A stretch of DNA of 64,000 nt from an uncultured Lachnospiraceae bacterium. Lineage in GTDB: Bacteria > Bacillota > Clostridia > Lachnospirales > Lachnospiraceae. Each line of letters starts with the position of its first letter. Positions within the stretch are counted from its first letter, which is position 1. The stretch spans positions 911 through 64,910 of the forward strand of contig CAJUAE010000009.1 in the NCBI GenBank assembly GCA_910583965.1, in the 5' to 3' direction. Position numbers and translations under genes: made by a program. Below the pieces are notes generated by a model. It saw only the letters and a list, made by a program, of their open reading frames with translations, did no database searches and was not told where the DNA came from. Shown here piece after piece: positions 1 through 64,000 of the stretch.

Positions 1-1
1 A

Positions 2-1142
2 GATTAATAGAAACATGAGATGTATTGAAATCGCTTTCTGGAATATTATCTGGAATGGTTAATTGCAGATTAATAGAAACATGAGATGTATTGAAATTCC
101 GGTTCGATAATTTCGAAACCGACAATACTTTGATTAATAGAAACATGAGATGTATTGAAATCCTGTAGTCCTTTAGCAGTTTCGACAATTGTGAAGATTA
201 ATAGAAACATGAGATGTATTGAAATGCTTCTAATTGCACGCTTGCAATATCTCCATTACTAGATTAATAGAAACATGAGATGTATTGAAATAAAGCGCCA
301 AAACGCGTAAGCGTGTCGTACACGTCTGATTAATAGAAACATGAGATGTATTGAAATCCCATATAGAACACTAGTGCGGCTTCGTACGAAGTGATTAATA
401 GAAACATGAGATGTATTGAAATTCCAGATGACAGAGATATCGAGCGTAAGACTTGAGAGGATTAATAGAAACATGAGATGTATTGAAATATATTAGCCTG
501 TAGTCCTTTCGCGGTTTCGACAATGATTAATAGAAACATGAGATGTATTGAAATAGTTTTTTCTTTAGGGCTGTAAGATCTGTTTCGTGATTAATAGAAA
601 CATGAGATGTATTGAAATCTATTCTGTGGGAACCTATAGCGTTTACGCAACGCGGATTAATAGAAACATGAGATGTATTGAAATCTAAAGCTATTTTTCT
701 TCCCTGCATGCTGCTTTCCGATTAATAGAAACATGAGATGTATTGAAATCCGCTTCACGATTCTGATATCTCTGATTCAGGCGACGATTAATAGAAACAT
801 GAGATGTATTGAAATTAGTGAGGGGGGCAGGCAAAAGCCTACCTATGCAAGATTAATAGAAACATGAGATGTATTGAAATTGGAATATCACGACAGAATG
901 CTTAAGGATATTGATGGATTAATAGAAACATGAGATGTATTGAAATGGATATTGATGTTTTAATAGAGCTGCCAGAGTTGATGATTAATAGAAACATGAG
1001 ATGTATTGAAATTAGCAACACCTACGAAGCCGGAGAGCAGACAGCGGGATTAATAGAAACATGAGATGTATTGAAATGCATTAATATAACTGCCTTTTGC
1101 ACCAACGGGTGAGATTAGTAATTGTATGGTGCGGGTGTGAAA
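2..1142 (+). CRISPR. CRISPR array: 17 identical 30-bp repeats, one degenerate terminal repeat, 17 spacers; continues off the left edge
   Basis: Repeat GATTAATAGAAACATGAGATGTATTGAAAT starts at 2,68,132,196,262,328,393,460,525,589,655,720,786,851,917,983,1048 (all identical). A degenerate copy GATTAGTAATTGTATGGTGCGGGTGTGAAA lies at 1113-1142. Spacers are 34-37 bp and all different. The repeat 3' end ATTGAAAT (Cas6-type 8-nt handle) and the degenerate repeat at the right end argue for + strand transcription, with the leader off-window to the left. Confidence 0.97.
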
Positions 1143-1179
1143 AGAAACCTAATTTATATAAATCCTATTCAAGTATTAC

Positions 1180-1209
1180 TTGACAATGTTTTTCTTGGTA
1201 GCGTATTAT
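1180..1209 (+). promoter_or_regulatory. SigA-type promoter TTGACA-18-TATTAT
   Basis: TTGACA 1180-1185 and TATTAT 1204-1209, about 60 nt upstream of ATG 1270. Confidence 0.5.
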
Positions 1210-1269
1210 AACAAAAAAGAGCAGTGGTAGGATAAAAGTATTGGAGAAGATATAGAAAGAAGATAAAAA

Positions 1270-1674
1270 ATGATTGAGAAAAAAGATGAAAAACAACTGC
1301 TTGTAGAGAAATACGGATTGAAACATGAAAACTGCGCTTGGTATTCAGAGAAGGAAAATGCACATAAGCATCTTATTTTTAAAGATGCCTTTTTTGCGCG
1401 CACAGATATAATTGGTCTATTGTTTCGTATCAACAAATTATGTATGGCAAAGGTAAAATATTTTCGCACAAATATTGCACAGTATGATCCGCTGAAATAC
1501 GATTACAAAAAAGGATTTGTCGATGTTCCGTTGTGGGATGCGGATTTTTTAAGACATCGCAGTTCAGGGTGGATTTTGGATTTTCGCTACTTACAGACAA
1601 TCACTGTATATGATGACTTTATAGCACTGTGTAGAGAACTGGAAGCTTTTGAGAATACAAAAGATATATGCTGA
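1270..1674 (+). CDS. hypothetical protein, 134 aa, no family recognised
   Basis: Open frame with its own near-consensus promoter, directly after the CRISPR trailer. No motif recognised by eye. Confidence 0.5.
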   Translation: MIEKKDEKQLLVEKYGLKHENCAWYSEKENAHKHLIFKDAFFARTDIIGLLFRINKLCMAKVKYFRTNIAQYDPLKYDYKKGFVDVPLWDADFLRHRSSGWILDFRYLQTITVYDDFIALCRELEAFENTKDIC

Positions 1675-1701
1675 TTTTGGTAGGATTTTACTATCGTAAA
1701 A

Positions 1702-3051
1702 TTAGCTACAATGGTCACTATAATTAATTTCATATAACCGTTTTACAGCATCAGGAAATTTCTCCACAGGAACTTCACAGCATGAGAGTGCAATATGTGC
1801 AAAACCATCATTTTCTTTTTTGTCTTTGTGGAAAGGGAAAACTAAAACCCCATTTTTAGCTGCTTTCTCACATAGTTCATCACTGGTCAACGCGCACTTT
1901 ATTTTTAGGTGTACGAGAAAGACAGATTCACCCATGTAGACTTCCGCGTGAGAACCGAAAGTTTTTTCTAAAAGTGCAGACAAAGTTTTTGCTTTGTTGG
2001 AATACAAGCGTTTTAGTTTCCGAATTTGGCTTTCCAAATGTCCGTCGCGTAGAAACTGGCAAAGAGCAAGTTGTTCTGATTTGGAGGCAGTCTGATTGTA
2101 GAGTGCTTTTTTTTCTTCGTATAAGGGTAGTAGTGAGTCGGGCAAAATCATGAAACTTAGGCGAATGGAAGGCAACAAAAGTTTAGAAAAGGTGCTTAAA
2201 TAGACAACATTTTCACCACCTGCAAGTCCCTGCAAACATGGAATTGGTTTGCTAAAATACCGAAATTCATTATCATAGTCATCTTCGAGAATTAATCGGT
2301 CATGAACTGCGCATTCTTTTAAAAGTGTAAGCCGCTTTTCAACACTCATCACATCGCCAAGAGAAGTCATATGAGATGGTGTCATGTAGAGTACATTTGC
2401 ATTTTCTTTGTCTTTTTCAATATTAAATCCATAATCTTCAAAAATAACCATACCTTGCGCAAAGCGTGCGTCATGGAAACAGACTGTGTGACGCTTTTTG
2501 ATGAGCGGACAGAGGATATTAAGCAGTGCTTGGCAACCAGCACCAATCACAATATTCTCAGGACGACAGACAGCGTTTCGCTTATTTATTACATAGTGGC
2601 AGACAACTTCACGCAGTTCATATTCGCCTTGCGGCTCACCGTAAGTCAACATACGTCCATCTTGCCGTAATGTGCTCTTAATATAACGTCGCCACAGGCT
2701 GAAGTCAAAACTTTCTGCGTCCACATTGTTAGAGGTAAAATTGTATAAGATTTTATTTTCGTGTGCTGTAGTCATTTTTTTGGTATGGGTATTTTGTTTA
2801 AAGAATGGATTTACAGTTCTATCAGTGACATAATATCCGCTTTGTGGTCGAGAAATAATATAACCGTCCGCTGCTAGGCATAGATAGGCGGTCTCAATTG
2901 TTGTGCGACTCAGACCTAGCTGCATTGCGCCGCGCCGAATAGAGGGCATTTTTGTTCCTGGCATTAATCGTCCAGTGACAATCAGGTTTTTATAATAGTC
3001 ATACACTTGTAGATAACGTGTGGATTGTGTCGAATTGAAATCAAGATTCAT
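1702..3051 (-). CDS. MocR/PdxR-type regulator (GntR wHTH fused to aminotransferase-like PLP domain)
   Basis: N-terminal GntR wHTH (KMPSIRRGAMQLGLSRTTIETAYLCLAADGYIISRPQSGYYV) plus a ~350-aa class I/II aminotransferase-like domain. Start moved to ATG 3051, behind GGAAAGGCGG, instead of the ORF-track start at 3114. Confidence 0.85.
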   Translation of the reverse strand: MNLDFNSTQSTRYLQVYDYYKNLIVTGRLMPGTKMPSIRRGAMQLGLSRTTIETAYLCLAADGYIISRPQSGYYVTDRTVNPFFKQNTHTKKMTTAHENKILYNFTSNNVDAESFDFSLWRRYIKSTLRQDGRMLTYGEPQGEYELREVVCHYVINKRNAVCRPENIVIGAGCQALLNILCPLIKKRHTVCFHDARFAQGMVIFEDYGFNIEKDKENANVLYMTPSHMTSLGDVMSVEKRLTLLKECAVHDRLILEDDYDNEFRYFSKPIPCLQGLAGGENVVYLSTFSKLLLPSIRLSFMILPDSLLPLYEEKKALYNQTASKSEQLALCQFLRDGHLESQIRKLKRLYSNKAKTLSALLEKTFGSHAEVYMGESVFLVHLKIKCALTSDELCEKAAKNGVLVFPFHKDKKENDGFAHIALSCCEVPVEKFPDAVKRLYEINYSDHCS

Positions 3052-3194
3052 AGGTTGTCCGCCTTTCCTGTTTGTGCTATGATAAATAGTAACATGGCAA
3101 GATGGCAGACGCAAGTTGTAATAATAAATTTATAAAGAGTAGTTATTATTTACAGGCTAATTATTTAATTTTACACAGGAGGCAATGAAAAGCA

Positions 3195-3890
3195 ATGATA
3201 GAGATAAAATACGAAGATGGGAAGTTTCATGCAAAAGGAACCTTTTCGATTGGGATTGCAGGCGTCTATGAAAATAAAGACTTTGACGAGGGAAACATCA
3301 CCATTGATATCGAATTAGATGATGTTTTGGATGCGCTGCAGGAGGAAAAGTCCTTTGAGTTTGAGCCATTGCGTTCCTATTTAAAGGACAAGGGGGAGGA
3401 TGGCGCTGCGATTGCAAAAGGACTTGCGGACTATTATAATCAGAAGGAAACGGAAATCAAGGAGAATGTAAAACAAATTAATGACTGTATTCTCTATCAT
3501 ATGTTTGATGATTTAGAAGCATGTGGATATCCGTTTTGGGAGATTGAAGAAGCAATACTTCCGGGTTCGCTGGACGGATATGACATGGATAATTTGGAAA
3601 CGCAAATCTATGATACGCAGGAAAGTATTAGCAGTTGGGGATTTAAAGCATTTTATAAGCAGCCCAACAATGGAACCCTTGAGAAGCCAGATATAGAAGG
3701 CAGGCTGCGACAACAGTATCCAATGTTTAATTTTGATGGTTTATATGCATCTATGGAACAGGATTGCCTTTATCTGACTGGAAGATTTATGAGTTTTCAG
3801 TTTTCTGATGGTTGGGGAGAACAGCTACTCTGTGCTGCATATGATGAATTTGACGAAAATTTGACTTCGACAGATTGGCATAATCATTAA
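3195..3890 (+). CDS. hypothetical acidic cytoplasmic protein, 231 aa
   Basis: Long open frame divergent from the MocR gene; AGGAGG lies 12 nt upstream. No family recognised. Confidence 0.6.
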   Translation: MIEIKYEDGKFHAKGTFSIGIAGVYENKDFDEGNITIDIELDDVLDALQEEKSFEFEPLRSYLKDKGEDGAAIAKGLADYYNQKETEIKENVKQINDCILYHMFDDLEACGYPFWEIEEAILPGSLDGYDMDNLETQIYDTQESISSWGFKAFYKQPNNGTLEKPDIEGRLRQQYPMFNFDGLYASMEQDCLYLTGRFMSFQFSDGWGEQLLCAAYDEFDENLTSTDWHNH

Positions 3891-4024
3891 TCCACCTGAA
3901 ATAAGTCTCCAGCAAAGACCGAATCAAGAGATAAAATAGAACGCATTTTTGTCATAATGGTATTTCAATTGACTATTAAATAGAAGATTTTGAAATATTT
4001 AATAATAAAAAGGGGGAAACTTTT

Positions 4025-5761
4025 ATGAAAAGCTTGTTAAAGTACATAAAAGACTACAAAAAGGAAAGCATTCTAGCACCTTTATTTAAGATGTTGGAGG
4101 CTTCTTTTGAATTGATGGTGCCACTTGTTATGGCGGCAATTATTGACAATGGTATTGCCAACAGTGATACGCCCTATATTTTTCAGATGGGGGCGGTGTT
4201 GGTGCTACTGGCAGCAGTTGGTCTTGCCAGTTCCGTCACAGCGCAGTATTTTAGCGCAAAGGCAGCAGTTGGATTTGCCACAAAGCTTCGGAGTGCTTTG
4301 TTTGCACATATACAAGGATTGTCTTACACAGAACTTGACACTATTGGAACCAGCACATTAATCACGCGTATGACAAGCGATGTAAATCAGATTCAGAATG
4401 GTGTGAATTTAACGTTGCGTCTGCTATTGCGCTCGCCATTTATTGTGTTTGGTGCAATGGTGATGGCATTCACTGTGGATGTGCAGGCAGCACTTATTTT
4501 TGTGGTGACAATTCCGCTGCTTGCAGTTGTTGTGTTTGGGATTATGCTTGTCAGTATGCCACTATATAAAAAGGTACAAGCAGCGCTTGATAAAATTCTT
4601 GGTAGAACACGTGAAAATCTAGCAGGTGCCCGTGTTATTCGTGCATTTTGTAATGAGGAGTCAGAGACAGCAGATTTTGAGCAGGAAAATGAACTTCTAC
4701 TCAACACACAAGTTTTTGTCGGCAAGATTTCTGCCGCAATGAACCCTGTGACTTATATTATTATTAATCTTGCACTTGTGATTCTTCTGTGGACTGGAGC
4801 TATACGCGTGGACAATGGTATTATCACACAAGGAGAGGTGGTTGCACTAGTAAACTATATGTCGCAGATTTTGGTAGAACTTGTCAAGATGGCAAATCTT
4901 ATTATACAGCTCACCAAAGCACTTGCCTGTGCAAAGCGCGTTGAAAATATCTTTGGGATTACATCTAGCATGGAAAATGGCACATTGCAAGATGTCATAA
5001 GTGGTGAGAATGCAGCAATTGTTTTTGAACATGCAAGCCTCACTTATAGTGGTGGCGGTGATGAATCCCTGACGGATATTGACTTTGTTGTAAAAAAAGG
5101 CGAGACCGTCGGCATTATTGGCGGTACTGGTTCTGGTAAGACTTCAGTAGTGAATTTAATTCCGCGCTTTTATGATGCTACGAAAGGGCGCGTGATTGTA
5201 GATGGGATTCCAGTCAAAGACTATGAGATTTCCACGCTGCGAGAAAAAATCGGTGTTGTTCCGCAGAAGGCAGTTTTGTTTAAAGGAACCATTCGAGAGA
5301 ATCTTTTGTGGGGAAATGAAAATGCATCCGAGCAGGATATTGAGGATGCACTGCGTATTTCGCAGGCGAAAGAGTTTGTTGATACCAAGGATGGCAGACT
5401 TGATTTTATGATTGCGCAAGGCGGCAAAAATCTTTCTGGTGGTCAGAAACAGCGTCTTACAATTGCGCGCGCCATTGTGAGAAAACCAGAGATATTGATT
5501 CTTGACGACAGTGCTTCGGCGCTTGATTTTGCCACGGATGCAAAGCTTCGCGCGGCAGTGAAAGAGATGGGGAATCAGATGACTGTTATTATTGTGTCGC
5601 AGCGCGCAGCATCGATACAATATGCTGATAAAATTGTTGTGTTGGATGATGGTGCAGTGGCAGGAATTGGTACACACGAACAGTTGCTTGCGGACAATGT
5701 AATTTATCAGGAAATCTATTATTCTCAATTTCCAGATAAAAAAGCAAAAGCTGCGGAATAA
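4025..5761 (+). CDS. ABC exporter half-transporter (TMD-NBD), subunit with degenerate ATP site
   Basis: Six predicted TM helices followed by an NBD: Walker A GGTGSGKTS, signature LSGGQKQR, Walker B ILILDD (Asp where the catalytic Glu normally follows). RBS GGGGGA. Confidence 0.93.
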   Translation: MKSLLKYIKDYKKESILAPLFKMLEASFELMVPLVMAAIIDNGIANSDTPYIFQMGAVLVLLAAVGLASSVTAQYFSAKAAVGFATKLRSALFAHIQGLSYTELDTIGTSTLITRMTSDVNQIQNGVNLTLRLLLRSPFIVFGAMVMAFTVDVQAALIFVVTIPLLAVVVFGIMLVSMPLYKKVQAALDKILGRTRENLAGARVIRAFCNEESETADFEQENELLLNTQVFVGKISAAMNPVTYIIINLALVILLWTGAIRVDNGIITQGEVVALVNYMSQILVELVKMANLIIQLTKALACAKRVENIFGITSSMENGTLQDVISGENAAIVFEHASLTYSGGGDESLTDIDFVVKKGETVGIIGGTGSGKTSVVNLIPRFYDATKGRVIVDGIPVKDYEISTLREKIGVVPQKAVLFKGTIRENLLWGNENASEQDIEDALRISQAKEFVDTKDGRLDFMIAQGGKNLSGGQKQRLTIARAIVRKPEILILDDSASALDFATDAKLRAAVKEMGNQMTVIIVSQRAASIQYADKIVVLDDGAVAGIGTHEQLLADNVIYQEIYYSQFPDKKAKAAE

Positions 5762-5762
5762 T

Positions 5763-5901
5763 AGTTATAATTTAGCCTCGGGACTTTGTATTTACTGCAA
5801 AGTCCGTGAAATAACGTAGTAGTTGAGATGCATCAAGCCACCACGAAGTGGTTTTGCATGGCTTGATGCTTGTAACAGGAAGCCGAAGGCTGAACTGTTA
5901 C
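5763..5901 (+). repeat. three-hairpin miniature element, copy B1, flanked by 7-bp direct repeat GAATAAT
   Basis: H1 5781-5805, H2 5830-5869 (nested CCAC-GAA-GTGG), H3 5872-5901. GAATAAT occurs at 5756-5762 and 5902-5908. Same architecture as 29930-30062. Confidence 0.7.
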
Positions 5902-5927
5902 GAATAATGGATGCGGAGGGGATAAAG

Positions 5928-7694
5928 ATGAAAAATTTTGCATCGAATAAGGATATTCTTAAAAAAGTATTAAATCATATTGGAAAATACAAAATTTTCT
6001 TGTTTTTTTCCGTTGCACTTGCGGCGATTTCGGTAATACTTACCTTATATATACCAATTTTAACAGGTGAGGCAGTTGATTGCATTCTTGGTCCTAATGC
6101 TGTAGATTTTGATGGGATTTGGGATATACTAAAGAAGATGGCAGTTATTATTGTATTGACAGCAGTGGTACAGTGGGTTATGAATACTTGTAACAATAAA
6201 ATTGCCTATCAAGTTGTGCGTGACGTGCGTGACGAGGCATTTAAAAAATTGCAAATATTACCACTTAAATACATTGATGGACATTCTCACGGAGACATTG
6301 TAAGCCGTGTGATTGCAGATGTGGATCAGTTTTCTGATGGTTTGTTAATGGGTTTTACACAGCTTTTTACAGGTGTAGTGACAATTATTGGAACCTTGAT
6401 TTTTATGTTTTCCATCAATGTGTCAACAACAATTGTTGTGGTAATTTTGACGCCGCTTTCCTTTTTTATTGCGGGATTTATCGCGAAACGAACATTTAGT
6501 ATGTCTAAGCTTCAGTCGGAGACGCGCGGAGAGCAGACAGCATTGATAGACGAGATGATTGGCAATGAGAAGGTGGTAAAAGCGTTTGGACATGAGCCGC
6601 AGGTGATGGAACAGTTTACTGAAATCAATGACCGTCTGCAAAAGGCCAGTGTCAAGGCAATCTTTTTTTCTTCATTGACCAATCCATGTACACGTTTTGT
6701 CAACAGCCTTGTCTATGCAGGTGTAGGAATCCTCGGTGCATTTCTGGCGATAAACAGATATATCAGCGTGGGACAGCTCACAAGTTTCTTAAGCTATGCC
6801 AACCAGTACACAAAGCCATTTAATGAGATATCTGGTGTTGTGACAGAGTTGCAGACTGCACTGGCGTGTGCAGGTAGGGTATTTGAGTTTATTGAGGAGG
6901 AGCCTCAGATACCAGAGCCAGACAATGCGGCGGTTCTGCAGGCGCCAAGAGGGAATATTGTGATGCAGAACGTTCATTTTTCATACAATCCCGATCAAAA
7001 GTTAATACAGAATTTTAATCTTGAAGTAAAGCCTGGTCAACGTGTGGCGATTGTAGGACCCACTGGATGCGGAAAAACAACTGTCATAAATCTGTTAATG
7101 CGGTTCTATGATGTTAATAGTGGAAGTATTCGGATTGATGGTATTGATATTAGAGATATGACAAGAAAAAGTCTGCGGGAAAGTTTTGGAATGGTTTTGC
7201 AGGAAACTTGGCTTCACGCAGGTACAATACGAGAAAATATTGTGATGGGAAAACCAAATGCCACTGACGACGAAGTGATTGTAGCGGCGAAAGCGGCACA
7301 TGCGCATAGTTTTATCAAACGATTGCCAATGGGATATGACACAGTGATTACAGAAGACGGGGGTAGTCTATCACAAGGACAGAAACAGCTTCTTTGTATT
7401 ACACGCGTAATGCTTTGTCTCCCGCCAATGTTGATTCTTGACGAGGCGACTTCCTCCATTGACACACGCACTGAAATAAAGATTTCGCAGGCGTTTAACA
7501 CAATGATGAAGGGAAGAACAAGTTTTATTGTAGCGCACAGACTTTCTACGATTCGAGAGGCAGATATTATTCTTGTTATGAAAGATGGAAACATCATTGA
7601 ACAGGGAAATCATGAAACGCTTTTAAATAAGAAAGACGGATTTTATGCGAAGCTGTACAACAGTCAATTTGAAGGGAACAGTTCCGCCATATAA
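5928..7694 (+). CDS. ABC exporter half-transporter (TMD-NBD), canonical ATP site
   Basis: Walker A GPTGCGKTT, signature LSQGQKQL, Walker B MLILDEATS. ATG 5928 behind GGAGGGG; the ORF-track start at 5823 reads through the inserted element. Confidence 0.93.
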   Translation: MKNFASNKDILKKVLNHIGKYKIFLFFSVALAAISVILTLYIPILTGEAVDCILGPNAVDFDGIWDILKKMAVIIVLTAVVQWVMNTCNNKIAYQVVRDVRDEAFKKLQILPLKYIDGHSHGDIVSRVIADVDQFSDGLLMGFTQLFTGVVTIIGTLIFMFSINVSTTIVVVILTPLSFFIAGFIAKRTFSMSKLQSETRGEQTALIDEMIGNEKVVKAFGHEPQVMEQFTEINDRLQKASVKAIFFSSLTNPCTRFVNSLVYAGVGILGAFLAINRYISVGQLTSFLSYANQYTKPFNEISGVVTELQTALACAGRVFEFIEEEPQIPEPDNAAVLQAPRGNIVMQNVHFSYNPDQKLIQNFNLEVKPGQRVAIVGPTGCGKTTVINLLMRFYDVNSGSIRIDGIDIRDMTRKSLRESFGMVLQETWLHAGTIRENIVMGKPNATDDEVIVAAKAAHAHSFIKRLPMGYDTVITEDGGSLSQGQKQLLCITRVMLCLPPMLILDEATSSIDTRTEIKISQAFNTMMKGRTSFIVAHRLSTIREADIILVMKDGNIIEQGNHETLLNKKDGFYAKLYNSQFEGNSSAI

Positions 7695-7718
7695 AATTGA
7701 TTGTGCAAATTGTACGCG
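7677..7718 (+). repeat. left arm of a 42-bp inverted repeat (overlaps the last codons and stop of the ABC gene)
   Basis: AACAGTTCCGCCATATAAAATTGATTGTGCAAATTGTACGCG matches the reverse complement of 9051-9092 at 38/42 positions. Confidence 0.85.
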
Positions 7719-7793
7719 GGAGCATGAAATGCGGAGCAATCCGTGGTATCATAGGGGGCAAAATACCTTTTGCCCCCAACATCATATTATTGA
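7717..7793. repeat. partial copy (right ~75 bp) of the 28079-28287 MITE
   Basis: GCGGGAGCATGAAATGCGGAGCAATCCGTGGTATCATA...AAAATACCTTTTGCCCC is nearly identical to 28217-28293. Confidence 0.8.
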
Positions 7794-7906
7794 TAAAAAT
7801 GTACATTGTGGCGGCTTATGAATGGCATGGCTAAACTGTACTATTTAAATCGACATAAACAGTATAGGATGATAGAACGGCAGTGCAGAAAAAGGAGATT
7901 GAAAAA

Positions 7907-8872
7907 ATGATAAATAGTTTTCTGGATGTATCAGATTATGCAATTCTAGGTTTTGTGGGCGTAGCTTTTGCATATCTGTTGACCAGCTTTCTGCTGGCAG
8001 TTGGAATGAACAAACTTCCAAGGGATCATGGGCGGGAATTTGCCCATGACGGAGGGCTTTCTGCGGGTAAGCCGCGTGGTGCAGGGTTTGTGTTTATCCT
8101 TGTGTTTGTGCTGGTTGCGCTTATATTTGGAAATGCGGACAGGGAGATGATAATCTATTTGATTTTGACAGTCTCTGCAATGATGACAGGATATCTTGAC
8201 GATTGTGCAAAAGTGTCTTGGGGAGAATTGCGCAAAGGACTTTTGGATCTTTTGATTGCAGTTATGACTGCGATTACGGTGGTAAATTTTAATGGAAGTG
8301 ATGTCACAATTGCACTGACAGGGCAGGTTATTGCATTTCCTCCCATCGTATATGGAGTGCTCGCAGTAATTTTGGTATGGGGTTCTATCAATGTGACAAA
8401 CTGTGCGGATGGGGTGGATGGTCTCTCTGGCACACTGACCAGTATCACGCTGTTTACGATTTATATGATTATGAATAGAACGGGAGTGGCACCAGAATTT
8501 TCTTATACTATTTTGCTTTTTATTGCCTGTATTTTGGGTTATTTGTGGTTTAATGCAACCCCAAGCCGTCTTTTGATGGGAGATGCTGGTTCACGGGCGA
8601 TGGGACTTTTTATTGCAGTATCTATTATGAAGACAGGAAGGCCATTTTTATACTTTCTTGTGGCTTTTGTATTGATGGTGGACGGCGGAATAGGACTTGT
8701 GAAGGTATCGCTTTTGCGTTTTTTAAAGATAAAAATACTCACCAAGATACGCACACCGCTTCACGATCATGTGCGTAAAAATATGGGGTGGTCCAACGCA
8801 CAGACTGTATTTAAATTTGCAATTATACAGATTATGATATCGGTGGCAGTAGTGTGGTTGACCGTGTTTTAG
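7907..8872 (+). CDS. MraY/WecA-family polyprenyl-phosphate sugar-phosphate transferase (MraY paralogue)
   Basis: Motifs YLDDCAK, NVTNCADGVDGLSG and MGDAGSRAMG, with 10 or so TM helices. C-terminal PLHDHV sits where MraY has the HHH motif. ATG 7907 behind AAGGAG. Confidence 0.85.
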   Translation: MINSFLDVSDYAILGFVGVAFAYLLTSFLLAVGMNKLPRDHGREFAHDGGLSAGKPRGAGFVFILVFVLVALIFGNADREMIIYLILTVSAMMTGYLDDCAKVSWGELRKGLLDLLIAVMTAITVVNFNGSDVTIALTGQVIAFPPIVYGVLAVILVWGSINVTNCADGVDGLSGTLTSITLFTIYMIMNRTGVAPEFSYTILLFIACILGYLWFNATPSRLLMGDAGSRAMGLFIAVSIMKTGRPFLYFLVAFVLMVDGGIGLVKVSLLRFLKIKILTKIRTPLHDHVRKNMGWSNAQTVFKFAIIQIMISVAVVWLTVF

Positions 8873-8873
8873 G

Positions 8874-8901
8874 GCTGTCTTAGACAGCTCTTTTTGTTTT
8901 T
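8874..8901 (+). terminator. intrinsic terminator
   Basis: GCTGTC-TTA-GACAGC followed by TCTTTTTGTTTTT. Confidence 0.75.
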
Positions 8902-8908
8902 ATGCACA

Positions 8909-8995
8909 GACCCGTGCAGAGGAAATAAGCCGCTAAGGCGGCGCACGGGTCGCGCGGCGAGTCGGGAAAGAGAAACTTTTCTACTCGATTGCACA
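8909..8995 (+). mobile_element. two-hairpin miniature insertion, copy A1, between TGCACA repeats
   Basis: Hairpins GACCCGTGC...GCACGGGTC and CGAGT...ACTCG. TGCACA at 8903-8908 and 8990-8995. Homologous to 31061-31146 and 55278-55366. Confidence 0.7.
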
Positions 8996-9050
8996 CGAGT
9001 GTCCGCCCTATAGAATTAGTTGTACAAATTGCCCTTAGTGAGCAAATTCC

Positions 9051-9092
9051 CACATACAATTTGCACAATTAATTTTGTATGGCGGAACTGTT
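9051..9092 (-). repeat. right arm of the 42-bp inverted repeat
   Basis: The reverse complement AACAGTTCCGCCATACAAAATTAATTGTGCAAATTGTATGTG matches 7677-7718. Confidence 0.85.
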
Positions 9093-9225
9093 ATAAAATT
9101 GTATACAATTGTGCAAAAAATTTGAATTTTATAAAAATTTGGTGAAATTTATATGTGACAAATATAAATAATAGGTGTACAATGATATCGAATATACTGA
9201 TAAAAAATGGAAGGAAATTATACAA

Positions 9226-9864
9226 GTGAGATTAAGAAATGTAACTGGTTCGCGGGAAGTAATCGCAGAAAGTTGTTTTGTGGTGCAGGAGCCTATTGCA
9301 CATAGGGGAAAATGGGGTGCGCTATTTGGAAATCAAAATCCAATACACATTGAGATTGGAATGGGAAAAGGACGCTTTCTAATGGAGCTTGCAGCCCTAA
9401 ATCCAGAGATTAATTTTATTGGCATAGAGAAATATTCTACTGTGTTATTGCGTGCAATTCAGAAGATGGAAGTACAAGAGCTCGACAATTTGCGATTTAT
9501 TCGTATGGATGCAGAAGAAATCTGCGCAGTGTTTGGGTGTGGTGAGATTGCACAGATTTATTTAAATTTTTCTGACCCTTGGCCGAAAGATAGACATGCC
9601 AAAAGACGTCTTCCGTCTCGACAGTTCCTTGCGCGCTACCATGAGATTTTGGCGCCAGATGGGCGAATTGCATTTAAGACAGACAATGCAGACTTATTTG
9701 AATTTGCACTTGCGGAGATTGATGCCGCGGGCTGGAAGATTGAGGCAATGACAAAGGATTTGCATCATGACGAAAAGATGTTAGCTGGAAATATTATGAC
9801 AGAGTATGAGGAAAAATTTTCAGCAATGGGGAATCCTATTTATAAGTATATTATTTATCGATAA
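9226..9864 (+). CDS. trmB: tRNA (guanine46-N7)-methyltransferase
   Basis: Collinear with TrmB from the (V)RLRN start. Motifs NPIHIEIGMGKG, YLNFSDPWPKDRHAKRRL and NIMTEYEEKFS. GTG 9226 preferred over the ORF-track start at 9175. Confidence 0.9.
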   Translation: MRLRNVTGSREVIAESCFVVQEPIAHRGKWGALFGNQNPIHIEIGMGKGRFLMELAALNPEINFIGIEKYSTVLLRAIQKMEVQELDNLRFIRMDAEEICAVFGCGEIAQIYLNFSDPWPKDRHAKRRLPSRQFLARYHEILAPDGRIAFKTDNADLFEFALAEIDAAGWKIEAMTKDLHHDEKMLAGNIMTEYEEKFSAMGNPIYKYIIYR

Positions 9865-9878
9865 AAGGAGGCGAAGAA

Positions 9879-10337
9879 ATGTTTGTCTTGTTTTTTCTGC
9901 TGTGGATTATATTTAACGGACAGATTACCTTGGAGATTGTGTTGTTTGGATTGGTAATTTCAGCGGCGGTGTACTGGTTTATCTGTCAGTTTATGAATTA
10001 TAGTTTTCGGCGGGAGCTTGCCTATCTGAAAAAAGGTGGTTATCTGATACAATATTTGTATTATCTCTTAAAGGAGATTGTGAAAGCAAACTTTGCGACA
10101 ATAAAATTAATTTGTTCCGCAGGTAGGGTGGTAGAACCAGTAGTTATTGTGTTTGAGATACCTTTTAAGACAGACACGGCAAAATTTTTGCTTGCAAATT
10201 CTATTACATTAACGCCTGGAACAATCACAGTTGCCGTGGATGGGGACAAGTTTATTGTGCACTGTCTGGATAAGACCTTGGCAGAAGGGATAGAGTCTTC
10301 TATCTTTGTGCGGCTTTTAGAAAAAATTGAGGCATGA
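9879..10337 (+). CDS. mrpE: Mrp/Mnh antiporter subunit E (MbhA-like)
   Basis: MnhE-like N-terminus (LWIIFNGQITLEIVLFGLVIS) and position in the cluster. Confidence 0.8.
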   Translation: MFVLFFLLWIIFNGQITLEIVLFGLVISAAVYWFICQFMNYSFRRELAYLKKGGYLIQYLYYLLKEIVKANFATIKLICSAGRVVEPVVIVFEIPFKTDTAKFLLANSITLTPGTITVAVDGDKFIVHCLDKTLAEGIESSIFVRLLEKIEA

Positions 10338-10371
10338 TTCGGATATATTCGATTAGAAAGGATAGGAACCT

Positions 10372-10713
10372 ATGAACAGTGGAAATGTTAGGTTGGAAAC
10401 AGTGTTTGAGATTGTTATGACTGTTTTTCCAGTCATATTGGCGTTGATGGTGTTTCTGTGTCTAATACGGGCAATCAAAGGACCGCGTATTGCGGATCGC
10501 ATTGTGGCAATTAATATGATGGGAACGCTTACGATGGTGATTATTGCCATTCTTGCAGTGAAAATGAATGAGGGATATCTTGTTGATATCTGCATTATTT
10601 ATGCTATGATTTCATTTTTGGCGGTAACTCTTTTGACAAAAGTGTATATGGGTGTGTACGCTGAGCGAAAAAAGAAGGAGGCAGAAAAACATGACAGCAC
10701 TACTCTGGATTAA
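10372..10713 (+). CDS. mrpF: Mrp/Mnh antiporter subunit F
   Basis: Motif IRAIKGPRIADRIVAINMMGT is typical of MrpF/PhaF; 3 TM helices. Confidence 0.85.
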   Translation: MNSGNVRLETVFEIVMTVFPVILALMVFLCLIRAIKGPRIADRIVAINMMGTLTMVIIAILAVKMNEGYLVDICIIYAMISFLAVTLLTKVYMGVYAERKKKEAEKHDSTTLD

Positions 10714-11047
10714 ATTTTTTGTAGGAATCACTTTGTTATTGTGTGGTATTGTAGTATTTGGAATTGAATTATTTGGGGTGTTTCGGTTTGGCTATGTCTT
10801 AAACAGAATGCATGCGGCGGCATTGGGGGATACGCTTGGCATTGCGCTGAGTATGGGAGGTCTTATTGTGTTGTGTGGTTTGAATTTCATAGCACTCAAA
10901 ATGATTTTGGTAGTAGTCTTTTTGTGGTTTGCCTCTCCTGTATCGTCTCATGTGCTTGCGCGTTTTGAGGTGGTGACAAATGAGGAACTTGTCAAAGAAT
11001 GTGATGTGGAGGCGCTTTCAGAAGAAAAGCAGAATGGGAGGGAATAA
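10691..11047 (+). CDS. mrpG: Mrp/Mnh antiporter subunit G
   Basis: Motif RFGYVLNRMHAAALGDTLG (MnhG/PhaG). ATG 10691 behind AAGGAGG. Confidence 0.85.
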   Translation: MTALLWIKFFVGITLLLCGIVVFGIELFGVFRFGYVLNRMHAAALGDTLGIALSMGGLIVLCGLNFIALKMILVVVFLWFASPVSSHVLARFEVVTNEELVKECDVEALSEEKQNGRE

Positions 11048-11051
11048 AAGT

Positions 11052-11339
11052 ATGCAGGTATTTCAGATTGTATTGTTTGTATTTCTGATTGTGTGTGCAA
11101 TTTCAGTAAGCTTTTCTAAAAATTTGCTCAACTCGATTATAATCTTTATGTCTTATAGTTTGATTATGTCCATTATATGGATTTTATTGGAATCGCCAGA
11201 CCTTGCGATTACAGAAGCAGCGGTTGGAGCGGGGATTACAAGTATTTTGTTTTTTGTCACACTCAAAAAAATTCATGCGATTGTGGCAATTGACGAGGAC
11301 AAAGAGGATGTTATAGATAAGAAGGGGGGAACAAAATGA
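11052..11339 (+). CDS. MrpB N-terminal-like small subunit (DUF4040/MbhD-like)
   Basis: Motif ESPDLAITEAAVGAGITSILF; 3 TM helices. Confidence 0.8.
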   Translation: MQVFQIVLFVFLIVCAISVSFSKNLLNSIIIFMSYSLIMSIIWILLESPDLAITEAAVGAGITSILFFVTLKKIHAIVAIDEDKEDVIDKKGGTK

Positions 11340-12298
11340 GCCGTCTATTATCTGAGGAAGAATACCGCAAGACAACAGCATTTAAAATTAGACGCTGGTA
11401 TCGCGGGGAAAAAGACCCTTATGTTGGCACTGTGGAATTAAAGCCGCAAACACCTTTTGCGGAGGATATTAATGCCATGAAACACCGCGTCCACGACGAG
11501 GCAATCTTAAGAAGAAAAATTTATGATGTTGAACACAATCGAAAACTTCAGATTTTTTCTAAATTTTATCGGGTTGTTTCAGTACTGTTTGTGTTTATGT
11601 TAATTGGAATCCTGCTGTATATGGTATCCTATTTGCCGCCGGTGGGAAATGCGGCAAATCCAGATAACAATGAGGTTGCCACCAAGTATATTGAAGATGC
11701 CATGAAGGATACAGGAGCAGTGAATATTGTCACAGGTATGATTTTGGACTATCGTGCTTTTGATACGCTTGGTGAGTCTAATGTACTGTTTATTGCCACA
11801 TGCACAGTGTTGATTCTACTGCGGGTGGACAATCGGTCAAAGAAGGAGGAGGAGGAGGCAAACGACCGCCTTTATGAACCGAAAAATGATATTATTTTAC
11901 AGAAAGTTGCTTTTTTTCTTGTTCCAATGATTATTATTTTTGGCATCTATGTGATTTTAAACGGACATTTGTCACCAGGAGGCGGTTTTTCTGGTGGTGC
12001 AATTATTGGTTCTGGACTGATTTTATATGTCAATGCTTTTGGCTTTAAAAAGATTGAACGCTTTTTTACGCAGAAGACGTATAAGTGGATTTGCTTTGTG
12101 GCGTTATTATTTTACTGTCTTGCAAAAACATATTCCTTTTATTGTGGAGCACATCATCTTGAGACAGGGATTCCGCTGGGAACGCCAGGAGCAATCTTAA
12201 GTTCTGGTTTGATTCTACCACTCAATATCTGCGTTGGCATGGTGGTTGCCTGTACAATGTATGCATTCTACGCCATGTTTCGCAAAGGAGGGTTTTAA
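11336..12298 (+). CDS. mrpB: MnhB-domain subunit (MbhE/F-like) with ~75-aa hydrophilic N-terminal extension
   Basis: MnhB signature NGHLSPGGGFSGGAIIGS. Confidence 0.8.
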   Translation: MSRLLSEEEYRKTTAFKIRRWYRGEKDPYVGTVELKPQTPFAEDINAMKHRVHDEAILRRKIYDVEHNRKLQIFSKFYRVVSVLFVFMLIGILLYMVSYLPPVGNAANPDNNEVATKYIEDAMKDTGAVNIVTGMILDYRAFDTLGESNVLFIATCTVLILLRVDNRSKKEEEEANDRLYEPKNDIILQKVAFFLVPMIIIFGIYVILNGHLSPGGGFSGGAIIGSGLILYVNAFGFKKIERFFTQKTYKWICFVALLFYCLAKTYSFYCGAHHLETGIPLGTPGAILSSGLILPLNICVGMVVACTMYAFYAMFRKGGF

Positions 12299-12299
12299 T

Positions 12300-12674
12300 A
12301 TGGGAGGAAATTTGCTTGCAAATTACGGGGAAGCAGTTGCTATGATTTTGTTTGGCATTGGATTTTCCAATCTTCTTCTACAAAAAAACCTGATTAAAAA
12401 AATTATTGGTTTGAATATAATGGACACAGCAACCTATCTTTTTCTTGCAGAAAAAGGTTATATTGCCGGGAGAGTGGCACCAATCGTTGTGAATGGGAAC
12501 ACTAGTGTGGAGATGTATATTAATCCAGTTCCAAGTGGACTTGTACTGACGGGGATTGTTGTGTCTGTGTCAGTGACAGCGCTGATGCTCTCACTTACAA
12601 TTCGGCTTTATAGAAGATATCACACACTAGATATGGATGAGATTTCAACCATGCTTAAGAAGGAGGACCAGTGA
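12300..12674 (+). CDS. mrpC: Mrp antiporter subunit C (NuoK-like)
   Basis: ~125 aa, 3 TM, NuoK/MnhC-like (IIGLNIMDTATYLF). Confidence 0.8.
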   Translation: MGGNLLANYGEAVAMILFGIGFSNLLLQKNLIKKIIGLNIMDTATYLFLAEKGYIAGRVAPIVVNGNTSVEMYINPVPSGLVLTGIVVSVSVTALMLSLTIRLYRRYHTLDMDEISTMLKKEDQ

Positions 12675-14191
12675 TGGACTTTATACAGAATTTTCCATTT
12701 TTTAGCATTCTGCTGTCGCTTGGTTCTGGGGTTTTGACATCGATAATGAGCAAGCAGGTGGCCCGTTTGTGGAACACATTTATTTTGGTTGTGATTACTG
12801 TGATGTCGGCTGTCTTGTTTGTATATATGCTGGAAGTACAAGAACCCTATACCTTTATGATGGGACACTTTCCGGCGCCTTGGGGAAATGAGATTCGGGC
12901 AGGAGTTCTTGAAGCCGGAATGGCACTCTTTTTCTGTCTGATAATGTTTCTCTCCCTGATAGGAGGTCAAGAACATCTTGATGCCGAGATTGAGGATACC
13001 AAAATTAATCTTTACTATATTATGATTAATTTGCTTCTAAGCTCGCTGCTTGCATTGATTTACACAAACGACCTTTTTACGGCGTATGTCTTTGTAGAAA
13101 TTAATACAATCAGCGCATGTGGCTTGATTATGATTACACAGAGTGGACGAACGATTGAGGCAGCAACACGCTATATGATTATGGCTTCCCTTGGTTCAGG
13201 ATTACTCTTAATGGGGCTTTGCGTTCTGTATGATATTACAGGACATTTGTTGATGAGTAATATCAAAAGTAGCATTGCGTATGTCTATGCACAAGGAATT
13301 TATAATATTCCACTGATTGCTTCTATTGGTATGGTGGTGGTTGGTCTTGCTATCAAAAGTGCACTTTATCCGTTTCACACGTGGCTTCCAGATGCATATG
13401 GTTACTCCACAGTATCCAGTGCGGCGATTTTGTCAAGCCTTGTATCAAAAGGGTATATTTTTCTGTTAATCAAGATTTTTTTCCGTGTGGTTGGTTTTGA
13501 GATTATTGTGAATACAAGGATTGTTAATATCTTGTTTGTGTTTGGTCTTCTCGGTATGATTATGGGGTCAATCAACGCAATTTTGGAAAATGATATTCGG
13601 CGTATGATCGCTTTTTCATCGGTCGCTCAGATTGGATATATTTATATGGGATTTGGACTTGGGACAACAATGGGCATTGTGGCAAGTATTTTTCATATTT
13701 TATCGCACGCCTCGACAAAATCACTTTTGTTTGTTGCGGGGGCAGGACTTACCGATGCTTCTGGGGAAAGTAGGAAATTTGCGGATTTAACAGGAAGTGG
13801 ATTTCGGAATCCTATGGCGGGAGTTGCGTTTTCAATCGGTGCATGTTCTATGGTAGGAATCCCGCTATTTTCTGGATTTATTTCAAAAATGCAGTTTGCG
13901 GAAGCAGCCGTACAGAACAGTTTGCAGAAAATGCTTCCAACGCTGATTTGTCTGGCGGTTAGCACTGTACTCAATGCCATTTATTTTATGAAGACTGTTA
14001 TACGCATTTATACACCTGTCAGCAAAAATATGAAAAAAACGCAGGCGGGAGAGGCAGCAATGATTGGCATTAAGGAGCATCCGTTATATAATACAGCATT
14101 AATATTGATGATTTTGTTAAATGTTGTGCTTGGGTGTTGTTCTCAGCCAATTGTAGACTGGATTACCGATGGTTTAGCCATGTTTGGATGA
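12674..14191 (+). CDS. antiporter-like subunit (MrpD/NuoN family), paralogue 1
   Basis: Proton-conducting membrane transporter fold with motifs KSALYPFHTWLPDAY and FHILSHASTKSLLF. ATG 12674 lies 7 nt after AGGAGG. Confidence 0.88.
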   Translation: MDFIQNFPFFSILLSLGSGVLTSIMSKQVARLWNTFILVVITVMSAVLFVYMLEVQEPYTFMMGHFPAPWGNEIRAGVLEAGMALFFCLIMFLSLIGGQEHLDAEIEDTKINLYYIMINLLLSSLLALIYTNDLFTAYVFVEINTISACGLIMITQSGRTIEAATRYMIMASLGSGLLLMGLCVLYDITGHLLMSNIKSSIAYVYAQGIYNIPLIASIGMVVVGLAIKSALYPFHTWLPDAYGYSTVSSAAILSSLVSKGYIFLLIKIFFRVVGFEIIVNTRIVNILFVFGLLGMIMGSINAILENDIRRMIAFSSVAQIGYIYMGFGLGTTMGIVASIFHILSHASTKSLLFVAGAGLTDASGESRKFADLTGSGFRNPMAGVAFSIGACSMVGIPLFSGFISKMQFAEAAVQNSLQKMLPTLICLAVSTVLNAIYFMKTVIRIYTPVSKNMKKTQAGEAAMIGIKEHPLYNTALILMILLNVVLGCCSQPIVDWITDGLAMFG

Positions 14192-14206
14192 TAGGGAAGG
14201 AGTGCG

Positions 14207-15757
14207 ATGAATTACATGATTTTGGTTTCGGTTGTCCTGCCTATACTAGTGGGAGTTATTCTGCTTTTTTTGCCAGCGAATGTATTGAAGAATAGGCAGT
14301 ATCTTTTAAAAGTGACAGGGTTGTCATTTTTGGTGTGTGCATTTGTGGCAGGTTATGTAGTGAGTGGTGCAGCGGGGGACAGGCAGGTCTTATTTTATAT
14401 CGTTGACAAGATTCCAGTATACTTTGCGATAGATAGTCTTGGGAAATTTTTTGCAGGGATTGTAATTGCTATATTTTTGTTAGCAGGATGTTTTTCCTTT
14501 GTCTATATGGCCCATGAGCAGAATGAAAAGAGATACTATGGCTTTTATCTAATAACATTTGGTGTGCTGATGGGGCTGTGTTTTGCAGGAAATCTTGTGA
14601 CGCTCTATCTTTTCTATGAGTTTATGACGCTTGCCTCTATGCCATTAGTGATTCACTCTGGCACAAAAGAGGCTGTTATGGCTAGCTTAAAGTATTTGTT
14701 TTACTCTTTTTGTGGTGCATATATGGCGCTGTTTGGCATTTATTTTTTGTATCAATATGCCTTGACGTTTGAGGCTTCTGTCTCTGGCGCTTTGGGGATT
14801 GCACAGTACAGCGAGACAGCGCGCATGATGGAGTTTGTACCAGGTGGTTGGCTGGATACAGAGGCTGTTGCACTGTCAGGAAATACTGAAATGTGTCTTG
14901 TCGCAGTATTTTTAATGATTGTGGGATTTGGCGTGAAAGCGGGGTGTTTTCCGTTTCATGCATGGCTTCCAACAGCACACCCTGTTGCACCTGCACCTGC
15001 CTCCGCATTTCTGTCGGGTATTATTGTAAAGGGTGGTGTCCTCGCATTAATTCGGACCGTATATTATTGCGTTGGTGCAGAGTTTCTGCGTGGCACTTGG
15101 GTGCAAATGGTTTGGGGTATCCTTGCGGTAGTGACACTTATAATGGGGTCAGTACTTGCATTTAAAGAGCGCGTGCTCAAAAAACGCCTTGCTTACTCGA
15201 CAGTTTCTAATCTTTCGTATATACTATTGGGATTGTCTATGTTAAATTTAACTGCATTTACAGGGAGTTTGTTACATGTGATATTTCATGCAGCAATAAA
15301 AAGTGCGCTGTTTCTTTTTGCAGGTGCATTAATTTTTGTAACAGGACGAACAAAAGTTAATGAATATATAGGACTTGGCAAAAAGATGCCAATTCTTTTT
15401 GGGAGTTATACAATTGTGTCACTAGGATTGGTTGGCATTCCGCCGACAAGTGGGATTGTGAGCAAATGGTATCTGGCGACTGGATGTCTTGAGAGTGATT
15501 TGACAGGACTCTCTTGGATTGGTCCGGCTGCACTGTTAGTCTCAGCGCTTTTGACAGCGGGATATTTACTTCCAATCAGTGTCAATGCTTTTCTAAAAGA
15601 ACCTGACTATGAGGTGATGCGCAATGACTACAAAGAACCGCATCTGTTAATGCTAATACCAATTGCATTACTTGCAACAATCACTTTTGCGTTTGGATTA
15701 TATCCTGTACCATGGACGCAATGGATACAAAATGGGATTGCCGCTGGATTATTTTAG
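14207..15757 (+). CDS. antiporter-like subunit (MrpD/NuoM family), paralogue 2
   Basis: Motifs KAGCFPFHAWLPTAH and HVIFHAAIKSALF. Confidence 0.88.
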   Translation: MNYMILVSVVLPILVGVILLFLPANVLKNRQYLLKVTGLSFLVCAFVAGYVVSGAAGDRQVLFYIVDKIPVYFAIDSLGKFFAGIVIAIFLLAGCFSFVYMAHEQNEKRYYGFYLITFGVLMGLCFAGNLVTLYLFYEFMTLASMPLVIHSGTKEAVMASLKYLFYSFCGAYMALFGIYFLYQYALTFEASVSGALGIAQYSETARMMEFVPGGWLDTEAVALSGNTEMCLVAVFLMIVGFGVKAGCFPFHAWLPTAHPVAPAPASAFLSGIIVKGGVLALIRTVYYCVGAEFLRGTWVQMVWGILAVVTLIMGSVLAFKERVLKKRLAYSTVSNLSYILLGLSMLNLTAFTGSLLHVIFHAAIKSALFLFAGALIFVTGRTKVNEYIGLGKKMPILFGSYTIVSLGLVGIPPTSGIVSKWYLATGCLESDLTGLSWIGPAALLVSALLTAGYLLPISVNAFLKEPDYEVMRNDYKEPHLLMLIPIALLATITFAFGLYPVPWTQWIQNGIAAGLF

Positions 15758-15773
15758 AAAGGGGAAGAAGATC

Positions 15774-17267
15774 ATGATTTTGGGTTTGATGCTTACAGTG
15801 ATACTGCTTCCTTTTGCAGGCGGTATGTTATTACAGATAATAAAGTTTAAGAACAAGCGAAACAAAGAGTGTTATATTTTTTTGTATGTACTCGTCAATA
15901 CATTATTGACGTATGTGTTGCTATCACATGGCCCGACAGAATTGATTCGCGTGATTAATTTTGCTGGGGCAAAGCTTGATTTTTCTTTAAAAATAGATGG
16001 CATGAGCATGGTGTTTGCGGGGTTGGTATCGACACTCTGGCCACTGGCCACGCTGTATTCTTTTCCCTATATGGAACATGAACACAATGGGCGCGTTCAC
16101 GAAAACATATTTTATATGTTCTACACTGCGACTTATGGTGTGACTCTTGGCGTTGCTATGTCAGGAAATATGTTGACAATGTATTGTTTTTATGAGTTGC
16201 TTACACTGGTGACAGTTCCGCTAGTAATGCATACTTTGACCAGAGAGGCAGTTCACGCAAGTCGCAAGTATTTTTACTATTCGCTTGGAGGTGCCGCCTT
16301 TGCATTTATCGGTTTAATTTTTCTGGTGGTTTATGGGAATAGTCTTGCATTTACCTATGGCGGTGTACTAAATGTATCGCAGACAGATGACAAGAAGAAC
16401 TTATTATTGTTTATTTATGTGTTGGCATTTATGGGATTTGGGGTGAAGGCTGCAGTCTGTCCGTTTAATGCGTGGCTTCCGCAAGCGGGTGTAGCACCGA
16501 CACCAGTCACAGCACTTTTACATGCAGTGGCAGTCGTAAAATCAGGTGCATTTGCAATTATGCGTTTGACATATTATAGTTTTGGCACAGATTTTCTGCG
16601 CGGAACTTGGGCTCAGTACCTTCTTTTGTGTGTTGTAATCTTTACAATTGTGTATGGCTGTAGTATGGCTGTAAAAGAGACACATATGAAACGCAGACTT
16701 GCTTTTTCGACGATTTCTAATCTGTCGTATATATTGTTTGGCGTGCTGATTATGACGCCGCTTGGCCTTGTCGGGGCATTGTGTCATATGGTGTTTCATG
16801 GTGTGATGAAGATTTGCTCGTTTTTCTGTGCAGGTGCAATGATCACACAGGCACATGTAAATTATGTGTATGAGACGGATGGATTGGCGAAAAAAATGCC
16901 AAAAATATTTGCAATTTTTACAATATCTTCGTTTGCGCTGATGGGAGTGCCAGGGCTTTGTGGTTTTGTGTCGAAATGGCATCTTGCGAAAGCTGCCTTT
17001 GCAAGTGGTGATATACTGATAATTGCAGGAGTGGGAGGGCTTTTAATCTCGGCGTTGCTCACGGCGATTTATATGCTTAGTGTTGTGATTCGCGCATATT
17101 TTCCCGGAAATGATTTCAATGATGAAAAGTTACAGGATAATATTCATGACCCTGATTGGCGCATGGTATTTCCATTGTTTTTATTTGTGGTTGTAATGGT
17201 GGTGATTGGTGTATATAGCGCGCCGCTTGTAAAATTCTTTACAAGTGTGGCAGGCGGTCGAATCTAA
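15774..17267 (+). CDS. antiporter-like subunit (MrpD/NuoM family), paralogue 3
   Basis: Motifs KAAVCPFNAWLPQA and HMVFHGVMKICSF. ATG 15774 behind GGGGAAGAAG. Confidence 0.88.
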   Translation: MILGLMLTVILLPFAGGMLLQIIKFKNKRNKECYIFLYVLVNTLLTYVLLSHGPTELIRVINFAGAKLDFSLKIDGMSMVFAGLVSTLWPLATLYSFPYMEHEHNGRVHENIFYMFYTATYGVTLGVAMSGNMLTMYCFYELLTLVTVPLVMHTLTREAVHASRKYFYYSLGGAAFAFIGLIFLVVYGNSLAFTYGGVLNVSQTDDKKNLLLFIYVLAFMGFGVKAAVCPFNAWLPQAGVAPTPVTALLHAVAVVKSGAFAIMRLTYYSFGTDFLRGTWAQYLLLCVVIFTIVYGCSMAVKETHMKRRLAFSTISNLSYILFGVLIMTPLGLVGALCHMVFHGVMKICSFFCAGAMITQAHVNYVYETDGLAKKMPKIFAIFTISSFALMGVPGLCGFVSKWHLAKAAFASGDILIIAGVGGLLISALLTAIYMLSVVIRAYFPGNDFNDEKLQDNIHDPDWRMVFPLFLFVVVMVVIGVYSAPLVKFFTSVAGGRI

Positions 17268-17283
17268 GGAGGGGTGTTGCAAA

Positions 17284-19485
17284 ATGAGAAATACTTTTGG
17301 GACAGTGATCTTTCCTTTTGTGATGTGTGTGGTATTTTGGCTGGTATGTCGTTCAAAATCAAAGGGGAAAAAAGTCGCAGCACTCATAATGATTTTAACC
17401 ACTGCTGTTGAATTGATAGCAGCATTGAGTCTGATGTACTTTGACTTGCGGGGAATGTTGTCTGGCATCTGCGAAATTGCAGGGGTAAGTAGTCTTGGAT
17501 TGCATTTTATGTACACAGGATTTCGCGGCATATTTGGAGCGGTGACTGCTTTTGCCTGGTTTATGACAGCGCTGTTTTCATATACATTTATGAAAAATGA
17601 CATCAATGTCATAAGATATGATATCTTTAATTTGCTGACGCTTGGCGCAACAATGGGTATCTTTTATGCCGCTGATTTGTTTACTTTGTTTTTTTTCTTT
17701 GAGATGATGTCATTCACTTCTTTTATGTGGGTGGCACATAGGCAGACGCGCACATCACTGTATGCTGCTGGAACTTATCTTGGAATTGCGATTGCAGGTG
17801 GCATGGCAATTCTAATGGGGCTTTTTATTGTGTATGAACGACTTGGAACGCTCTACTTTGATGAGATGTATGGGCATGCTGTAGCGTTGATGGAGCGCGG
17901 TGAAAACCTTGGGTGGCTTTATGCAGCGGCGGGATGCATGTTTGTGGGTTTTGGTGCGAAGGCAGGAGCTTTTCCAGTACATGTGTGGCTTCCTGATTCG
18001 TACACAGAGGCACCTGCACCTGCGACAGCGCTTCTGTCGGCAGTGCTAAGTAAGACAGGGATATTTGGTATTTTGTTGCTGACACTGGATGTATTGCCGA
18101 CACAGGGCGGCTGGGGAGCATTTTTGTTAATTGTCGGTGTGGTTACAATGGCGGCGGGTGGTATTCGTGGAGTAATGTGTGGCAATCTCAAGACAACGCT
18201 TGCATATTCTTCTATGTCACAGATTGGATTTATTTTGACTGGTGTCGGAATGCAGTCGCTTTTAGCAGAGTTTTTGACAGTGTCTGCTGGTGCAGGAGAT
18301 GCGAGCTCCGAAAAAGTATCGGAGATTGTTACAGTGTTTGGCATGGCAGTGAATGGAACCTTTCTTCACATGTTAAATCACTCTCTTGTAAAGCTTATTT
18401 TGTTTATGGCAGCAGGGATAATTTTTACGCATGTGGGCAGTTATGACTTAAATCAAGTGCGTGGTTTTGGGCGCAAAAAACCATTTCTGCTAATAACGTT
18501 TGTGCTTGCAGCGGCAGGGGTAGGAGGCATTCCTCTGCTGAATGGTTATGTGAGCAAGACACTTTTGCATGAAAGTATTGTCGAGTATGGAGCGTTGATT
18601 GCACTTATGGCGACAGACAGCACAGTGATAGCTGCTACTCCAGTGATGATAAAAGTTTCAGAGGGATTGTTTTTGTTTTCTGGCGGACTGACAGTTGCTT
18701 ATATGACAAAACTTTTTATCGTATTGTTTATTGAGAAAAATAGTGACAAAAAAGTACAAGAATCTTATGATGCAAAAAAGAACTATATGTCAATGTTGAC
18801 AAAAGTGGCAATCGGTGTCTGTGCATTGCCAATTCCACTAATTGGAATCTTACCCAATATGGTTGCAAAGCCAATTGCTGAATATGGACTGGTACAGTTT
18901 GGGTTAAGTGCATTGTTAGAACATCATCAGGAGAATATGCACTATTATTCAATGGAAAATCTTTCTGGGGCGTTAATTTCTATTATTGTCGGTGCGATTG
19001 TATATTTGTTGATAGTGCGGTTTTGGATGTTGGGTAAATTCTTTTCCAATAAGCATGAGAACGGATATCGTGAGCTTTTTCCAACATGGCTTAATGTAGA
19101 AAAATATGTATATAGAGCAGTGTTTTATAGAGCAGTGCCATTTGTATTAGGGATTGTTGCAAGAATTTTGGATAGCATTGTGGATACGATTGTTGTATTG
19201 CTTCGGAAAATAACTTATCGTGACCGCGCACTGCCTTATGAGCTGCCAGAAGGAAATTATATCACACATACTATCGGGATTAGTATGGAACGTGTTCGGT
19301 TGCTGTATTATGCGGTGATGCGCAAAGAAGGTTATACGCCAAAAAATTATGCGCATAAGTTTGCAATGAAAAATATCGATCTTTTTGAAAACTTTCATAT
19401 TATTGAGCGCAGTTTATCATTTGGATTGTTTATGTTCTGTGTGGGACTTGTGTTGACTATGATTTATTTGTTGGTAGTGAATTAA
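17284..19485 (+). CDS. large antiporter-like subunit (MrpA/NuoL-like) with long C-terminal extension
   Basis: Motifs KAGAFPVHVWLPDSYTEAP and HMLNHSLVKLILF, plus ~250 aa of C-terminal helices. ATG 17284 behind AAGGAGGGG. Confidence 0.88.
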   Translation: MRNTFGTVIFPFVMCVVFWLVCRSKSKGKKVAALIMILTTAVELIAALSLMYFDLRGMLSGICEIAGVSSLGLHFMYTGFRGIFGAVTAFAWFMTALFSYTFMKNDINVIRYDIFNLLTLGATMGIFYAADLFTLFFFFEMMSFTSFMWVAHRQTRTSLYAAGTYLGIAIAGGMAILMGLFIVYERLGTLYFDEMYGHAVALMERGENLGWLYAAAGCMFVGFGAKAGAFPVHVWLPDSYTEAPAPATALLSAVLSKTGIFGILLLTLDVLPTQGGWGAFLLIVGVVTMAAGGIRGVMCGNLKTTLAYSSMSQIGFILTGVGMQSLLAEFLTVSAGAGDASSEKVSEIVTVFGMAVNGTFLHMLNHSLVKLILFMAAGIIFTHVGSYDLNQVRGFGRKKPFLLITFVLAAAGVGGIPLLNGYVSKTLLHESIVEYGALIALMATDSTVIAATPVMIKVSEGLFLFSGGLTVAYMTKLFIVLFIEKNSDKKVQESYDAKKNYMSMLTKVAIGVCALPIPLIGILPNMVAKPIAEYGLVQFGLSALLEHHQENMHYYSMENLSGALISIIVGAIVYLLIVRFWMLGKFFSNKHENGYRELFPTWLNVEKYVYRAVFYRAVPFVLGIVARILDSIVDTIVVLLRKITYRDRALPYELPEGNYITHTIGISMERVRLLYYAVMRKEGYTPKNYAHKFAMKNIDLFENFHIIERSLSFGLFMFCVGLVLTMIYLLVVN

Positions 19486-19606
19486 GGTATAAAGTCTTTT
19501 GGGTTTAATATTTCGAGAAGATTTGAAGATGTTATTTGTAGAAAAGTGGGTTACTTTTTACGGGCTAGAAATGTGTAAGTACTATATATCTTGTGAGATA
19601 TTAAGT

Positions 19607-19656
19607 ATACCAGATGATTCGAGAGAAACTATCTCTGGAATTGTCTGGTATTTTTA
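19607..19656 (+). terminator. intrinsic terminator of the mrp cluster
   Basis: ATACCAGA...TCTGGTAT followed by TTTTT. Confidence 0.7.
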
Positions 19657-19729
19657 TGTACACGGGCGCAGAAAATAGGTCACTAAAATAGTATATGGGA
19701 GCGACGAGTAAAAGAATGAGCAAAAAAGA

Positions 19730-19758
19730 TTGACATATATAGACAATCGATATATAAT
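19730..19758 (+). promoter_or_regulatory. consensus SigA promoter TTGACA-17-TATAAT
   Basis: TTGACA 19730-19735 and TATAAT 19753-19758, upstream of the padR-like gene. Confidence 0.7.
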
Positions 19759-19769
19759 CAAAAATATAA

Positions 19770-19788
19770 TATATAGACTATCTATATA
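19770..19788. promoter_or_regulatory. 8-3-8 palindrome TATATAGA-CTA-TCTATATA, candidate PadR operator
   Basis: Perfect inverted repeat just downstream of the -10 box. A related half-site, ATATATAGACAATCGATATATA, overlaps the promoter spacer. Confidence 0.5.
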
Positions 19789-19851
19789 TAGAGTCGATGG
19801 TGGGAAAACTTAGAAAATTTATTTAACGATTTTAAAAGAAAGGAGTTTCAA

Positions 19852-20178
19852 ATGGCAGTTGACAAATCATTAATATCAGGGAGTACATCTATGTTAATTT
19901 TGCGTCTATTGGAGGATAGGGATATGTATGGTTATGAGATGATTGAGACGCTCGAGGAAAAGTCAAACAATGTATTTACTTTAAAGGCGGGAACACTCTA
20001 TCCGCTTCTGCATGCCCTTGAGGAAAAAAATTATCTAACTTCATATGAGTGTGAGGCGAATGGAAAGGTACGCAAATATTACAGCATTACAAAAGGTGGC
20101 AAAAAATATCTCAAATCAAAAAAAGAGGAGTGGAACGAATACCAGACAGCAGTTTTAAATGTGCTAGGTATGGCATAA
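19852..20178 (+). CDS. PadR family transcriptional regulator
   Basis: 108 aa; PadR wHTH (MYGYEMIETLEE...GTLYPLLHALEEKNYL...RKYYSITKGG). Confidence 0.9.
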   Translation: MAVDKSLISGSTSMLILRLLEDRDMYGYEMIETLEEKSNNVFTLKAGTLYPLLHALEEKNYLTSYECEANGKVRKYYSITKGGKKYLKSKKEEWNEYQTAVLNVLGMA

Positions 20179-20211
20179 AAGATAAATTTAAATGGAAAGG
20201 AGAAATATGAT

Positions 20212-21495
20212 ATGGAAGAATTTATTAAAACATTAACGGAACAAATCCGTTGCGTTAGAGCGCGGGAAGGTGTGGCACGTGAGCTTTCCAATCATATTAT
20301 CGATCAGACGGAAGCGTATGAGCGAACGGGTATGACGCATGATCAGGCGCTTGAGCGAGCGGTGCATGAGATGGGCGACCCAGTGGAAATTGGTATTTCT
20401 ATGGATAGAATCCATCGGCCACAGACTGACTGGAAAATGTTGGTGCTTACAGTGTTTTTAAGTGCCGCAGGGCTTGTGTGTATGATACCAGTTTTTGGGA
20501 TAAATTATATAATTTCCAGACAGTTGATTTTTACGCTTGCTGGATTTGGAGTTATCATCGCAGTCTATTTTTTAGACTATAGTATTTTGGGACGAACTGG
20601 GATTGCAGCAGGTATGATATTAACAGGAATATTTTTGTTAGGGAAACATTATTATTTTCAGACTATCAATGGACGGATACCAGCAATGTCAAGTCTAGTA
20701 TATCTGTATGTACCTATATTTGCAGGAATCTTGTATCAGCTGCGCAAAAAGAAGGCGAAAGCTGTAATTTTGGCAATCGGGACTATTGGAATAATTTGTA
20801 TGTTGACATTCTATTTTTCACACAGTTTAACGGTGGCAGGCAATATTTTTTTGTGCATGATAGTTTTACTTATTGCTTCAGTTGCAAAAGGAATGTTTGT
20901 CAAAGGTAAAAAGTATATCGCTAGATGCATTGGTTTTGTGGTAATTTTACTGACTGTGTTTTTTGGCTGGCTATTTTGGTCAAATAGAGATTCACTTCAC
21001 GTTCTGCGCCTTGTCGCATTTTTTAATCGAAATCAGTATCAGGAGGCAGAAGGATATTTTTACAAAATAATTCGAGATGTTCTGTATGGTTCTAAATTGA
21101 TAGGAACTGGCAATATTGCATATTTTGATGATTATTATTTTCCGGGGCTTAAAGAGGGGGGATTGGTGCCACTAGTGATTATCTATCGTTTTGGTTTTAT
21201 TGTGGGAATTGTACTTTTGCTTTTGTTAATCGGTTTTATTTTGCGCGCAATCCATATTGTATATCGTCAGAAAAATCAGCTTGGTGTTTTGGTGTCCTTG
21301 GCATGTTTTCTTGTGCTTGGTGTCAATTGTGTTGAGGGAGTTTTAATCAGTGTTGGATTGTTTCCAATCACAACAGCCGCAATTCCGTTTTTGACACACG
21401 GAGGTAGTACGGTACTTGTCTATGCAGTGCTGATTGGATTGCTTTTCAGTGTTCATCGTCGTGAAAAGATACTTACACAGGAGGTAATGGAATAA
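20212..21495 (+). CDS. membrane protein: PadR-associated N-terminal helical domain fused to a divergent FtsW/RodA/SpoVE (SEDS)-like domain
   Basis: N-terminal ~75 aa resemble the permease-prefix/DUF1700-type domain (LSNHIIDQTEAYERTGMTHDQALERAVHEMGDP). This is followed by ~9 TM helices and a C-terminal PFLTHGGSTVLVY SEDS signature. Confidence 0.6.
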   Translation: MEEFIKTLTEQIRCVRAREGVARELSNHIIDQTEAYERTGMTHDQALERAVHEMGDPVEIGISMDRIHRPQTDWKMLVLTVFLSAAGLVCMIPVFGINYIISRQLIFTLAGFGVIIAVYFLDYSILGRTGIAAGMILTGIFLLGKHYYFQTINGRIPAMSSLVYLYVPIFAGILYQLRKKKAKAVILAIGTIGIICMLTFYFSHSLTVAGNIFLCMIVLLIASVAKGMFVKGKKYIARCIGFVVILLTVFFGWLFWSNRDSLHVLRLVAFFNRNQYQEAEGYFYKIIRDVLYGSKLIGTGNIAYFDDYYFPGLKEGGLVPLVIIYRFGFIVGIVLLLLLIGFILRAIHIVYRQKNQLGVLVSLACFLVLGVNCVEGVLISVGLFPITTAAIPFLTHGGSTVLVYAVLIGLLFSVHRREKILTQEVME

Positions 21496-21650
21496 GTTGT
21501 CTATATAATTTTTGCCAATGAGTGACTTTTGCTTGATGTTAAGAATGTAAGATAGGCTGTAGCTTAGCATCTGCGGAGGCATATGGAAATGATTTTAAGA
21601 ATAGAACTGTTACAGCAGGAACTTACCAACTATAAAATGCTGACAGTTAA

Positions 21651-21683
21651 CCCCCTAACAGTTATAATCGTTAGGGGGTTTTT
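21651..21683 (+). terminator. intrinsic terminator
   Basis: CCCCCTAAC-loop-GTTAGGGGG followed by TTTTT. Confidence 0.8.
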
Positions 21684-21727
21684 ATGCACACGGACGCACA
21701 CGAATACCCAAGTGAAATTTGTCAGTA
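21683..21727 (+). repeat. uninterrupted post-terminator box (empty site of the two-hairpin insertion)
   Basis: TATGCACACGGACGCACACGAATACCCAAGTGAAATTTGTCAG. It matches the sequence flanking the insertions at 8901, 31053 and 55270. Confidence 0.7.
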
Positions 21728-21773
21728 ATATCTTGTAGGTTAAATACAATATAATTTAAAGAGACAATCCCAA

Positions 21774-21802
21774 TTGAAGTGTGTTTGGTTTCATGTTATA
21801 AT
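21774..21802 (+). promoter_or_regulatory. SigA-type promoter TTGAAG-17-TATAAT
   Basis: TTGAAG 21774-21779 and TATAAT 21797-21802, about 385 nt upstream of the next start codon. Confidence 0.5.
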
Positions 21803-22010
21803 AATCTCCATATATCATATAAATCTCCATTCCGCCGCCTTTCAGTTGGCGGCACAAATAGTTATGAAAGTGGTTCACACCTTCAAGTTTTCGTGTTATA
21901 ATAGATCCGATTTTATAAGGCATTCCCGGCATCAATGTCAGATGCCCCCACCCATTTGTTGTTGATGTGCAGGTGCGCCTCTTTTATCAAGGTGGGAATA
22001 CTCTTATTCA

Positions 22011-22040
22011 GGTTCACAGTGTGAGCCTTGTTTTTGTATC
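22011..22040 (+). terminator. candidate leader terminator/attenuator
   Basis: GGTTCAC-AGT-GTGAGCC followed by TTGTTTTTGTATC, located inside the long leader. Confidence 0.4.
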
Positions 22041-22186
22041 TATTTCACGTTTTTGGCTTAATTTACTTTCTTTCACACTATCTCTTAAAGTTTTCTTTGT
22101 ACTTGCCTTTGCGGCGGATAGGAAAATTCCTTGCAAATTTATACAAAGAACTTTGGAGTGTTATAAATAAAATAAGGAATGAAAAT

Positions 22187-23371
22187 ATGGAACAGAGTTT
22201 AAAAAAATATGTAACAACATGGGGAAATGCGATTTCAATTGCGGACAGGCGCCCGGAAAACTATGCTAAGGATTTGACGTTACGTTATCCAATTCGTCCA
22301 ATGTTTGACGGAGATAGTATAAAAATAACCCTTGATAATTTCTGTGGTACAGAGCCTGTGACAATAACTCGTGTGTTTGTGGCAGACAGTGCGGACTCTG
22401 CGCGCGCGATTGTGGAGGAGACTAGCACGCCTGTCACATTTTGCGGCGATAGCAGTGTGACCATACCAGCAGGGGAAGCGATAGTAAGCGATGCAATTCC
22501 TTTTTCTGTTGTGCGCGGAAATGACATTAGTGTCAGTTTTTATCTTGGTGAATTTACACAGATGCGCTCTGCAGTATTGATTACAGGTCCATTATCCAAG
22601 GGATATTATGCGGTGGGAGATTATGCGCAGCGCAGTGTGTTACCATTAGATTTTACAAGAAATACAAACTGGTTTTATTTTTTAAGTAATGTGGAATTAT
22701 ATACAGAGAGCACAAACAGGGCAGTGATTTGCTATGGAGATAGTATTACCTCACAGGCATGGCCTGATTATTTGACATTGCGATTATTTCAGGAAGACAT
22801 TACACATACTGCGATTGTGCGACGTGCAGCAAGCGGAACACGTATTTTGCGACAGTATGATAATATTACTTACGATTCTTATGGATTAAAAGGTTCAATT
22901 CGATTTCCAAGAGAGGCAAAAGTAAGCGGTGCGGACAGTATTATTATACAGCATGGAATTAACGATATTATTCATCCAGTAGGGACAGAGGTCAATCCAT
23001 TTCGGCCGTGGAGTGATTTGCCGACAGCAGATGAGTTGATTCAAGGGTTGCGGCAATATATCACACAGGCAAAGGAATATGGACTTAAAGTATATATGGG
23101 AACGTTGCTTCCAATCTATGGCTGGCGAACCTATGAGCCGTTTCGAGATGAACTTCGCTGTGCAGTAAATGAGTGGATTCGCAAGACAGCAGAAATTGAA
23201 GGATGTATTGACTTTGATAAAGCACTTTGTGACAGTGCCAATCCGGCGGCATTTGCAAAGGAGTATGACAGTGGGGACCACCTGCATCCATCTTTGGCAG
23301 CATATGAGCGTATGGCGGCGGAAGTGCCAGAAAGTCTTTTAAGGTTACTGTCCATTTGTCCACCAAAATAA
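22187..23371 (+). CDS. SGNH/GDSL-family hydrolase (esterase) with N-terminal beta-rich domain
   Basis: Block I VICYGDSITS and block V DSGDHLHPS. ATG 22187 behind AAGGAA; the ORF-track start at 22028 is a spurious extension. Confidence 0.85.
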   Translation: MEQSLKKYVTTWGNAISIADRRPENYAKDLTLRYPIRPMFDGDSIKITLDNFCGTEPVTITRVFVADSADSARAIVEETSTPVTFCGDSSVTIPAGEAIVSDAIPFSVVRGNDISVSFYLGEFTQMRSAVLITGPLSKGYYAVGDYAQRSVLPLDFTRNTNWFYFLSNVELYTESTNRAVICYGDSITSQAWPDYLTLRLFQEDITHTAIVRRAASGTRILRQYDNITYDSYGLKGSIRFPREAKVSGADSIIIQHGINDIIHPVGTEVNPFRPWSDLPTADELIQGLRQYITQAKEYGLKVYMGTLLPIYGWRTYEPFRDELRCAVNEWIRKTAEIEGCIDFDKALCDSANPAAFAKEYDSGDHLHPSLAAYERMAAEVPESLLRLLSICPPK

Positions 23372-23509
23372 TAAAATCGTGTGTCAAAATGTTCACATAT
23401 TAGTATTTTGCGTGCGAGTATGTTGGCTATACTTTTGTTGAACGAAATGATACCAAAATCAGGTGCGCATAAACAGTAATTTTTAAAAGCAATATAAGGA
23501 GACATAAAA

Positions 23510-24100
23510 ATGCCCACATTACTATTTATCAATGCATGTGTGCGTGGTAGAGATTCAAGAACATTAGTTTTGGCAGAGCATCTACTTGCATGTATCAAGG
23601 AAGCAAACAGTCAGGACATGGCATTTCAAATAGAAGAAATCCGTCTTTCTACAGAAAATTTGCTTCCGCTAAACTATGAACGACTTTTGCGTAGAGAGGA
23701 ACTTCTAGCAGCCGGTCAGCTTGGGGATTCTATGTTTGATTATGCCAATACGGTTGCACAGGCGGATATGTTAGTAATTGCAGCACCCTACTGGGATATG
23801 TCATTTCCAGCTTCTCTAAAGATATTTTTTGAGGCGGCAAGCGTGGAGGGAATTACATTTACATATGCTAAGGACGGAACTCCTGTTGGGTTGAGTGCAG
23901 CGGATGATATGTATTACGTGACAACCAGCGGAGGCTATATTGGAGACTGTAATTTTGGCTTTGAGTATGCCAGTGCACTCTGTAAACTTTATGGTATACA
24001 AAATACACATTTTGTCAGTGCACAGGGGCTGGATCTTGATGGAGCAGATGTACAGGCGATTTTAGAGGAAGCCTGCAACGGGGAGATACAACATTATTGA
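23510..24100 (+). CDS. flavodoxin-like-fold NAD(P)H-dependent oxidoreductase (AzoR/AcpD-like)
   Basis: N-terminus MPTLLFINACVRGRDSRT, with size and pattern of the Flavodoxin_2 family. Confidence 0.7.
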   Translation: MPTLLFINACVRGRDSRTLVLAEHLLACIKEANSQDMAFQIEEIRLSTENLLPLNYERLLRREELLAAGQLGDSMFDYANTVAQADMLVIAAPYWDMSFPASLKIFFEAASVEGITFTYAKDGTPVGLSAADDMYYVTTSGGYIGDCNFGFEYASALCKLYGIQNTHFVSAQGLDLDGADVQAILEEACNGEIQHY

Positions 24101-24113
24101 TGGAGGTGGCTTT

Positions 24114-25406
24114 GTGGAAGCAATGGAGGAACTTGCGGCAAAAGTTTGGAGACTGTCGCGTGATAGACTTTTGATTCATCTGCGTTTTCTTGATGTGGCG
24201 CTTTCTAGCCTAGAATTTCAGGCACAATCGGGAAGTGGACAAGTTTTGTGTGATATGAGTGTACCAAGAGCAGTGGTAATTTTTTATGACCCAGCAGTGC
24301 TACTTCGGCTTTATAAGACCAATCCAAACAATGTTACAAGGTTGCATTTGCATATATTACTACATTGCATTTTTGGACATTCCTACAAGTATGATAAGGT
24401 GGAACAGGAATTGTGGAATATTGCGGCAGATATGGCGGTGGAAAATACAGTGCTAGGATTGCAAGTTTCTGGACTTGAGACAGAGCGTGACGAGGAGCGT
24501 CGAGAGATACTTGATCAGTGGAGAAAGTGTGCAGGAGCGTTAACTGCAGATAGAATCTATAGGAAATTGAAAGAGAACAGGCTAAAAAGTGAGGAATTGC
24601 TGGCGCTGGAAAGCCTTTTTTGCCGCGATGTGCATGACCGCTGGAAACCAGCAGAGACACTTGAGATAACAGAGGCGCAGTGGAAAAAAATTAGCGAGCG
24701 TATTCGGGCTGAATTAAAATCATTTTCAGGAGATAAATCGGATGATAAAAGTCTGTTGCAAAATCTTGAGGAGGCAGTGAAAGAAAACTACGATTATGGG
24801 GACTTTCTGCGAAAATTTAGCGTGTCTGGTGAGGAGATACAGATCAATGATGATGAATTTGATTATGTATATTATATGTATGGATTATCACTTTACGGAA
24901 ATCTTCCGTTAGTAGAGCCACTTGAGTATAAAGACATCAACAAAATTAAAGAGTTTGTGGTGGCTATTGACACATCTGGTTCCTGCCGCGGAAGCATAGT
25001 ACAAGCGTTTTTAAACAAAACGTATCATATACTAAAAAGCAGCGAAAATTTTTTTCGCAAAGTTAATATTCATATTTTGCAATGTGATTCAGAAGTGCGT
25101 CGTGATACGAAGATTACAAATGATGAAGAATTTGAGTGTTTTATGCGGGAAGGGCAACTGGAAGGATTTGGGTCTACTGACTTTCGGCCCGTGTTTGACT
25201 ATGTGGATAAAGCTGTGGAAAGTGGAGCGTTTGAAAATCTAAAAGGGTTAATTTATTTTACAGATGGATATGGTGTGTTTCCGGCACAGAAACCGTCACA
25301 TGGTTATGATACAGCATTTGTGTTTCTGGAAGACAATTATGAGAAACCGCCAATACCACCATGGGCAATCAAGCTTGTACTTCCAGTGGAGGAGCTTGAG
25401 GAATGA
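24114..25406 (+). CDS. VWA-domain protein with N-terminal metallopeptidase-like domain (DUF2201-like)
   Basis: C-terminal VWA domain with MIDAS VVAIDTSGS. The N-terminal region carries HILLHCIFGH where the family has an HExxH-like motif. GTG 24114 lies 6 nt after GGAGGT. Confidence 0.75.
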   Translation: MEAMEELAAKVWRLSRDRLLIHLRFLDVALSSLEFQAQSGSGQVLCDMSVPRAVVIFYDPAVLLRLYKTNPNNVTRLHLHILLHCIFGHSYKYDKVEQELWNIAADMAVENTVLGLQVSGLETERDEERREILDQWRKCAGALTADRIYRKLKENRLKSEELLALESLFCRDVHDRWKPAETLEITEAQWKKISERIRAELKSFSGDKSDDKSLLQNLEEAVKENYDYGDFLRKFSVSGEEIQINDDEFDYVYYMYGLSLYGNLPLVEPLEYKDINKIKEFVVAIDTSGSCRGSIVQAFLNKTYHILKSSENFFRKVNIHILQCDSEVRRDTKITNDEEFECFMREGQLEGFGSTDFRPVFDYVDKAVESGAFENLKGLIYFTDGYGVFPAQKPSHGYDTAFVFLEDNYEKPPIPPWAIKLVLPVEELEE

Positions 25407-25437
25407 AAAAGAATGAAAAAAGAAAGGGAGATTGCGC

Positions 25438-26970
25438 GTGAATATTAAGCAGGCAAAAGAGCATATTAAAAATTCTGTAAAATTGTATTTGAAAAAAGAT
25501 GTGTATGGAGAGTATCGGATTCCTGTAGTGCGTCAACGCCCTATATTTCTTTTGGGTTCTCCGGGAATAGGGAAGACTGCCATTATGGAGCAGATTGCAC
25601 AGGAACTAGGAATTGCCGTGGTGAGCTATTCCATGACACATCATACAAGACAGTCCGCGCTGGGGCTTCCTTTTATTACACATAAAAGTTATAAAGGGTT
25701 GGAATTTGATATTTCGGAATATACAATGAGTGAGATTATTGCTTCTATCTATGAAGTGATGGAACAGTCTGGTATTGAGGAGGGAATTTTATTTCTGGAT
25801 GAGATTAACTGTGTGTCGGAGACGCTTGCACCGTCGATGTTACAGTTTTTGCAGTACAAAGTTTTTGGAAAGCATAGAGTTCCAGAAGGGTGGGTGATTG
25901 TCACAGCAGGAAATCCGCCTGAGTACAATAAATCTGTGCGTGAATTTGACGTGGTGACAATGGACCGCATGAAGTTGGTTGAGGTGGAGGCTGACTATGC
26001 AACGTGGAAGGAATATGCTTTAAAACAGGGAATACACAATGCAGTTACTACTTATCTTGACATGAAAAAGAATGATTTTTACCGTGTGGAAACAAATGTT
26101 GGTGGTAAGTCTTATGTGACAGCAAGAGGATGGGAAGATTTATCTGCTATGATGCTTTTGTGCGAGGAGGAAGGCATTGTGGTGGATGAGACACTTGTCG
26201 CGCAATACCTTCATAATGATAAGATTGTTAGAGAGTTTACAGCATATTACGAGCTGTACAATAAATATAAAAAAGATTACAAAGTGGAAGAAATTCTGGA
26301 AGGCACTAATTCCGCGCAGGTTGTGGAGCGCGCAAGAATTGCGAAATTTGATGAGCGTTTATCATTGCTTGGAATGCTTTTAGACAAGCTAGAGAGTGAG
26401 ATGAAAGAAAATCTTGAGAAATCGGACTATCTGACAGAACTTATGAAATTACTCAAAGCAATACGATTGTCCTATGAGAAAAAACAAGAAAAAGATACAG
26501 AACTTTTTTTAGATATTTCTTCGATGCTGCAAGTGCAAGTAGAGAATCGGGAGAAAATAATTTGTTCTATGACAAATGCAGGTACGCTGTCAAATGAAGA
26601 AAAGAGAAAACACAGAGCTATTATTCGTTTTCTAACAGAACAGGAAAAAGCACTTCGATTGCAAAGTAATGCAGATTCAACGAAGGCATTTGGTCTTTTG
26701 AAGGCTGCGTTTGATACAGAGACAATGCAATTAAAAGAAGAAAATAGCAGGATACAAAAAAGACTGCACAACTTATTTGTTTTTAGTGAGACTGCATTTA
26801 TGGATGGAAATGAAGTACTTGTTTTAGTAACAGAGTTGACGGTCAATGCTTACAGTGCACGTTTTATCGCTCTGTATGGAAGTGAGGATTATCACAGGCA
26901 CAATGAGGACTTGATGTTGCACGAGCGTCAAGACGATATTATGAAGGAAATTAACGCGCTGGAGTTGTAG
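25438..26970 (+). CDS. MoxR-like AAA+ ATPase with ~220-aa C-terminal coiled-coil-rich extension
   Basis: Walker A LLGSPGIGKTA, Walker B ILFLDEIN, and VTAGNP (sensor 1 region). GTG 25438 lies 7 nt after AAGGGAG. Confidence 0.85.
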   Translation: MNIKQAKEHIKNSVKLYLKKDVYGEYRIPVVRQRPIFLLGSPGIGKTAIMEQIAQELGIAVVSYSMTHHTRQSALGLPFITHKSYKGLEFDISEYTMSEIIASIYEVMEQSGIEEGILFLDEINCVSETLAPSMLQFLQYKVFGKHRVPEGWVIVTAGNPPEYNKSVREFDVVTMDRMKLVEVEADYATWKEYALKQGIHNAVTTYLDMKKNDFYRVETNVGGKSYVTARGWEDLSAMMLLCEEEGIVVDETLVAQYLHNDKIVREFTAYYELYNKYKKDYKVEEILEGTNSAQVVERARIAKFDERLSLLGMLLDKLESEMKENLEKSDYLTELMKLLKAIRLSYEKKQEKDTELFLDISSMLQVQVENREKIICSMTNAGTLSNEEKRKHRAIIRFLTEQEKALRLQSNADSTKAFGLLKAAFDTETMQLKEENSRIQKRLHNLFVFSETAFMDGNEVLVLVTELTVNAYSARFIALYGSEDYHRHNEDLMLHERQDDIMKEINALEL

Positions 26971-27040
26971 GAAGTGTGCATTATATGATACTGCGTGGCA
27001 GCCTTTTTGAATGCAATAAATAATTCTGGAGAAATACTAT

Positions 27041-27988
27041 ATGAATGATGATAGGAAAACAGACAAGTTAATAGAAAATTTGGGTGATGGTGGAGGGCAA
27101 CTTATGTTTAGGCCATACAAGGAGGGATATATTCTCAAACAGTATCATGGTATTGGCGTAACAGTGATACTTCCGCCGCAGATAGAAGATAGGAAAGTGC
27201 TTGGCGTAGAACGCAAGGCTTTTCTAAGTTGTAAGACTGTTCGCAGCGTCATACTTCCAGATACCATAGAAGAAATTGGAGATTGGGCATTTGCCCATAT
27301 GGAACAACTTAGAACTATCACAATACCATATCATGTTCTAAATCGTGGAAAAGAACTTTTTCTGGGTTGCAGACGGTTGCGAGAGATTGTATTAAATGGA
27401 ACAGAGGAAGAACGCGCGTTACGTACATCACAGGGGATTGGCAGAATGTTAGCATTGGCAGTTACAATTTTACATGACTACTTTTTGTTTGACCCGACAA
27501 ATGTGGGGAAAGATGAATGGGTGAAACGCTGGGATGAAAAATTGCTTGCATTGCTTGCGTTGGATGACTTAGACGGTTTTGAAGAACTGTGGACTTGTGG
27601 GGAAGAAGACTATGAGGGAAAGGATTACGATATTAAATCGTATCCCGTGGAAAAACGCAAAATGAAGTTGCGCGTGGTCTATTTTCGACTGCTACATGCT
27701 TACAAATTGTCTGATATTGTCAAAGATACACTTATGGCGTATTTGTGTAGACATACAAAAGGCACAGATGCGCCTGAGGCATGGGAAGTTATTGTGGAAG
27801 AACATCGCAGTGAACTTGATTATTATCGGATTTTTGCGGAGGCAGGGTGTATAACAGAAGATAATTTTGCAGATCTTTTAGAAGATATTAAAGGCAGTGA
27901 TGCCGAGATCAAAGCATTTTTGCTGCGCTACAAAGAAGAACATTTTGACAGGAAAGATGCGTTTGCAGCATTTGATTTAATGTGGTGA
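27041..27988 (+). CDS. cytoplasmic BspA-type leucine-rich-repeat (LRR_5) protein
   Basis: FLSCKTVRSVILPDTIEEIGDWAFAHMEQLRTITIP...LFLGCRRLREIVL repeats; no signal peptide. Confidence 0.7.
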   Translation: MNDDRKTDKLIENLGDGGGQLMFRPYKEGYILKQYHGIGVTVILPPQIEDRKVLGVERKAFLSCKTVRSVILPDTIEEIGDWAFAHMEQLRTITIPYHVLNRGKELFLGCRRLREIVLNGTEEERALRTSQGIGRMLALAVTILHDYFLFDPTNVGKDEWVKRWDEKLLALLALDDLDGFEELWTCGEEDYEGKDYDIKSYPVEKRKMKLRVVYFRLLHAYKLSDIVKDTLMAYLCRHTKGTDAPEAWEVIVEEHRSELDYYRIFAEAGCITEDNFADLLEDIKGSDAEIKAFLLRYKEEHFDRKDAFAAFDLMW

Positions 27989-28078
27989 AAAAGATTTGCT
28001 TTTCGTTTAATAATTAATTCTATCAAAGTTTTCTATAAAGGAATAAGGAACCGTTGTAAAATTTGACAATTGTATAAT

Positions 28079-28287
28079 ATGATACCAGGGTCAAAAGGTC
28101 AAGAAATCCGATGCAAGCTTGCTTGCAAGAGGATTTTTGAACTTGGGACCCGCAAAAACACCGAAAAGTAGCCATTTTTCACAGAAAAATGAGCGAATTT
28201 GAGGTGTTTTAGGATTGCGGGAGCATGAAATGCGGAGCAATCCGTGGTATCATAAAAGGTAAAATACCTTTTTGCCCCTGGTATCAT
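28079..28287. mobile_element. 209-bp MITE with ~20-bp terminal inverted repeats
   Basis: ATGATACCAGGGTCAAAAGGT at the left end; the reverse complement of the right end is ATGATACCAGGGGCAAAAAGGT. Internal palindrome GCAAGCTTGC. A partial copy lies at 7717-7793. Confidence 0.75.
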
Positions 28288-28379
28288 AATATATGGTTAA
28301 AATATCACTACTATCTATACCATATATTGCCTGCATACGTCATTTTACAATGGTTCCTTTATATACACACTATCGGCTA

Positions 28380-29606
28380 TTATTTTTTGTAGAGTGTGGT
28401 CAGGTGTTCAACTACTGCTTCTTTGATTTCATTTTGTGCTATATAGCCTTCGCCGTTAGTCTCCTTCATCTGCGTTACAGATTCTTCGCCGTATTGTTCT
28501 GTCATCTCAGCATAAACGGATTCCATATCAATGGTCAGACCAGCGTCTTCAAATAATGCTTGATAGACCATTGCATTTTTGGCATCTTCTTTGGCACGTT
28601 CCCTAAGTTCCAACTCATAGGACAACTCATCTGAAACATCATCATCCCTTAAATCCCACAGATTTTCATACATAGAAAAACCATAGTAGGCCGGCATTTG
28701 CTCATAGGAGGCAAGCATTTGCTCGTCATTGTATTTTAGGAGTGCCCGCATCGTTTTTAAATATTGAGAGGGATAAGATTTTACAGTGGAATTTTCCAAA
28801 ATATAATTGGTTAAAAACTCTTTAAGATGCTGTTCGTAAAAATTATTTTCAACAAACGCGCGATATTCCGCAGCGGTGGTAACACCTTCCTCGGTAATAT
28901 TTTTTGCGACAAATTCATCTGTAAGTTCCGGCGTTATATTAATACTATTGATTGTGACTGCAAAGCTTGCGTCTTTACCTGCAACATCTTCACCGTCGTA
29001 ATCCGCTGGAAATGTTACTTCTACAGTTACTTCTTCACCCGGTTTATGTCCAATGAGTTGCTGCTCAAAATCGTCAACAAAGCTGCCAGATCCAATTGTT
29101 AGGTCATAACCTTCACCATTGCTGTTTCCGCCTTCAAATTCAACGCCATCAACAGTTCCCACAAAATCAATGTTCACTTCGTCGCCATCTGCAATTGCGA
29201 TAGATGTGTCAGTGCTGGGTTCTTTGTGTTGTTCTAGGGTAGATTTAATAGAGTCTTCAACTTCCTCTGTTTTTGCTGCAACTTCTTCTTCGGGCACAGA
29301 AATATTGGCGTAATCTGCCAACGTAACAATATCTTTTACATTGACATTTTCAATTTTACCATCTGCGGTAAGCCCGACACTAGGATTTTCTGCGGAGGTT
29401 GTCCGAATTACAACAAGGAAAACACTTTTACCTACTGCGAATAAAATAATTGCTGCTAATACAGCGGCAACTGTGATTGTAATGATTTTTGTTGTGCGTT
29501 TTTGACGCCGATCGCGGGCGACCTCCTTTTTACGTTCTTCACGTTTTGCTTTGCTTTTGCTTATATCAGCATTTTCCGCCGTATTTGTTTTTTTCTCCTT
29601 AGCCAT
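28380..29606 (-). CDS. membrane-anchored trigger-factor-like FKBP-type peptidyl-prolyl isomerase
   Basis: Basic N-terminus plus one TM (IITITVAAVLAAIILFAV). FKBP/TF PPIase block GDEVNIDFVGTVDGVEFEGG...DLTIGSGSFVDDFEQQLIGHKPGE. TF C-terminal-like helical region. Confidence 0.8.
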   Translation of the reverse strand: MAKEKKTNTAENADISKSKAKREERKKEVARDRRQKRTTKIITITVAAVLAAIILFAVGKSVFLVVIRTTSAENPSVGLTADGKIENVNVKDIVTLADYANISVPEEEVAAKTEEVEDSIKSTLEQHKEPSTDTSIAIADGDEVNIDFVGTVDGVEFEGGNSNGEGYDLTIGSGSFVDDFEQQLIGHKPGEEVTVEVTFPADYDGEDVAGKDASFAVTINSINITPELTDEFVAKNITEEGVTTAAEYRAFVENNFYEQHLKEFLTNYILENSTVKSYPSQYLKTMRALLKYNDEQMLASYEQMPAYYGFSMYENLWDLRDDDVSDELSYELELRERAKEDAKNAMVYQALFEDAGLTIDMESVYAEMTEQYGEESVTQMKETNGEGYIAQNEIKEAVVEHLTTLYKK

Positions 29607-29929
29607 TTTGATAACCTATCCTTTCCAATTTAATATTCCTTAGGAACTGTAGAAAAATTACTGATACATCTTGACTTGTCTATTTCTCCGATTATACATG
29701 TCAAAAGCCTTTCCATAGCCGCTGTGACTACGCTTTTTGACATATCTCCTCGAAGAAATATACTGCGTAATTTGTATTATTTATTTTCTTACAATTCCTT
29801 AAAACTGCAAAACCTCATATTAATTTATCACAAAACCGCAAAAAAATAAAGTCTTTGCGATTTAATTCACAAACATTTCTTACTTTAGGAATTGCGATAC
29901 TTGCGACAGATGAAATCTGCTGTGAGTAT

Positions 29930-30062
29930 GTTACTGTTCAGACAGGACTTAGCATCTACTGCTAAGTCCGTGAGAAAACGTACTGGTTGTAAGAAAAAAT
30001 CCATTTGCGAAGCAAATTTTGCATGGATTTTTACCTGTTACTGGAACGGAGTGAACAGTAAC
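29930..30062 (+). repeat. three-hairpin miniature element, copy B2, flanked by 8-bp direct repeat GTGAGTAT
   Basis: H1 29945-29969, H2 29995-30032 (nested TTGC-GAA-GCAA), H3 30037-30062. Termini GTTACTGTTCA / TGAACAGTAAC are inverted repeats. GTGAGTAT at 29922-29929 and 30063-30070. Confidence 0.7.
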
Positions 30063-30100
30063 GTGAGTATCACGCCTTCCTGAATTGTGATTCTTTATTC

Positions 30101-30130
30101 TTGACAAGAATAGACGATTCAGACTATACT
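30101..30130 (+). promoter_or_regulatory. SigA-type promoter TTGACA-18-TATACT
   Basis: TTGACA 30101-30106 and TATACT 30125-30130, about 40 nt upstream of ATG 30172. Confidence 0.5.
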
Positions 30131-30171
30131 GTAATTGAGCAATCATAGAAAGAAAGGAGCATGGATGCAGT

Positions 30172-30600
30172 ATGAATGTAGAGGATATTCCAATACCATC
30201 AATGGCGGCGATTCGTGTAAGTAAAGAAGGTAAATCGGCGCTTTTTGAGACGACAATTATTCAGACAACGGATAATAAATATATATATGCCATGCCAGTT
30301 AGAGTAGATGAAAAGCTTGTAAATTTTGAAGCCAAGGGGCTGTTGAAGGAGATAAAGATAGAGTTTGCGCCATTTGAATTTTATGAGTGGAGAAATATTT
30401 CCATTATTCGGTTTGTCGAAGATGGACGAAGCTATTTAAGAATCCGAACGACGACACCTGGCATTCGGGCAATGGCATGGTCAGATAAGCCCGTAACATC
30501 GACAAAGAAAAAGAAAGAGAGCATTATTAGCGCAGAGGCGCTTGAGGTAATGAATGCAGCGCAGTCAGCCCAGACACAGGCAGGAGGCGAGAATAAGTGA
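30172..30600 (+). CDS. hypothetical cytoplasmic protein, 142 aa
   Basis: RBS AAAGGAG. No family recognised. Confidence 0.6.
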   Translation: MNVEDIPIPSMAAIRVSKEGKSALFETTIIQTTDNKYIYAMPVRVDEKLVNFEAKGLLKEIKIEFAPFEFYEWRNISIIRFVEDGRSYLRIRTTTPGIRAMAWSDKPVTSTKKKKESIISAEALEVMNAAQSAQTQAGGENK

Positions 30601-30998
30601 AGAAAATGGCGATTATTGCGGCAGCAGTGGCAGGTAGTGTGCTGACAGCCGGAAATATGAGTGGCTGCGGTGGAGCACAGACAAACAATCCAGATTCCTA
30701 TGTGGGCGGTGTCGTTAATGAGATTACAACACAGGCGGTCGATGAACTAAGGAAAGCTTTTACCAGCGAGGTCAGTGATTTTTTTGCTAATGATGATCTT
30801 GCAAAATCCCTTGGTATTAGCGCTGAAGAACAAGGTCAAATTGAGGATTCGATTAAAACTTACATTCGCGATTACAATATGGATGAGGAGAAGTTGCGTG
30901 AGGCAAAAGAATCGCTTGAACAGCTTCTTAAAAATGCAAAAGACTTTTCGGCAGATGAATTACAGGGAAAGATATCAGAAGTTTTTGGTGGAGAATAA
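30597..30998 (+). CDS. small lipoprotein, 133 aa
   Basis: GTG 30597 overlaps the upstream stop (GTGA) and lies 9 nt after AGGAGG. Signal peptide with lipobox-like NMSGC. Confidence 0.6.
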   Translation: MKKMAIIAAAVAGSVLTAGNMSGCGGAQTNNPDSYVGGVVNEITTQAVDELRKAFTSEVSDFFANDDLAKSLGISAEEQGQIEDSIKTYIRDYNMDEEKLREAKESLEQLLKNAKDFSADELQGKISEVFGGE

Positions 30999-31012
30999 GA
31001 GAGATTAAAAAT

Positions 31013-31052
31013 CGTGTGTAAAGAGCTTACTTCTTTGCACGCGGTTTTCTTT
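31013..31052 (+). terminator. intrinsic terminator
   Basis: CGTGTGTAAAGA...TCTTTGCACGCG (with G-U pairs) followed by GTTTTCTTTT. Confidence 0.65.
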
Positions 31053-31060
31053 TATGCACA

Positions 31061-31146
31061 GACCCATGCAGAGGAAATAAGCCGCTAAGGCGGCGCACGG
31101 GTCGTGCGGCGAGTAGGGGAAGCAACCTTCCCTACTCGATTGCACA
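31061..31146 (+). mobile_element. two-hairpin miniature insertion, copy A2 (best preserved)
   Basis: Left hairpin 31061-31103 and right hairpin 31110-31138 (CGAGTAGGGGAAG-CAAC-CTTCCCTACTCG). TGCACA at 31055-31060 and 31141-31146. Confidence 0.75.
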
Positions 31147-31427
31147 CGGACACCCAAGTAAAATTTATTAGTTTCTGCTGACAGGTGCTCAGTGCGCGAA
31201 CGCGGAAAGAAAAATATAACTAAAGTTGCCTATACTGAAAAATATATAATAGGAAAAAATTCCTGGATTTGATTGTTTTTTATTGTCTAATTGGTCAACA
31301 TAACTAAAAAGTTATGTAAATTTGCACAATTTGGAAAATAAGCATTGATTTATAAAAATACATATGCTACTATTTATAAAAAGTAAATAAACTTGGAAAG
31401 GAATAAGATTTAAGTATTTTTCACAAT

Positions 31428-31469
31428 TTATCCACAAAATACCAATATTGGTGGATAAGAAGTGGATAA
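31428..31469. promoter_or_regulatory. cluster of three DnaA boxes
   Basis: TTATCCACA (31428-31436, perfect consensus); GGTGGATAA (31450-31458) and AGTGGATAA (31461-31469), each one mismatch from TGTGGATAA. Flanked by a very AT-rich stretch. Confidence 0.6.
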
Positions 31470-31740
31470 AGTTGTTTATTTACATAATACTAAGGATGAT
31501 TAGGTTTCTGCGCCGGAAACATTGTGGGAGAGAATGACCGGGAATGAGACTGATCATATATCGCTTTGATTCATCTGATGGTACAAATGGTACCAGAGGC
31601 ACCTTGACAACATAAGTAAAATAATTAATAGGATTATTGTCTGGGATATATACCAAAAACTACTCAGGTCGGAATCATTTGGATGGAGCAGGTTATCGGG
31701 AGTATATTCCATGAAAAAGGGTTGAAAGGGGAACAATAAC

Positions 31741-31956
31741 ATGTTAGTAGCGAAAAGAGAAGTATCTGAGAGAATTGATATTTTAAACAAGAAGCCTATG
31801 ATTCGGAAAAATCAGTCTACTGGAGAGATGGTTGCGGGATTTCTGGATCCTATAACAGGGGCTTTTGAGGTAGCTATGGAGATCAACGATGAGAGGGATA
31901 TTGATGCGTTCCTTGATGAGTATGACCTTTCTGTCGTGATGATCTCAAAAATGTAA
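31741..31956 (+). CDS. hypothetical small protein, 71 aa
   Basis: ATG behind GAAAGGGGAA. No family recognised. Confidence 0.5.
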   Translation: MLVAKREVSERIDILNKKPMIRKNQSTGEMVAGFLDPITGAFEVAMEINDERDIDAFLDEYDLSVVMISKM

Positions 31957-32093
31957 CGTTCAAAAAAGAGAAAAGAAAAATAATTTCATATGCATAAAGG
32001 TGCAGAAAAGCGTTGTTAGAGTAGCTTGGCACCTGAGATAGTGGGCGGACAAAGATCTGCCTAAATGCAGGGGTGGCAATCAAAGCAAAAGAG

Positions 32094-32127
32094 ACGGGGG
32101 CAGATGGGACTGCTCCCGTTTTCTTTG
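32094..32127 (+). terminator. intrinsic terminator
   Basis: ACGGGGGCAG-ATGGGA-CTGCTCCCGT followed by TTTCTTTG. Confidence 0.65.
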
Positions 32128-32173
32128 ACTCTATTCGATATTTTCATTGAATTACAGCAGAAGGGGTGTTATT

Positions 32174-33100
32174 ATGGAAAGGAAAGATTTTTATATTCCG
32201 TCGCGGGATGGTGTGCATAAATTGCATGTAGTGCTTTGGGAGCCAGATATGGCACCGAGGGCTGTTGTACAGATTTCCCATGGTATGACGGAAATGATTG
32301 ACAGATATGAAGATTTTGCGTTGTTTTTGACTTGCAATGGTTATGCTGTGATTGGAAATGACCATTTGGGGCATGGTTTGACTGCTGGAAATGATAGTGA
32401 TTTGGGATATTTTTGTCCCAAAAATATGAGTGCCACAGTTGTTGCAGATTTACACAGAGTTACGAAATATGCGAAGAAAAAGTATAAGAAGATTCCCTAT
32501 TTTTTGCTGGGGCACAGCATGGGGTCTTTTATGGCAAGAAGATATATTATGACTTATGGAATGGACTTAGATGGGGCAATCCTCTGTGGAACAGGAAGGA
32601 AAAGCCACTTGATTTTGATGGTTGGAGAACTGGTATCAAATATACAGCGCGCATTGTTTGGAGATCGTTTTCGCTCTAGATTATTAAGGAAAAGTGCATT
32701 TGGTGGCTATTTAAAAAGGATTTCAAAACCGCGCACGGAAAGCGACTGGCTGACACGGGACGAAAAAATTGTGGATTTTTGTAGAGGGAATAAATATTGT
32801 AGTTTTTCCTTTACAATAAATGGTTACAGAACAATGTTTGATGTGCTGCAATTTATCCAAAATAAACGCAATATTAATCGGATTCCCAAAGAGCTACCAC
32901 TCTTTTTTATTGCAGGTGGCGAGGACCCAGTTGGGCATTATGGAAAAGATGTGCAAAAGATATCAGCATCGTATAAAAAAGCTGGCGTGGACATGGTGTC
33001 TGTAAAAATATACCCGCAGGACAGGCATGAAATTTTAAATGAATTGGATAGAAATCAAGTTTATCAAGATGTGATTTCGTGGCTGAATGTACTGTCATAA
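32174..33100 (+). CDS. alpha/beta hydrolase (lysophospholipase/monoacylglycerol-lipase-like)
   Basis: HGMTEMIDRYEDF and the nucleophile elbow GHSMGS. ATG 32174 behind GAAGGGG. Confidence 0.85.
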   Translation: MERKDFYIPSRDGVHKLHVVLWEPDMAPRAVVQISHGMTEMIDRYEDFALFLTCNGYAVIGNDHLGHGLTAGNDSDLGYFCPKNMSATVVADLHRVTKYAKKKYKKIPYFLLGHSMGSFMARRYIMTYGMDLDGAILCGTGRKSHLILMVGELVSNIQRALFGDRFRSRLLRKSAFGGYLKRISKPRTESDWLTRDEKIVDFCRGNKYCSFSFTINGYRTMFDVLQFIQNKRNINRIPKELPLFFIAGGEDPVGHYGKDVQKISASYKKAGVDMVSVKIYPQDRHEILNELDRNQVYQDVISWLNVLS

Positions 33101-33168
33101 AAAGATATGCGACTTACAATGATTTGGAGGTCGTGTGATGTCAGTGTCCTAAGGGGGGATTATGTGTG

Positions 33169-33687
33169 ATGGGCAACAGGTTGACGAAAGAAGAACGCTA
33201 TATGCGAGAGGCTGTCAAACAAGCAAAAAAGGCATATGCGCTCGGTGAGGTGCCGATTGGCTGTATCATTGTATATGAAAATAAAATTATAGGGCGTGGT
33301 TATAATCGGCGCAACACAGATAAAAATACGCTTGCACATGCAGAGATTACAGCGATTCGCAAGGCAAGCAAAGTGATAGGGGACTGGCGACTAGAAGGGT
33401 GTACAATGTATGTCACTCTTGAGCCTTGTCAGATGTGTGCAGGTGCAATTGTACAAGCGCGTATTTCTCGGGTAGTAATGGCATGTATGAACCCAAAGGC
33501 AGGGTGTGCAGGGTCTGTTCTAAATATTCTTGACATGCCCGCATTTAATCACCAAGTGGAGATTGTACAAGGGATTTTAGAAGAAGAATGTTCCCAGATG
33601 TTGAAAGTCTTCTTTAAGGAGTTGCGTGTCCGAAACAAAACAGAAAAGGAACGGTTACGGTCCGAGAATATCACAACAATAAAATGA
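33169..33687 (+). CDS. tadA: tRNA-specific adenosine deaminase
   Basis: CDA zinc motifs HAEITAIRKA and TLEPCQMCAGAI. Confidence 0.92.
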   Translation: MGNRLTKEERYMREAVKQAKKAYALGEVPIGCIIVYENKIIGRGYNRRNTDKNTLAHAEITAIRKASKVIGDWRLEGCTMYVTLEPCQMCAGAIVQARISRVVMACMNPKAGCAGSVLNILDMPAFNHQVEIVQGILEEECSQMLKVFFKELRVRNKTEKERLRSENITTIK

Positions 33688-33710
33688 GCAAAAGCGGAGG
33701 CATTAAATTT

Positions 33711-34652
33711 ATGGATGAGATAGCAGTACTGATTCCCTGTTATAATGAGAGTAAGACAATTGAAAAGGTAGTAAAGGATTTTAAGAAGGCACTACCAGAT
33801 GCAGTGATATATGTGTATGACAACAACTCAAAAGATGGGACAGACGAGATTGCGCGGCGTGCAGGGGCGGTTGTGCGCTATGAGTATCAGCAGGGAAAAG
33901 GAAATGTAATTCGACGAATGTTTCGTGAGATTGATGCCAAATGTTATATTATGACAGATGGCGATGACACTTATCCGGCGGACGAGGCCAAGAAGTTGTG
34001 CGAGGCAGTACTTGTGCGCGGTGCAGATATGGTCGTTGGGGATAGACTTTCATCCTCTTATTTTGAGGAAAATAAAAGACCATTCCATAATTTTGGTAAC
34101 TCGTTGGTGCGCGGTGCGATCAACAGTATGTTTAAGAGTGATATTCGCGATATAATGACAGGGTACAGGGCGTTTAGTTATCAGTTTGTTAAGTCTTTTC
34201 CTGTTCTCTCAAAAGGTTTTGAAATTGAGACAGAGATGAGTATCCATGCCATTGACAAAAACATGCGCGTGGAGAATGTAATTATTCAGTATAGGGACAG
34301 GCCGGAGGGCAGTGAGTCAAAACTTAACACATACTCTGATGGAATCAAGGTTATTATGACTATTATTAAACTGTATAAGAATTATAAACCAATGGGATTT
34401 TTCTCTTGGATTGCACTGATTTTGGTGTTGTTCTCAACAGCTTTTTTGGCACCAGTAATGGTAGAATTTTTTGATACAGGATTGGTGGAGCGTTTTCCGA
34501 CGTTGATTGTGTGCTGTTTTGTATACTTGGCGGCAATGCAGTCATTTTTCGCAGGACTGATGCTCTCGACAATGAAACAGAAAAATATGCAGGATTATGA
34601 GATGAATCTTATTTTTTTGGATAAGGAATATAAAGATAAATTACAGGGATAA
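33711..34652 (+). CDS. family 2 glycosyltransferase with two C-terminal TM helices (polyprenyl-phosphate glycosyltransferase-like)
   Basis: VLIPCYNES...VYDNNSKDGT...TDGDDTYP. ATG 33711 behind GCGGAGG. Confidence 0.85.
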   Translation: MDEIAVLIPCYNESKTIEKVVKDFKKALPDAVIYVYDNNSKDGTDEIARRAGAVVRYEYQQGKGNVIRRMFREIDAKCYIMTDGDDTYPADEAKKLCEAVLVRGADMVVGDRLSSSYFEENKRPFHNFGNSLVRGAINSMFKSDIRDIMTGYRAFSYQFVKSFPVLSKGFEIETEMSIHAIDKNMRVENVIIQYRDRPEGSESKLNTYSDGIKVIMTIIKLYKNYKPMGFFSWIALILVLFSTAFLAPVMVEFFDTGLVERFPTLIVCCFVYLAAMQSFFAGLMLSTMKQKNMQDYEMNLIFLDKEYKDKLQG

Positions 34653-34657
34653 AAGGC

Positions 34658-35422
34658 ATGGGTATACCAATGAATTATGTGGCTCTGGATATTGAGACTA
34701 CAGGGTTAAATCCAAGATATGACAAGATAATAGAGATTGGAGCAGTGCGTGTCAGAGACGGAAAGGCAGAAGATACTTTTTCATCCTTTGTCAATCCAGC
34801 AAAAAGTCTTCCGACAAGGATTATAGAACTTACGGGTATTCAGGATGCAGATGTTTGCAAAGCACCTTATATTGATGAAGTTTTGGATGCATTTTTGACA
34901 TTTGCAGGTGATGATGTACTGTTAGAACACAATTTGATTTTTGACTATTCTTTTGTGAAGAAAGCAGCGGTAAATTGCAAAAAGTCCTATGAGCGAACAG
35001 GAATTGATACCTTAAAAATTGCCAAATGCTTTCTGGGGGATTTGGAGAGCCGCAGCCTTGGATTTCTGTGTGAATATTTTCAGATAGCGCTTGACGCACA
35101 CAGAGCGTTAAACGATGCGATTGCAGCACATACACTTTATCAAATTCTAGCGCAAAAGTATGGAAATGTGGAGACAAAGCCATTCCAGCCAAGACAGTTG
35201 GTATACAATGTGAGGAAAGAGAATCCTATCACCCCAAAACAGTTAGAACTCTTGCTAAAACTCATAGTACAATATCATTTACAGCGAGAAGGATATCTAT
35301 TGTCTCCTGTCGTCAATGTCACAGAGGACACAATTGATTTACAAAAATTAAGTAAGAATGAAGCGAGCAGGCTTATTGATAAGTTGCTTTCAAATTTTCG
35401 ACGATCGTATCCTTTAAGATAG
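34658..35422 (+). CDS. DnaQ/PolIII-epsilon-like DEDDh 3'-5' exonuclease
   Basis: ExoI ALDIETTGL, ExoII LLEHNLIFDYSF, ExoIII HRALNDAIA. Alternative start at ATG 34670. Confidence 0.85.
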   Translation: MGIPMNYVALDIETTGLNPRYDKIIEIGAVRVRDGKAEDTFSSFVNPAKSLPTRIIELTGIQDADVCKAPYIDEVLDAFLTFAGDDVLLEHNLIFDYSFVKKAAVNCKKSYERTGIDTLKIAKCFLGDLESRSLGFLCEYFQIALDAHRALNDAIAAHTLYQILAQKYGNVETKPFQPRQLVYNVRKENPITPKQLELLLKLIVQYHLQREGYLLSPVVNVTEDTIDLQKLSKNEASRLIDKLLSNFRRSYPLR

Positions 35423-35981
35423 AACGTATATTCTGTGCTTGCGCAATGAGTTCCTCAACTTTTTCAGATCTATCCGTTTCCTGATAAAGTTGTGCAAGTA
35501 GATAGTAACTTTTGCTGACATCTGTTCCCGTGGAGACAGCAAATTCAAGGGTTTTAACGGCGAGTGTATCTTCTAGGACATCATGGAGTAGTTCTGCAAG
35601 TTTTTGTAGTAGAGTCACTAGATTTGTGTAATGAAAATCATAATCGCTTAATATATTGATATTAGCGGTTCCGTATTCCAGTTTTAAGTCTGTGTTTGTA
35701 TAACCTGTAAAATTTACAATCTTGAGTGCGGACAAGTCATTTAGATCACGAAGGCAGCTCATAATTTCTGGAGTCATGCAATCTGGTTTCATTTGAAGAA
35801 TGTCTTCAGGAATTGTAATGTAATTTAGATTGTCAAGAGATTTTTTGCGGGTAAAATTTGCTTTTTGCTCACGTTTCCAGAAATCTTGGTCAAGATTCTG
35901 TTCGATGCGTTTTGTCCTGCGCAGTGCAATAGAAAAAACAATACAAAATATGGTAAAGCTTGAAAATAAGAATAAATTCAT
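35373..35981 (-). CDS. hypothetical single-pass membrane protein, 202 aa
   Basis: ATG 35981 behind AAAGGA, and an N-terminal TM (MNLFLFSSFTIFCIVFSIAL). The ORF-track start at 36170 was rejected. Confidence 0.6.
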   Translation of the reverse strand: MNLFLFSSFTIFCIVFSIALRRTKRIEQNLDQDFWKREQKANFTRKKSLDNLNYITIPEDILQMKPDCMTPEIMSCLRDLNDLSALKIVNFTGYTNTDLKLEYGTANINILSDYDFHYTNLVTLLQKLAELLHDVLEDTLAVKTLEFAVSTGTDVSKSYYLLAQLYQETDRSEKVEELIAQAQNIRSILKDTIVENLKATYQ

Positions 35982-36014
35982 ATATAATATCCTTTCGAAA
36001 AGAGGTGAACAGCC

Positions 36015-36125
36015 ATGATGAACAGGAATCACAAAAAAACACAACGGACAATTGCAGCGGTTATCGCAATTATTTTGGTGCTGGCAATGGTAGTTCCGCT
36101 GGCGGTTGGCATAGTCGGGTTCTAA
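36015..36125 (+). CDS. possible 36-aa small membrane peptide (DUF4044-like pattern)
   Basis: ATG behind AGAGGTGA. Sequence MMNRNHKKTQRTIAAVIAIILVLAMVVPLAVGIVGF: basic N-terminus plus one TM. Confidence 0.35.
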   Translation: MMNRNHKKTQRTIAAVIAIILVLAMVVPLAVGIVGF

Positions 36126-36190
36126 TTGATTATAACATATTGCACGATTTAGGACAATGCAAAAATCCAATTCGTGTATGGAGGATTTGT

Positions 36191-37792
36191 ATGAAAAAAA
36201 TAAGAGGACGTGTGGGACTGATTTTGTCAGTCTTTACATTGGTAGTCATACTATTAGGAACATTTGGGCCAAGTGAAGTTTTGGCGGCTTCAGACAAAGA
36301 TGTAATCTTAGATGGGATTTACATGGGAGGGATTGATCTCTCTGGCATGACAGCCGACGAGGCAAGGGCTTCTGTCAGTACATTTGTGGAGGATTTAAAA
36401 CAAAGAAATATCACGTTTGGCGCGGTGGATAACCATTATGTATCTATTATGGTAGGTGAATTGGGGCTTCGCTGGGAAAATGAGGCAGATATAGACGCGG
36501 CGGTCTCTCTTGGCAAGAAGGGAAATATTGTCAAGCGATACAAAGTAATGCAAGATTTAAAACATGGAAACAAGGTATATGATTTGCGGTTGACACTTGA
36601 CAAGGAACTGATTCGTTCGGTGTTAGAACAACAATGTACAGAGTATGACATTCTGGCAATGGATACAACATTGACAAGGGCAAATGGTCAATTTGTTGTA
36701 GAAGGCGGGCAGACAGGACAGAAGGTGAATATTGAGGAATCCCTTAATAAGACATATGATTATATTACCAATGGATGGGATTATCAGGATGCGTCAATCG
36801 ACCTTGCAATTGATGTGACAGAGCCGCGTGGTAGTGCAGAAGAACTGGCAAAGATTAAAGATGTTCTAGGCACTTTTACCACAAGCTACTCAAGTAGTAG
36901 TTCATCGAGATGTAAGAATATAGAAAATGGTTGTCGTCTGATCAATGGTACATTGTTGTATCCGGGAGATGAGTTTTCTACATATGATACAATCAAGCCA
37001 TTTACCGAGGCAAATGGATATTATCCGGCTGGTTCTTATATGAATGGAAAGGTGGTTGACAGTCTTGGCGGTGGTATCTGTCAAGTATCGACTACATTGT
37101 ATAACACGGTTTTACTTTCTGAGTTGGAAGTAACAGAGCGAAATAACCATTCAATGATTATTGCCTATGTGAAGCCATCAATGGATGCAGCAATTGCAGA
37201 ATCGGCTGGAAAAGATTTTCGCTTTGTCAATAATTGGGAGCACCCTATTTATATAGAAGGAATTACAGAGGGAAAGCAGATTACTTTTACAATCTATGGG
37301 GTGGAGCAACGAGACCCAGGACGCGTGGTGCGCTATGAGAGTGAGACACTTTCAACGACACGTCCTGATCACGAGATTATTACACCGACAGCAAGTCAAG
37401 GCATTGGATATGTCAGTGTGGAATCTGCTCATATTGGATATACAGCACAATTGTGGAAAGTTGTCGAGGAAAATGGTGTGGAAGTCAGCCGTGAGGTGAT
37501 TAACAAAAGCTCTTATAAAGTATCACCCCGCTCAGCAGTTGTGGGAGTAAATACAGATAATCCAGCGCATGCTGAGCGGATGAATGCGGCGATTGCGTCG
37601 GGCAGTATTGATACTTGCAAGGCGGAGGCAGCAGCGATAAAAGCAGAGATTGCAGCGGCAGCACAGCAACAGGCAGATTTGGAAGCTTACTATCAGGCGT
37701 TACAACAGCAACAATTGTTGGAACAGCAGGCACTACTTCAGCAGCAGCTTTTGGAGCAGCAGGCGCAGGCAGAACAACAGGCGCAGCCGTAA
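36191..37792 (+). CDS. VanW/YoaR-family protein with Gln-rich C-terminal tail
   Basis: N-terminal TM, the VanW core motif GGGICQVSTTLYN, and a C-terminal QQ..LLEQQ low-complexity tail. ATG 36191 behind GGAGGA. Confidence 0.85.
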   Translation: MKKIRGRVGLILSVFTLVVILLGTFGPSEVLAASDKDVILDGIYMGGIDLSGMTADEARASVSTFVEDLKQRNITFGAVDNHYVSIMVGELGLRWENEADIDAAVSLGKKGNIVKRYKVMQDLKHGNKVYDLRLTLDKELIRSVLEQQCTEYDILAMDTTLTRANGQFVVEGGQTGQKVNIEESLNKTYDYITNGWDYQDASIDLAIDVTEPRGSAEELAKIKDVLGTFTTSYSSSSSSRCKNIENGCRLINGTLLYPGDEFSTYDTIKPFTEANGYYPAGSYMNGKVVDSLGGGICQVSTTLYNTVLLSELEVTERNNHSMIIAYVKPSMDAAIAESAGKDFRFVNNWEHPIYIEGITEGKQITFTIYGVEQRDPGRVVRYESETLSTTRPDHEIITPTASQGIGYVSVESAHIGYTAQLWKVVEENGVEVSREVINKSSYKVSPRSAVVGVNTDNPAHAERMNAAIASGSIDTCKAEAAAIKAEIAAAAQQQADLEAYYQALQQQQLLEQQALLQQQLLEQQAQAEQQAQP

Positions 37793-37823
37793 GAACCATA
37801 TTGATGATGGAAAGGGATTTGTC

Positions 37824-38849
37824 ATGAAGTATGGAAAACTGACAGAGAGTATTTATGATCGTTCCGTCAGAAAAATAATGAAATCAAATGGCGCAGGTCT
37901 GGGGGCAGACTGCGCCGTTTTGGCAGGGAGTGCGGTCTGCGATGGTATTTTGTCGGGACAGGCACTTGCTTTTGGAACAGATAAGAGGACTGCGGCGCGA
38001 GCGTATCTGGCAGCAGTCAACTATGTGATTGCTTGTTGTGCGAATCGTGCGGCATTGGGATTGTTTGACACAGGCGCTTATATCACGATTATGATTCCTG
38101 AACGAATGCGGGAAATTAAAGTTCGCATGATGATGGAGGTGACTGCTTTACAGGCGAAGGAGACAGGGGTTCCAATTTTAAGCTGCAATGTTCAGGTACT
38201 TCCAACAGTCACGCAGATCGTGGTATCTTGTGTGATTAGTGCTGGATTAGAGAAGCATTCTGAGGGAACCATTATCTCCATGAAAAAAAAGACTCTGGTA
38301 GACGAGGATATTGTGATGACAAAGTGGCTGGGACTTGAGGGAACAGCAGTAATGGCAGCAGAAAGCCACGATAAACTATGTCAGCGTTATCCGTCTGATT
38401 TGGTGAACACGGCAGCGGATTTTTACGAGTATTTGTCTATTGCGCCGGAGGCTGCAACCGCCGTGAAGTCCGGCGCAGATTATCTGTTGGCGTTGCGGGA
38501 GGGCGGTATATTTGGCGGTCTCTGGCAATTGGCGGCGGAGAATGGCGTTGGACTGGTCGCAGACTTAAAACGCATACCTGTGAGACAGGAAACGATAGAG
38601 GTATGTGAGTATTTTGATTTAAATCCATATGAATTGCTAGCGGGAGGCAGTATGCTTATCGTGACAGCAAATGGTGAGGGGCTGGTGCACACATTGGAAA
38701 AGGCAGATGTGCCAGCGGCAGTAATTGGACGCATCACACAGGGAAATGACCGTGTGATACGCCATGGAGAGGAGTCCAGATTTTTAGAACCGGCAAATGG
38801 GGACGAGATTTTCCAATACTATGCGCAGGTAGAGACTTCTTGTAACTAA
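37824..38849 (+). CDS. AIR-synthase-related (PurM/HypE/ThiL-fold) protein
   Basis: Size and motifs (GLGADCAVL; C-terminal domain pattern). ATG 37824 behind GGAAAGGGA. Confidence 0.55.
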   Translation: MKYGKLTESIYDRSVRKIMKSNGAGLGADCAVLAGSAVCDGILSGQALAFGTDKRTAARAYLAAVNYVIACCANRAALGLFDTGAYITIMIPERMREIKVRMMMEVTALQAKETGVPILSCNVQVLPTVTQIVVSCVISAGLEKHSEGTIISMKKKTLVDEDIVMTKWLGLEGTAVMAAESHDKLCQRYPSDLVNTAADFYEYLSIAPEAATAVKSGADYLLALREGGIFGGLWQLAAENGVGLVADLKRIPVRQETIEVCEYFDLNPYELLAGGSMLIVTANGEGLVHTLEKADVPAAVIGRITQGNDRVIRHGEESRFLEPANGDEIFQYYAQVETSCN

Positions 38850-39023
38850 GAAACTTTAAAATAGCTTTTCGGAATCTTCTTTTATATACCGACTTTTGCG
38901 GCAGATTTTTCACTATATATACAGATTTAATTGATGTATGTCATATAAATTTGTAGCTCTTTTATAAAAATCTTTTGCAATATCAGGTATAAAAGACTCC
39001 GAAAGTCTATTAAAAATAAGTGG

Positions 39024-39167
39024 CATGGGGGAGTTTGTGTGAAATCAAAGATTTCACACCTTCTGATTTGAGTGCCCGTAAAAGCGGGCAGATGGGAGTT
39101 CGTGTGAAATTAAAATTTCACATATTCTGATTTGAGTGCCCGCAAAAGCGGGCAGATGGGAGTTTGT
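39024..39167 (+). repeat. tandem 64-bp double-hairpin module (2.2 units), family C
   Basis: Hairpin A GTGTGAAATCAAAGATTTCACAC (39037-39059) with a variant at 39103-39122. Hairpin B TGCCCG-YAAAA-CGGGCA (39073-39090 and 39137-39154). The period is 64 bp. Confidence 0.85.
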
Positions 39168-39650
39168 ATGAGAGAACAAATTTTAGCAATTATAGAAAAA
39201 AATAGTAGGATTGATCTGCATGAGCTTGCAGTGATATTGGGTATGGAGGAAACAGATGTTGTCAATGAAATGGAACAAATGGAAAAAGAGGGGATTATCT
39301 GCGGATATCATACTCTGATTGACTGGGAAAAGACATCGGTGGAGAAAGTAAATGCTTTGATAGAAGTGCGTGTGACTCCGCAGCGCGGGAAAGGTTTTGA
39401 TAGTATTGCAGAGCGCATCTATAAATACCCAGAGGTGCATGCGGTATACTTGATTTCAGGTGGGTATGATTTGCTTGTAAGCCTAGAAGGAAAGACGCTC
39501 AAAGAAGTTTCAAATTTTGTGTCAGATAAGCTTTCGACTTTGGAGACTGTCATCAGCACAGCAACACATTTTATTCTGAAAAAGTACAAAGACCATGGTA
39601 CGGTTTTGGATAGAAAACAGTCTGACGAAAGGATGCAGGTGACACCATGA
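39168..39650 (+). CDS. Lrp/AsnC family transcriptional regulator
   Basis: HTH_AsnC N-terminus (ILAIIEKNSRIDLHELAVILGMEETDV) plus an RAM/AsnC_trans_reg domain. ATG 39168 behind GGGAG. Confidence 0.88.
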   Translation: MREQILAIIEKNSRIDLHELAVILGMEETDVVNEMEQMEKEGIICGYHTLIDWEKTSVEKVNALIEVRVTPQRGKGFDSIAERIYKYPEVHAVYLISGGYDLLVSLEGKTLKEVSNFVSDKLSTLETVISTATHFILKKYKDHGTVLDRKQSDERMQVTP

Positions 39651-40813
39651 GAAATCCACTATCAAAGACGATTGTAGAGATAAAACCTTCGGGAATCCGT
39701 AAATATTTTGATATTGTAAGTGAGATGAATGACCCAGATGTTATCTCGCTTGGTGTTGGTGAACCAGACTTTGAGACGCCATGGCATATTCGAGACGAAG
39801 GTATTTATTCTTTAGAGAAAGGACGTACTTTTTACACGGCAAACGCAGGTCTTTTAGAGTTGCGCGAGGAAATCAACCGCTATTTAAATCGTCGCTTTTC
39901 TTTAAATTATGACCCAAAGAATGGAATTTTGGTGACAGTTGGCGGTTCAGAAGCGATTGACATTGCTCTGCGCGCGATGGTGGACCCAGGTGATGAAGTG
40001 ATTATTCCACAGCCAAGCTATGTCTCTTATGAACCATGTGCGATCTTAGCAGGAGCAAAACCTGTGATTATTGAACTGAAAAATGAAAATCAGTTTCGCT
40101 TGACAGCAGCAGAGCTTGAGGCTGCTATCACAGACAAAACGAAAGTGTTGATTTTGCCATTTCCAAATAATCCAACAGGTGCGATTATGGAGCGAAAGGA
40201 TTTAGAGGAGATTGCAAAGGTGATTGAAAAACATGATCTTTTTGTGCTTTCCGATGAAATTTATGCAGAACTTTGTTATACAGAGAATCATGTTTCTATC
40301 GCCAATATTCCTGGTATGTGGGAGCGCACAGTTCTCATCAATGGATTTTCTAAGTCCTATGCAATGACAGGATGGAGGCTTGGTTATGCATGTGGTCCGA
40401 GACAGATAATTGAACAAATGTACAAGATTCATCAATTCTGTATTATGTGTGCGCCAACTACTTCACAGTACGCGGCGATTGACGCGCTGAAAAATGGTGA
40501 CGCAGATGTGCAGATGATGCGTGATTCTTACAATCAGCGGCGGCGTTATCTGGTGAACGCTTTTCAAGAGATGGGATTGGAATGCTTTGAGCCATTTGGT
40601 GCTTTCTATATATTCCCATGTGTGAAACAATTTGGCATGACAAGCGATGAATTTGCTTCAAGGCTTTTGCATGAGGAGAAACTTGCTGTTGTACCTGGAA
40701 ATGCATTTGGTGATAGCGGTGAGGGATTTTTGCGGATATCTTATGCATATTCTCTTGAAAATCTCAAAATTGCAATTGGACGTCTAAGACATTTTGTGGA
40801 AAGATTGCAATAA
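39647..40813 (+). CDS. class I/II PLP-dependent aminotransferase
   Basis: NPTG and SKSYAMTGWRLGY (PLP lysine) motifs. The start overlaps the lrp stop (ATGA). Confidence 0.9.
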   Translation: MRNPLSKTIVEIKPSGIRKYFDIVSEMNDPDVISLGVGEPDFETPWHIRDEGIYSLEKGRTFYTANAGLLELREEINRYLNRRFSLNYDPKNGILVTVGGSEAIDIALRAMVDPGDEVIIPQPSYVSYEPCAILAGAKPVIIELKNENQFRLTAAELEAAITDKTKVLILPFPNNPTGAIMERKDLEEIAKVIEKHDLFVLSDEIYAELCYTENHVSIANIPGMWERTVLINGFSKSYAMTGWRLGYACGPRQIIEQMYKIHQFCIMCAPTTSQYAAIDALKNGDADVQMMRDSYNQRRRYLVNAFQEMGLECFEPFGAFYIFPCVKQFGMTSDEFASRLLHEEKLAVVPGNAFGDSGEGFLRISYAYSLENLKIAIGRLRHFVERLQ

Positions 40814-40849
40814 AATCAACATAATTGTGCATAATTAGCAGGTGAAAAA

Positions 40850-41362
40850 ATGAACATAGTGCTATATCAGCCGGAGATACCGGCGAATACTGGAAATATT
40901 GGTCGCACTTGTGTTGCTACTGGATCTGTACTGCATTTGATTGAACCGCTAGGTTTTCGTCTGACAGGAAAGGAATTGCGCAGAGCGGGTATGGATTACT
41001 GGGAACATCTTGATGTGCGACGATATATGAATTTCACAGAGTTTGTAGAGAAAAACCTTACAAATCACCCAGATACAAAACTTTGGATGGCAACTACGAA
41101 AGCAAAAAAAGTTTACACACAAGCTCAGTTTGGCGAGAGCGATTATATTATGTTTGGAAAGGAGAGCGCGGGGATACCAGAGGAGATTTTAGTGGAGTAT
41201 GAACAAACATGTATTCGCATTCCAATGTTGGATACTATCCGAAGTCTCAATCTGTCGAACAGTGTCAGTATTGTACTTTATGAGGCACTGCGACAGCAAA
41301 ATTTTGTCGGAATGCAGAAAGAAGGAGCGCTTCATCACATGGACTGGCTGGGTACACAATAA
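40850..41362 (+). CDS. trmL: tRNA (cytidine/uridine34-2'-O)-methyltransferase, SpoU/TrmL type
   Basis: MNIVLYQPEIPANTGNIGRTC...FGKESAGIP...LNLSNSVSI. Confidence 0.88.
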   Translation: MNIVLYQPEIPANTGNIGRTCVATGSVLHLIEPLGFRLTGKELRRAGMDYWEHLDVRRYMNFTEFVEKNLTNHPDTKLWMATTKAKKVYTQAQFGESDYIMFGKESAGIPEEILVEYEQTCIRIPMLDTIRSLNLSNSVSIVLYEALRQQNFVGMQKEGALHHMDWLGTQ

Positions 41363-41365
41363 GAT

Positions 41366-41394
41366 TTGACAAAAACAGTGTGCCGTCATATAAT
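41366..41394 (+). promoter_or_regulatory. consensus SigA promoter TTGACA-17-TATAAT
   Basis: TTGACA 41366-41371 and TATAAT 41389-41394. Confidence 0.65.
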
Positions 41395-41522
41395 AAGAGC
41401 AGATACAATAACAGGGAAGTTATGGAGGATGGAGCTCATGGGGGAGTATAAGATTCAAATAAGCGGCTGTTTGGCGCTTGTCACATTGCGGGGGCCAAAT
41501 AGTTATCGAGGAGGTAACTGAT

Positions 41523-43130
41523 ATGCGTATAGTAGAGAAGGTACTGTACGGATTTGGTGGCTTATTGGCGCTTATGCTTCTTTTTATTGCGATATGCCAC
41601 TACAATCCAGAACTGGCGCTTAAGATTGGCGCCGATTTGAAAGCGAACGCGGGGGAAGCGAACCCAGAATATTCTTTGGATTTCCAGACGGTCAATACAA
41701 CGGTGACACATGGAGTGCTTCCTGCAGCAGAAAAGACATTGACAAACAATACTGTATCAGCAGGTACAATGCGGGCAGCAGACGACGAGGATGCGGATGC
41801 TGAAAGCAAATTGAAGATTCCTGGAAAGGTTGCAGGGTTGAACGGCTACATTCCTGTCAAGGCGACAGGAAAAGAGATTACCCAGAACAAGGCAGATGAG
41901 ATTGCAAAGGAGCTTGGAAAAGGGGAAACTGGTAGCAACTTGACTTTTGATACGGAAATGTATCCGTATTATAGCATTATCAATGAGACACAAAAAGCAG
42001 TTTATCGACAAATCTATGCCAATGCAGAAGCGAAAAACAAACATTTTGCGCCAGTGGAGGACATCACGGCAAACGATTTGAAAAATGCATTTACTTCTGT
42101 AGTAAACGATCATCCAGAGTTGTTTTGGGTAGATACAGCGTACAAATATCAATATACGCCTAAGGGAAGTGTAGCAGATATCACACTTGCATTTAATGTG
42201 ACTGCGAATGATTTAGACGCATCAAAAGCTGAATTTGAGGCGGCGGCAAAGAAAATTACAGATGAGACTTATGGAAGCTATTCAGACTATGATAAAGAAA
42301 AAATTGTGCATGATACACTTATTAGCAGGGTGAAGTATGATCGAAATGCGCCAATGAATCAAAGTGCTTACAGTGCGCTAGTATACGGAAGAACAGTGTG
42401 TGCTGGCTATGCGAGGGCATTTCAATATGTATTGCATCAGCTCGATATACCATGCTATTACGTGACAGGATTTGCCGGTGAGAATCATGCATGGAATATT
42501 GTGAAACTCAGTGATGGTTACTATAATGTAGACAGTACATGGGATGATACCAATCCAAACACTTATGATTATTTTAATTGTTCGGATGCGGATTATGCAT
42601 CCGATCATGTGAGAAAAGATTTATCGATTTATCTTCCACCATGTAATGGTAATCGTTACAGCGGACTTGAAGTAAACCCTTCAGAGACCCCGCCTACAAA
42701 TACAACGAAGCCAGGAACGACAACGAAACCTTCTACAAATACAACGACAAAACCTTCCACAACACCATCTGGAAGTACTGGCAGTAATACATCAAATCCG
42801 ACCACAGCAACCAATACAGATTCGATTACTGTGATAACAGTGCGAGGTGGTGGTGACGAGCATTATATTGACAATGTTGGTGATTACTTTAACGAATGTT
42901 TTGGGGCGATGATTAACAGTGATGATGAGGTGATAACATTTGATTTGATTATCACAGATAAGAAGCTCTGGAACAGTATTTATAAGGCATATGATAAAGG
43001 TGACTGCCAGGAGGGATACATTGACCGCTATCTGGTAGAAAAGCATAAAAATGCGTGTAGCATGTATGTGGAAGCTGTGCCAAGAACGGATGGAAGTTAT
43101 CTGTTGCGGCATCGCGGTGTGATTAGTTAA
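41523..43130 (+). CDS. membrane-anchored transglutaminase-like cysteine protease-fold protein
   Basis: N-terminal TM. Cys-His-Asp core (RTVCAGYARAF...ENHAWNIVKL...NVDSTWDD). A Thr/Pro-rich linker and a C-terminal domain. ATG 41523 behind GAGGAGG. Confidence 0.85.
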   Translation: MRIVEKVLYGFGGLLALMLLFIAICHYNPELALKIGADLKANAGEANPEYSLDFQTVNTTVTHGVLPAAEKTLTNNTVSAGTMRAADDEDADAESKLKIPGKVAGLNGYIPVKATGKEITQNKADEIAKELGKGETGSNLTFDTEMYPYYSIINETQKAVYRQIYANAEAKNKHFAPVEDITANDLKNAFTSVVNDHPELFWVDTAYKYQYTPKGSVADITLAFNVTANDLDASKAEFEAAAKKITDETYGSYSDYDKEKIVHDTLISRVKYDRNAPMNQSAYSALVYGRTVCAGYARAFQYVLHQLDIPCYYVTGFAGENHAWNIVKLSDGYYNVDSTWDDTNPNTYDYFNCSDADYASDHVRKDLSIYLPPCNGNRYSGLEVNPSETPPTNTTKPGTTTKPSTNTTTKPSTTPSGSTGSNTSNPTTATNTDSITVITVRGGGDEHYIDNVGDYFNECFGAMINSDDEVITFDLIITDKKLWNSIYKAYDKGDCQEGYIDRYLVEKHKNACSMYVEAVPRTDGSYLLRHRGVIS

Positions 43131-43147
43131 ATATTTTACGATATGTA

Positions 43148-43181
43148 AAAAGATGAGTGCTCTGACACTCATCTTTTTTAT
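43148..43181. terminator. intrinsic (probably bidirectional) terminator
   Basis: AAAAAGATGAGTG-CTCTGA-CACTCATCTTTTTT lies between convergent genes. It is followed by a variant of the post-terminator box, TATGTATACGGCACTC. Confidence 0.8.
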
Positions 43182-43264
43182 GTATACGGCACTCAGGGAA
43201 AATCTTTCTCCTTCGATTGCATTACTTTATGCACAAACAGTATGTTACTGAATCCATGTATTTT

Positions 43265-44104
43265 CTATAAGTCTACACAAGGGATTTTTTTGTCAGTATA
43301 TAAAATATGATTAATTAGCCAACCTAGTAAAAATTCTAGCAATTCTTGTAGATACTCTTGCGGGTTTTGATCGATTTGGTTGAGGTCAATGTTTTCCAGT
43401 TTATCAATAAATGCCTCATGCGCACGTTTCTGCGCACTTAAACCTTCATAATGGATTGCCTCCATATATTCTTGTTCGTCAGCAAAATGCTCTTTGGTGT
43501 ATTCTTTTAATTCGTTTAAAATCAACATAATGTTATCATATCCTGAAAGGCTATCAAAGGATTTCACAAGCTGGTTTGCCTTGTCAACAATGCGGAAAAG
43601 TTCTTTGTGCTCTGCGTCAACAAGAGCAATACCTGTCAAATAATCATCTGTGAATTCACAAGGATTTTCACGAATCATCCATTCTTCTAGTGGTGGTAGC
43701 TTTCCAATCATAATATCGCTGCTAAGAATGTGATGGTACAACCATTTGGCGAGGAAGCGTACAAGTTCAGTAAGTACACGTTGCTGTTCTTCTTCATTGT
43801 CAATATTGACAAATTCGTACTCACGAATTTTATCGCGGAAAAAAGTGTGCTGCGTTCGCTGACGAATTAGTTCTGGATCGCGGATTTGCATCATATATTC
43901 TTCCTCATGTGTAAAGTGTGTCTCCGCGTAATTGTCCAGTTCCTCAAGGATATTTTTCACTTCTTGATAGTAATCACTGTGGTATTCTGTGCAGGCTAAT
44001 GTATAAGCTTTGGAGAGCAGTGCAAATAGATTGCGGTGCTCATCATCAATAAGATTGATTCCTGTTATGCAATCCTGCGTAAATTCAAATATCATATTTT
44101 TCAT
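43265..44104 (-). CDS. tandem-domain bacteriohemerythrin
   Basis: Two hemerythrin repeats, each with the IDDEHRNLF / VDAEHKELF, HFxxEExYM and WLxxHIL motifs. Confidence 0.88.
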   Translation of the reverse strand: MKNMIFEFTQDCITGINLIDDEHRNLFALLSKAYTLACTEYHSDYYQEVKNILEELDNYAETHFTHEEEYMMQIRDPELIRQRTQHTFFRDKIREYEFVNIDNEEEQQRVLTELVRFLAKWLYHHILSSDIMIGKLPPLEEWMIRENPCEFTDDYLTGIALVDAEHKELFRIVDKANQLVKSFDSLSGYDNIMLILNELKEYTKEHFADEQEYMEAIHYEGLSAQKRAHEAFIDKLENIDLNQIDQNPQEYLQELLEFLLGWLINHILYTDKKIPCVDL

Positions 44105-44149
44105 CCTTTCTAACCATATTATTTTGTGGTAAAGATATGCCCGTTGGGA

Positions 44150-44309
44150 CTAGGGACTATAAAGAAATAACATTGCAAGATTGCGTGGGATATAGTTTCA
44201 AGCGTGCAGGTCAAAAAGCAGACATAACAGGTTATATTGAGGTTTTTGACCTATGGAATTGGAGTTGTAGACAAGCAAGATTGTAAAATCATTCTTTACA
44301 GTTCCCTAG
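44150..44309. repeat. 160-bp inverted-repeat element with a nested hairpin
   Basis: The arms CTAGGGACTATAAAGAA (44150-44166) and TTCTTTACAGTTCCCTAG (44292-44309) are near-complementary. Inner hairpin AGGTCAAAAA...TTTTTGACCT (44208-44252). GCAAGATTG occurs twice. Confidence 0.55.
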
Positions 44310-44477
44310 ATATAATGTCTAACGACATTATATCATATATCTGCGAAGTGTGGGGAAAATTTTTCTGTAGTTTTGTATAAATGGAGAATCGATAAGCTAT
44401 ACTTCGCACTCACATTAGTACTCCATCCAGTTAGAAATTGGAATACGGGGCTGCATGCTTCGTGTGAAAAGTAACAT

Positions 44478-46868
44478 CTATAATGTCTCTACAATCGACA
44501 TTGTGCGAAGTTTTTTCACTGGATTATAAATTGCCAATATAACAGCTACGATTACAATAGTGAGAATGATGAAAAGTTCTGTTATTGGAAGCTGCCAAGG
44601 GTCATTCCAACGATTGGTTACTAGAAATTCATAAAGCATTTTATTTAGAAATAGTCCTAAAATTGTTCCAAGAAGTCCTCCAGTTACTGCATAGCAAACA
44701 GTTTCAACTACAATCATTTTCTCAAGTTGTGTGTCGCTCATTCCAATAGCGCGCAATCCGCTGTATTGTTTCATATGTGCTTCGACACTCATAGCGATGC
44801 AGTTAATAATATTACAGATAGTGACTAGGGCAATTAGAAATAAAAATCCATATAGAAATAACTTAAAGGAATAATTGGCTCCTAGTACGCTTTGATTGCT
44901 CATGCGTTGGTCAGAAAAAGTGTACGTTGCACCAACAAGCGCGCGAATTGTGTCCACATCTGTATCTAAGGCATTGCGTGTCAATTGGATATCAATAATG
45001 GTGTAATTCTCCGCGCCTGTAAGTTGTCGAAACGTATCCTCTGAACAGAGGAGAATGTCGCTATCAGAGGTGTTAAAAGGACATTCGGACACCATACCTG
45101 CAATCGTAATTTCTGTAGTTTGACCATTGACTGTAAGTGTTACAATATCACCTGTCTGTATCTTTGTGTGATTATTGTATTGCGGTGCAGATACAATCAG
45201 TGCAGTTGTAGGCTGGGTTTGTACTTCTTTTATGGAGCCGTTTAACAGGTATTTTTCTGCCCAACGAAACTGTTGTTCGTCATAAGAGATTAGCATGGTC
45301 GTATGTTCTCTGCCATTTGTTACAGCGGGAAGATGATAGGCAAACATACGTCCATAAGTGCGTTTTATAGCGGGATTTTCTTGTAATATTGTGATAAGGG
45401 AGCGGTCAATGGTACAATTTGCTGTGAGATTTTCATTGACATCATTGTTAGCACTAATAATAGAAAGATCAGGCGTCCATGGGCTAAGTGCTTTGATGGC
45501 ATGTTTCATAAAGTCAATTGTTGTAGAAAAAGACAAAAATAAAATAATACTCAATGCAAAAGAAGCGGAAACAAGCAATAAATTTCTGCGGCTTGCAATC
45601 GCATGATGAATACCAAGCGCAATATGAACTTTACAAAATGTTGTGTTGGCAGCGCTACGCACAGGGGGCAAATGATTCGTATTGCCTGTCACTGCTGCCA
45701 ATGGAGAAGCTTTTGATGCTCTTTTTGCAGGTGCGCGGGACGCAAGAAACACTGTTAAAATGCCAATTATTATTCCTGCAACAATGCTTGGAAGACTGAC
45801 AGCAAAGGTGGGCATAGTGGCGAAGTACATAGGACTTAAAATACGTAAAATTGCGCAGAGTATCCAGATAAGAACCATGCCGATAAGAACACTTGCAGGA
45901 ATAGCGAAAGTACATAGACTAAGTGCTTCTCTGTGAACAAGTCGCATAATTTGTCTTGGTGTTGCACCCACACAGCGAAGCATACCAAAAAACTGTGTCC
46001 GTCCGGCAATATTGCTGTTTAGACTTCCTGCAATCATCAGAACACTTGCTATCAGAACCAGTGTAGATAAAACGGCTGCAGCAGCGTAAATCGTGAGCAT
46101 AAACCGATTTCCTTCGTCGCTTTGACCAAGCAGTCCCAGCAGCATTGCCTGTTCCTTTATTTGTGTGTCAGATAATTGAAATTGTGTTTTAATGTCGTTG
46201 ATTGTTTTACGGATCGTGCGGTGATTGTGAAATTGAACAAAAAAACTACTATCGTAGTCATCAGGAGCGCCGTCTGTCACACCAGGATAGAAGGTGCGAA
46301 AGGCAGCGGTGTTCATAAAGACTCCATAAATATCCTTGCTCAATATCATTGGCATATCACTTGTAAAACCGGAGATAATATAGGAGTATGTCGTTCCAGA
46401 AGTGTCACAAATTAATATTTGATGGCCAATGTCAAGACCAAGTTCCTTTTTTATATTGCCACTTACAACGACTTCGTGTTCTGTCTGTGGAAATGTGCCT
46501 TCTGAGATAGAGTTGGGATAGATTTCTTCTAGAAAAGCTGGGTCACTTCCACAAATAACCACATCTTTTCCAGCAATCTGATAGCCCTTATCCAACTTGT
46601 AATTTAGAGTGCCATAGCAGGAGAGCGCGTTTACTTCAGGGCGTGCCGCAATCAGTTCCGCTTCTGCATCACTAATTTTGTTGAGCGCAATATGCCAATT
46701 GCCATCTTCTTTTTTTGTTTTTAGTAGCTGACTTTGAATGTACATGTCTGCCATACCAAATATTGTTGTCACAAGAAACACTGATAGAAAGATACAAAAA
46801 ATCGACATGCGATTTTGTTTTCGATGTACTTTTGCATAGAGTGAAACAAGTTCAAGATAATTTTTCAT
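44478..46868 (-). CDS. ABC transporter permease with two FtsX domains (MacB/BceB-like)
   Basis: ~796 aa, two 4-TM FtsX modules separated by a large loop. ATG 46868 behind AGGGGGG. Confidence 0.88.
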   Translation of the reverse strand: MKNYLELVSLYAKVHRKQNRMSIFCIFLSVFLVTTIFGMADMYIQSQLLKTKKEDGNWHIALNKISDAEAELIAARPEVNALSCYGTLNYKLDKGYQIAGKDVVICGSDPAFLEEIYPNSISEGTFPQTEHEVVVSGNIKKELGLDIGHQILICDTSGTTYSYIISGFTSDMPMILSKDIYGVFMNTAAFRTFYPGVTDGAPDDYDSSFFVQFHNHRTIRKTINDIKTQFQLSDTQIKEQAMLLGLLGQSDEGNRFMLTIYAAAAVLSTLVLIASVLMIAGSLNSNIAGRTQFFGMLRCVGATPRQIMRLVHREALSLCTFAIPASVLIGMVLIWILCAILRILSPMYFATMPTFAVSLPSIVAGIIIGILTVFLASRAPAKRASKASPLAAVTGNTNHLPPVRSAANTTFCKVHIALGIHHAIASRRNLLLVSASFALSIILFLSFSTTIDFMKHAIKALSPWTPDLSIISANNDVNENLTANCTIDRSLITILQENPAIKRTYGRMFAYHLPAVTNGREHTTMLISYDEQQFRWAEKYLLNGSIKEVQTQPTTALIVSAPQYNNHTKIQTGDIVTLTVNGQTTEITIAGMVSECPFNTSDSDILLCSEDTFRQLTGAENYTIIDIQLTRNALDTDVDTIRALVGATYTFSDQRMSNQSVLGANYSFKLFLYGFLFLIALVTICNIINCIAMSVEAHMKQYSGLRAIGMSDTQLEKMIVVETVCYAVTGGLLGTILGLFLNKMLYEFLVTNRWNDPWQLPITELFIILTIVIVAVILAIYNPVKKLRTMSIVETL

Positions 46869-47568
46869 CTCGATATAGCCCCCCTTCTCCACTTGCAGTT
46901 CCCAAATCTGTTAGACAGCCATCCACCACATGCAGAACTCTGTCCGCGGATGCGGCTAATGCATTGTTGTGCGTAATCATAAGTATCGTTTGTTGATAGT
47001 TTCGTGAGGCTTTAATGAGCAAATCAAGAACCTCCTGACTGTTGTGGCTGTCAAGATTGCCAGTTGGCTCGTCGGCAAGAATTAGTTTTGGTTTGGTAAT
47101 TAGTGCTCTCCCAATAGCGACGCGCTGCTGTTGTCCGCCTGAGAGCTGGTTTGGCAGGTGGTGGCGTCTGTCCTGCAACCCAAGAATTTCAAGAGTTTCT
47201 TCTACAATGGCAGGATTTGGCTTGCAATAGTCAAGTAGTAACGGAAAGATAATATTTTGTTCCACAGTCAGTTCCGCTACTAGCTGGAAGGATTGGAAGA
47301 TAAAGCCAATATTGCGGCGCCGGAAAATAGTACGCTCTTTTTCTTTTAATGTAAAAAGATTGTTTCTATCAACATAGATTTCTCCAGAAGTAGGGGTGTC
47401 GAGAGCACCAATACAGTTCAAAAGTGTGCTTTTGCCAGAACCAGACGCACCAACCACCGCGCAGAATGTTCCTTTTTCAAGGGAGAATGTCACATTTTTG
47501 AGAGCGTTTACTTGCGTTTCTCCTTTTCCATAGGTTTTGCATAAATTGTTTACTTGTAAGATTTTCAT
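46852..47568 (-). CDS. ABC transporter ATP-binding protein (MacB/LolD-type)
   Basis: Walker [10 protein letters not shown], signature [15 protein letters not shown], Walker [13 protein letters not shown]. Confidence 0.93.
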
Positions 47569-47688
47569 GATAATATTAATTATGACTCCTTTCCAAAAGC
47601 ATTTTTATAATTTTTTACACCACGCATTAATTATTTTTATTAGGTTTTAAATTAGAGATTTGGCGGTGTAAGATTATCATAACAAATA

Positions 47689-47729
47689 TAGCTTACAGAA
47701 AGATGAATTTTAGCTTACAGTTTTGTAAG
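47689..47729. promoter_or_regulatory. direct repeat TAGCTTACAG x2 plus palindrome CTTACAGTTTTGTAAG; candidate response-regulator box
   Basis: TAGCTTACAG at 47689-47698 and 47711-47720 (22-bp period). The palindrome at 47714-47729 lies 120-160 nt upstream of the ABC operon start (minus strand). Confidence 0.45.
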
Positions 47730-47839
47730 TTGTGTTAATATCTGCACACGCTTTGCAATATTTTGCTCAAATTCTTCGCCAAAATATCAAGGATCTCTTG
47801 TTGTTTTTATTTTGTACAAGTTCATGTAATTTTGTCTTT

Positions 47840-49120
47840 TTAGTGTGTGTTTGGAAAATCTGCCTCTTGTGGAAATAGAATTGAAAAACAGGTTCCAACA
47901 TGCAAAGTACTTTGCACCGAGATTGTTCCACCTTGTCCTTCGATAATAGACTTGGCAAGTGGCAGTCCTAGGCCAATGCCCAAAGTATTAGCAGATGGAT
48001 TGCTTCGATAAAAGCGTTTAAAAATATGATAAATATCTTCGGGCGCAATGCCATCTCCGCTATCGGAAATCTGAATCACTGTGTGAAAAGGCGTATTTTC
48101 CCAAGTAATATGAATACTATCTTGTGCGCGCGTGTGATCCAATGCATTTTTTACTAAGTTACCAATTGCTTCACACGTCCATGTCATATCACATAAAACC
48201 GTTTCTGTGGCAGAGCCATCAAATAGAATTGTTTTTCCTTCTTGCTCTGCGCGTGTTGTCAACTCACTGACAGCACAGCCAATAAGTTCTCTTAAATTGC
48301 ATCGCTGTTTTTCAAACACAATATTACCAGCGTCAAGTCTTGTAATCTTGAGCATGGATTGAACTAACTGTTCCATACGCTTTAAGGCAAATCCTGTCTT
48401 AGCAGCAAAATGTTGTATTACATTAGGCTGATCAGGTTCATTTTCCATAATTTCCTGATACATAGATAGCGCTGCAAGTGGTGTTTTTAGTTGATGAGAG
48501 ATATCAGAAATCGTATTTCTTAAAAAAAGTTTTGATTGGTGTTCCGCATCCTTTTGTGCCTGCAACATTGTGGCAAGTCGGTCTACTGCAGATAGCATTT
48601 GATGGAGTGCTCCTTCATCCGTTTGTGGTAGTCGACTGGAAAAGTGACCTTTTGTATAATTGTTAATGATAGAAGTAGCATGTTGATATAGAGAAGTTCT
48701 TCTGTATAAAAATAATAGACTAACACTAAGCAGTAGGAGACAAAACAGAATGTTTATTGCCAGTGCGCTACGTATAGAAACTTGACGAAAGTGATAAAGA
48801 TGTGGCAAAAATTGGTTTTCTAGTGTGGGGCGGATTCCAATTTTTTCAAGGAGCGCTGTTGTGGATTGTGTTATTGTTTTATTAAAAGTGACATCTGTTT
48901 CCGTAAGTGCTCGCGCAATTATGGTTTCAGGGATTCCCTGTGCGATAAGAGAGGCTGTAATTGCTTCATCGTGCTGTAAAAGCATTGTTTTAGCGGAATT
49001 TGTTAATTGATTGCAAAATAGCAGCGCAATGCTGAGAAGAAAAAACGAGAGTGAGAGCAGAAATAGATAGTATCGCCGAATTTGTTGGTCTTGCATTAGT
49101 CCAAAAGTTGATTGATTCAT
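47840..49120 (-). CDS. sensor histidine kinase (HisKA/HATPase_c, two TM)
   Basis: H-box ISDISHQLKTPLAAL, N-box VKNALDHT, G-boxes DSGDGI and GIGLGL. Confidence 0.92.
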   Translation of the reverse strand: MNQSTFGLMQDQQIRRYYLFLLSLSFFLLSIALLFCNQLTNSAKTMLLQHDEAITASLIAQGIPETIIARALTETDVTFNKTITQSTTALLEKIGIRPTLENQFLPHLYHFRQVSIRSALAINILFCLLLLSVSLLFLYRRTSLYQHATSIINNYTKGHFSSRLPQTDEGALHQMLSAVDRLATMLQAQKDAEHQSKLFLRNTISDISHQLKTPLAALSMYQEIMENEPDQPNVIQHFAAKTGFALKRMEQLVQSMLKITRLDAGNIVFEKQRCNLRELIGCAVSELTTRAEQEGKTILFDGSATETVLCDMTWTCEAIGNLVKNALDHTRAQDSIHITWENTPFHTVIQISDSGDGIAPEDIYHIFKRFYRSNPSANTLGIGLGLPLAKSIIEGQGGTISVQSTLHVGTCFSILFPQEADFPNTH

Positions 49121-49152
49121 GCTTTATTTCCTCAAATAAGTTTTAATTTGTT

Positions 49153-49833
49153 TTATGATACCCATTGATAGCCAAAACCGCGCACTGTAGTTAAATGTTG
49201 TGGTTGCGATGGGTCCAACTCAATCTTTTCCCGAAGCCGTCGAATATACACAGACAGAGTATTATTATCCACAAAGTCTCCTGTGTTATCCCATAGAGCA
49301 TCAAGTATAGTCTCTCTTGTGACAACTTTGTTCGCATTGCGCACAAGCAAGTTGAGCAGACGATATTCCGCCCGCGTTAGTTCCACAATAGTTCCATCTA
49401 AAATTACGCGGTTTTGCGCAAGATCAATACAAAGATTACCAGATGAAATAATCGGCTGTGCTGTATATTTTGTTCGTCGCTGTAGTGCGCGAATGCGAGA
49501 ACAAAGTTCTCCTATTTTAAATGGTTTTGTAATGTAGTCATCTCCGCCACTGTCAAGACCACGGATAACATTTACTTCTTCATCCGCGGCAGTGAGAAAA
49601 ATAATAGGAATTTGATTGCCACTTGCCCGAACTTTTTCGCAGATGTCAAATCCAGTTCCATCAGGCAGAGTCACATCCAGCAGAAGCAGGTCGTAATTGT
49701 TTGTCCTATTGAGATGTTGTAGCGCTTCATGCACAGTGCGTACAGTTTCTACCGTGAACGCATTTTTTTGGAGTGCATATTCTAGTCCGTCAATTAGGCT
49801 GATATCATCTTCTAATAGTAGTATTTTTGCCAT
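49153..49833 (-). CDS. OmpR/PhoB-family response regulator
   Basis: Receiver domain (ILLLEDD...LLLDVTLPDG) plus a winged-helix Trans_reg_C domain (LTRAEYRLLNLL...TVRGFGY). Confidence 0.93.
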   Translation of the reverse strand: MAKILLLEDDISLIDGLEYALQKNAFTVETVRTVHEALQHLNRTNNYDLLLLDVTLPDGTGFDICEKVRASGNQIPIIFLTAADEEVNVIRGLDSGGDDYITKPFKIGELCSRIRALQRRTKYTAQPIISSGNLCIDLAQNRVILDGTIVELTRAEYRLLNLLVRNANKVVTRETILDALWDNTGDFVDNNTLSVYIRRLREKIELDPSQPQHLTTVRGFGYQWVS

Positions 49834-50011
49834 AAATTTGTCTCCTTAGAATATAAAAGACTTACAGAGTCTTTTGTGATTGTTTGATAAAGGTTTATTC
49901 TATTATAGCGCATTTTATAGATTCATCAAGATTATAAAATTCCTAGTACAATATTTTTCATTTCTCAGATATTAATCTTTATGCCGCCATTAACAACACA
50001 AATAGTAAGCA

Positions 50012-50115
50012 TTCATGTGAAATCAAAGATTTCACCATCCTGATTTGTATGCCGCCAAAGCGGCAGATGGAAGTTCGTGTGAAAATTTAAGCCGCCAAAA
50101 GGCGGCATGGGGGAT
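50012..50115 (+). repeat. family C double-hairpin module, dispersed copy
   Basis: GTGAAATCAAAGATTTCAC (50017-50035), TGCCGCCAAAGCGGCA (50050-50065), GATGGAAGTTCGTGTGAAAAT, and GCCGCCAAAAGGCGGC (50091-50106). Confidence 0.75.
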
Positions 50116-50456
50116 TAACATGAAAAATTTTACTAAATTTTTTGATTGCTAAAAAAGTAATTTTTGGGAAATAATTTCTTGAAAGAGAAAAGTGAAAAAT
50201 AATTTCACAAAATGTTCGGTAATACTTTACAAATAGAAAAATATAAGTTATAATTCTCCTATACAACTTTACTAAATTAATTCAAAAAATAGTCTTTTGG
50301 AATCCTTGTATGTGTTTTTGAGGCTTGTTTTTTGGTGTATGCATACAAATTTATTTTGCATAGACCTTAAAATTTATACATAGCTAACAAAAAACTTATA
50401 AAATTCCATACAAAGAGACCTTAAAAGTCTATCAAACAAAGGGAGGTACACAAACT

Positions 50457-51647
50457 ATGAAAAAGTTACACAAAAAATTTTTATGCACTTTGCTTTCTGT
50501 GAGTATGCTGGCAGCTTTGACAGCATGTGGCGGCAAAGACGATAGTGCAAGCACTGCGGATAGCAAGGCAACAACCACAAACACAGAGGCTAATGCAAAC
50601 ACAGACGCTAATACAGCGACAAACACAGAGGCAGATGCTCCTGCTGAGAATAAGGCACCAGCTTCTAAGGACGGCAGTGTGGCAGTATTCTACTACACCT
50701 ACGGCGATACATATATCTCAAGTGTGCGTACAGCATTGGACTCTGCACTTGACAAAGCGGGAATTAGCTATCAGGACTATGACAGTAACAACAGCCAGAC
50801 AACACAGTCTGAGCAGGTGACAACAGCGATTGCACAGGGTGCAACTGTATTGGTTGTCAATCTGGTTGACACTGGATCTGATGATGCAGCGAAGAATATT
50901 ATCTCACAGGCGAATGGTGTTCCCGTAATTTTCTTTAACCGTTCTGTAAGTGAGGAGGCAGTTACAAGTTCAGATAAGTGCGTGTTTGTTGGTACAGACT
51001 ATGAGATGGCTGGCCATATGCAGGGCGAGATGATTGGAAATTATTTGTTAGAGAATTATGATACATTGGATTTGAATGGCGATGGCACAATCTCATATGT
51101 TATGTTTAAGGGTCAGGAAGGCAACGCTGAGGCAGATGCACGTACAAAGTATGGTCAGGAGGATGCAGATGCGATTTTGACAGGAGCAGGCAAATCAGCA
51201 CTTAGCTTTTATGACAGTGCAAACAGCAACAAATATCTGGTAGACCAGGCAGGTGCATGGTCTTCAGCAGCAGCGACAGAGTACATGCAGACAATTATGT
51301 CTCAGTATAACGAAGCAAACAATAACATGGTTGAGCTTGTTATTGCAAATAATGATGAGATGGCAATCGGTGCTGTCACAGCGCTTCAGAATGCTGGATA
51401 CAACAAAGATGGCGCGACAGTGATTCCTGTGTTTGGTGTGGACGCTACAGACGCAGCAAAGGATGCAATCTCAGCGGGTTCTATGATTGGAACAATCAAG
51501 CAGGATGCAGAAGGTATGGCAAATACGATTGCAAATATCACAGCAAACTTTATGGATGGCAAGGAAGCATTTGATGGGGTAGATTCTGCGAATGTAGTTG
51601 GTACATGGCGCGTTAACATTCCATATGCTACTTACACAGGTGAGTGA
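50457..51647 (+). CDS. sugar ABC transporter substrate-binding lipoprotein (CUT2, MglB/RbsB-like)
   Basis: Lipobox LTACGG, a Thr/Asn/Ala-rich linker and a Peripla_BP_4-like body. Confidence 0.88.
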   Translation: MKKLHKKFLCTLLSVSMLAALTACGGKDDSASTADSKATTTNTEANANTDANTATNTEADAPAENKAPASKDGSVAVFYYTYGDTYISSVRTALDSALDKAGISYQDYDSNNSQTTQSEQVTTAIAQGATVLVVNLVDTGSDDAAKNIISQANGVPVIFFNRSVSEEAVTSSDKCVFVGTDYEMAGHMQGEMIGNYLLENYDTLDLNGDGTISYVMFKGQEGNAEADARTKYGQEDADAILTGAGKSALSFYDSANSNKYLVDQAGAWSSAAATEYMQTIMSQYNEANNNMVELVIANNDEMAIGAVTALQNAGYNKDGATVIPVFGVDATDAAKDAISAGSMIGTIKQDAEGMANTIANITANFMDGKEAFDGVDSANVVGTWRVNIPYATYTGE

Positions 51648-51671
51648 TTAAAATAATTCATCGACGATGCG

Positions 51672-51698
51672 GCCGCACTTCGGTGCGGCTGTGTTTTT
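51672..51698 (+). terminator. intrinsic terminator after the binding-protein gene
   Basis: GCCGCAC-TTCG-GTGCGGC followed by TGTGTTTTT. Confidence 0.8.
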
Positions 51699-51763
51699 GC
51701 ACATGCGACATAACGCGTAGGAAGTCGGAGTGTGCATCAATGAAATTATATCAGAAGGAAATA

Positions 51764-51815
51764 GTGTGAAATCAAAGATTTCACATAAGAAAAACGCAAA
51801 GGACAGCGTTTTTCA
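51764..51815 (+). repeat. family C hairpin A copy plus a second hairpin
   Basis: GTGTGAAATCAAAGATTTCACA (51764-51785), followed by AAAAACGC-AAAGGACA-GCGTTTTT. Confidence 0.7.
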
Positions 51816-52167
51816 TTTTAGCAAAAGGATACCTCTATTAATTAAAACAGTCTGATATAACAATGATGTAGCAATCTGGGGTGCAACTGGTCAATGCTCA
51901 AGACCCAAAAACCAAAGCAAAATAAAAATCTAGGAAAGGAAAAGCGAAATAGATGGAAATTTACAAACTCACATCGATAAGTGATTGTGGATATGTACTG
52001 ATGACTTAGTTTGCAAATTTATGGCTGTGGAGTGTACAAGGACTTGTGAGTAATTATATTTTAGCCTGGGTATACACGTTGAAGCAGTAGCTACAAATCG
52101 TGAGGTTGTAGAAAATCATCTAGCATATACACTTTTGTATATGTTTTAGTAGCAGGTGAGAATGACA

Positions 52168-53706
52168 ATGCAGGAGACAAATGCTTCCGCAAAAGGCGGG
52201 AACCAGAATGTCCTTCTGAAAATGGAGGGAATATGCAAGGAATTTCCTGGTGTTAAGGCGCTTAATAACGTCTCCCTGACTGTAAAGGCGGGAACCGTGC
52301 ATGCGCTGATGGGGGAGAACGGTGCCGGAAAATCTACGCTCATGAAATGTCTGTTTGGTGTGTATTCCAAGGACAGCGGTGACATTTTTCTAGAAGGAAA
52401 AAAAGTGGAGTTCAAAAACTCTAAAGAAGCGTTGGAGAATGGTGTGGCGATGGTACATCAGGAGCTAAACCAAGCATTAAAGCGTAATGTTATGGACAAT
52501 ATGTGGCTTGGACGTTTTCCTAAAATTTCAAGCTGGTGTCCACTTACCAGTGAGAAAAAGATGTACGACGAAACCAAGAAATTATTTGAAGACCTAGAAA
52601 TCAGTGTGGACCCGAAAAGGGTTATGAGCACTATGCCAGTATCACAGCGACAGATGGTAGAGATTGCCAAAGCAGTATCTTATCAGTCTAAGATTATTGT
52701 GTTTGACGAGCCAACTTCTTCTTTGACAGAGGAAGAAGTAGAACATTTGTTTAAAATCATTAATATGTTGCGCGATCGTGGCTGTGGCATTATCTATATT
52801 TCGCATAAGATGGAAGAAATCCTGCGCATTTCGGATGAAGTGACGATTATGCGTGATGGACAATGGATTGCAACCCGTGAGGCAAAATCACTAACCATGA
52901 ATGAGATTATCAAATTAATGGTTGGTCGTGAGCTGACAAATCGTTATCCAGAGAAGGATAATGTGGTGGGCGATCCGCTTTTGGAGGTCAAATCACTTAC
53001 GGCAATGTACTCTAAATTAAAAAATGTTTCCTTTGTCGCAAACAAAGGCGAAGTTTTAGGTGTTGCAGGTCTTGACAGTTCAGGACGTACAGAGCTGCTA
53101 GAAAATATTTTTGGCATAGCGACACGCAAGAGTGGTGAAATCTATCTTCATGGAAAACAGGTGTTCAATCGCAATGCGCAGGAATCAATTGCAAACAAAT
53201 TTGCATTGTTGACGGAGGAGCGTCGTGCGACTGGAATTTTTGGTATTCGCGATATCCAGGCAAACACAACAATATCTAGTCTGCGCAAGTATCACTACAA
53301 AGGGATTCCACTTCTGAGTGACAAAAAACTTGCTGAGGTTACAGACTGGGGAATTAAAGCTATGCGCACTAAGACACCAAACCAGAAAACACAGATTCGC
53401 TCGTTGTCTGGAGGGAATCAACAGAAGGTAATTTTGGCACGTTGGTTGCTGACTGATCCAGAAGTGTTGTTGCTTGACGAGCCAACACGTGGTATTGATG
53501 TGGGGGCGAAGTATGAGATTTATCAGCTTATATTGAATCTGGCAAAAGAAGGAAAAACGGTTATTATGGTTTCTTCTGAGATGCCAGAGCTTTTGGGGGT
53601 ATGTGACCGAATATTGGTGATGTCTGGTGGACAGCTCTCAGGAGAAGTAGATGCAAAGACAACAACGCAGGAGGAAATTATGACTCTAGCGGCAAAATAC
53701 GCGTGA
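52168..53706 (+). CDS. sugar ABC transporter ATP-binding protein, duplicated NBD (MglA/RbsA-like)
   Basis: First NBD has Walker [10 protein letters not shown]. The second NBD has a degenerate Walker A (GLDSSGRT), plus LSGGNQQK and [14 protein letters not shown] 52168 behind AGGTGA. Confidence 0.92.
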
Positions 53707-53772
53707 TGAAAATCACAATAAATTCTTCTAATAGACTCCGAGAGGCTATTCTATAGATTGGAGGTATGAACT

Positions 53773-54789
53773 GTGACTGAAAAAGAAAAATTAAAAAAAG
53801 TTGGGGATATTTTACTTAATAATGCCATGTATATTATTATAGCGGTGGCAGTCGTGTACATAGCAATTATGCGCCCTACTTTCATAAAGCTTCCCTCAAT
53901 TGTGAACATATTGTCCCTGACAGCAGCGAAACTACCCATTGCATTGGGGATTGGAGGCTGTATTGTACTGACTGGAACTGATATTTCCGCAGGTCGTGTT
54001 GTCGGTTTGACAGCATGTATCTCTGCATCTCTGTTGACAACTGTATTTAAAATATTTCCAGGTATGACAAGCGCAGCGCCATTGCCGCTTGTGCTTCTGC
54101 TAGTCATTGGCGTAGGCGCTCTTGTAGGCTTTGTAAACGGCTTTAGCGTGGCGAAATTTAAGTTGCATCCATTTATTGTAACACTTTCTACTCAGCTGAT
54201 TGTGTACGGTATCATTTTAATGTACTTGATGCGAGGTGTCAATAATGGTCAGACCTTGAGCGGATTGGCTGATAATTATCGTTCATTTATCACGGGTACT
54301 CTGTTTAGTATTGGTGGTGTGGCAGTTCCTAAATATGTGCTTTATTCTATAATTTTGACAATTATTATGTGGATTATCTGGAACAAAACAACTTTTGGGA
54401 AAAATATGTTTGCGGTTGGCTCGAATGAGGAGGCAGCAAACGTGTCCGGCGTCAATGTAGTGCGCACAATTATTATGGTATTTATGCTCGCAGGAATGAT
54501 GTATGGTATCACTGGATTTTTGGATGGTGCGCGTATCGCTTCTGCAAATGCAAATACAGGTTTGAACTATGAGTGTGATGCAATTGCAGCGTGCGTAATC
54601 GGTGGTGTTTCTTTTGTCGGTGGTATTGGACGCATTAGTGGTATTGTGGTGGGCGTGTTGCTTTTGCAGATTATCTTTACAGGATTGACTTTCCTTGCGG
54701 TAGATGCTAATATGCTCTATATTATCAAAGGTTTGATTATCTTGATCGCATGTGCAATTGACATGCGCAAGTATCTGGTGCGCAAATAA
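53773..54789 (+). CDS. sugar ABC transporter permease (MglC/RbsC-like, BPD_transp_2)
   Basis: ~10 TM helices. GTG 53773 lies 8 nt after GGAGG. Confidence 0.88.
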   Translation: MTEKEKLKKVGDILLNNAMYIIIAVAVVYIAIMRPTFIKLPSIVNILSLTAAKLPIALGIGGCIVLTGTDISAGRVVGLTACISASLLTTVFKIFPGMTSAAPLPLVLLLVIGVGALVGFVNGFSVAKFKLHPFIVTLSTQLIVYGIILMYLMRGVNNGQTLSGLADNYRSFITGTLFSIGGVAVPKYVLYSIILTIIMWIIWNKTTFGKNMFAVGSNEEAANVSGVNVVRTIIMVFMLAGMMYGITGFLDGARIASANANTGLNYECDAIAACVIGGVSFVGGIGRISGIVVGVLLLQIIFTGLTFLAVDANMLYIIKGLIILIACAIDMRKYLVRK

Positions 54790-54792
54790 GCT

Positions 54793-55176
54793 ATGGCAGG
54801 ACAGAACAAACAAAACTTGGAACAAAATAATTCCGCTCCACAGCGTCAACTGCGAGGATTGTATTCTAAGGTCAATATTTCAGTTAAGTCACTGAATATT
54901 ATTATTATTGTATTGGCTGTGGCGCTTGTGGTTTGTATGGCAATCGGTGTATCTAACGCAGGATTTACGGTTCAATTTGATTCTCTAGGTGGAACGACAG
55001 TGGAAAGTCAGAAACATATGTACGGAGAATTGATTATGGCACCTGTTCCGCCCACGCGAGAAGGTTATTTATTTGATGGCTGGTATTTGGACCAGAGTAC
55101 AACGAGACCTTGGAACTTAGAGAATGATGTTGTTACAGAATCTATGACATTATATGCAGGATGGCGGTTGCAATAA
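54793..55176 (+). CDS. single-pass membrane protein with one Listeria-Bacteroides (InlB B-repeat/Flg_new) repeat
   Basis: TM (IIIIVLAVALVVCMAIG) followed by FTVQFDSLGGTTVESQ...REGYLFDGWYLDQSTTRPWNLENDVVTESMTLYAGW. It starts 4 nt after the permease stop. Confidence 0.75.
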   Translation: MAGQNKQNLEQNNSAPQRQLRGLYSKVNISVKSLNIIIIVLAVALVVCMAIGVSNAGFTVQFDSLGGTTVESQKHMYGELIMAPVPPTREGYLFDGWYLDQSTTRPWNLENDVVTESMTLYAGWRLQ

Positions 55177-55225
55177 AAGAAACAGTGATTAACAATACGA
55201 AACCATATATTTGGAGTGCGAATAA

Positions 55226-55271
55226 AAGACTATGAGATCTGCAATGGGAATCATAGTCTTTTTCTTTTTTA
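55226..55271 (+). terminator. intrinsic terminator
   Basis: AAGACTATGA-loop-TCATAGTCTT followed by TTTCTTTTTT. Confidence 0.75.
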
Positions 55272-55277
55272 TGCACA

Positions 55278-55366
55278 GACCCATGCAGAGGAAATAAGCC
55301 ACTAAAGCGGCGCACGAGTCGTGCGGCGAGTAGGAAGAAGATAAACCTTCCCTGCTCGATTGCACA
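55278..55366 (+). mobile_element. two-hairpin miniature insertion, copy A3
   Basis: TGCACA at 55272-55277 and 55361-55366. Same order of segments as A1 and A2, with point differences that weaken the stems. Confidence 0.7.
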
Positions 55367-55735
55367 AGAGCACCCAAATGAAATTTGTCAGCAGAAGCTG
55401 ATGGGTGTCCGGCGCGTGAGTAGGGAAAAGAAGTCTTATTTGGTGTGCATCAATTGTAACAAAATCGTTACTTTTCACACCCGCGTCATGCACTTGCTGT
55501 ATGGTGTCGGATCCAGCGCCAAAATGCTTGTTTTTAGGCATTGTGTGTGCATCCATTGTTGCAATTCATACCGAATGTTCGTAAATCGGTGCAAAATCTG
55601 ACGTTGGTGTGAATTGTAACACAAAATCAGTTCCACAATTAATGTTACTAAGAAGCATTATTGAAAAATTACAGTTTATAGTTTATAGTAAAAGCGAGTA
55701 GATAGTTCCGAATTGTATAGAGACGAGGATAAACA

Positions 55736-57235
55736 ATGGCAACAGAAAAAATAAAATATCCCCTAAAAAACAAATTAATTGTTTTAGTGCTAGTTGCAAT
55801 GGTACCAATTCTTTATGTGACAATTTACTTGATCTTAGCATTGGTAAATTATAGCCGCGCTTATGACCAGATAGTAAACAGTATGTTGCTTGCCAATGAT
55901 TACAATATTAATTTTAAGGAAGAAATGGATGAAAGTCTTTATAAATTAGTGGTTAGTAGTATTACTTTTGACACAATTGAGGAGGATGGGACGTTAAAGA
56001 ATCCTTATAAATTAATTAATGAGTTGCGTACAGAGAGTAATAATCTGCTGACAATGACAAGTGATAAAGAGAGCCGTGTCTGGTTGCAAAGCCTCTTGCG
56101 CAATGTCGATACATTGAAAGATCGCGTCGATGATATCAAGGCAAATCAGCAGGCAGAAGGGCAATATGAAAAAAATATTGATATGTTGTACAATGATATT
56201 TATATTCTAACGGAGCTTATACAGGACGACATTCAGTATTATATTTATTATCAGACGAAAAGTATAGAACAGTTAAAAATTCAATTAAATCAAGAAGTAC
56301 AACATGTGATTCTTATTAGCATTTTGCTGGGAGGCTGTATTGTAATTGTGGTTATTTTAATTACCAGTGCTATATTGAACAGTATCACCAAGCCAATACA
56401 AGAGCTGTGTGGAATTACCAGCAGAATCGCGGAGGGAAATTTTTCTGACCGCGCAAATGTGCAGACGGAGGATGAACTAGAAGTGCTTTCTGATAGTGTG
56501 AATGACATGTCAGAAAATCTGGAAGTTTTAGTCAATCAGATTAAGGAGGATGAGCGTAAGATGCGCCATGCAGAGTTGCGGCTTTTGCAAGAGCAGATTA
56601 ACCCGCATTTTCTGTACAATACGCTTGATACCATTGTATGGTTGATTGAGGGAGATGACCCCGATAAGGCAGTGGATGTTGTTGTGGCACTCTCAGAATT
56701 TTTTCGATTGGTGTTGAGTAAAGGGAAAGAATACATCTCGATTTTAGAGGAAAAAGAGCATATTCGTGGTTATCTTGAAATTCAGCAAGTGCGCTATCAA
56801 GATATTTTGGACTATGAAATTGCGATTGCACCAGAACTGTATTCTTATAAAATTCTAAAATTGACATTGCAGCCACTTGTTGAAAATTCTCTATATCATG
56901 GAATTAAGTGTAAGCGACAAAAAGGGAAAATTTGTGTGACAGGGAAGTTACAACAAAGTGATTCTCCACAGAAAGATACGATTTTGTTGTGTGTGGAGGA
57001 CAGCGGAATTGGAATGGAAATTGATGATGTAAACCGATTGCGTACAGAGATTGAAAAGCCTTGTAAAGAGACGGAAAAAGGATTTGGACTTGCCAATGTA
57101 AACGAGCGAATTCGCATGAATTTTGGGGCCGAGTATGGTATGACTATCGAATCAGAAAAAGGGGTGGGCACAAAAGTTAGTATTATTATACCAGCGGTAA
57201 AACTTGATGAAACATTGGCAGGCGAATTTTCGTAA
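55736..57235 (+). CDS. YesM/LytS-type sensor histidine kinase (HAMP + His_kinase + HATPase_c)
   Basis: Two TM helices flanking a ~170-aa extracytoplasmic region, HAMP, LLQEQINPHFLYNTL and GFGLANV. Confidence 0.9.
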   Translation: MATEKIKYPLKNKLIVLVLVAMVPILYVTIYLILALVNYSRAYDQIVNSMLLANDYNINFKEEMDESLYKLVVSSITFDTIEEDGTLKNPYKLINELRTESNNLLTMTSDKESRVWLQSLLRNVDTLKDRVDDIKANQQAEGQYEKNIDMLYNDIYILTELIQDDIQYYIYYQTKSIEQLKIQLNQEVQHVILISILLGGCIVIVVILITSAILNSITKPIQELCGITSRIAEGNFSDRANVQTEDELEVLSDSVNDMSENLEVLVNQIKEDERKMRHAELRLLQEQINPHFLYNTLDTIVWLIEGDDPDKAVDVVVALSEFFRLVLSKGKEYISILEEKEHIRGYLEIQQVRYQDILDYEIAIAPELYSYKILKLTLQPLVENSLYHGIKCKRQKGKICVTGKLQQSDSPQKDTILLCVEDSGIGMEIDDVNRLRTEIEKPCKETEKGFGLANVNERIRMNFGAEYGMTIESEKGVGTKVSIIIPAVKLDETLAGEFS

Positions 57236-57277
57236 AAAGGCATAACTGGACGATATCATAAATAAGGGAGGGGGCAA

Positions 57278-58333
57278 ATGAAAACAACATCTAAAATAAT
57301 AAAAGAAATTATCTTTGGTCATGTGGGTGCTTGCATTGTATTACTGTGTATTGTTCCCGTCTTTTTTACTGCGTATGGGCTTTATCGAGGATTTGAAATA
57401 AAAGTAGAGCAGATTTCTGACCCATCTGATGAGGAAGATTTAATTGTGGTTGGTTTCTCTCAACTTGGCAGTGAATCTGGCTGGAGGTCGGCGCATACAG
57501 CATCAATACAACAAGCATTGACAAAGGATGCAGGTTACTTTTTGATTTTTAACAATGCTCGGCAGATGCAAGACAATCAAATTAAGGCAATTCGCAGTTT
57601 TATTTCCCAGCGCGTGGACTATATTGTGTTTGCGCCTGTGATTGAAGATGGATGGGATACTGTACTTTTGGAGGCAAAGAATGCAAAAATACCTGTAATT
57701 GTTACAGACCGAAAGGTCAATGTGCAAGATGATTCGCTCTACACTGCATGGATTGGAATGGATGCGAAAGAAGAGGGAAAAAAAGCAGGTAAGTGGCTGG
57801 AATCCTATCTGGAACAGGAACAAAGACAAACAGAAGAAATCAATATTGTGGTTCTAAAAGGAACAGTGGGTTCCACAGCAGAAATTGGTAGAACAAAAGG
57901 ATTTGCTGAGATTGCTGCGCGACATCGAAACTGGAATATACTGGAATCTGTTACAGCAGAATTTACGGCGAACAAGGCTAAGGAAGTGATGCGCGATATG
58001 TTGCGGCGTTATCCAGAGATGGATGTGCTTATCTCGCAAAATGATGATATGACCATAGGCGCTATTGACGCAATGCAGGAAGCTGGCATAAGCTTTGGCG
58101 AAGAAGGCGATATAACAATTATCTCGTTTGATGCAACGCGCGATGCGTTAGAACTGGTGAAAGAAGGGCGTATTAATGTTGATGTGGAATGCAATCCAGT
58201 ACAGGGTACTTATGTCAATGAAATTATACAAAAACTTGAAAATGGGGAGTCAGTGCAGAAGTATTATGTGGTGGAGGAAAAGGTATTTACGAAGGAAAAT
58301 GTCGCAGAGTTTCTAAAGGACAGAAAATATTAA
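57278..58333 (+). CDS. membrane-anchored periplasmic-binding-protein-like sugar sensor (Peripla_BP_4)
   Basis: N-terminal TM plus a RbsB/ChvE-like body. It is encoded between the kinase and regulator genes. Confidence 0.85.
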   Translation: MKTTSKIIKEIIFGHVGACIVLLCIVPVFFTAYGLYRGFEIKVEQISDPSDEEDLIVVGFSQLGSESGWRSAHTASIQQALTKDAGYFLIFNNARQMQDNQIKAIRSFISQRVDYIVFAPVIEDGWDTVLLEAKNAKIPVIVTDRKVNVQDDSLYTAWIGMDAKEEGKKAGKWLESYLEQEQRQTEEINIVVLKGTVGSTAEIGRTKGFAEIAARHRNWNILESVTAEFTANKAKEVMRDMLRRYPEMDVLISQNDDMTIGAIDAMQEAGISFGEEGDITIISFDATRDALELVKEGRINVDVECNPVQGTYVNEIIQKLENGESVQKYYVVEEKVFTKENVAEFLKDRKY

Positions 58334-58366
58334 TCGGATAAATGATATCAAAAGAGGGAAAAATAA

Positions 58367-59986
58367 ATGTTAAAAGTATTTTTGGTGGAGGATGAAAGCA
58401 TTGTCAGAGAAGGACTGAAAAAAAATATTCCGTGGCAGGAATATGGATATCAATTTACGGGGGAGGCGAGCGACGGTGAGATGGCGCTGCCAATGATTCG
58501 AAAAATTCGACCAGATGTTCTTATCACGGATATTAAGATGCCATTTATGGATGGGCTTGCACTCAGCCAGATTGTAACACAAGAAATTCCTGAGATTAAA
58601 ATTGTTATTATCAGCGGATATGATGAGTTTGAGTACGCGCAGCAGGCGATTCGTGTCGGCGTGGAACAATATCTTCTAAAACCGATTACAAAAGGTACTC
58701 TGCGCAAGGTGCTTCTTGAAATAAGAGAAAAGATTGAGAGTGAACAGGAACAGAAGAATTATCTGGAAACTTTTCAGAACGAGATGAAAGAGTATGAAAA
58801 TTATGCCCGCAGAAGCTTTCTGGAAAAAGTGTTTAGTGGTGTATTTTCTGTTCAGCAGATTTATGAGGAAGCAGCAAAAATTTCTCTGAACTTAGATGGA
58901 CCGTGCTATAATCTTATACTGTTGAATTTACAGGTAAAACGTCAAAATCCAGAATATATAATGCAGGAACCAGAAGGCATGAGTGAAGTGCGAGAGGCAC
59001 TGTTTCGCTTTTTTTTACGTTTTCCCCAATATCTTATTTTTCAATGGAATGTCAGTTTGTATGGCGTGTTAATCAAAGGGGAAACGGAGCAGATGGAAGC
59101 GTTAAAAGAACAATGCATTCATAACATTGAAAAAATCTGCTCGCAACAGGAAATTTCATTGGAGTGGTGTGTGGCAGTAGGGAACCCAGTGGAACGGCTT
59201 TCTTTGTTGCCAGAGTGTTACGCAAAGGTCAATCATATTCTTGCACATCGCTTTTTTAATTCACAACGTCATATTTTGACAGAAAAAGATGTGGAGGAGC
59301 TTCTTCCGGGAAAGGATTTAAAGAGTTTTGCATCAGTGGACAGTGCAAAAGTTAATCCAGATATTATTCAGGGGTTTTTGCGGGAGGGAAAACAGGCAGA
59401 AATCAAAGACTTTGTGGATGGTTATCTGGCAGGGGTAAAGGAGGCATTAGAATCGCGTTTATTTCGTGATTATCTGCTTTTAAATATTCGGTTTACAACA
59501 ATTAATTATATGCAAATATTTGGCGTGTGTCAGCAGGACTTTTTGCCGGAGGATGATGACCGTAAAGTGCACGACGCTTCTGCTAGTGGGGGTAATATTG
59601 ATGTTTATATGCTTGAGTTATTGGAGCGCGCCCTAACACTGCGCGACAGAGAAAGTGAAAATCAAGGCAAGCGCGCCCTCAAAAAAGGTTTAAAATATAT
59701 CGAGGAAAATTTCAGTGATGAGTCACTTTCTCTAAATAGTGTTGCGGGTGCTATCGGTGTCAGTGGCAATTATTTTAGCAGTATATTCAGTCAAGAAATG
59801 CAGATGACCTTTATTGAATTTGTCACCAAAAAACGCATGGAAAAAGCAAAGAAACTTCTGATTCAGACACAGCTGCATTCCAATGAAATCGCGGGGAAAG
59901 TAGGGTATAAAGACCCACATTATTTCAGTTTTGTCTTTAAAAAGACAGTGGGTTGTACACCAAGAGAATATCGGAATGGAAAGTAA
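58367..59986 (+). CDS. YesN-type response regulator (receiver + AraC HTH)
   Basis: VFLVEDE...LITDIKMPFMDG receiver domain, and C-terminal AraC HTH (IAGKVGYKDPHYFSFVFKKTVGCTPREYR). Confidence 0.92.
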   Translation: MLKVFLVEDESIVREGLKKNIPWQEYGYQFTGEASDGEMALPMIRKIRPDVLITDIKMPFMDGLALSQIVTQEIPEIKIVIISGYDEFEYAQQAIRVGVEQYLLKPITKGTLRKVLLEIREKIESEQEQKNYLETFQNEMKEYENYARRSFLEKVFSGVFSVQQIYEEAAKISLNLDGPCYNLILLNLQVKRQNPEYIMQEPEGMSEVREALFRFFLRFPQYLIFQWNVSLYGVLIKGETEQMEALKEQCIHNIEKICSQQEISLEWCVAVGNPVERLSLLPECYAKVNHILAHRFFNSQRHILTEKDVEELLPGKDLKSFASVDSAKVNPDIIQGFLREGKQAEIKDFVDGYLAGVKEALESRLFRDYLLLNIRFTTINYMQIFGVCQQDFLPEDDDRKVHDASASGGNIDVYMLELLERALTLRDRESENQGKRALKKGLKYIEENFSDESLSLNSVAGAIGVSGNYFSSIFSQEMQMTFIEFVTKKRMEKAKKLLIQTQLHSNEIAGKVGYKDPHYFSFVFKKTVGCTPREYRNGK

Positions 59987-59994
59987 AAGGAACG

Positions 59995-61101
59995 TTAAGC
60001 AATCGGTGGCATAGTGCTGCGTTTTATCGCAAGTTGCCAAGGGAATTTTTGTGAAGAAACTGATGTTCCTTGAATTAAATGAATAATAGATTCAGCAGCA
60101 ATGATTCCCATATCTTGTTTTTCTTGAGAATAGTGTGTGATTTGCACAGCGCTTAAGTCGCTAAGGTAAGAGCAGTCAAAACAGACCACGCTCATATCTT
60201 CAGGAACACGCAGATTACGATGAGTTAGCTCTTTAATCAGCCAGTAGGCAATCTCATCATTGCAACAGACAATAGCTGTGACCGTCTTTAGCTGTCTTGC
60301 AATAAAATCAGACAAAAATTTTGTATCTTGCTGTCGCTGCAATGCAACAAGCTGGTGGGTGTCAAAACTGCAGAGATTGTCTTCACAGGACAAAAGTTGT
60401 GCATCTCGCAGGGCAGACAAAAGTCCAAAACGCTGTTCGGTGCTCTGCACATCATCAGCATTGAAGATGCCGCCTATTTTTTGATGTTCCAGTGAGATAA
60501 GATACTTTCCTAGAGCGTACCCGCCATTATAATTGTCGTCCTTAATAGATGGAATATTAGGCAAGTTGCTGTAACTTCCACGAAAAAACAAAATAGCAAT
60601 ATTTTGCTGGGCCAGACGTTGATACAGGTCATAATTCGGTGTTGGAAAGTTAGTCTTACAGCCTTCACTCAAAATTCCGCGCACAGGAGTCTTGTCATTT
60701 TCTAGTAAAAACTCTAATATTTCTCGTTCTTTGGAAATTTGATTTTCTGTAACATAGACCGTCCACGAAAATCCATGTTTTTGTAGTGTTGCGCACAAAT
60801 CCGCAAGGAGTCGCGGATAAATGTATTCGGTATTGGAGTGAACTAGAATCGCAATTTGGTTTGCTCCTTTTGGGTTTAGATTTGCGACAGCATAGGATCC
60901 ACTTCCTTGACGCTTTTGTATTAAATGCTCCTCCTCTAAGATAGAGAGCGCTTTTCTAACTGTTTGACGGCTGACATGGTAAATTTGGCAAAGTACGGCT
61001 TCTGTTGGAAGCTGGTAGACAGTGTTAGAATTATTTTCATATAGATTTTTTTGAATTAAGCTTTTGAGTTGACTGGCAAGTTGAATATATTTTGCGGACA
61101 T
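59995..61101 (-). CDS. AraR-like regulator (GntR wHTH + LacI/PBP-type sugar-binding domain)
   Basis: LPTEAVLCQIYHVSRQTVRKALSILEEEHLIQKRQGSGSYV plus a Peripla_BP_3-like C-terminus. ATG 61101 behind GAGGAG. Confidence 0.85.
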   Translation of the reverse strand: MSAKYIQLASQLKSLIQKNLYENNSNTVYQLPTEAVLCQIYHVSRQTVRKALSILEEEHLIQKRQGSGSYAVANLNPKGANQIAILVHSNTEYIYPRLLADLCATLQKHGFSWTVYVTENQISKEREILEFLLENDKTPVRGILSEGCKTNFPTPNYDLYQRLAQQNIAILFFRGSYSNLPNIPSIKDDNYNGGYALGKYLISLEHQKIGGIFNADDVQSTEQRFGLLSALRDAQLLSCEDNLCSFDTHQLVALQRQQDTKFLSDFIARQLKTVTAIVCCNDEIAYWLIKELTHRNLRVPEDMSVVCFDCSYLSDLSAVQITHYSQEKQDMGIIAAESIIHLIQGTSVSSQKFPWQLAIKRSTMPPIA

Positions 61102-61218
61102 GGAAAGGACTCCTCTCGCACTTCTTTGTTGTCTATTATATAATGTGCTCATAAAAAACACAAGATTTCACTAAGGAAAAGAGAAATTACATAATATAGA
61201 AAACTAACCAGAAAGGAA

Positions 61219-61839
61219 TTAAAGTTTTTTTTCTATTGTTTTTATAATAAGTGCGCAACAAATAAGCAATCCTCCTGTTATTCCCAGCCACAGTTTCGGT
61301 GTAAAATTAGGAATTTGCATTGAAAATAAAAAGTAATTTCCCAATTTTTTTCCAGCGCCATAATTCAATCCATAATAGACAAGTGGTATCATATATGCAA
61401 TGATGGTGTTGTTCGTCAGCGCGGCGGTTATTATGCCAAGCGCGCCAAGAAACAAGGCATTTGCTATTGTTCCAAGAAACAGCCAGGCGGTCACATTACA
61501 TTGTCGCAGACATAGATAGCCAGCAAACAAGCCAATAAAGATAATGATTAAAATAGTCGCATAGACAGTCCTAATGCAATAGACCCAATTTGTGCTGATA
61601 TACTTGGAAGATACTAAATCTCGGATTGTATCGTCTTGCTCCGGCTGAAAAACAGGAGGGAGCAAGACAATGCCAATCAAGGAGACAAACATCTCAAGAG
61701 GGACTGCTGTCTCGATTGAATTCAAATAGGCAGTTCCAAAAAGAATTGGTGTAATTACAAGGATAACGGCAGCTACAAGAATAGACAAAGCAGACTGATG
61801 TTTTATATTGATTACTGCAATTGAAATTATTTTTTCCAT
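61219..61839 (-). CDS. multi-pass membrane protein (ABC-2-associated)
   Basis: ~6 TM helices. The start overlaps the upstream gene's end. Confidence 0.65.
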   Translation of the reverse strand: MEKIISIAVINIKHQSALSILVAAVILVITPILFGTAYLNSIETAVPLEMFVSLIGIVLLPPVFQPEQDDTIRDLVSSKYISTNWVYCIRTVYATILIIIFIGLFAGYLCLRQCNVTAWLFLGTIANALFLGALGIITAALTNNTIIAYMIPLVYYGLNYGAGKKLGNYFLFSMQIPNFTPKLWLGITGGLLICCALIIKTIEKKL

Positions 61840-63134
61840 GTGAACTTTCCTTTTCGTTTTGCTTCATAGATAATAATCGTTACAAGGACAAGTGTAATCG
61901 ACAAGCCTACAAAAAGCAGGCGATTTGCGATTAGGCGTGGGAAATTATCCAAAAAGTCTTGTGTTCTAAAATAAGACTTTGTTCCAGCGTTGTGTCTTGG
62001 GGCCAGACGCAATAAAGAATAGGATGCAAAGACAGATTTTATGCCTAAGTTCACATCGATAAACCACCAGAGACCACATACCGCAACCGCGATAGGCGTA
62101 TTGGTCAGTTCAGTAAGGAACATACCAATTGCGATTACCATCATTGCAGAAGGCATAAGCCAAATCAAATCATATTTTAGCGGTGCAAGATAGTCTAATT
62201 TCATTCCCGAATACAGATGCCACATGCTACTGTTGGAAAGGTAGGATAAAAGGATAACAGGCAGCATAACCGCAGCGATAACTGCAAGGAAACGCACAAA
62301 AATAATTTTGGTACTCGACGTCTTTCGGATATAGATTAGTTCGGATATTTTTGCTCGCCGGTCCTTCATACTCATAATTACTGCCAGAAAAACTGGAAGG
62401 ATAGAAAGTGCCATTACACCAGCATAATCGCTAAAAAGTCGCGCATATCCGCCCGTGAATTGGTCATAAGTTTTCACAAGTTCATACTGCTTTACGGCCT
62501 CCTCATACGTGATTGGTACATGCCCATAACCAATTAAGGATTGGGGTGCATAGTTTGAGCCACCGCCCAAAATGTTATCGACAGTCTGCATTAAGTCTTT
62601 AAACGCTGTGTACGAAATATCTTCCCTAACCGTAAGTTGCAATTCGTTTGCAATACTATTTTCTTTGGTATTGTTGTCAATTGAGATTGTAAAGTTACCG
62701 TTATTGTTTGGCTGAGTTGTTGTGTTTTCATCAAGAACGAAAGTGTTTTCATCACTGTTGTTCGAGGAATCTTGCGCAGCGTATATTTCGTCTGCGCGCA
62801 CTCCAGTAATTTTAGAGAGAATGTCCGCAATTTTTTGCTGTTTGTCATAATCTAACTTTACATATTTTATAAATCCAATTGGATAGGTCCGATACTGATT
62901 TTCACAGAATTCTGTATAGAGTGACGTAAGTGCAGCAGGCATAATCAGCTCTGGTATTTCTTCGTTTTTGATTCCATAATTTTGCGTGACAGATTGATTG
63001 GGTACAATTACAGAATCGTTGCTAAAGTTTAATGCATCTTGAGAATTTAGGTCTATAACCATCACAGCGATAAAGAGTAGATAGGGAATACCGACAACAA
63101 TTTTCTTAAATTCACTCCAAAACAGCATTGCCAT
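61827..63134 (-). CDS. ABC-2-type transporter permease with large extracytoplasmic loop
   Basis: N-terminal TM, a ~200-aa loop, then 5 TM helices. Translationally coupled to the ATPase gene. Confidence 0.7.
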   Translation of the reverse strand: MAMLFWSEFKKIVVGIPYLLFIAVMVIDLNSQDALNFSNDSVIVPNQSVTQNYGIKNEEIPELIMPAALTSLYTEFCENQYRTYPIGFIKYVKLDYDKQQKIADILSKITGVRADEIYAAQDSSNNSDENTFVLDENTTTQPNNNGNFTISIDNNTKENSIANELQLTVREDISYTAFKDLMQTVDNILGGGSNYAPQSLIGYGHVPITYEEAVKQYELVKTYDQFTGGYARLFSDYAGVMALSILPVFLAVIMSMKDRRAKISELIYIRKTSSTKIIFVRFLAVIAAVMLPVILLSYLSNSSMWHLYSGMKLDYLAPLKYDLIWLMPSAMMVIAIGMFLTELTNTPIAVAVCGLWWFIDVNLGIKSVFASYSLLRLAPRHNAGTKSYFRTQDFLDNFPRLIANRLLFVGLSITLVLVTIIIYEAKRKGKFTWKK

Positions 63135-64000
63135 TCACCTCCAATTCCGCGCCATTTTTCTTTAGATAAAACATATAGGCATCTTCAATATTTGGCGCAC
63201 AAGCTTCTGCATCAGTCGTAGCGTTTTCTGCCAAAAAACGGATAGATATTTCTTTGCCCTGCGGGTGCATACTTGTAATAAATAATTCCTTTTTTAGAGT
63301 CGGCAGTTCTGTTTTGTTTGTAATTTTTGTAAATACCTTTCCTTCGGCTGCTGTTAGTAAGTTATCAACAGTGCCTTGATACAAAACTTTTCCGCTTTCC
63401 AAAATGGCAATATTTTCACAGGTCGCTTCAATATCCCCGACGATATGTGTCGATAGAATAACAATGCGTTCCTCTGCAACTTCTGACAACAAATTGCGGA
63501 AACGGATTCGTTCTTCTGGGTCAAGCCCAGCAGTTGGTTCGTCAACAATCAGAACTTTAGGATTGTTCAATAATGCCTGCGCAATGCCAAGTCTGCGTTT
63601 CATACCACCTGACAATGCCTTGATTTTTTTCTTCCTGTGCTCTGTCAAATTGACTTTTTGTAAAAGTAATTCTGTGCGCTCTTTCCGTTCCTGTTTCTCT
63701 AAGCCAGATAAAAGCGCAAGGTAATCCATTGCTTCCATAACATTCATAGAGGGGTACATAGAAAAATCCTGCGGCAGATATCCAATAATTTTGCGGATTT
63801 CTTTTTCATTTTCGATAGGGATTTTGCAGATAGTGATTGTACCGCTTCGTTTTTGAAGAAGCGCGGCAAGCGTGCGCATCAGCGTTGTTTTTCCAGCGCC
63901 ATTTCTGCCCAACAGACCAAACATTCCCTGCCTAATTGTCAGGTTGACATCGCATAGGGCCTGTTTTCTGCCATAGAATTTATTTAGATTTTGAATCTCA
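63112..64000 (-). CDS. ABC transporter ATP-binding protein (ABC-2/DrrA-like), 5' end off-window
   Basis: Walker A GLLGRNGAGKTT, signature LSGGMKRRLGIAQAL, Walker B LIVDEPTAGLD. The frame stays open to position 64000 (…EIQNLNKFYGRKQALCDVNLTIRQGMFG). Confidence 0.9.
   Translation of the reverse strand, partial: EIQNLNKFYGRKQALCDVNLTIRQGMFGLLGRNGAGKTTLMRTLAALLQKRSGTITICKIPIENEKEIRKIIGYLPQDFSMYPSMNVMEAMDYLALLSGLEKQERKERTELLLQKVNLTEHRKKKIKALSGGMKRRLGIAQALLNNPKVLIVDEPTAGLDPEERIRFRNLLSEVAEERIVILSTHIVGDIEATCENIAILESGKVLYQGTVDNLLTAAEGKVFTKITNKTELPTLKKELFITSMHPQGKEISIRFLAENATTDAEACAPNIEDAYMFYLKKNGAELEVNGNAVLE

Follow-up and report, generated by a model that had tools for sequence, protein, structure and literature searches.

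The exporter operon and its junction

The window examined here, by which we mean the whole 64,000-nucleotide stretch of Lachnospiraceae DNA that was analysed, carries near one end an operon for the two halves of an ABC exporter (Table 1). Both genes encode half-transporters with ABC_membrane and ABC_tran domains, and they lie 166 nt apart, as the earlier note had described. The stop codon of the first gene (TAA, 5759-5761) falls within the left copy of a target-site duplication, and the second gene begins with an ATG at 5928, a start that is shared by the gene calls of L001-L003. The ribosome-binding site of the second gene is conserved in orthologues, where it is located inside the 3′ end of the first gene. 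The insertion described below split a tightly joined gene pair and broke neither gene. A further candidate mobile element, suggested by a 45-nt inverted repeat (7677-7721 and 9048-9092) that brackets an ORF in the manner of an insertion sequence, was rejected because the ORF, which encodes a GT4 glycosyltransferase, has a syntenic counterpart in the orthologues and no duplication is present.

Anatomy of the inserted element

The spacer contains a non-coding element that matches the covariance model R1 over its full length (153.6 bits, E = 4e-40) and has a median identity of 88% to other type-A copies of its family. The only ORF across it is a TTG-start extension of the frame of gene 2. A direct repeat, GAATAAT, had been seen at 5756-5762 and 5902-5908, and it is indeed present; however, duplications are 8 bp long family-wide, rather than the 7 bp first proposed, and the limits of the element are therefore 5764 and 5901, which gives an insertion of 138 bp instead of 139 bp. 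The two flanking copies are identical at seven of eight positions. The element also has terminal inverted repeats (TIRs), a feature absent from the earlier note. The right TIR is perfect and the left one has decayed; in strain L002 the site of the left TIR reads GTTACAATTCAGCC.

Three hairpins, at 5781-5805, 5830-5869 and 5872-5901, were found exactly where they had been predicted, the third containing a nested AGCC-GAA-GGCT. The minimum free energy of the RNA from 5756 to 5935 is -58.6 kcal/mol, compared with -37.9 ± 3.6 kcal/mol for shuffled sequences (z = -5.7), and none of 200 shuffles was as stable.

Table 1. Features of the exporter operon, its inserted element and related elements in the window.
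Feature	Position	Strand	Basis
ABC exporter half-transporter gene 1, 578 aa	4025-5761	+	ORF list; Pfam ABC_membrane 5.9e-47, ABC_tran 9.1e-31
Left 8-bp target-site duplication, GAATAATA	5756-5763		Sequence; length set from 99 family copies
Type-A MITE copy, 138 bp, non-coding	5764-5901	+ (sense to operon)	Covariance model; identity to type-A copies; absence from orthologous operons
Left TIR, decayed, GTTATAATTTAGCC	5764-5777	+	10/14 against consensus GTAACAGTTCAGCC
Hairpin 1, GGACTTTG...CAAAGTCC	5781-5805	+	Fold; compensatory changes in helix 1
Hairpin 2, 10-bp outer stem GCATCAAGCC/GGCTTGATGC, inner ACCAC-GAA-GTGGT	5830-5869	+	Fold; helices 2 and 3
Hairpin 3, inverted internal TIR copy GTAACAGGAAGCC paired with right TIR, C-GAA-G triloop	5872-5901	+	Sequence; helices 4 and 5
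Right TIR, perfect, GGCTGAACTGTTAC	5888-5901	+	14/14 against consensus
Right 8-bp target-site duplication, GAATAATG	5902-5909		Sequence; length set from 99 family copies
Gene 2 ribosome-binding site, GGAGGGG	5915-5921	+	Sequence; 6 nt 5′ of the ATG, kept downstream of the insertion
ABC exporter half-transporter gene 2, 588 aa, intact	5928-7694	+	Pfam ABC_membrane 9.3e-49, ABC_tran 6.5e-33
Type-B MITE, 133 bp (29930-30062), with perfect 8-bp duplication GTGAGTAT on each side	29922-30070	+	nhmmer, R1
Type-C sister MITE, 154 bp (55467-55620), with perfect 8-bp duplication ACAAAATC	55459-55628	+	Weak R1 match, sequence

A dispersed family of MITEs

That other copies would exist, each with direct repeats of its own, was an expectation that the genome scan confirmed: family copies lie on more than 118 genomic stretches from about 33 Lachnospiraceae assemblies (among the matches listed), and the covariance model gave 126 matches in 0.8 Mb. 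Single genomes can hold many, with at least 17 loci in the MAG MGBC113610 and at least 10 in Mediterraneibacter agrestimuris DSM 111629; Hominisplanchenecus murintestinalis DSM 111139 and Lachnospiraceae bacterium COE1 and A4 are likewise rich in MITE copies. The loci are unrelated, number more than 100 and include both orientations. Copies measure 133-140 bp, and the consensus ends of 67 type-A copies are GTAACAGTTCAGCC...GGCTGAACTGTTAC, with a TIR of 14 bp. Perfect target-site duplications (8/8) flank 64 of 99 copies and a further 17 of the 99 match at 7/8, the duplicated sequences all being different; an offset control gave a mean of about 2.3/8 and a maximum of 6/8.

A second copy had been surmised within the window itself and was recovered there as a type-B element at 29930-30062 (nhmmer E = 1.4e-8; 122.2 bits with R1), having been missed both by a seed-based repeat scan and by a search with hairpin 2, exact or with three mismatches. 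It is 69% identical to the copy in the exporter operon and has a median identity of 92% to other type-B copies; its TIRs (GTTACTGTTCAG / GTGAACAGTAAC) are complementary at 11 of 12 positions. A clean empty site for this copy was not found, because the region upstream is rearranged in its 92%-identical relatives. The type-C element is a member of a sister family with TIRs GTTACTTTTCACACC / GGTGTGAATTGTAAC, and further members of it lie at L065:997, L114:150 and L023:964.

The sequence at 5764-5901 thus combines the properties of a MITE: it is short and non-coding, is bounded by TIRs and by a duplication of fixed length and varied sequence, and has both dispersed copies and empty sites. It belongs to an unremarkable sort of MITE, common among gut Lachnospiraceae, for which a literature search found no earlier description. 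The initial reading of the spacer as a miniature mobile element is upheld by the TIRs, the duplications, the many copies and the orthologous operons without the element. As an overall explanation of the locus, a non-autonomous MITE of a multi-copy gut Lachnospiraceae family, sitting in an operon junction, is in our judgement highly probable.

Element-free operons and the history of the insertion

Orthologous exporter operons in L005, L006, L007/L008, L009 and L129, at 83-98.6% nucleotide identity, have no element between the two genes, which are separated by 1 nt in L005 and L129 and by 5 nt in L006, L007/L008 and L009. The closest of these, L129, is 98.6% nucleotide-identical upstream, as far as window position 5757. 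In L006 and L009 the junction measures 35 nt, the length of the reconstructed empty site, and the MAG to which L006 belongs (GCA_029068555.1) has an empty exporter junction together with family copies at other loci (L052, L104). Both L129 and L005 lack 14 further nucleotides, bounded by a TGCGGA microhomology that repeats at 5752-5757 and 5912-5917 of the window, and they consequently do not represent the exact pre-insertion sequence; their short junctions might conceivably have arisen by later deletion between these TGCGGA repeats instead of being sites that were never occupied. The proposal of an empty site therefore holds in the form of related operons with gaps of 1-5 nt, but not to the letter, as the exact reconstructed sequence had no match in a scan of JGI metagenomes. 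The 166-nt spacer was present in all four places listed for the exact gene 1 protein, and also in L130. The left end of the operon copy has decayed and all of the near-identical strains examined carry the element, so this copy is most likely a fossil, fixed and no longer mobile.

The insertion most probably occurred in the ancestor of the species, at the 3′ end of the first half-transporter gene and its junction with the second, and it duplicated the 8-bp target GAATAATG.

Relationship to insertion sequences of the IS66 superfamily

The MITE itself carries no gene, and we infer that it was mobilised in trans by a DDE transposase of the single-ORF IS66 superfamily (ISBst12/ISLre2-like, PF20042 with PF03050), an attribution based on its ends, GTAACAGTTCAGCC, and on its 8-bp duplication. 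Ends that begin GTAAC or GTTAC, combined with 8-bp duplications, are of the IS66 type. In published accounts, IS66 ends start with GTAAGCG and are flanked by 8-bp direct repeats (PMC11946415), and the TIR of ISDge4 is GTAACTGCTCAGCA, accompanied by a direct repeat of 8 bp (PMC12898284). GTAA-type ends and 8-bp direct repeats were measured in at least nine insertion sequences. An ISGka4-like element on pHTA426 has the TIR GTA[T/A]CTATTCAGCCC, the 8-bp duplication GACGAGTT and a PF03050 transposase (1.9e-64). ISGka4 has been assigned to the ISLre2 family with 9-bp repeats (PMC8024623), whereas every copy measured here has 8 bp. Related elements on plasmids of Deinococcus and Geobacillus, and others from phage contigs, share ends of the form GTAACT[A/G][T/C]TCAG, and perfect 8-bp duplications flank three of the four plasmid insertion sequences examined and several of those in phage contigs. 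An element of Anaerostipes sp. 494a occupies four insertion sites with four different 8-bp duplications, and three metagenome elements (L178, L179 and L173) have ends GTAACTGTTCAGAACC or GTAACTGTTCAGCACC and perfect 8-bp duplications.

The likeness between these insertion sequences (ISGka4, ISDge4, and unnamed 1.8-kb Anaerostipes and gut-metagenome elements of the ISBst12 group/ISLre2 family) and the MITEs is one at family level and lies in the 8-bp duplication and in the TIR. The TIR reads GTAAC[T][A/G]TTCAG in the insertion sequences; among the MITEs it is GTAAC[A]GTTCAG for type A and GTTACTGTTCAG for type B. The ends of L178, L179 and L173 share 12 of the first 13 nt with the TIRs of types A and B, and the pHTA426 copy agrees with the MITE at 13 of 15; the best matches of insertion-sequence ends to the MITE TIR differ at one or two of 14 positions. 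In a layout similar to that of hairpin 3 of the MITE, the inner bases of the TIR in the gut elements L178, L179 and L183 pair with those that follow, giving a small hairpin whose loop is of the CTTCG/GAA type. The MITE differs in its size (133-138 bp), in having no transposase and in an interior unlike that of these insertion sequences; beyond the TIR and the arrangement of the hairpin next to it, no similarity between the two was found.

A search for the autonomous partner covered about 0.9 Mb of flanks from MITE-bearing genomes, looking for TIR pairs 0.7-4 kb apart, recurrent ORF families and tblastn matches to an IS66-like transposase. Neither these flanks nor the window contained an insertion sequence with the exact MITE TIR, and 8-kb pieces of MITE-bearing genomes contained no PF03050 transposase. 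Short-read MAGs probably collapse elements such as this partner. In a viral scan, a guessed insertion-sequence end, GTAACAGTTCAGMACCC, had no match, and the bare 14-mer TIR returned mostly chance matches and a few MITEs with 8-bp duplications, none of them a transposase. PF03050 elements do occur in Lachnospiraceae, for example in Anaerostipes and Herbinix, and single-ORF IS66-superfamily insertion sequences (PF20042 with PF03050), including those of gut bacteria, are likely to be the mobilisers.

Consequences for the operon and the question of function

Neither a promoter-like nor a terminator-like site was found in 5764-5901, the terminator scan having covered both strands, and no hairpin is followed by a run of T, the sequences after them being TTGTAAC, GAATAAT and similar; this makes co-transcription of the element with the operon probable. 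In the operon mRNA, the element would fold into three stable hairpins. A stop-to-start junction of 1-5 nt (perhaps 20 nt in this lineage) has given way to a structured spacer of 166 nt, probably with the loss of any translational coupling across it, and translation of the second gene would now start independently, from its own retained ribosome-binding site.

These predictions invite the question of whether the element has acquired a role. Repeats such as REP/BIME, ERIC and Correia elements are able to act as mRNA modules in other bacteria. By analogy, the sequence at 5764-5901 might have arrived as a MITE and since come under selection as an intercistronic RNA module: its hairpins could stabilise the mRNA, be processed by an RNase or insulate translation, and in this way set the ratio between the two half-transporters. 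The hairpins appear to be kept by compensatory change: across the alignment 97.5% of cells are paired and 33 of 35 pairs show double changes, with none of 500 shuffles as high and only 24-36% paired in slid controls. Among 123 distinct copies, helix 1 is 97.6% paired with compensatory changes in 8 of its 10 pairs, and helices 2 and 3 have such changes in 14 of 14. Much of this covariation, however, merely separates two or three subfamilies and therefore amounts to few independent events; moreover, hairpin 3 owes its outer stem to nothing more than pairing of the TIR with an inverted copy of itself, and the alignment was fitted to the structure of the model.

A similar ambiguity attends the orientation of the copies. 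Between co-directional genes, 42 lie in the sense and 12 in the antisense direction (78% sense; binomial p = 5e-5), as a function in the transcript would suggest. Local GC skew was used in an attempt to tell whether transcription or replication underlies the bias, but the bias is fully confounded with this skew, or leading-strand orientation: 77 of 97 copies lie on the G-rich strand, only 5 cases are discordant, and an insertion bias linked to replication accounts equally well for the pattern. Fixation in all near-identical strains, the intactness of both exporter genes and the lack of a terminator are in keeping with a selected module; closely related operons nevertheless function without the element. 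On balance we consider such a role for this copy unlikely. The broader proposition, that Lachnospiraceae use an IS66-type MITE as a ready-made module to uncouple and re-tune operon expression, with hairpins under structural selection and copies retained chiefly in the sense direction where the flanking genes run the same way, is similarly doubtful.

Non-mobile and HUH-mobilised alternatives

The location of the element within an operon, between its two genes, and a strong predicted structure would also suit a dedicated, non-mobile cis-regulatory RNA of the exporter operon, such as an attenuator, a riboswitch-like leader or an intrinsic terminator. The distribution of copies contradicts this reading, which we regard as very improbable: the element is absent from orthologous operons, and the same sequence recurs, in either orientation, at over 100 loci that are unrelated. 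An intrinsic terminator or attenuator is likewise rejected, as nowhere in 5764-5901 is a GC-rich hairpin followed by a T-run, nor is there any terminator-like site. No Rfam 15 family reaches its gathering score on the element, the best being TD-1 at 16.1 bits (E = 3.1), below its gathering score of 64.5, and a plasmid blastn with the junction region gave no match. Only one Rfam family, Clostridiales-1 (28080-28252), reaches gathering level anywhere in the window.

Slighter still is the probability of a REP/BIME-like repeat spread by a RAYT (Y1/HUH), or of an IS200/IS605-type hairpin element, in place of a DDE-type MITE: the element is hairpin-rich, short, intergenic and multi-copy, and its C-GAA-G triloop hairpins resemble very stable single-stranded DNA mini-hairpins, but a REP/BIME identity is contradicted by varied 8-bp duplications, which match at 7/8 or better in 81 of the 99 copies, when to our knowledge HUH-mobilised elements make no target duplication, and the defined 14-bp TIRs match the ends of DDE insertion sequences.

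Comparison with known bacterial repeats

Bacterial MITEs located in operons include the Correia elements of Neisseria, RUP of Streptococcus pneumoniae and ERIC/IRU of the enterobacteria. Like the family described here, Correia, RUP and ERIC elements are about 100-150 bp long, have TIRs and occur in many, mostly intergenic, copies, often between co-directional genes; they are co-transcribed, as is probable here, and able to fold into hairpins in the mRNA. Their sequences are unrelated to the present family and their mobilising families differ, Correia and RUP duplicating TA. Effects on transcripts have been measured for Correia, RUP and ERIC; those considered above for the present family are predictions. 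REP/BIME repeats are likewise short, structured and intergenic, and can sit in operons and stabilise upstream mRNA; REPs, however, lack the target-site duplication and the DDE-type inverted ends that this family has.

Insertion of a MITE accounts for the unusual 166 nt between two exporter genes that are otherwise closely linked. For annotators of gut Lachnospiraceae it also supplies a defined repeat family, with two main subtypes and sister families, a 14-bp TIR and an 8-bp duplication, which if unrecognised inflates intergenic regions, breaks assemblies and yields spurious ORFs. Its ends link the family to a little-studied, single-ORF branch of the IS66 superfamily, and it would consequently offer many natural substrates for the study of the transposase. 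Near-identical operons with and without the structured spacer constitute a natural experiment on the expression of subunits that are needed in equal amounts.

Compensatory change in the hairpins and a sense bias of 42:12 are both surplus to a purely parasitic model.

A MITE between the exporter genes

The two intact genes of the ABC exporter, whose proteins each combine ABC transmembrane and ABC ATPase domains, are separated by 166 nt of structured DNA (Table). The earlier note had read this gap as a miniature mobile element with three hairpins between direct repeats. On re-reading of the sequence the repeat, the gap and the three hairpins, at 5781-5805, 5830-5869 and 5872-5901, were all in place, and the interpretation was correct: the element is a miniature inverted-repeat transposable element (MITE), an already known kind of element. 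The 7-bp repeat GAATAAT that it had named is present twice, but by analogy with a second copy in the window (copy B) the target-site duplication is 8 bp long and matches at seven of eight positions; the same analogy sets the boundaries of the exporter copy. The RNA fold of 5756-5935 reaches -58.6 kcal/mol against -37.9 +/- 3.6 in dinucleotide shuffles (z = -5.7, 0/200), and the opposite strand folds equally strongly. The left end has decayed (10/14 to consensus), and an end nearer the family consensus is kept in one strain. No Rfam family matches the element, and no description of the family was found in the searchable literature.

Table. Features of the window.
Feature	Position	Ends or sequence	Duplication or detail
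Exporter gene 1	4025-5761		stop TAA 5759-5761
GAATAAT repeats	5756-5762, 5902-5908
TGCGGA repeats	5752-5757, 5912-5917
Exporter copy (type A)	5764-5901		GAATAATA / GAATAATG, 7/8 identical
Exporter gene 2 start	ATG 5928		ribosome-binding site GGAGGGG 5915-5921
Copy B (type B)	29930-30062	GTTACTGTTCAG and GTGAACAGTAAC	perfect, 8 bp, GTGAGTAT (29922-29929, 30063-30070)
Type-C sister MITE, 154 bp	55467-55620	GTTACTTTTCACACC / GGTGTGAATTGTAAC	perfect, 8 bp, ACAAAATC
Type-C end fragment	1117-1148	...GGGTGTGAAAAGAAAC	inverted match of 55467-55498
CRISPR array	2-1104	GATTAATAGAAACATGAGATGTATTGAAAT	30-nt repeat, spacing 64-67
Clostridiales-1 RNA	28080-28252 (+)		RF01699, 124 bits
Clostridiales-1 3' end copy	7716-7777		62 nt, 90% identical, with terminator hairpin
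45-nt inverted repeat	7677-7721 / 9048-9092	GGAACAGTTCCGCC / ATAACAGTTCCGCC (arm starts)	91% complementary
GT4 glycosyltransferase gene	7883-8872
Second repeat family	8893-~9000, 31045-31208, 55262-55428		about 165-200 nt

Copy B was recovered by nhmmer in the window as a diverged relative (E = 1.4e-8). It is 69% identical to the exporter copy, with hairpins preserved through compensating changes, and its duplication is unlike that of the exporter copy in sequence. In the 64-kb window a covariance model finds these two full copies and no others, together with a weak match that proved to be a sister family with related ends (type C), which also occurs at L065:997, L114:150 and L023:964 among the fetched loci. 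Directly upstream of the type-C MITE lies CAATTGTAAC, which resembles a remnant of another element's end, and a type-C end fragment directly follows the CRISPR array (at least 17 repeat copies).

Empty sites in orthologous operons

The 166-nt spacer is shared by four loci encoding the exact gene-1 protein (L001-L004) and by L130 (99.6% nucleotide identity to the window), and the element was found in all near-identical contigs examined. Junctions without it measure 1 nt in L005 (gene-1 protein 97% identical) and L129, and 5 nt in L006 (95% to the window), L007/L008 and L009 (92% each); in the empty orthologues the gene-2 ribosome-binding site sits within the gene-1 3' end. The empty site reconstructed in the earlier note, GCTGCGGAATAATGGATGCGGAGGGGATAAAGATG, equals in length the 35-nt junction of L006/L009, GCTGCGGATGAACAGGCGCGGAGGTAATCAGAATG. 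A scan of JGI metagenomes for the exact reconstructed site gave 0 matches. From the L129 junction, GCTGCGGAGGGGGATTAAGATG, the element is missing, as are another 14 nt delimited by TGCGGA repeats, and homology to the window restarts at 5912. In this contig (ENA ERZ27298402 k141_315050) gene 1 and its upstream sequence are 98.6% identical to the window, up to 5757, and gene 2 only 91.4%, similar to L005. L129 is therefore a recombinant with its breakpoint exactly at the gene junction, beside the TGCGGA microhomology, and its short junction may represent a variant that was never occupied or the outcome of a deletion. Co-linear junctions in more distant relatives favour an insertion on the lineage leading to the window. 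The MAG of L006 holds family copies elsewhere (L052, L104), so absence from the exporter junction does not equal absence of the family.

Most likely, the exporter copy is now a fixed, immobile passenger transcribed within the operon; no promoter-like or terminator-like site was found inside it. The structured nucleotides part the gene-1 stop from the gene-2 start, so that gene 2 would depend on independent initiation at the retained ribosome-binding site, and from the 1-5 nt junctions of relatives we infer a probable loss of translational coupling. The interest of the insertion is modest, and would be greater only if the conserved hairpins acted in the operon mRNA.

Spread and subtypes of the family

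Other copies had been anticipated, and a scan with two 10-mers common to the exporter copy and copy B (one genome per species) returned more than 118 stretches, from about 33 assemblies among the matches listed. All listed matches but two chance ones are in Lachnospiraceae, including the isolates Mediterraneibacter agrestimuris, Hominisplanchenecus murintestinalis and Lachnospiraceae bacterium COE1, A4 and IMSAGC_011, and one MAG alone carries at least 17 family loci. The two 10-mers are invariant by design of the search, and conservation of those segments cannot be judged from this sample. Type A (137 bp) has ends GTAACAGTTCAGCC...GGCTGAACTGTTAC and type B (133 bp) GTTACTGTTCAGAC...GTGAACAGTAAC. 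Among 99 copies with recognisable ends, the 8-bp duplication is perfect in 64 and 7/8 in 17, each of different sequence, against an average of about 2.3/8 in an offset control; the duplications are 35% GC and without a strong motif.

A small number of elements on phage contigs share the family's ends and have 8-bp duplications, and the fetched loci also contain mini-elements consisting only of terminal inverted repeats (TIRs). These include mini-palindromes of ~32-35 bp, two terminal repeats set back to back (e.g., GTAACAGTTCAGCCGGAAAGCTGAATTGTTAC; L032:4541-4572, L075:6721-6755, L040:6912-6935), and solo ends adjoining full copies; both may have arisen through abortive or nested transposition. 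Among the family copies in L010-L127, the upstream ORF stops at a TAA within the element's first bases (G-TAA-C) in 8/70 cases, and several real-looking genes continue for 40-50 nt inside the element. An insertion close to the 3' end of a gene can thus give it a new stop codon and add a few C-terminal residues.

A candidate mobiliser

No transposase was found in the flanking sequence of the fetched MITE loci. IS66 ends begin GTAAGCG and the elements make 8-bp repeats (PMC11946415), and ISDge4, a member of the ISBst12 group, carries the TIR GTAACTGCTCAGCA, also with an 8-bp repeat (PMC12898284). The ISGka4-like element of pHTA426 has, as measured, ends GTA[T/A]CTATTCAGCCC and duplication GACGAGTT, and its transposase matches PF03050 (1.9e-64), PF20042 and zf-IS66. 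Homologues from Deinococcus, Geobacillus and Bacillus plasmids and from phage contigs bear GTAACT[A/G][T/C]TCAG ends; perfect 8-bp duplications flank three of the four plasmid insertion sequences (IS) examined and several on phage contigs, and in Anaerostipes sp. 494a one element occupies four sites, each with a different 8-bp duplication. Three metagenome IS (L178, L179, L173) have ends GTAACTGTTCAGAACC or GTAACTGTTCAGCACC and perfect 8-bp duplications, and differ at a single position from the first 13 nt of type-A and type-B ends. In several gut IS the inner TIR bases pair with those that follow, giving a small CTTCG-loop hairpin, an arrangement resembling that of the MITE right end. The MITE ends appear diagnostic, and a link to single-ORF IS66-superfamily transposases is well supported, the candidate partner being named at family level only.

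Hairpin conservation and orientation

When 123 distinct copies were aligned to the covariance model, 97.5% of pair cells were standard pairs, in an alignment fitted to the model itself, and 33 of 35 pairs had changes on both sides, many of which separate only a few subfamilies. None of 500 shuffles reached these values, and slid controls were 24-36% paired. What the pairing shows is further limited because hairpin 3 has, as its outer stem, the right TIR joined to an inverted TIR copy within the element. With genes called crudely from ORFs, 72 of 100 copies fall between genes, and the 54 of these between co-directional ORFs lie 42 in sense and 12 in antisense (p = 5e-5). This sense bias is confounded with GC skew; it could stem either from selection at the level of transcription or from an insertion bias linked to replication.

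Other repeats in the window

The window contains a full Clostridiales-1 RNA, whose 3' end recurs as a partial copy shortly beyond ABC gene 2. The 45-nt inverted repeat flanks the GT4 glycosyltransferase gene, around which gene order is conserved in orthologues; its arm starts have two mismatches to the MITE end, its left arm overlaps the final codons of ABC gene 2, and no target duplication was found at it. Each copy of a second, unrelated repeat family lies downstream of a gene; the family matches nothing in Rfam, and its fold contains three strong hairpins (-68 kcal/mol, z = -5.3). The region 30988-31273, which holds its 31-kb copy, is absent from the 92%-identical relatives L252/L255, and this family may therefore be mobile too.

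Follow-up and report, generated by a model that had tools for sequence, protein, structure and literature searches.

Two-hairpin DNA repeats docked behind terminators in Lachnospiraceae of the mouse gut, an apparently undescribed family

The window analysed here, a stretch of 64,000 nucleotides from an uncultured Lachnospiraceae bacterium, carries three copies of a two-hairpin sequence on its + strand (8909-8995, 31061-31146 and 55278-55366), which raises the question of what these copies are and how each came to lie behind the end of a gene. The initial annotation regarded them as inserts placed at TGCACA inside a conserved box behind a terminator, and its description of the copies themselves proved accurate. 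A 23-nt core pattern matched three times in the window against 0.00 expected. Every copy is preceded by a gene-end hairpin with a T-run running into TATGCACA, and ATGCACA is entered from hairpin and T-run in all three cases; the left hairpin is GACCCRTGC..GCACGGGTC enclosing GCCGC-TAAG-GCGGC, the right hairpin is CGAGTAGGG..CCCTACTCG, and the 3' end of each copy is CGATTGCACA. Folding reproduced both hairpins, their z-scores ranging from -3.5 to -4.9. The preceding genes are a MraY-like gene ending at 8872, an ORF of 133 aa ending at 30998 and an ORF with a Flg_new domain ending at 55176.

The three copies belong as units to a larger and apparently undescribed family of DNA repeats with two hairpins, found in Lachnospiraceae of the mouse gut. 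When one genome per species was scanned, 18 loci came up, all from Lachnospiraceae and mostly of mouse-gut origin, and a metagenome scan added 29 more from Lachnospiraceae or gut assemblies; overall, about 50 arrays were collected from several Lachnospiraceae genomes and metagenomes. Copy number varied strongly among related species, and covariance-model matches numbered 0 in L024, L035 and L036. The Rfam 15 covariance models contained no family for the repeat at either gathering or permissive thresholds, giving only chance-level matches over copy 2, and no description of it turned up in the literature, which was searched both by topic and with sequence strings. Plasmid and phage collections held no match to the repeat, and viral contigs held no H1 match (H1 is the left hairpin, H2 the right one), their three H2-junction matches being due to chance and accompanied by no model match. 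In addition, Logan short-read contigs of the window's own strain (L022, L023) end within or just before the third array, which indicates that the repeats break short-read assemblies.

The unit is non-coding, about 87 nt long, and reads from 5' to 3' as GCACA, H1, a GCGCGG linker, H2 and ATT. H1 consists of a 9-bp outer stem, a conserved 11-nt bulge on the 5' side (ARAGGAAATAW), a 5-bp inner stem and a tetraloop, and H2 is CGAGTAGGGAAG-loop-CTTCCCTACTCG; the two hairpins are unlike in sequence and architecture, while the H1 hairpins of A and B units share one architecture. H1 has at least five stem variants, namely A (GACCCGTGC / GCACGGGTC), B' (GGACGCGG / CCGCGTCC), B'' (GGGCACCC / GGGTGCCC), B''' (GGGCGTC / GACGCCC) and one more type in L015. 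Pairing and bulge are kept in all of them, the bulge being ARAGGAAATAW or, in one subtype, AAGTGAAATTTGT. The three window copies are of type A. Unit 1 spans 8904-8990 (+) with a covariance-model score of 104.8 bits and is made up of GCACA (8904-8908), H1 (8909-8951, bulge AGAGGAAATAA), linker (8952-8957), H2 (8958-8987) and ATT (8988-8990). Unit 2 spans 31056-31141 (+; H1 31061-31103, H2 31110-31138; 105.1 bits), and unit 3 spans 55273-55361 (+; H1 55278-55320, H2 55327-55358; 90.6 bits).

Covariation across the family supported these stems. When 27 units were aligned with MAFFT, pairing held in 89.9% of cells against 34-46% with the partners slid, and 20 of 31 pairs showed double changes; in 43 model-aligned units the corresponding values were 94.4% against 37-48% and 21 of 25 pairs, and the observed values were reached by 0 of 500 shuffles. 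The earlier impression that differences between copies weaken the stems without compensation holds among the three window copies only, and compensation is abundant across the family. On the strand carrying the T-run, H2 showed 53 G.U against 13 A.C pairs, and H1 showed no G.U excess (17 against 22 A.C); judged from the sequences, the excess in H2 points to one active strand. The GTAG of H2 (CGA-GTAG-GG) was base-paired with CTAC in 95% of cells. An extension of H2 through pairing of the linker with TTGCAC was rejected, its pairs being mostly G.U and C.A, and a minus-strand inner H1 hairpin with TTATTTCC that had been flagged as terminator-like was judged a by-product of the bulge sequence.

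The boundaries of the unit can be read from the array ends. Arrays with an intact last unit end in CTCGATT, followed by unrelated AT-rich flank without GCACA (L014, L015, L005, L016, L055), the final motif of the L001 array is the variant CTCGGTT, with ATGC behind it, and internal unit junctions read CTCGATT|GCACA. The simplest phasing that follows from these junctions and ends has the element run from GCACA to CTCGATT and sit behind TTTAT. The TGCACA reported on both sides does flank all three window copies, but its T is the last T of the target or comes from the ATT of the preceding unit, the rest being the unit's own GCACA, and the suggested 6-bp TGCACA target duplication is excluded by array ends at which CTCGATT is followed by unique flank. 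Direct repeats at the ends are T-rich and vary from 3 to 10 bp (TTA, TTAT, TTATGC, TTTTTTAATG), which makes a fixed-length target duplication unlikely. Terminal inverted repeats are absent, the 5' end GCACAGACCC being unrelated to the reverse complement of the 3' end (AATCGAGTAGGG). A classical MITE was rejected because the element has neither inverted ends nor a fixed-length duplication.

The box in which the copies were thought to be inserted turned out to belong to the same family. It is a decayed B-type unit with its own H1 and H2, specifically of the H1 subtype with the AAGTGAAATTTGT bulge, intact copies of which occur in L055, L052 and L048, rather than conserved host sequence; since the box is another unit, the apparent insertion inside it amounts to the stacking of units. 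The box (CGGACACCCAAGTAAAATTT...) had been placed after every copy, and it is present only after copies 2 and 3, where the 3' sequence was itself found to be repeated; copy 1 is followed by the 13-nt remnant CGAGTGTCCGCCC. Thus, unit 1 is succeeded by the remnant of an older unit (GCACA plus CGAGTGTCCGCCC, 8991-9008, +), unit 2 by an older decayed B-type unit (31142-31235, +), and unit 3 by a second, partly decayed unit of type B (55362-55444, +) with 79% identity to the B consensus, 18.2 bits and E = 0.0065. A fourth window site (21696-21740) has the box sequence without an A unit; it is part of one of the three decayed family sites that the window holds in addition to the three copies, at 19651-19730, 21679-21740 and 43174-43235, all on the + strand. 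With its hairpin, the first of these covers 19610-19730 and continues with TTTTTAT, GTACA and a degraded B-like unit (CGGGCGCAGAAAATAGG...CGAGTAAAAG); the second covers 21651-21740, where a hairpin (21651-21678) is followed by TTTTTAT, GCACA, CGGAC, GCACA and a degraded B unit (CGAATACCCAAGTGAAATTTGTCAG...); and the third covers 43152-43235, where a hairpin (43152-43173) is followed by TTTTTTAT, GTATA and an internally deleted B-like unit ending in CTTCGATT.

Every array examined starts directly after a hairpin, T(4-7) and AT (rarely GT or AC). All 21 pattern-ascertained copies, plus all later-found ones, lie in arrays starting after a hairpin, T-run and AT/GT; four pattern matches were preceded by another unit, and their arrays themselves begin after hairpin, T-run and AT. 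The docking hairpin is usually the intrinsic terminator of a co-oriented upstream gene, and for nearly all arrays the gene upstream points the same way; in L015, two arrays are antisense to their neighbours, one of them beside the other face of a bidirectional terminator. In the window, docking site 1 (8871-8903, +) comprises the terminator hairpin of the MraY-like gene (8871-8891) with T-run and AT (8891-8903), and this hairpin is also kept in the relatives L031-34, L072 and L025-27. Docking site 2 (31008-31055, +) has its terminator hairpin at 31008-31048 and docking site 3 (55227-55272, +) at 55227-55259, each followed by T-run and AT, and the hairpin of site 3 is conserved in L038-40. The window has 300 T-run+AT sites; units occupied 6 of the 20 that lie next to a stable hairpin and 0 of the 280 others (Fisher p ~4e-8). 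TGCACA was not borne out as the insertion target, its 65 occurrences in the window showing no enrichment over 59.8 expected and 61 other TGCACA sites having no unit, and exact TTTTATGCACA matches fell at family sites in 4 of 4 cases. A fixed short neighbour as previously proposed does exist, but it is hairpin, T-run and AT instead of TGCACA. The 3' flanks of the arrays are unrelated to each other, and specificity thus resides on the 5' side only. Several arrays abut the ribosome-binding site of the next gene with no room for a promoter (L011, L012, L006), and one lies within the glgC leader, downstream of the promoter. We also observed that the 5' arm of a truncated H2, GTAGGGGAGG, is an apparent ribosome-binding site 8 nt before the next ATG (L011 ~250-270; also L071 and L076); the gene that follows in L011 looks like aroB by its N-terminus.

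Within arrays, units are arranged only head-to-tail, in orders such as B-A, A-B-A-B, A-A' and B-B-B; a strict A/B alternation was dropped once the metagenome data were added. Neighbouring units in L006 have identical H2 and different H1, internal deletions are frequent in the family (L010, L051, window 43174), and the A-type H1 is near-identical across species with proteins only 80-90% identical. The arrays are also polar. For 26 unique A units found by pattern, the unit upstream of an intact A unit was intact in 6 of 6 cases (84-95% identity to consensus), and a recognisable downstream unit was intact in 0 of 15 (all at most 79%; Fisher p ~2e-5), where the noise floor of consensus identity is about 50-64% and only values of at least 70% were interpreted. 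Three B-first arrays, found independently by model, showed the same polarity, and the asymmetry cannot be produced by ascertainment via an intact A unit. The age gradient is that terminator-proximal units are the freshest and distal ones are decayed.

Comparisons among relatives revealed different units at the same sites. Behind the same MraY-like terminator, the window has an A unit and L031 has a B'' unit plus a 13-nt truncated A, with flanks ~98-99% identical and MraY-like proteins 96% identical between the two lineages. The glgC leader holds an A unit in L014 and a B' unit in L077, whose boundaries (TTTTTTATGCGCA and CGATT|AAATATA) are identical and whose GlgC proteins agree at 98%; the segment as a whole is absent from lineages at 93-95% protein identity. 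A 65-nt extra segment in L077, considered as a further repeat, is unique sequence with a strong hairpin and T-run. Upstream of the histidine kinase gene, a 91%-identical relative (L038) has the terminator hairpin and a 13-nt B-like remnant, with no ATGCACA after the T-run, and more distant orthologous sites keep decayed units. Three sites were searched for a clean pair of filled and empty versions; each held a unit, a remnant or a rearrangement, and consequently independent insertion and differential unit-precise loss are not separable. Two other features of these regions were recorded. The aconitase stop codon is directly followed by a lone decayed H2-like hairpin, TAGGGAAGATTTATCTTCCCTATTTGATTGTAC (L014 ~6350-6410; L077 960-1020), which suggests that another array, of great age, lies at the end of that gene, and about 250 nt between the third array and the histidine kinase gene (55445-55690), with repeated GTGTGCATC(A/C)ATTGT motifs, are absent from the 91%-identical L038-40.

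How the units came to dock and stack is best explained, with a probability of roughly 0.55 in our estimation, by single-strand, hairpin-guided insertion 3' of the terminator's TTTAT through an enzyme encoded elsewhere. The unit would be a non-autonomous mobile element whose single strand is pasted precisely 3' of TTTAT without target duplication, by a hairpin-recognising enzyme supplied from elsewhere in the genome, for which an IS200/IS605-type HUH/Y1 transposase would be the best-fitting known class, and each new insertion at one target would shift older units downstream. Stacking at the same target would result in CTCGATT|GCACA junctions and hence in the apparent TGCACA flanks. An IS200/IS605-type derivative had already been suggested; its non-coding, hairpin-bearing and multi-copy nature and its insertion hallmarks fit, but the TGCACA neighbour and the host box fail, and no Y1 gene was found in the sequence searched. 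A Pfam scan of 20 window ORFs detected no transposase, the window being ordinary chromosome, and tblastn with two approximate TnpA queries, of IS200 and IS608, detected no Y1/RAYT gene in a small set of related loci of 655 kb. There is no ORF between H1 and H2 in any copy, no unit pair encloses an ORF, and an ORF beside a truncated unit in L013, considered as a transposase candidate, encodes an ABC ATPase instead. The window + strand is G-rich leading-strand sequence (skew 0.10-0.24), and the G-rich strand carries 27 of 30 arrays, a bias (90%) indistinguishable from gene-strand bias. IS200/IS605 insertion prefers the lagging-strand template (PMC5027513), which the orientation of the arrays fits, confounded as it is with gene orientation. 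Further points run counter to the insertion model: none of the orthologous sites examined was cleanly empty, the same-site swaps could reflect vertical persistence with unit-precise deletions, the polarity could arise from selection on proximal units instead of proximal insertion, H1 is unlike H2 and lacks a G.U excess, and the presumed cleavage point lies just 5 nt ahead of H1.

Selection by the host is the first competitor to be weighed. The units may be structured RNA or DNA modules, transcribed by read-through or as a leader and acting in cis as a 3'-end stabiliser, as an insulator, or through a Shine-Dalgarno-like bulge (AGAGGA/AAAGGA) binding ribosomes or protein; selection would then keep the terminator-near units while distal ones decay. 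Such a role would agree with the strong covariation and conserved bulge, with the sense orientation to the upstream gene in nearly all arrays, with the G.U excess on the H2 sense strand, with the arrays abutting the next ribosome-binding site (L011, L012, L006) and the one in the glgC leader, and with remnants persisting at orthologous sites across species. However, most copies are free to decay and vary from one close strain to another, copy number varies strongly among related species (0 model matches in L024, L035 and L036), a post-terminator position predicts little transcription, at least two arrays are antisense to their neighbours (L015), and no Rfam family matches; we hold a host-selected module to be unlikely. 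Spread without any transposase appears about as unlikely. Here replication would stall at terminator or array hairpins, and copy-choice or short-tract gene conversion would copy, swap and delete whole units through microhomology at the T-run+ATGCACA and H2+ATT junctions. The failure to find a transposase in the 20 window ORFs or in 655 kb of related loci, the unit swaps with identical boundaries at orthologous sites, the end direct repeats varying from 3 to 10 bp, the adjacent L006 units with identical H2 and different H1, and the many internal deletions would all be accommodated, but the colonisation of virgin terminators, the near-identity of A-type H1 across species with 80-90% identical proteins, and the conserved bulge beside covarying stems would be left unexplained.

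The two remaining explanations are much less probable. The version of the initial annotation, in which an 87-bp element (GACCC...CGATTGCACA) sits 3' of TGCACA in a host box or is bounded by a 6-bp TGCACA duplication, draws on the TGCACA flanks of all three window copies, on a site at 21680 that resembles the box without an insert, and on internal junctions that are identical under its phasing. It is very improbable given that the box has an H1 and an H2 itself and occurs elsewhere as an intact repeat unit, that the 61 other window TGCACA sites are unoccupied and not enriched, that single-unit arrays end in CTCGATT and flank without GCACA (L014, L015, L005, L016, L055), and that the near-empty L038 site has no ATGCACA after its T-run. 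The least credible explanation assigns the repeat to the GTAG-REP/BIME family, as a Firmicute representative moved by a RAYT, an option that was also raised at the outset and that fails on two defining features. The GTAG contained in H2, the location downstream of genes and the clustered, BIME-like arrays speak for it, and G.T pairs and stem sub-families occur in REP families too (PMC3733652). However, GTAG is here paired with CTAC inside the H2 stem while the REP tag is unpaired (PMC3733652), the units are head-to-tail only, an arrangement of dimers absent or rare in REP families, and the family has been reported from Proteobacteria, Cyanobacteria, Chloroflexi and PVC and not from Firmicutes (PMC3733652). 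Moreover, no RAYT was found in 655 kb of related loci.

Several known repeats and mobile elements share traits with the family. BOX elements of Streptococcus pneumoniae are likewise modular intergenic repeats with a variable number of sub-units and stable hairpins, but they are unrelated in sequence and not tied to terminator T-runs. To our knowledge, no polarity has been described for them. The hallmarks of IS200/IS605 elements are insertion beside a T-rich pentanucleotide, with specificity on the 5' side, and the lack of both terminal inverted repeats and a target duplication, and both TTTAT and ATTAT are reported targets of clostridial IStrons (PMC4227781). The repeat resembles their PATE-type non-autonomous derivatives in having no inverted ends, subterminal one-strand hairpins and a T-rich target specificity on the 5' side only, and its strand bias, confounded with gene orientation, would be compatible with lagging-template insertion (PMC5027513); in contrast, its two hairpins are unlike whereas IS608 ends carry similar ones, its target is coupled to a terminator hairpin, its stacking is polar and head-to-tail, and several stem variants share one bulge. 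In GTAG REPs, most dimers are head-to-head or tail-to-tail (PMC3733652). The REP/BIME sequences of Proteobacteria, presumably moved by a domesticated HUH transposase, are comparable as short GC-rich hairpins downstream of genes, in modular clusters, with stem sub-families showing compensating changes and G.T pairs; the repeat differs by its 87-nt two-hairpin units, its Firmicute host and its position after the terminator T-run rather than before it. The bcr1 repeats of the Bacillus cereus group, whose mobility is tied to a TTTAT motif at their ends (PMC6542083), are also Firmicute intergenic repeats (100-400 bp) associated with TTTAT, yet they show no sequence similarity, form a single longer unit and have not been reported as polar terminator-docked arrays. 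Docking behind terminators is known from group IIC introns (PMC1702495), which, unlike the 87-nt units, are ribozymes of more than 400 nt with or without a reverse-transcriptase ORF. A group II (IIC) intron or fragment was rejected, since no Rfam intron matched and units of 87 nt cannot be ribozyme introns.

The window holds other repeats and structured elements besides this family. A CRISPR array at 2-1104 has 17 copies of a 30-nt repeat (GATTAATAGAAACATGAGATGTATTGAAAT) at a spacing of 64-67 nt and may extend past the left edge. The only Rfam match in the window is a full Clostridiales-1 RNA (RF01699) at 28080-28252 (+; 124 bits), and 62 nt of its 3' end recur with 90% identity at 7716-7777 (+), just upstream of the MraY-like gene. 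A second interspersed family is represented at 39029-39175 (+) by a 64-nt tandem repeat of 2.2 copies with a GCCCGC-AAAA-GCGGGC hairpin, and its sequence interrupts an A unit in the H1 loop in L065 and L069. In addition, the exact 13-mer AATTTGCACAATT occurs twice (9058-9070 and 31319-31331, +), each time in intergenic DNA downstream of an array, with related TTGTACAA/ATTGTGCAA motifs nearby; with 2 mismatches allowed it was found 12 times against 8.7 expected and is not enriched. It could be an old junction relic, or else a promoter or operator element.

A bolder pair of proposals can also be made, each of them speculative and in our opinion rather unlikely to be right. Terminator hairpin and TTTAT may form a dedicated acquisition site served by an undescribed enzyme reading ARAGGAAATAW, where units would be added only at the terminator-proximal end, by analogy with CRISPR spacers at the leader end; or the proximal units may work as RNA modules that use a bulge resembling a Shine-Dalgarno sequence to adjust read-through or the expression of the next gene. 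If either were true, the family would constitute a terminator-docked, polar cassette system of a kind not described for bacterial repeats.

REP, BOX and bcr repeats shape operon expression, genome rearrangement and assembly quality, and such repeats are poorly charted in gut Firmicutes. If the polarity of the present arrays reflects insertion, they would record successive events at each terminator and would imply a site-specific single-strand insertion activity that reads a terminator hairpin plus TTAT and that could be of use in targeting. Should selection be the cause of the polarity, the proximal unit would be a candidate for a cis-acting RNA element in bacteria that dominate the mouse gut.

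Follow-up and report, generated by a model that had tools for sequence, protein, structure and literature searches.

The DNA analysed here, referred to as the window, is a stretch of 64,000 nucleotides from an uncultured Lachnospiraceae bacterium (GenBank assembly GCA_910583965.1, contig CAJUAE010000009.1, positions 911 to 64,910 of the forward strand), and all coordinates count from its first letter. A 133-bp element, B2, occupies positions 29930-30062 on the forward strand; its neighbours are an FKBP-type gene, transcribed divergently, and a 142-aa gene whose function is unknown. Two open reading frames overlap it (29892-30083, forward strand, and 29949-30146, reverse strand; 63 and 65 aa). 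A strong promoter-like site for the 142-aa gene is found downstream of the element at 30101-30130, so that B2 may lie outside the mRNA of the downstream gene. A Clostridiales-1 RNA 1.7 kb upstream (28080-28252) is a separate feature, and a search for tRNA or tmRNA found none. The parts of B2, which belongs to subfamily B of the family described below, are as follows.

29922-29929, no strand: left copy of the 8-bp target-site duplication of B2, GTGAGTAT, with the same letters as 30063-30070
29930-30062, forward strand: B2, a copy of the non-autonomous DNA transposon (MITE) described below, subfamily B, 133 bp; full-length covariance-model match, 146 bits
29930-29940, forward strand: left terminal inverted repeat of B2, GTTACTGTTCA, the reverse complement of TGAACAGTAAC at 30052-30062
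29945-29969, forward strand: hairpin H1, in which GGACTTAGC (29945-29953) pairs with GCTAAGTCC (29961-29969) around a 7-nt loop
29970-29994, forward strand: unpaired linker GTGAGAAAACGTA, whose columns are invariant in 51 copies, followed by a variable spacer
29995-30032, forward strand: hairpin H2, with an outer stem, an inner stem and a bulge
30038-30062, forward strand: hairpin H3, in which GTTACTG (30038-30044) pairs with CAGTAAC (30056-30062)
30063-30070, no strand: right copy of the 8-bp target-site duplication of B2, GTGAGTAT, verified by sequence check

The terminal inverted repeats of B2 measure 11 bp. In H2, the outer stem is formed by AAAAATCCAT (29995-30004) and ATGGATTTTT (30023-30032), the inner stem reads TTGC-GAA-GCAA (30005-30015) and is capped by a C-GAA-G triloop, and the bulge on the 3' side is ATTTTGC. 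H3 is tied to the ends of the element: one of its arms duplicates the left terminus internally, and the other is supplied by the right terminal repeat. This internal copy co-varies with both termini between subfamilies, and in the minimum-free-energy fold the right arm of H3 is seen to pair alternatively with the left terminal inverted repeat. B1 and B2 each fold into three hairpins, and both fold far better than dinucleotide shuffles, the two z-scores being -6.0 and -5.75. Inside B1 and B2 there are no promoter-like (-35/-10) and no terminator-like (G+C-rich hairpin plus T run) sites, so that the element does not match an intrinsic terminator or promoter cassette.

The linker sequence AAGTCCGTGANANAACGTA occurs exactly twice in the window, compared to 0.01 occurrences expected by chance, and its second site locates the copy B1. 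A third and more distant member of the superfamily is also present in the window.

5764-5901, forward strand: B1, MITE copy, subfamily A, 138 bp; covariance-model match, 126 bits
55467-55620, no strand: third, distant superfamily member, 154 bp, with ends GTTACTTTTCACACC ... GGTGTGAATTGTAAC, flanked by ACAAAATC

B1 sits between two ABC-exporter genes, right on the stop codon of the first, and the ribosome-binding site of the second gene is intact downstream of it. A preliminary description of this DNA had reported the hairpins, inverted ends and 8-bp repeat of B2, all of which are correct, along with stem differences between B1 and B2 and conserved linkers, which are as claimed with B1 at these positions. 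Absent from it were the 8-bp flanking repeat of B1 (GAATAATA at 5756-5763 and GAATAATG at 5902-5909) and the entire third element, whose flanking repeat ACAAAATC is perfect (55459-55466 and 55621-55628). Every conspecific contig read carries both B1 and B2, which are consequently regarded as old, fixed insertions. No empty site for either was found among these contigs, two of which differ in upstream context and are rearranged rather than empty.

The searches recovered more than 200 copies of the element, spread over genomes of Lachnospiraceae, gut metagenomes and contigs of prophages. When each species was represented by one genome, scanning with an exact pattern gave 61 loci, all in Lachnospiraceae and many from the same genome; Mediterraneibacter agrestimuris DSM 111629 by itself contributed at least 14. 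As many as about 16 near-identical copies were sampled in a single genome, and near-identical copies of B2 are present in many Lachnospiraceae genomes. A scan with a looser pattern gave at least 120 metagenome loci, and copies were also seen on a few prophage contigs; a plasmid collection held no match to the three window elements, and a phage collection held four weak matches on phage contigs. When all fetched DNA was searched with a profile, 228 matches were obtained, of which 139 are unique full-length insertions. Clustering at 85% identity divides the family into 25 subfamilies that differ by indels, measure 133-154 bp and have no coding capacity.

The evidence for mobility is extensive. 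Terminal inverted repeats of 11-14 bp are present in all subfamilies, and 92 of the 139 unique insertions are flanked by 8-bp repeats with at most one mismatch (53 of them perfect), where control positions shifted by 20 bases gave no pair with fewer than two mismatches. In the first copy set the corresponding fraction was 36/55. The duplicated 8-mers have no consensus. Copies of the family are nested inside other copies at three loci (L017, L026 and L050), and at a further locus, L029, an element is interrupted by a B-type insertion. Once this insert and one repeat (CACAAGGC) are taken out of L029, a 154-bp element is left, and it can be aligned over its full length with the third window element (55467-55620), which is the equivalent of comparing a filled with an empty site. 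All of the structural properties that characterize a MITE are observed: terminal inverted repeats, a target-site duplication of fixed length, small, non-coding and multi-copy elements, and evidence of insertion. The three-hairpin element is a MITE and not a stand-alone RNA gene. Since the repeats and inverted ends define its primary identity, it adds a new family to an established type of element and does not found a new class of RNA gene. The terminal repeats and 8-bp direct repeat of the preliminary description are thus real and general across the family. Of the selected RNA or single-stranded DNA fold that it proposed, the structural conservation stands, whereas the primary identity of the element is that of a transposon. 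Altogether, we consider it probable, and hold with good confidence, that B2 is a copy of a non-autonomous DNA transposon superfamily of Lachnospiraceae, 133-145 bp in size, with ISBst12/IS66-type ends.

The assignment of the ends draws on several comparisons. The MITE ends read GTAACAGTTCAGCC (type A) or GTAACTATTCAGCC; type A starts with GTAACAG, and type B has GTAAC at its right end, with GTTACTG as the inward reading. Ends beginning with GTAA and an 8-bp direct repeat are features of IS66 (PMC11946415), and the 8-bp duplication and GTAA ends of the MITE accordingly pointed to this family. More specifically, the family terminus consensus, GT(A/T)AC(A/T)(G/A)TTCAG, matches the ends of IS in the ISBst12 group. 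One member, ISDge4, has terminal inverted repeats GTGACTACTCAGCA / GTAACTGCTCAGCA and an 8-bp direct repeat (PMC12898284), and the terminal repeat of the MITE is identical to its end at 11-12 of 14 positions. Another, ISGka4, comes from the Geobacillus kaustophilus plasmid pHTA426 and has a single transposase ORF of 485 aa; its left end is GTAACTATTCAGCC, its right end GGCTGAATAGATAC, and both sides are flanked by the 8-bp repeat AACTCGTC. The left end of ISGka4 is identical at 14/14 positions to copies of the L138 type and at 12/14 to type A. Transposases related to that of ISGka4 occur on contigs from metagenomes and prophages, in elements with the same ends and perfect 8-bp direct repeats. 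In Anaerostipes sp. 494a and its relatives, an IS of 1.8 kb with ends GTAACTATTCAGCACCCC ... CCTGAATAGATAC occupies three different insertion sites and has a perfect 8-bp repeat of its own at each; elements of the ISBst12 group are present and recently active in Lachnospiraceae. The canonical three-ORF IS66 from human-gut contigs was rejected as a parent, as its ends (GTAAGCG) do not match. At the level of the family, the assignment of the termini to ISBst12-group IS66 is well supported by this terminus evidence.

The preliminary description had recommended a search for a cognate transposase. Neither the window nor about 1.5 Mb of sequence flanking the copies yielded a transposase with such ends, and the 1.5 Mb gave no match to an IS66 TnpC motif regular expression or in tblastn searches with the E. 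coli IS66 TnpC or the ISGka4 transposase; the same ends were found elsewhere, on ISBst12-type IS of other Firmicutes and of Anaerostipes, a member of the Lachnospiraceae. Pairs of terminal repeats no more than 4-6 kb apart with an 8-bp repeat occurred at chance level only, with poor terminal repeats and no transposase, and no multi-copy ORF was present in the fetched loci. Left ends that run into non-MITE sequence were rejected as candidates, all being truncated copies beside ordinary genes. A 317-aa ORF with no Pfam match was seen once beside a left-end continuation. In the reverse direction, an nhmmer search with the MITE profile in 35 loci that hold ISBst12-type or IS66 elements found nothing, and the module formed by H1, the linker and H2 is absent from all ISBst12-type IS examined. 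As no such transposase was found near the copies, the link to ISBst12 rests on terminus identity and duplication length. A single-ORF DDE transposase of the ISBst12 type probably moves the MITE in trans, and the 8-bp duplications would arise from its 8-bp staggered target cuts; the cognate single-ORF DDE_Tnp_IS66 gene would sit between GTAACAGTTCAG or GTTACTGTTCAG ends with 8-bp repeats. There are also elements of 29-35 bp that consist of the two termini and a loop only, some with an 8-bp repeat of their own, and in its layout the MITE looks like a left terminus and the module joined to such a minimal two-terminus element.

A common internal architecture runs through all subfamilies: the left terminal inverted repeat, H1, an unpaired linker (consensus GTCCGT(G/A)(A/G)GAA...), H2 and H3. 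The outer stem of H2 is 10-11 bp and the inner stem 4-6 bp, with a conserved bulge on the 3' side that reads (U)UUNNAAU/CAU as RNA. The inner loop is C-GAA-G in 55/76 copies, GCA, GGA and GTA also occur, and C-GNA-G triloops are nearly always present. A covariance model of the sort that the preliminary description had proposed was built from 51 copies and matched 88 copies in the genome loci and 76 in the metagenome loci. Stem cells are in standard pairs in 97.4% of cases in the genome set and 97.7% in the metagenome set, and of 33 pairs, 28 and 25, respectively, are changed on both sides. The covariation scores of 0.40 (genome set) and 0.39 (metagenome set) compare with 0.11-0.12 for column shuffles and 0.03-0.05 when partners are slid by 1-3 columns, and apply to mutually related copies in alignments fitted to the model, with H1 fixed by the search pattern in the metagenome set. 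The claim that structure is kept rather than sequence is thus borne out by strong covariation in two independent sets with more than 160 copies.

The changes are spread over the individual hairpins. Both sides are changed in 7/10 pairs of H1 in the genome set, and in H2 the figures are 10/11 (outer) and 4/5 (inner) in the genome set and 11/11 and 5/5 in the metagenome set. The raw sequences illustrate the same point. H1 occurs as GGACTT(A/T/C)GCA with TGC(T/A/G)AAGTCC or as GGTCTGTGCA with TGCACAGACC; the inner stem of H2 occurs as TTTGC/GCAAA, TCACC/GGTGA, CCAC/GTGG and TCGC/GCGA; and the outer stem occurs as AAAAATCCAT, GCATCAAGCCA, GAATCCGCCCT and others, each with its complement. Throughout the roughly 25 subfamilies, compensatory changes preserve the pairing of all three hairpins. 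For H3, this compensation could be a by-product of co-evolution between the transposase and the terminal inverted repeats. H1 and H2, however, vary among copies with identical termini, and their compensation is therefore not such a by-product.

Only 7/139 copies lie inside long ORFs. Between co-directional neighbours, sense copies outnumber antisense copies by 57 to 21 (p = 6e-5), while divergent regions account for 35 copies and convergent regions for 4. The median distance of sense copies is 41 nt from the preceding stop and 90 nt from the following start. Mismatches in the stems are more often G:T than A:C (52:28 in the genome set and 35:14 in the metagenome set; pooled 87:42, about p = 1e-4 by normal approximation). 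This excess points to folding of one particular strand, and could also come from strand-biased cytosine deamination or from the model-fitted alignment. With less certainty, we suggest that the fold is selected on one strand, usually the sense strand of the neighbouring genes. The most likely reason, we infer, is that read-through transcripts would fold into a compact, self-contained structure. Folded RNA of this kind would allow the operon to tolerate an insertion in the gap separating a stop codon from the ribosome-binding site that follows, and might stabilise the mRNA.

The main alternative to this RNA-level reading is that the hairpins act as single-stranded DNA in replication or transposition, with the folded ends (H3, H1) or the module recognised by the transposase or a host factor, in which case pairing would be needed for mobility. 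Compensation between subfamilies means that the master copies kept their pairing, most simply explained as a requirement for propagation. The C-GNA-G triloops that prevail overwhelmingly in the family are a hallmark of stable DNA mini-hairpins and are not typical stable RNA loops; B2 contains GCGAAGC, an exceptionally stable DNA mini-hairpin. The folding strand is also the G-rich strand of the locus in 68/86 copies. The G-rich strand, however, usually carries the coding sequence and also forms the template of the lagging strand, so the strand bias is confounded with gene orientation. At divergent and convergent sites, where transcription gives no orientation, a weak bias toward the locus-wide strand persists at 18:7 in the first set but only 14:8 in the larger set. 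Discordant cases are too few to separate a replication-strand bias from a transcription bias, and in these genomes copy orientation and replication direction are confounded. Furthermore, inverted repeats and target duplications of the IS66 family are typical of double-strand DDE transposition, we know of no hairpin requirement for IS66-family elements, and the ISBst12-like IS examined do without the module, which indicates a transposase with no need of it in cis. We consider action as single-stranded DNA fairly unlikely.

A related reading places the emphasis on the origin of the module. Here H1, the linker and H2 would constitute a structured nucleic acid with a function, which became enclosed by a minimal ISBst12-type element on one side and an additional left terminus on the other. 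The captured module could be an RNA with an activity of its own, for instance in processing or stability or in binding a protein of the host or transposon; alternatively, it could be a single-stranded DNA fold needed by the transposition machinery. We think such a capture unlikely; if true, it would amount to a transposon-borne, self-spreading structured RNA or DNA module whose stems co-evolve in about 25 lineages.

It is quite unlikely that the module works as a non-coding RNA, whether as a small RNA or as a regulator in cis, that transposon ends merely disseminate. Such an RNA would account for the unpaired nucleotides kept in the linker (GUCCGU(G/A)(A/G)GAA) and the H2 bulge, for the strong covariation, for the absence of the module from IS of the parental type, and for the same-strand gene that lies downstream of 79% of intergenic copies at a median 90 nt. 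However, the genes downstream of nine sampled copies and those next to the window copies have no function in common (aconitase-family, NUDIX, signal peptidase II, GNAT, DegT aminotransferase, ABC exporter and unknown proteins); with no single functional class downstream, a riboswitch or other gene-specific cis-regulator is ruled out. The element also has no promoter or terminator of its own, and the promoter-like site that may leave B2 outside the mRNA speaks against a role in cis at this locus. The preliminary description had been unable to assign the element to an RNA family, and indeed, with the cutoff relaxed as far as E = 10, no Rfam model matched B1, B2 or any further subfamily in searches run with gathering thresholds on the whole window and 12 loci and in E-value mode around B2; the only models to reach threshold were Clostridiales-1 (28080-28252) and SRP RNA (at L017), both off the element. 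Transposition alone, moreover, explains both the copy number and the target duplications.

Two further readings fare poorly. IS256 duplications are 8-9 bp long, and in some subfamilies a stretch that follows H1 (AAAGTCCGTAAGAATGTGTG) is similar to the terminal repeat of IS256, GATAAAGTCCGTATAATTGTG, with 16/20 positions matching the type-C linker (L026 and nested copies). Even so, the element is highly improbable as a derivative or passenger of an IS256-family transposase: the motif lies 35-45 nt inside the element and not at the ends defined by the duplication, no inverted counterpart of it exists at the opposite end, the actual termini are an exact match to ends of the ISBst12 group, and the similarity was noticed post hoc. 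The IS256 end sequence itself is confirmed by published primers (PMC4207318). That B1 and B2 are two intergenic palindromes alike by chance, or a small protein-coding gene as the overlapping ORFs of 63 and 65 aa might suggest, is a negligible prospect given more than 200 related copies with defined ends, indels and paired substitutions that preserve stems and not reading frames, and a linker motif count far above chance.

Short, non-coding, multi-copy repeats are known from other bacteria, with examples such as ERIC in enterobacteria, BOX and RUP in pneumococcus and the Correia elements of Neisseria. These repeats lie in transcribed intergenic regions and fold into stable stem-loops, and for some of them orientation bias and structure-preserving substitutions have been reported. 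Correia and RUP make TA duplications, and their sequences, hosts and transposase families differ from those of the Lachnospiraceae MITE. Unlike these repeats, the MITE described here is built of three local hairpins and a terminal-repeat hairpin and not of one long palindrome. Hairpin repeats are also found among REP/BIME and the palindromes derived from IS200/IS605, which move via folded single-stranded DNA with a replication-linked strand bias; these have neither terminal inverted repeats nor target duplications, whereas the MITE has both, and a palindrome of the REP or IS200-IS605 type is rejected for that reason. Rfam families, including the Clostridiales-1 RNA of this window, are likewise structured with covariation in Clostridia. 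Within the ISBst12 group, ISBst12, ISGka4 and ISDge4 are single-ORF DDE IS that share GTAAC(N)3TCAGCC ends and an 8-bp duplication with the MITE. In contrast, the window elements are 133-154 bp long, have no transposase gene and contain a hairpin module absent from the IS examined, and the left end of subfamily B starts with GTTAC. A literature search found no published description of this MITE family or of any ISBst12-derived MITE, so that no match to an Rfam family or to a MITE family described in the papers searched was seen, and the text of a large MITE survey does not mention Lachnospiraceae (PMC11602168). What sets the MITE apart is an internal hairpin module that the presumed parent IS does not have and that compensatory changes preserve.

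The family has practical as well as biological consequences. Its copies occupy hundreds of intergenic regions in abundant gut Lachnospiraceae, where they interrupt assemblies, look like structured RNA genes to comparative screens, and place about 140 nt between the genes of an operon. The family also links the poorly studied ISBst12/IS66 transposase group to a large non-autonomous family. With dozens of compensated subfamilies, it presents a natural experiment on why a transposon should preserve local folds missing from its presumed parent. Should the fold be needed for mobility or for mRNA behaviour, the family would provide a tractable model for structure-dependent transposon biology in Firmicutes.

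Besides B1 and B2, the two MITE copies that share a three-hairpin fold, the window holds a third member of the same superfamily, flanked by a perfect 8-bp duplication (ACAAAATC). Its divergence is too great for the covariance model to reach it, but the core of its H1 loop, TGCA-CTTGC-TG(C/T)A, is common to the family.

Window 55467-55620: third MITE, 154 bp, ends GTTACTTTTCACACC ... GGTGTGAATTGTAAC

At the other extreme of size are stubs of 29-35 bp, found in loci fetched from elsewhere (L-numbers), that consist of nothing but two MITE termini and a short joining loop.

L019 6721-6755: minimal stub, termini and short loop
L006 4541-4572: minimal stub, termini and short loop
L017 7350-7381 and 2566-2596: two minimal stubs, termini and short loop
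L043 1796-1824: minimal stub, termini and short loop

Because the L019 stub is flanked by a perfect 8-bp repeat (GGGACAGT), such stubs may transpose in their own right.

The MITE ends resemble those of ISBst12-type insertion sequences. The left end of an ISGka4-like element is identical at 13/14 positions to that of type A, the subfamily of B1, and its 5' untranslated region carries an extra insert of ~270 bp with many long hairpins. In some ISBst12-type elements the inner half of the left terminus is repeated in inverted form after that terminus (TATTCAGC ... GCTGAATA), resulting in a terminal hairpin that recalls H3 of the MITEs.

L213 1160-3054: ISGka4-like IS, left end GTAACTGTTCAGCC
L214 1419-1460: left terminus with inverted inner-half copy
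L222 1220-1256: left terminus with inverted inner-half copy

In some MITE subfamilies, for example in L026 and L019, the sequence following H1, AAAGTCCGTAAGAATGTGTG, agrees at 16/20 positions with GATAAAGTCCGTATAATTGTG, the terminal repeat of IS256, a likeness that may be due to chance. H1 of these subfamilies looks like two IS256-type ends abutted.

L026, just downstream of 5916: IS256-like linker
L019 4445-4586, minus strand: IS256-like linker

Around B2 (29930-30062), three features were predicted on the plus strand.

Window 28080-28252, plus: Clostridiales-1 RNA (RF01699), full-length match, 124 bits (gathering score 48)
Window 29737-29764, plus: strong sigma-70-like site, TTGACA-16/18-TATACT, 11/12 matches
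Window 30101-30130, plus: strong sigma-70-like site, TTGACA-16/18-TATACT, 11/12 matches

The RNA is unrelated to the MITE; it sits 1.7 kb ahead of B2, with an LRR-protein gene on one side and an FKBP-type gene on the other. A transcript running through B2 could start from the first sigma-70-like site, 165 nt upstream of the element; the second site, downstream of B2, precedes a 142-aa gene.

Two coding neighbours of other copies are isolated cases.

L177 2151-3104, minus: 317-aa ORF between a truncated left MITE part and a terminal-repeat hairpin
L133 5163-5305, minus: MITE copy, UPF0236 (PF06782) protein gene 162 nt downstream

The L177 arrangement, with no Pfam match for its ORF and no flanking duplication, occurred once in 1.5 Mb. 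L133 is a single case of a UPF0236 gene downstream of a copy; this protein family is annotated as ISLre2-type transposase.

Finally, the family causes assembly breaks. Runs of N start within MITE copies in UBA3401 contigs L020, L031, L041 and L048, and the scaffolds of this MAG therefore have gaps where the repeats lie. Among the metagenome contigs, too, several (e.g., L080, L082, L087, L094) terminate within copies.
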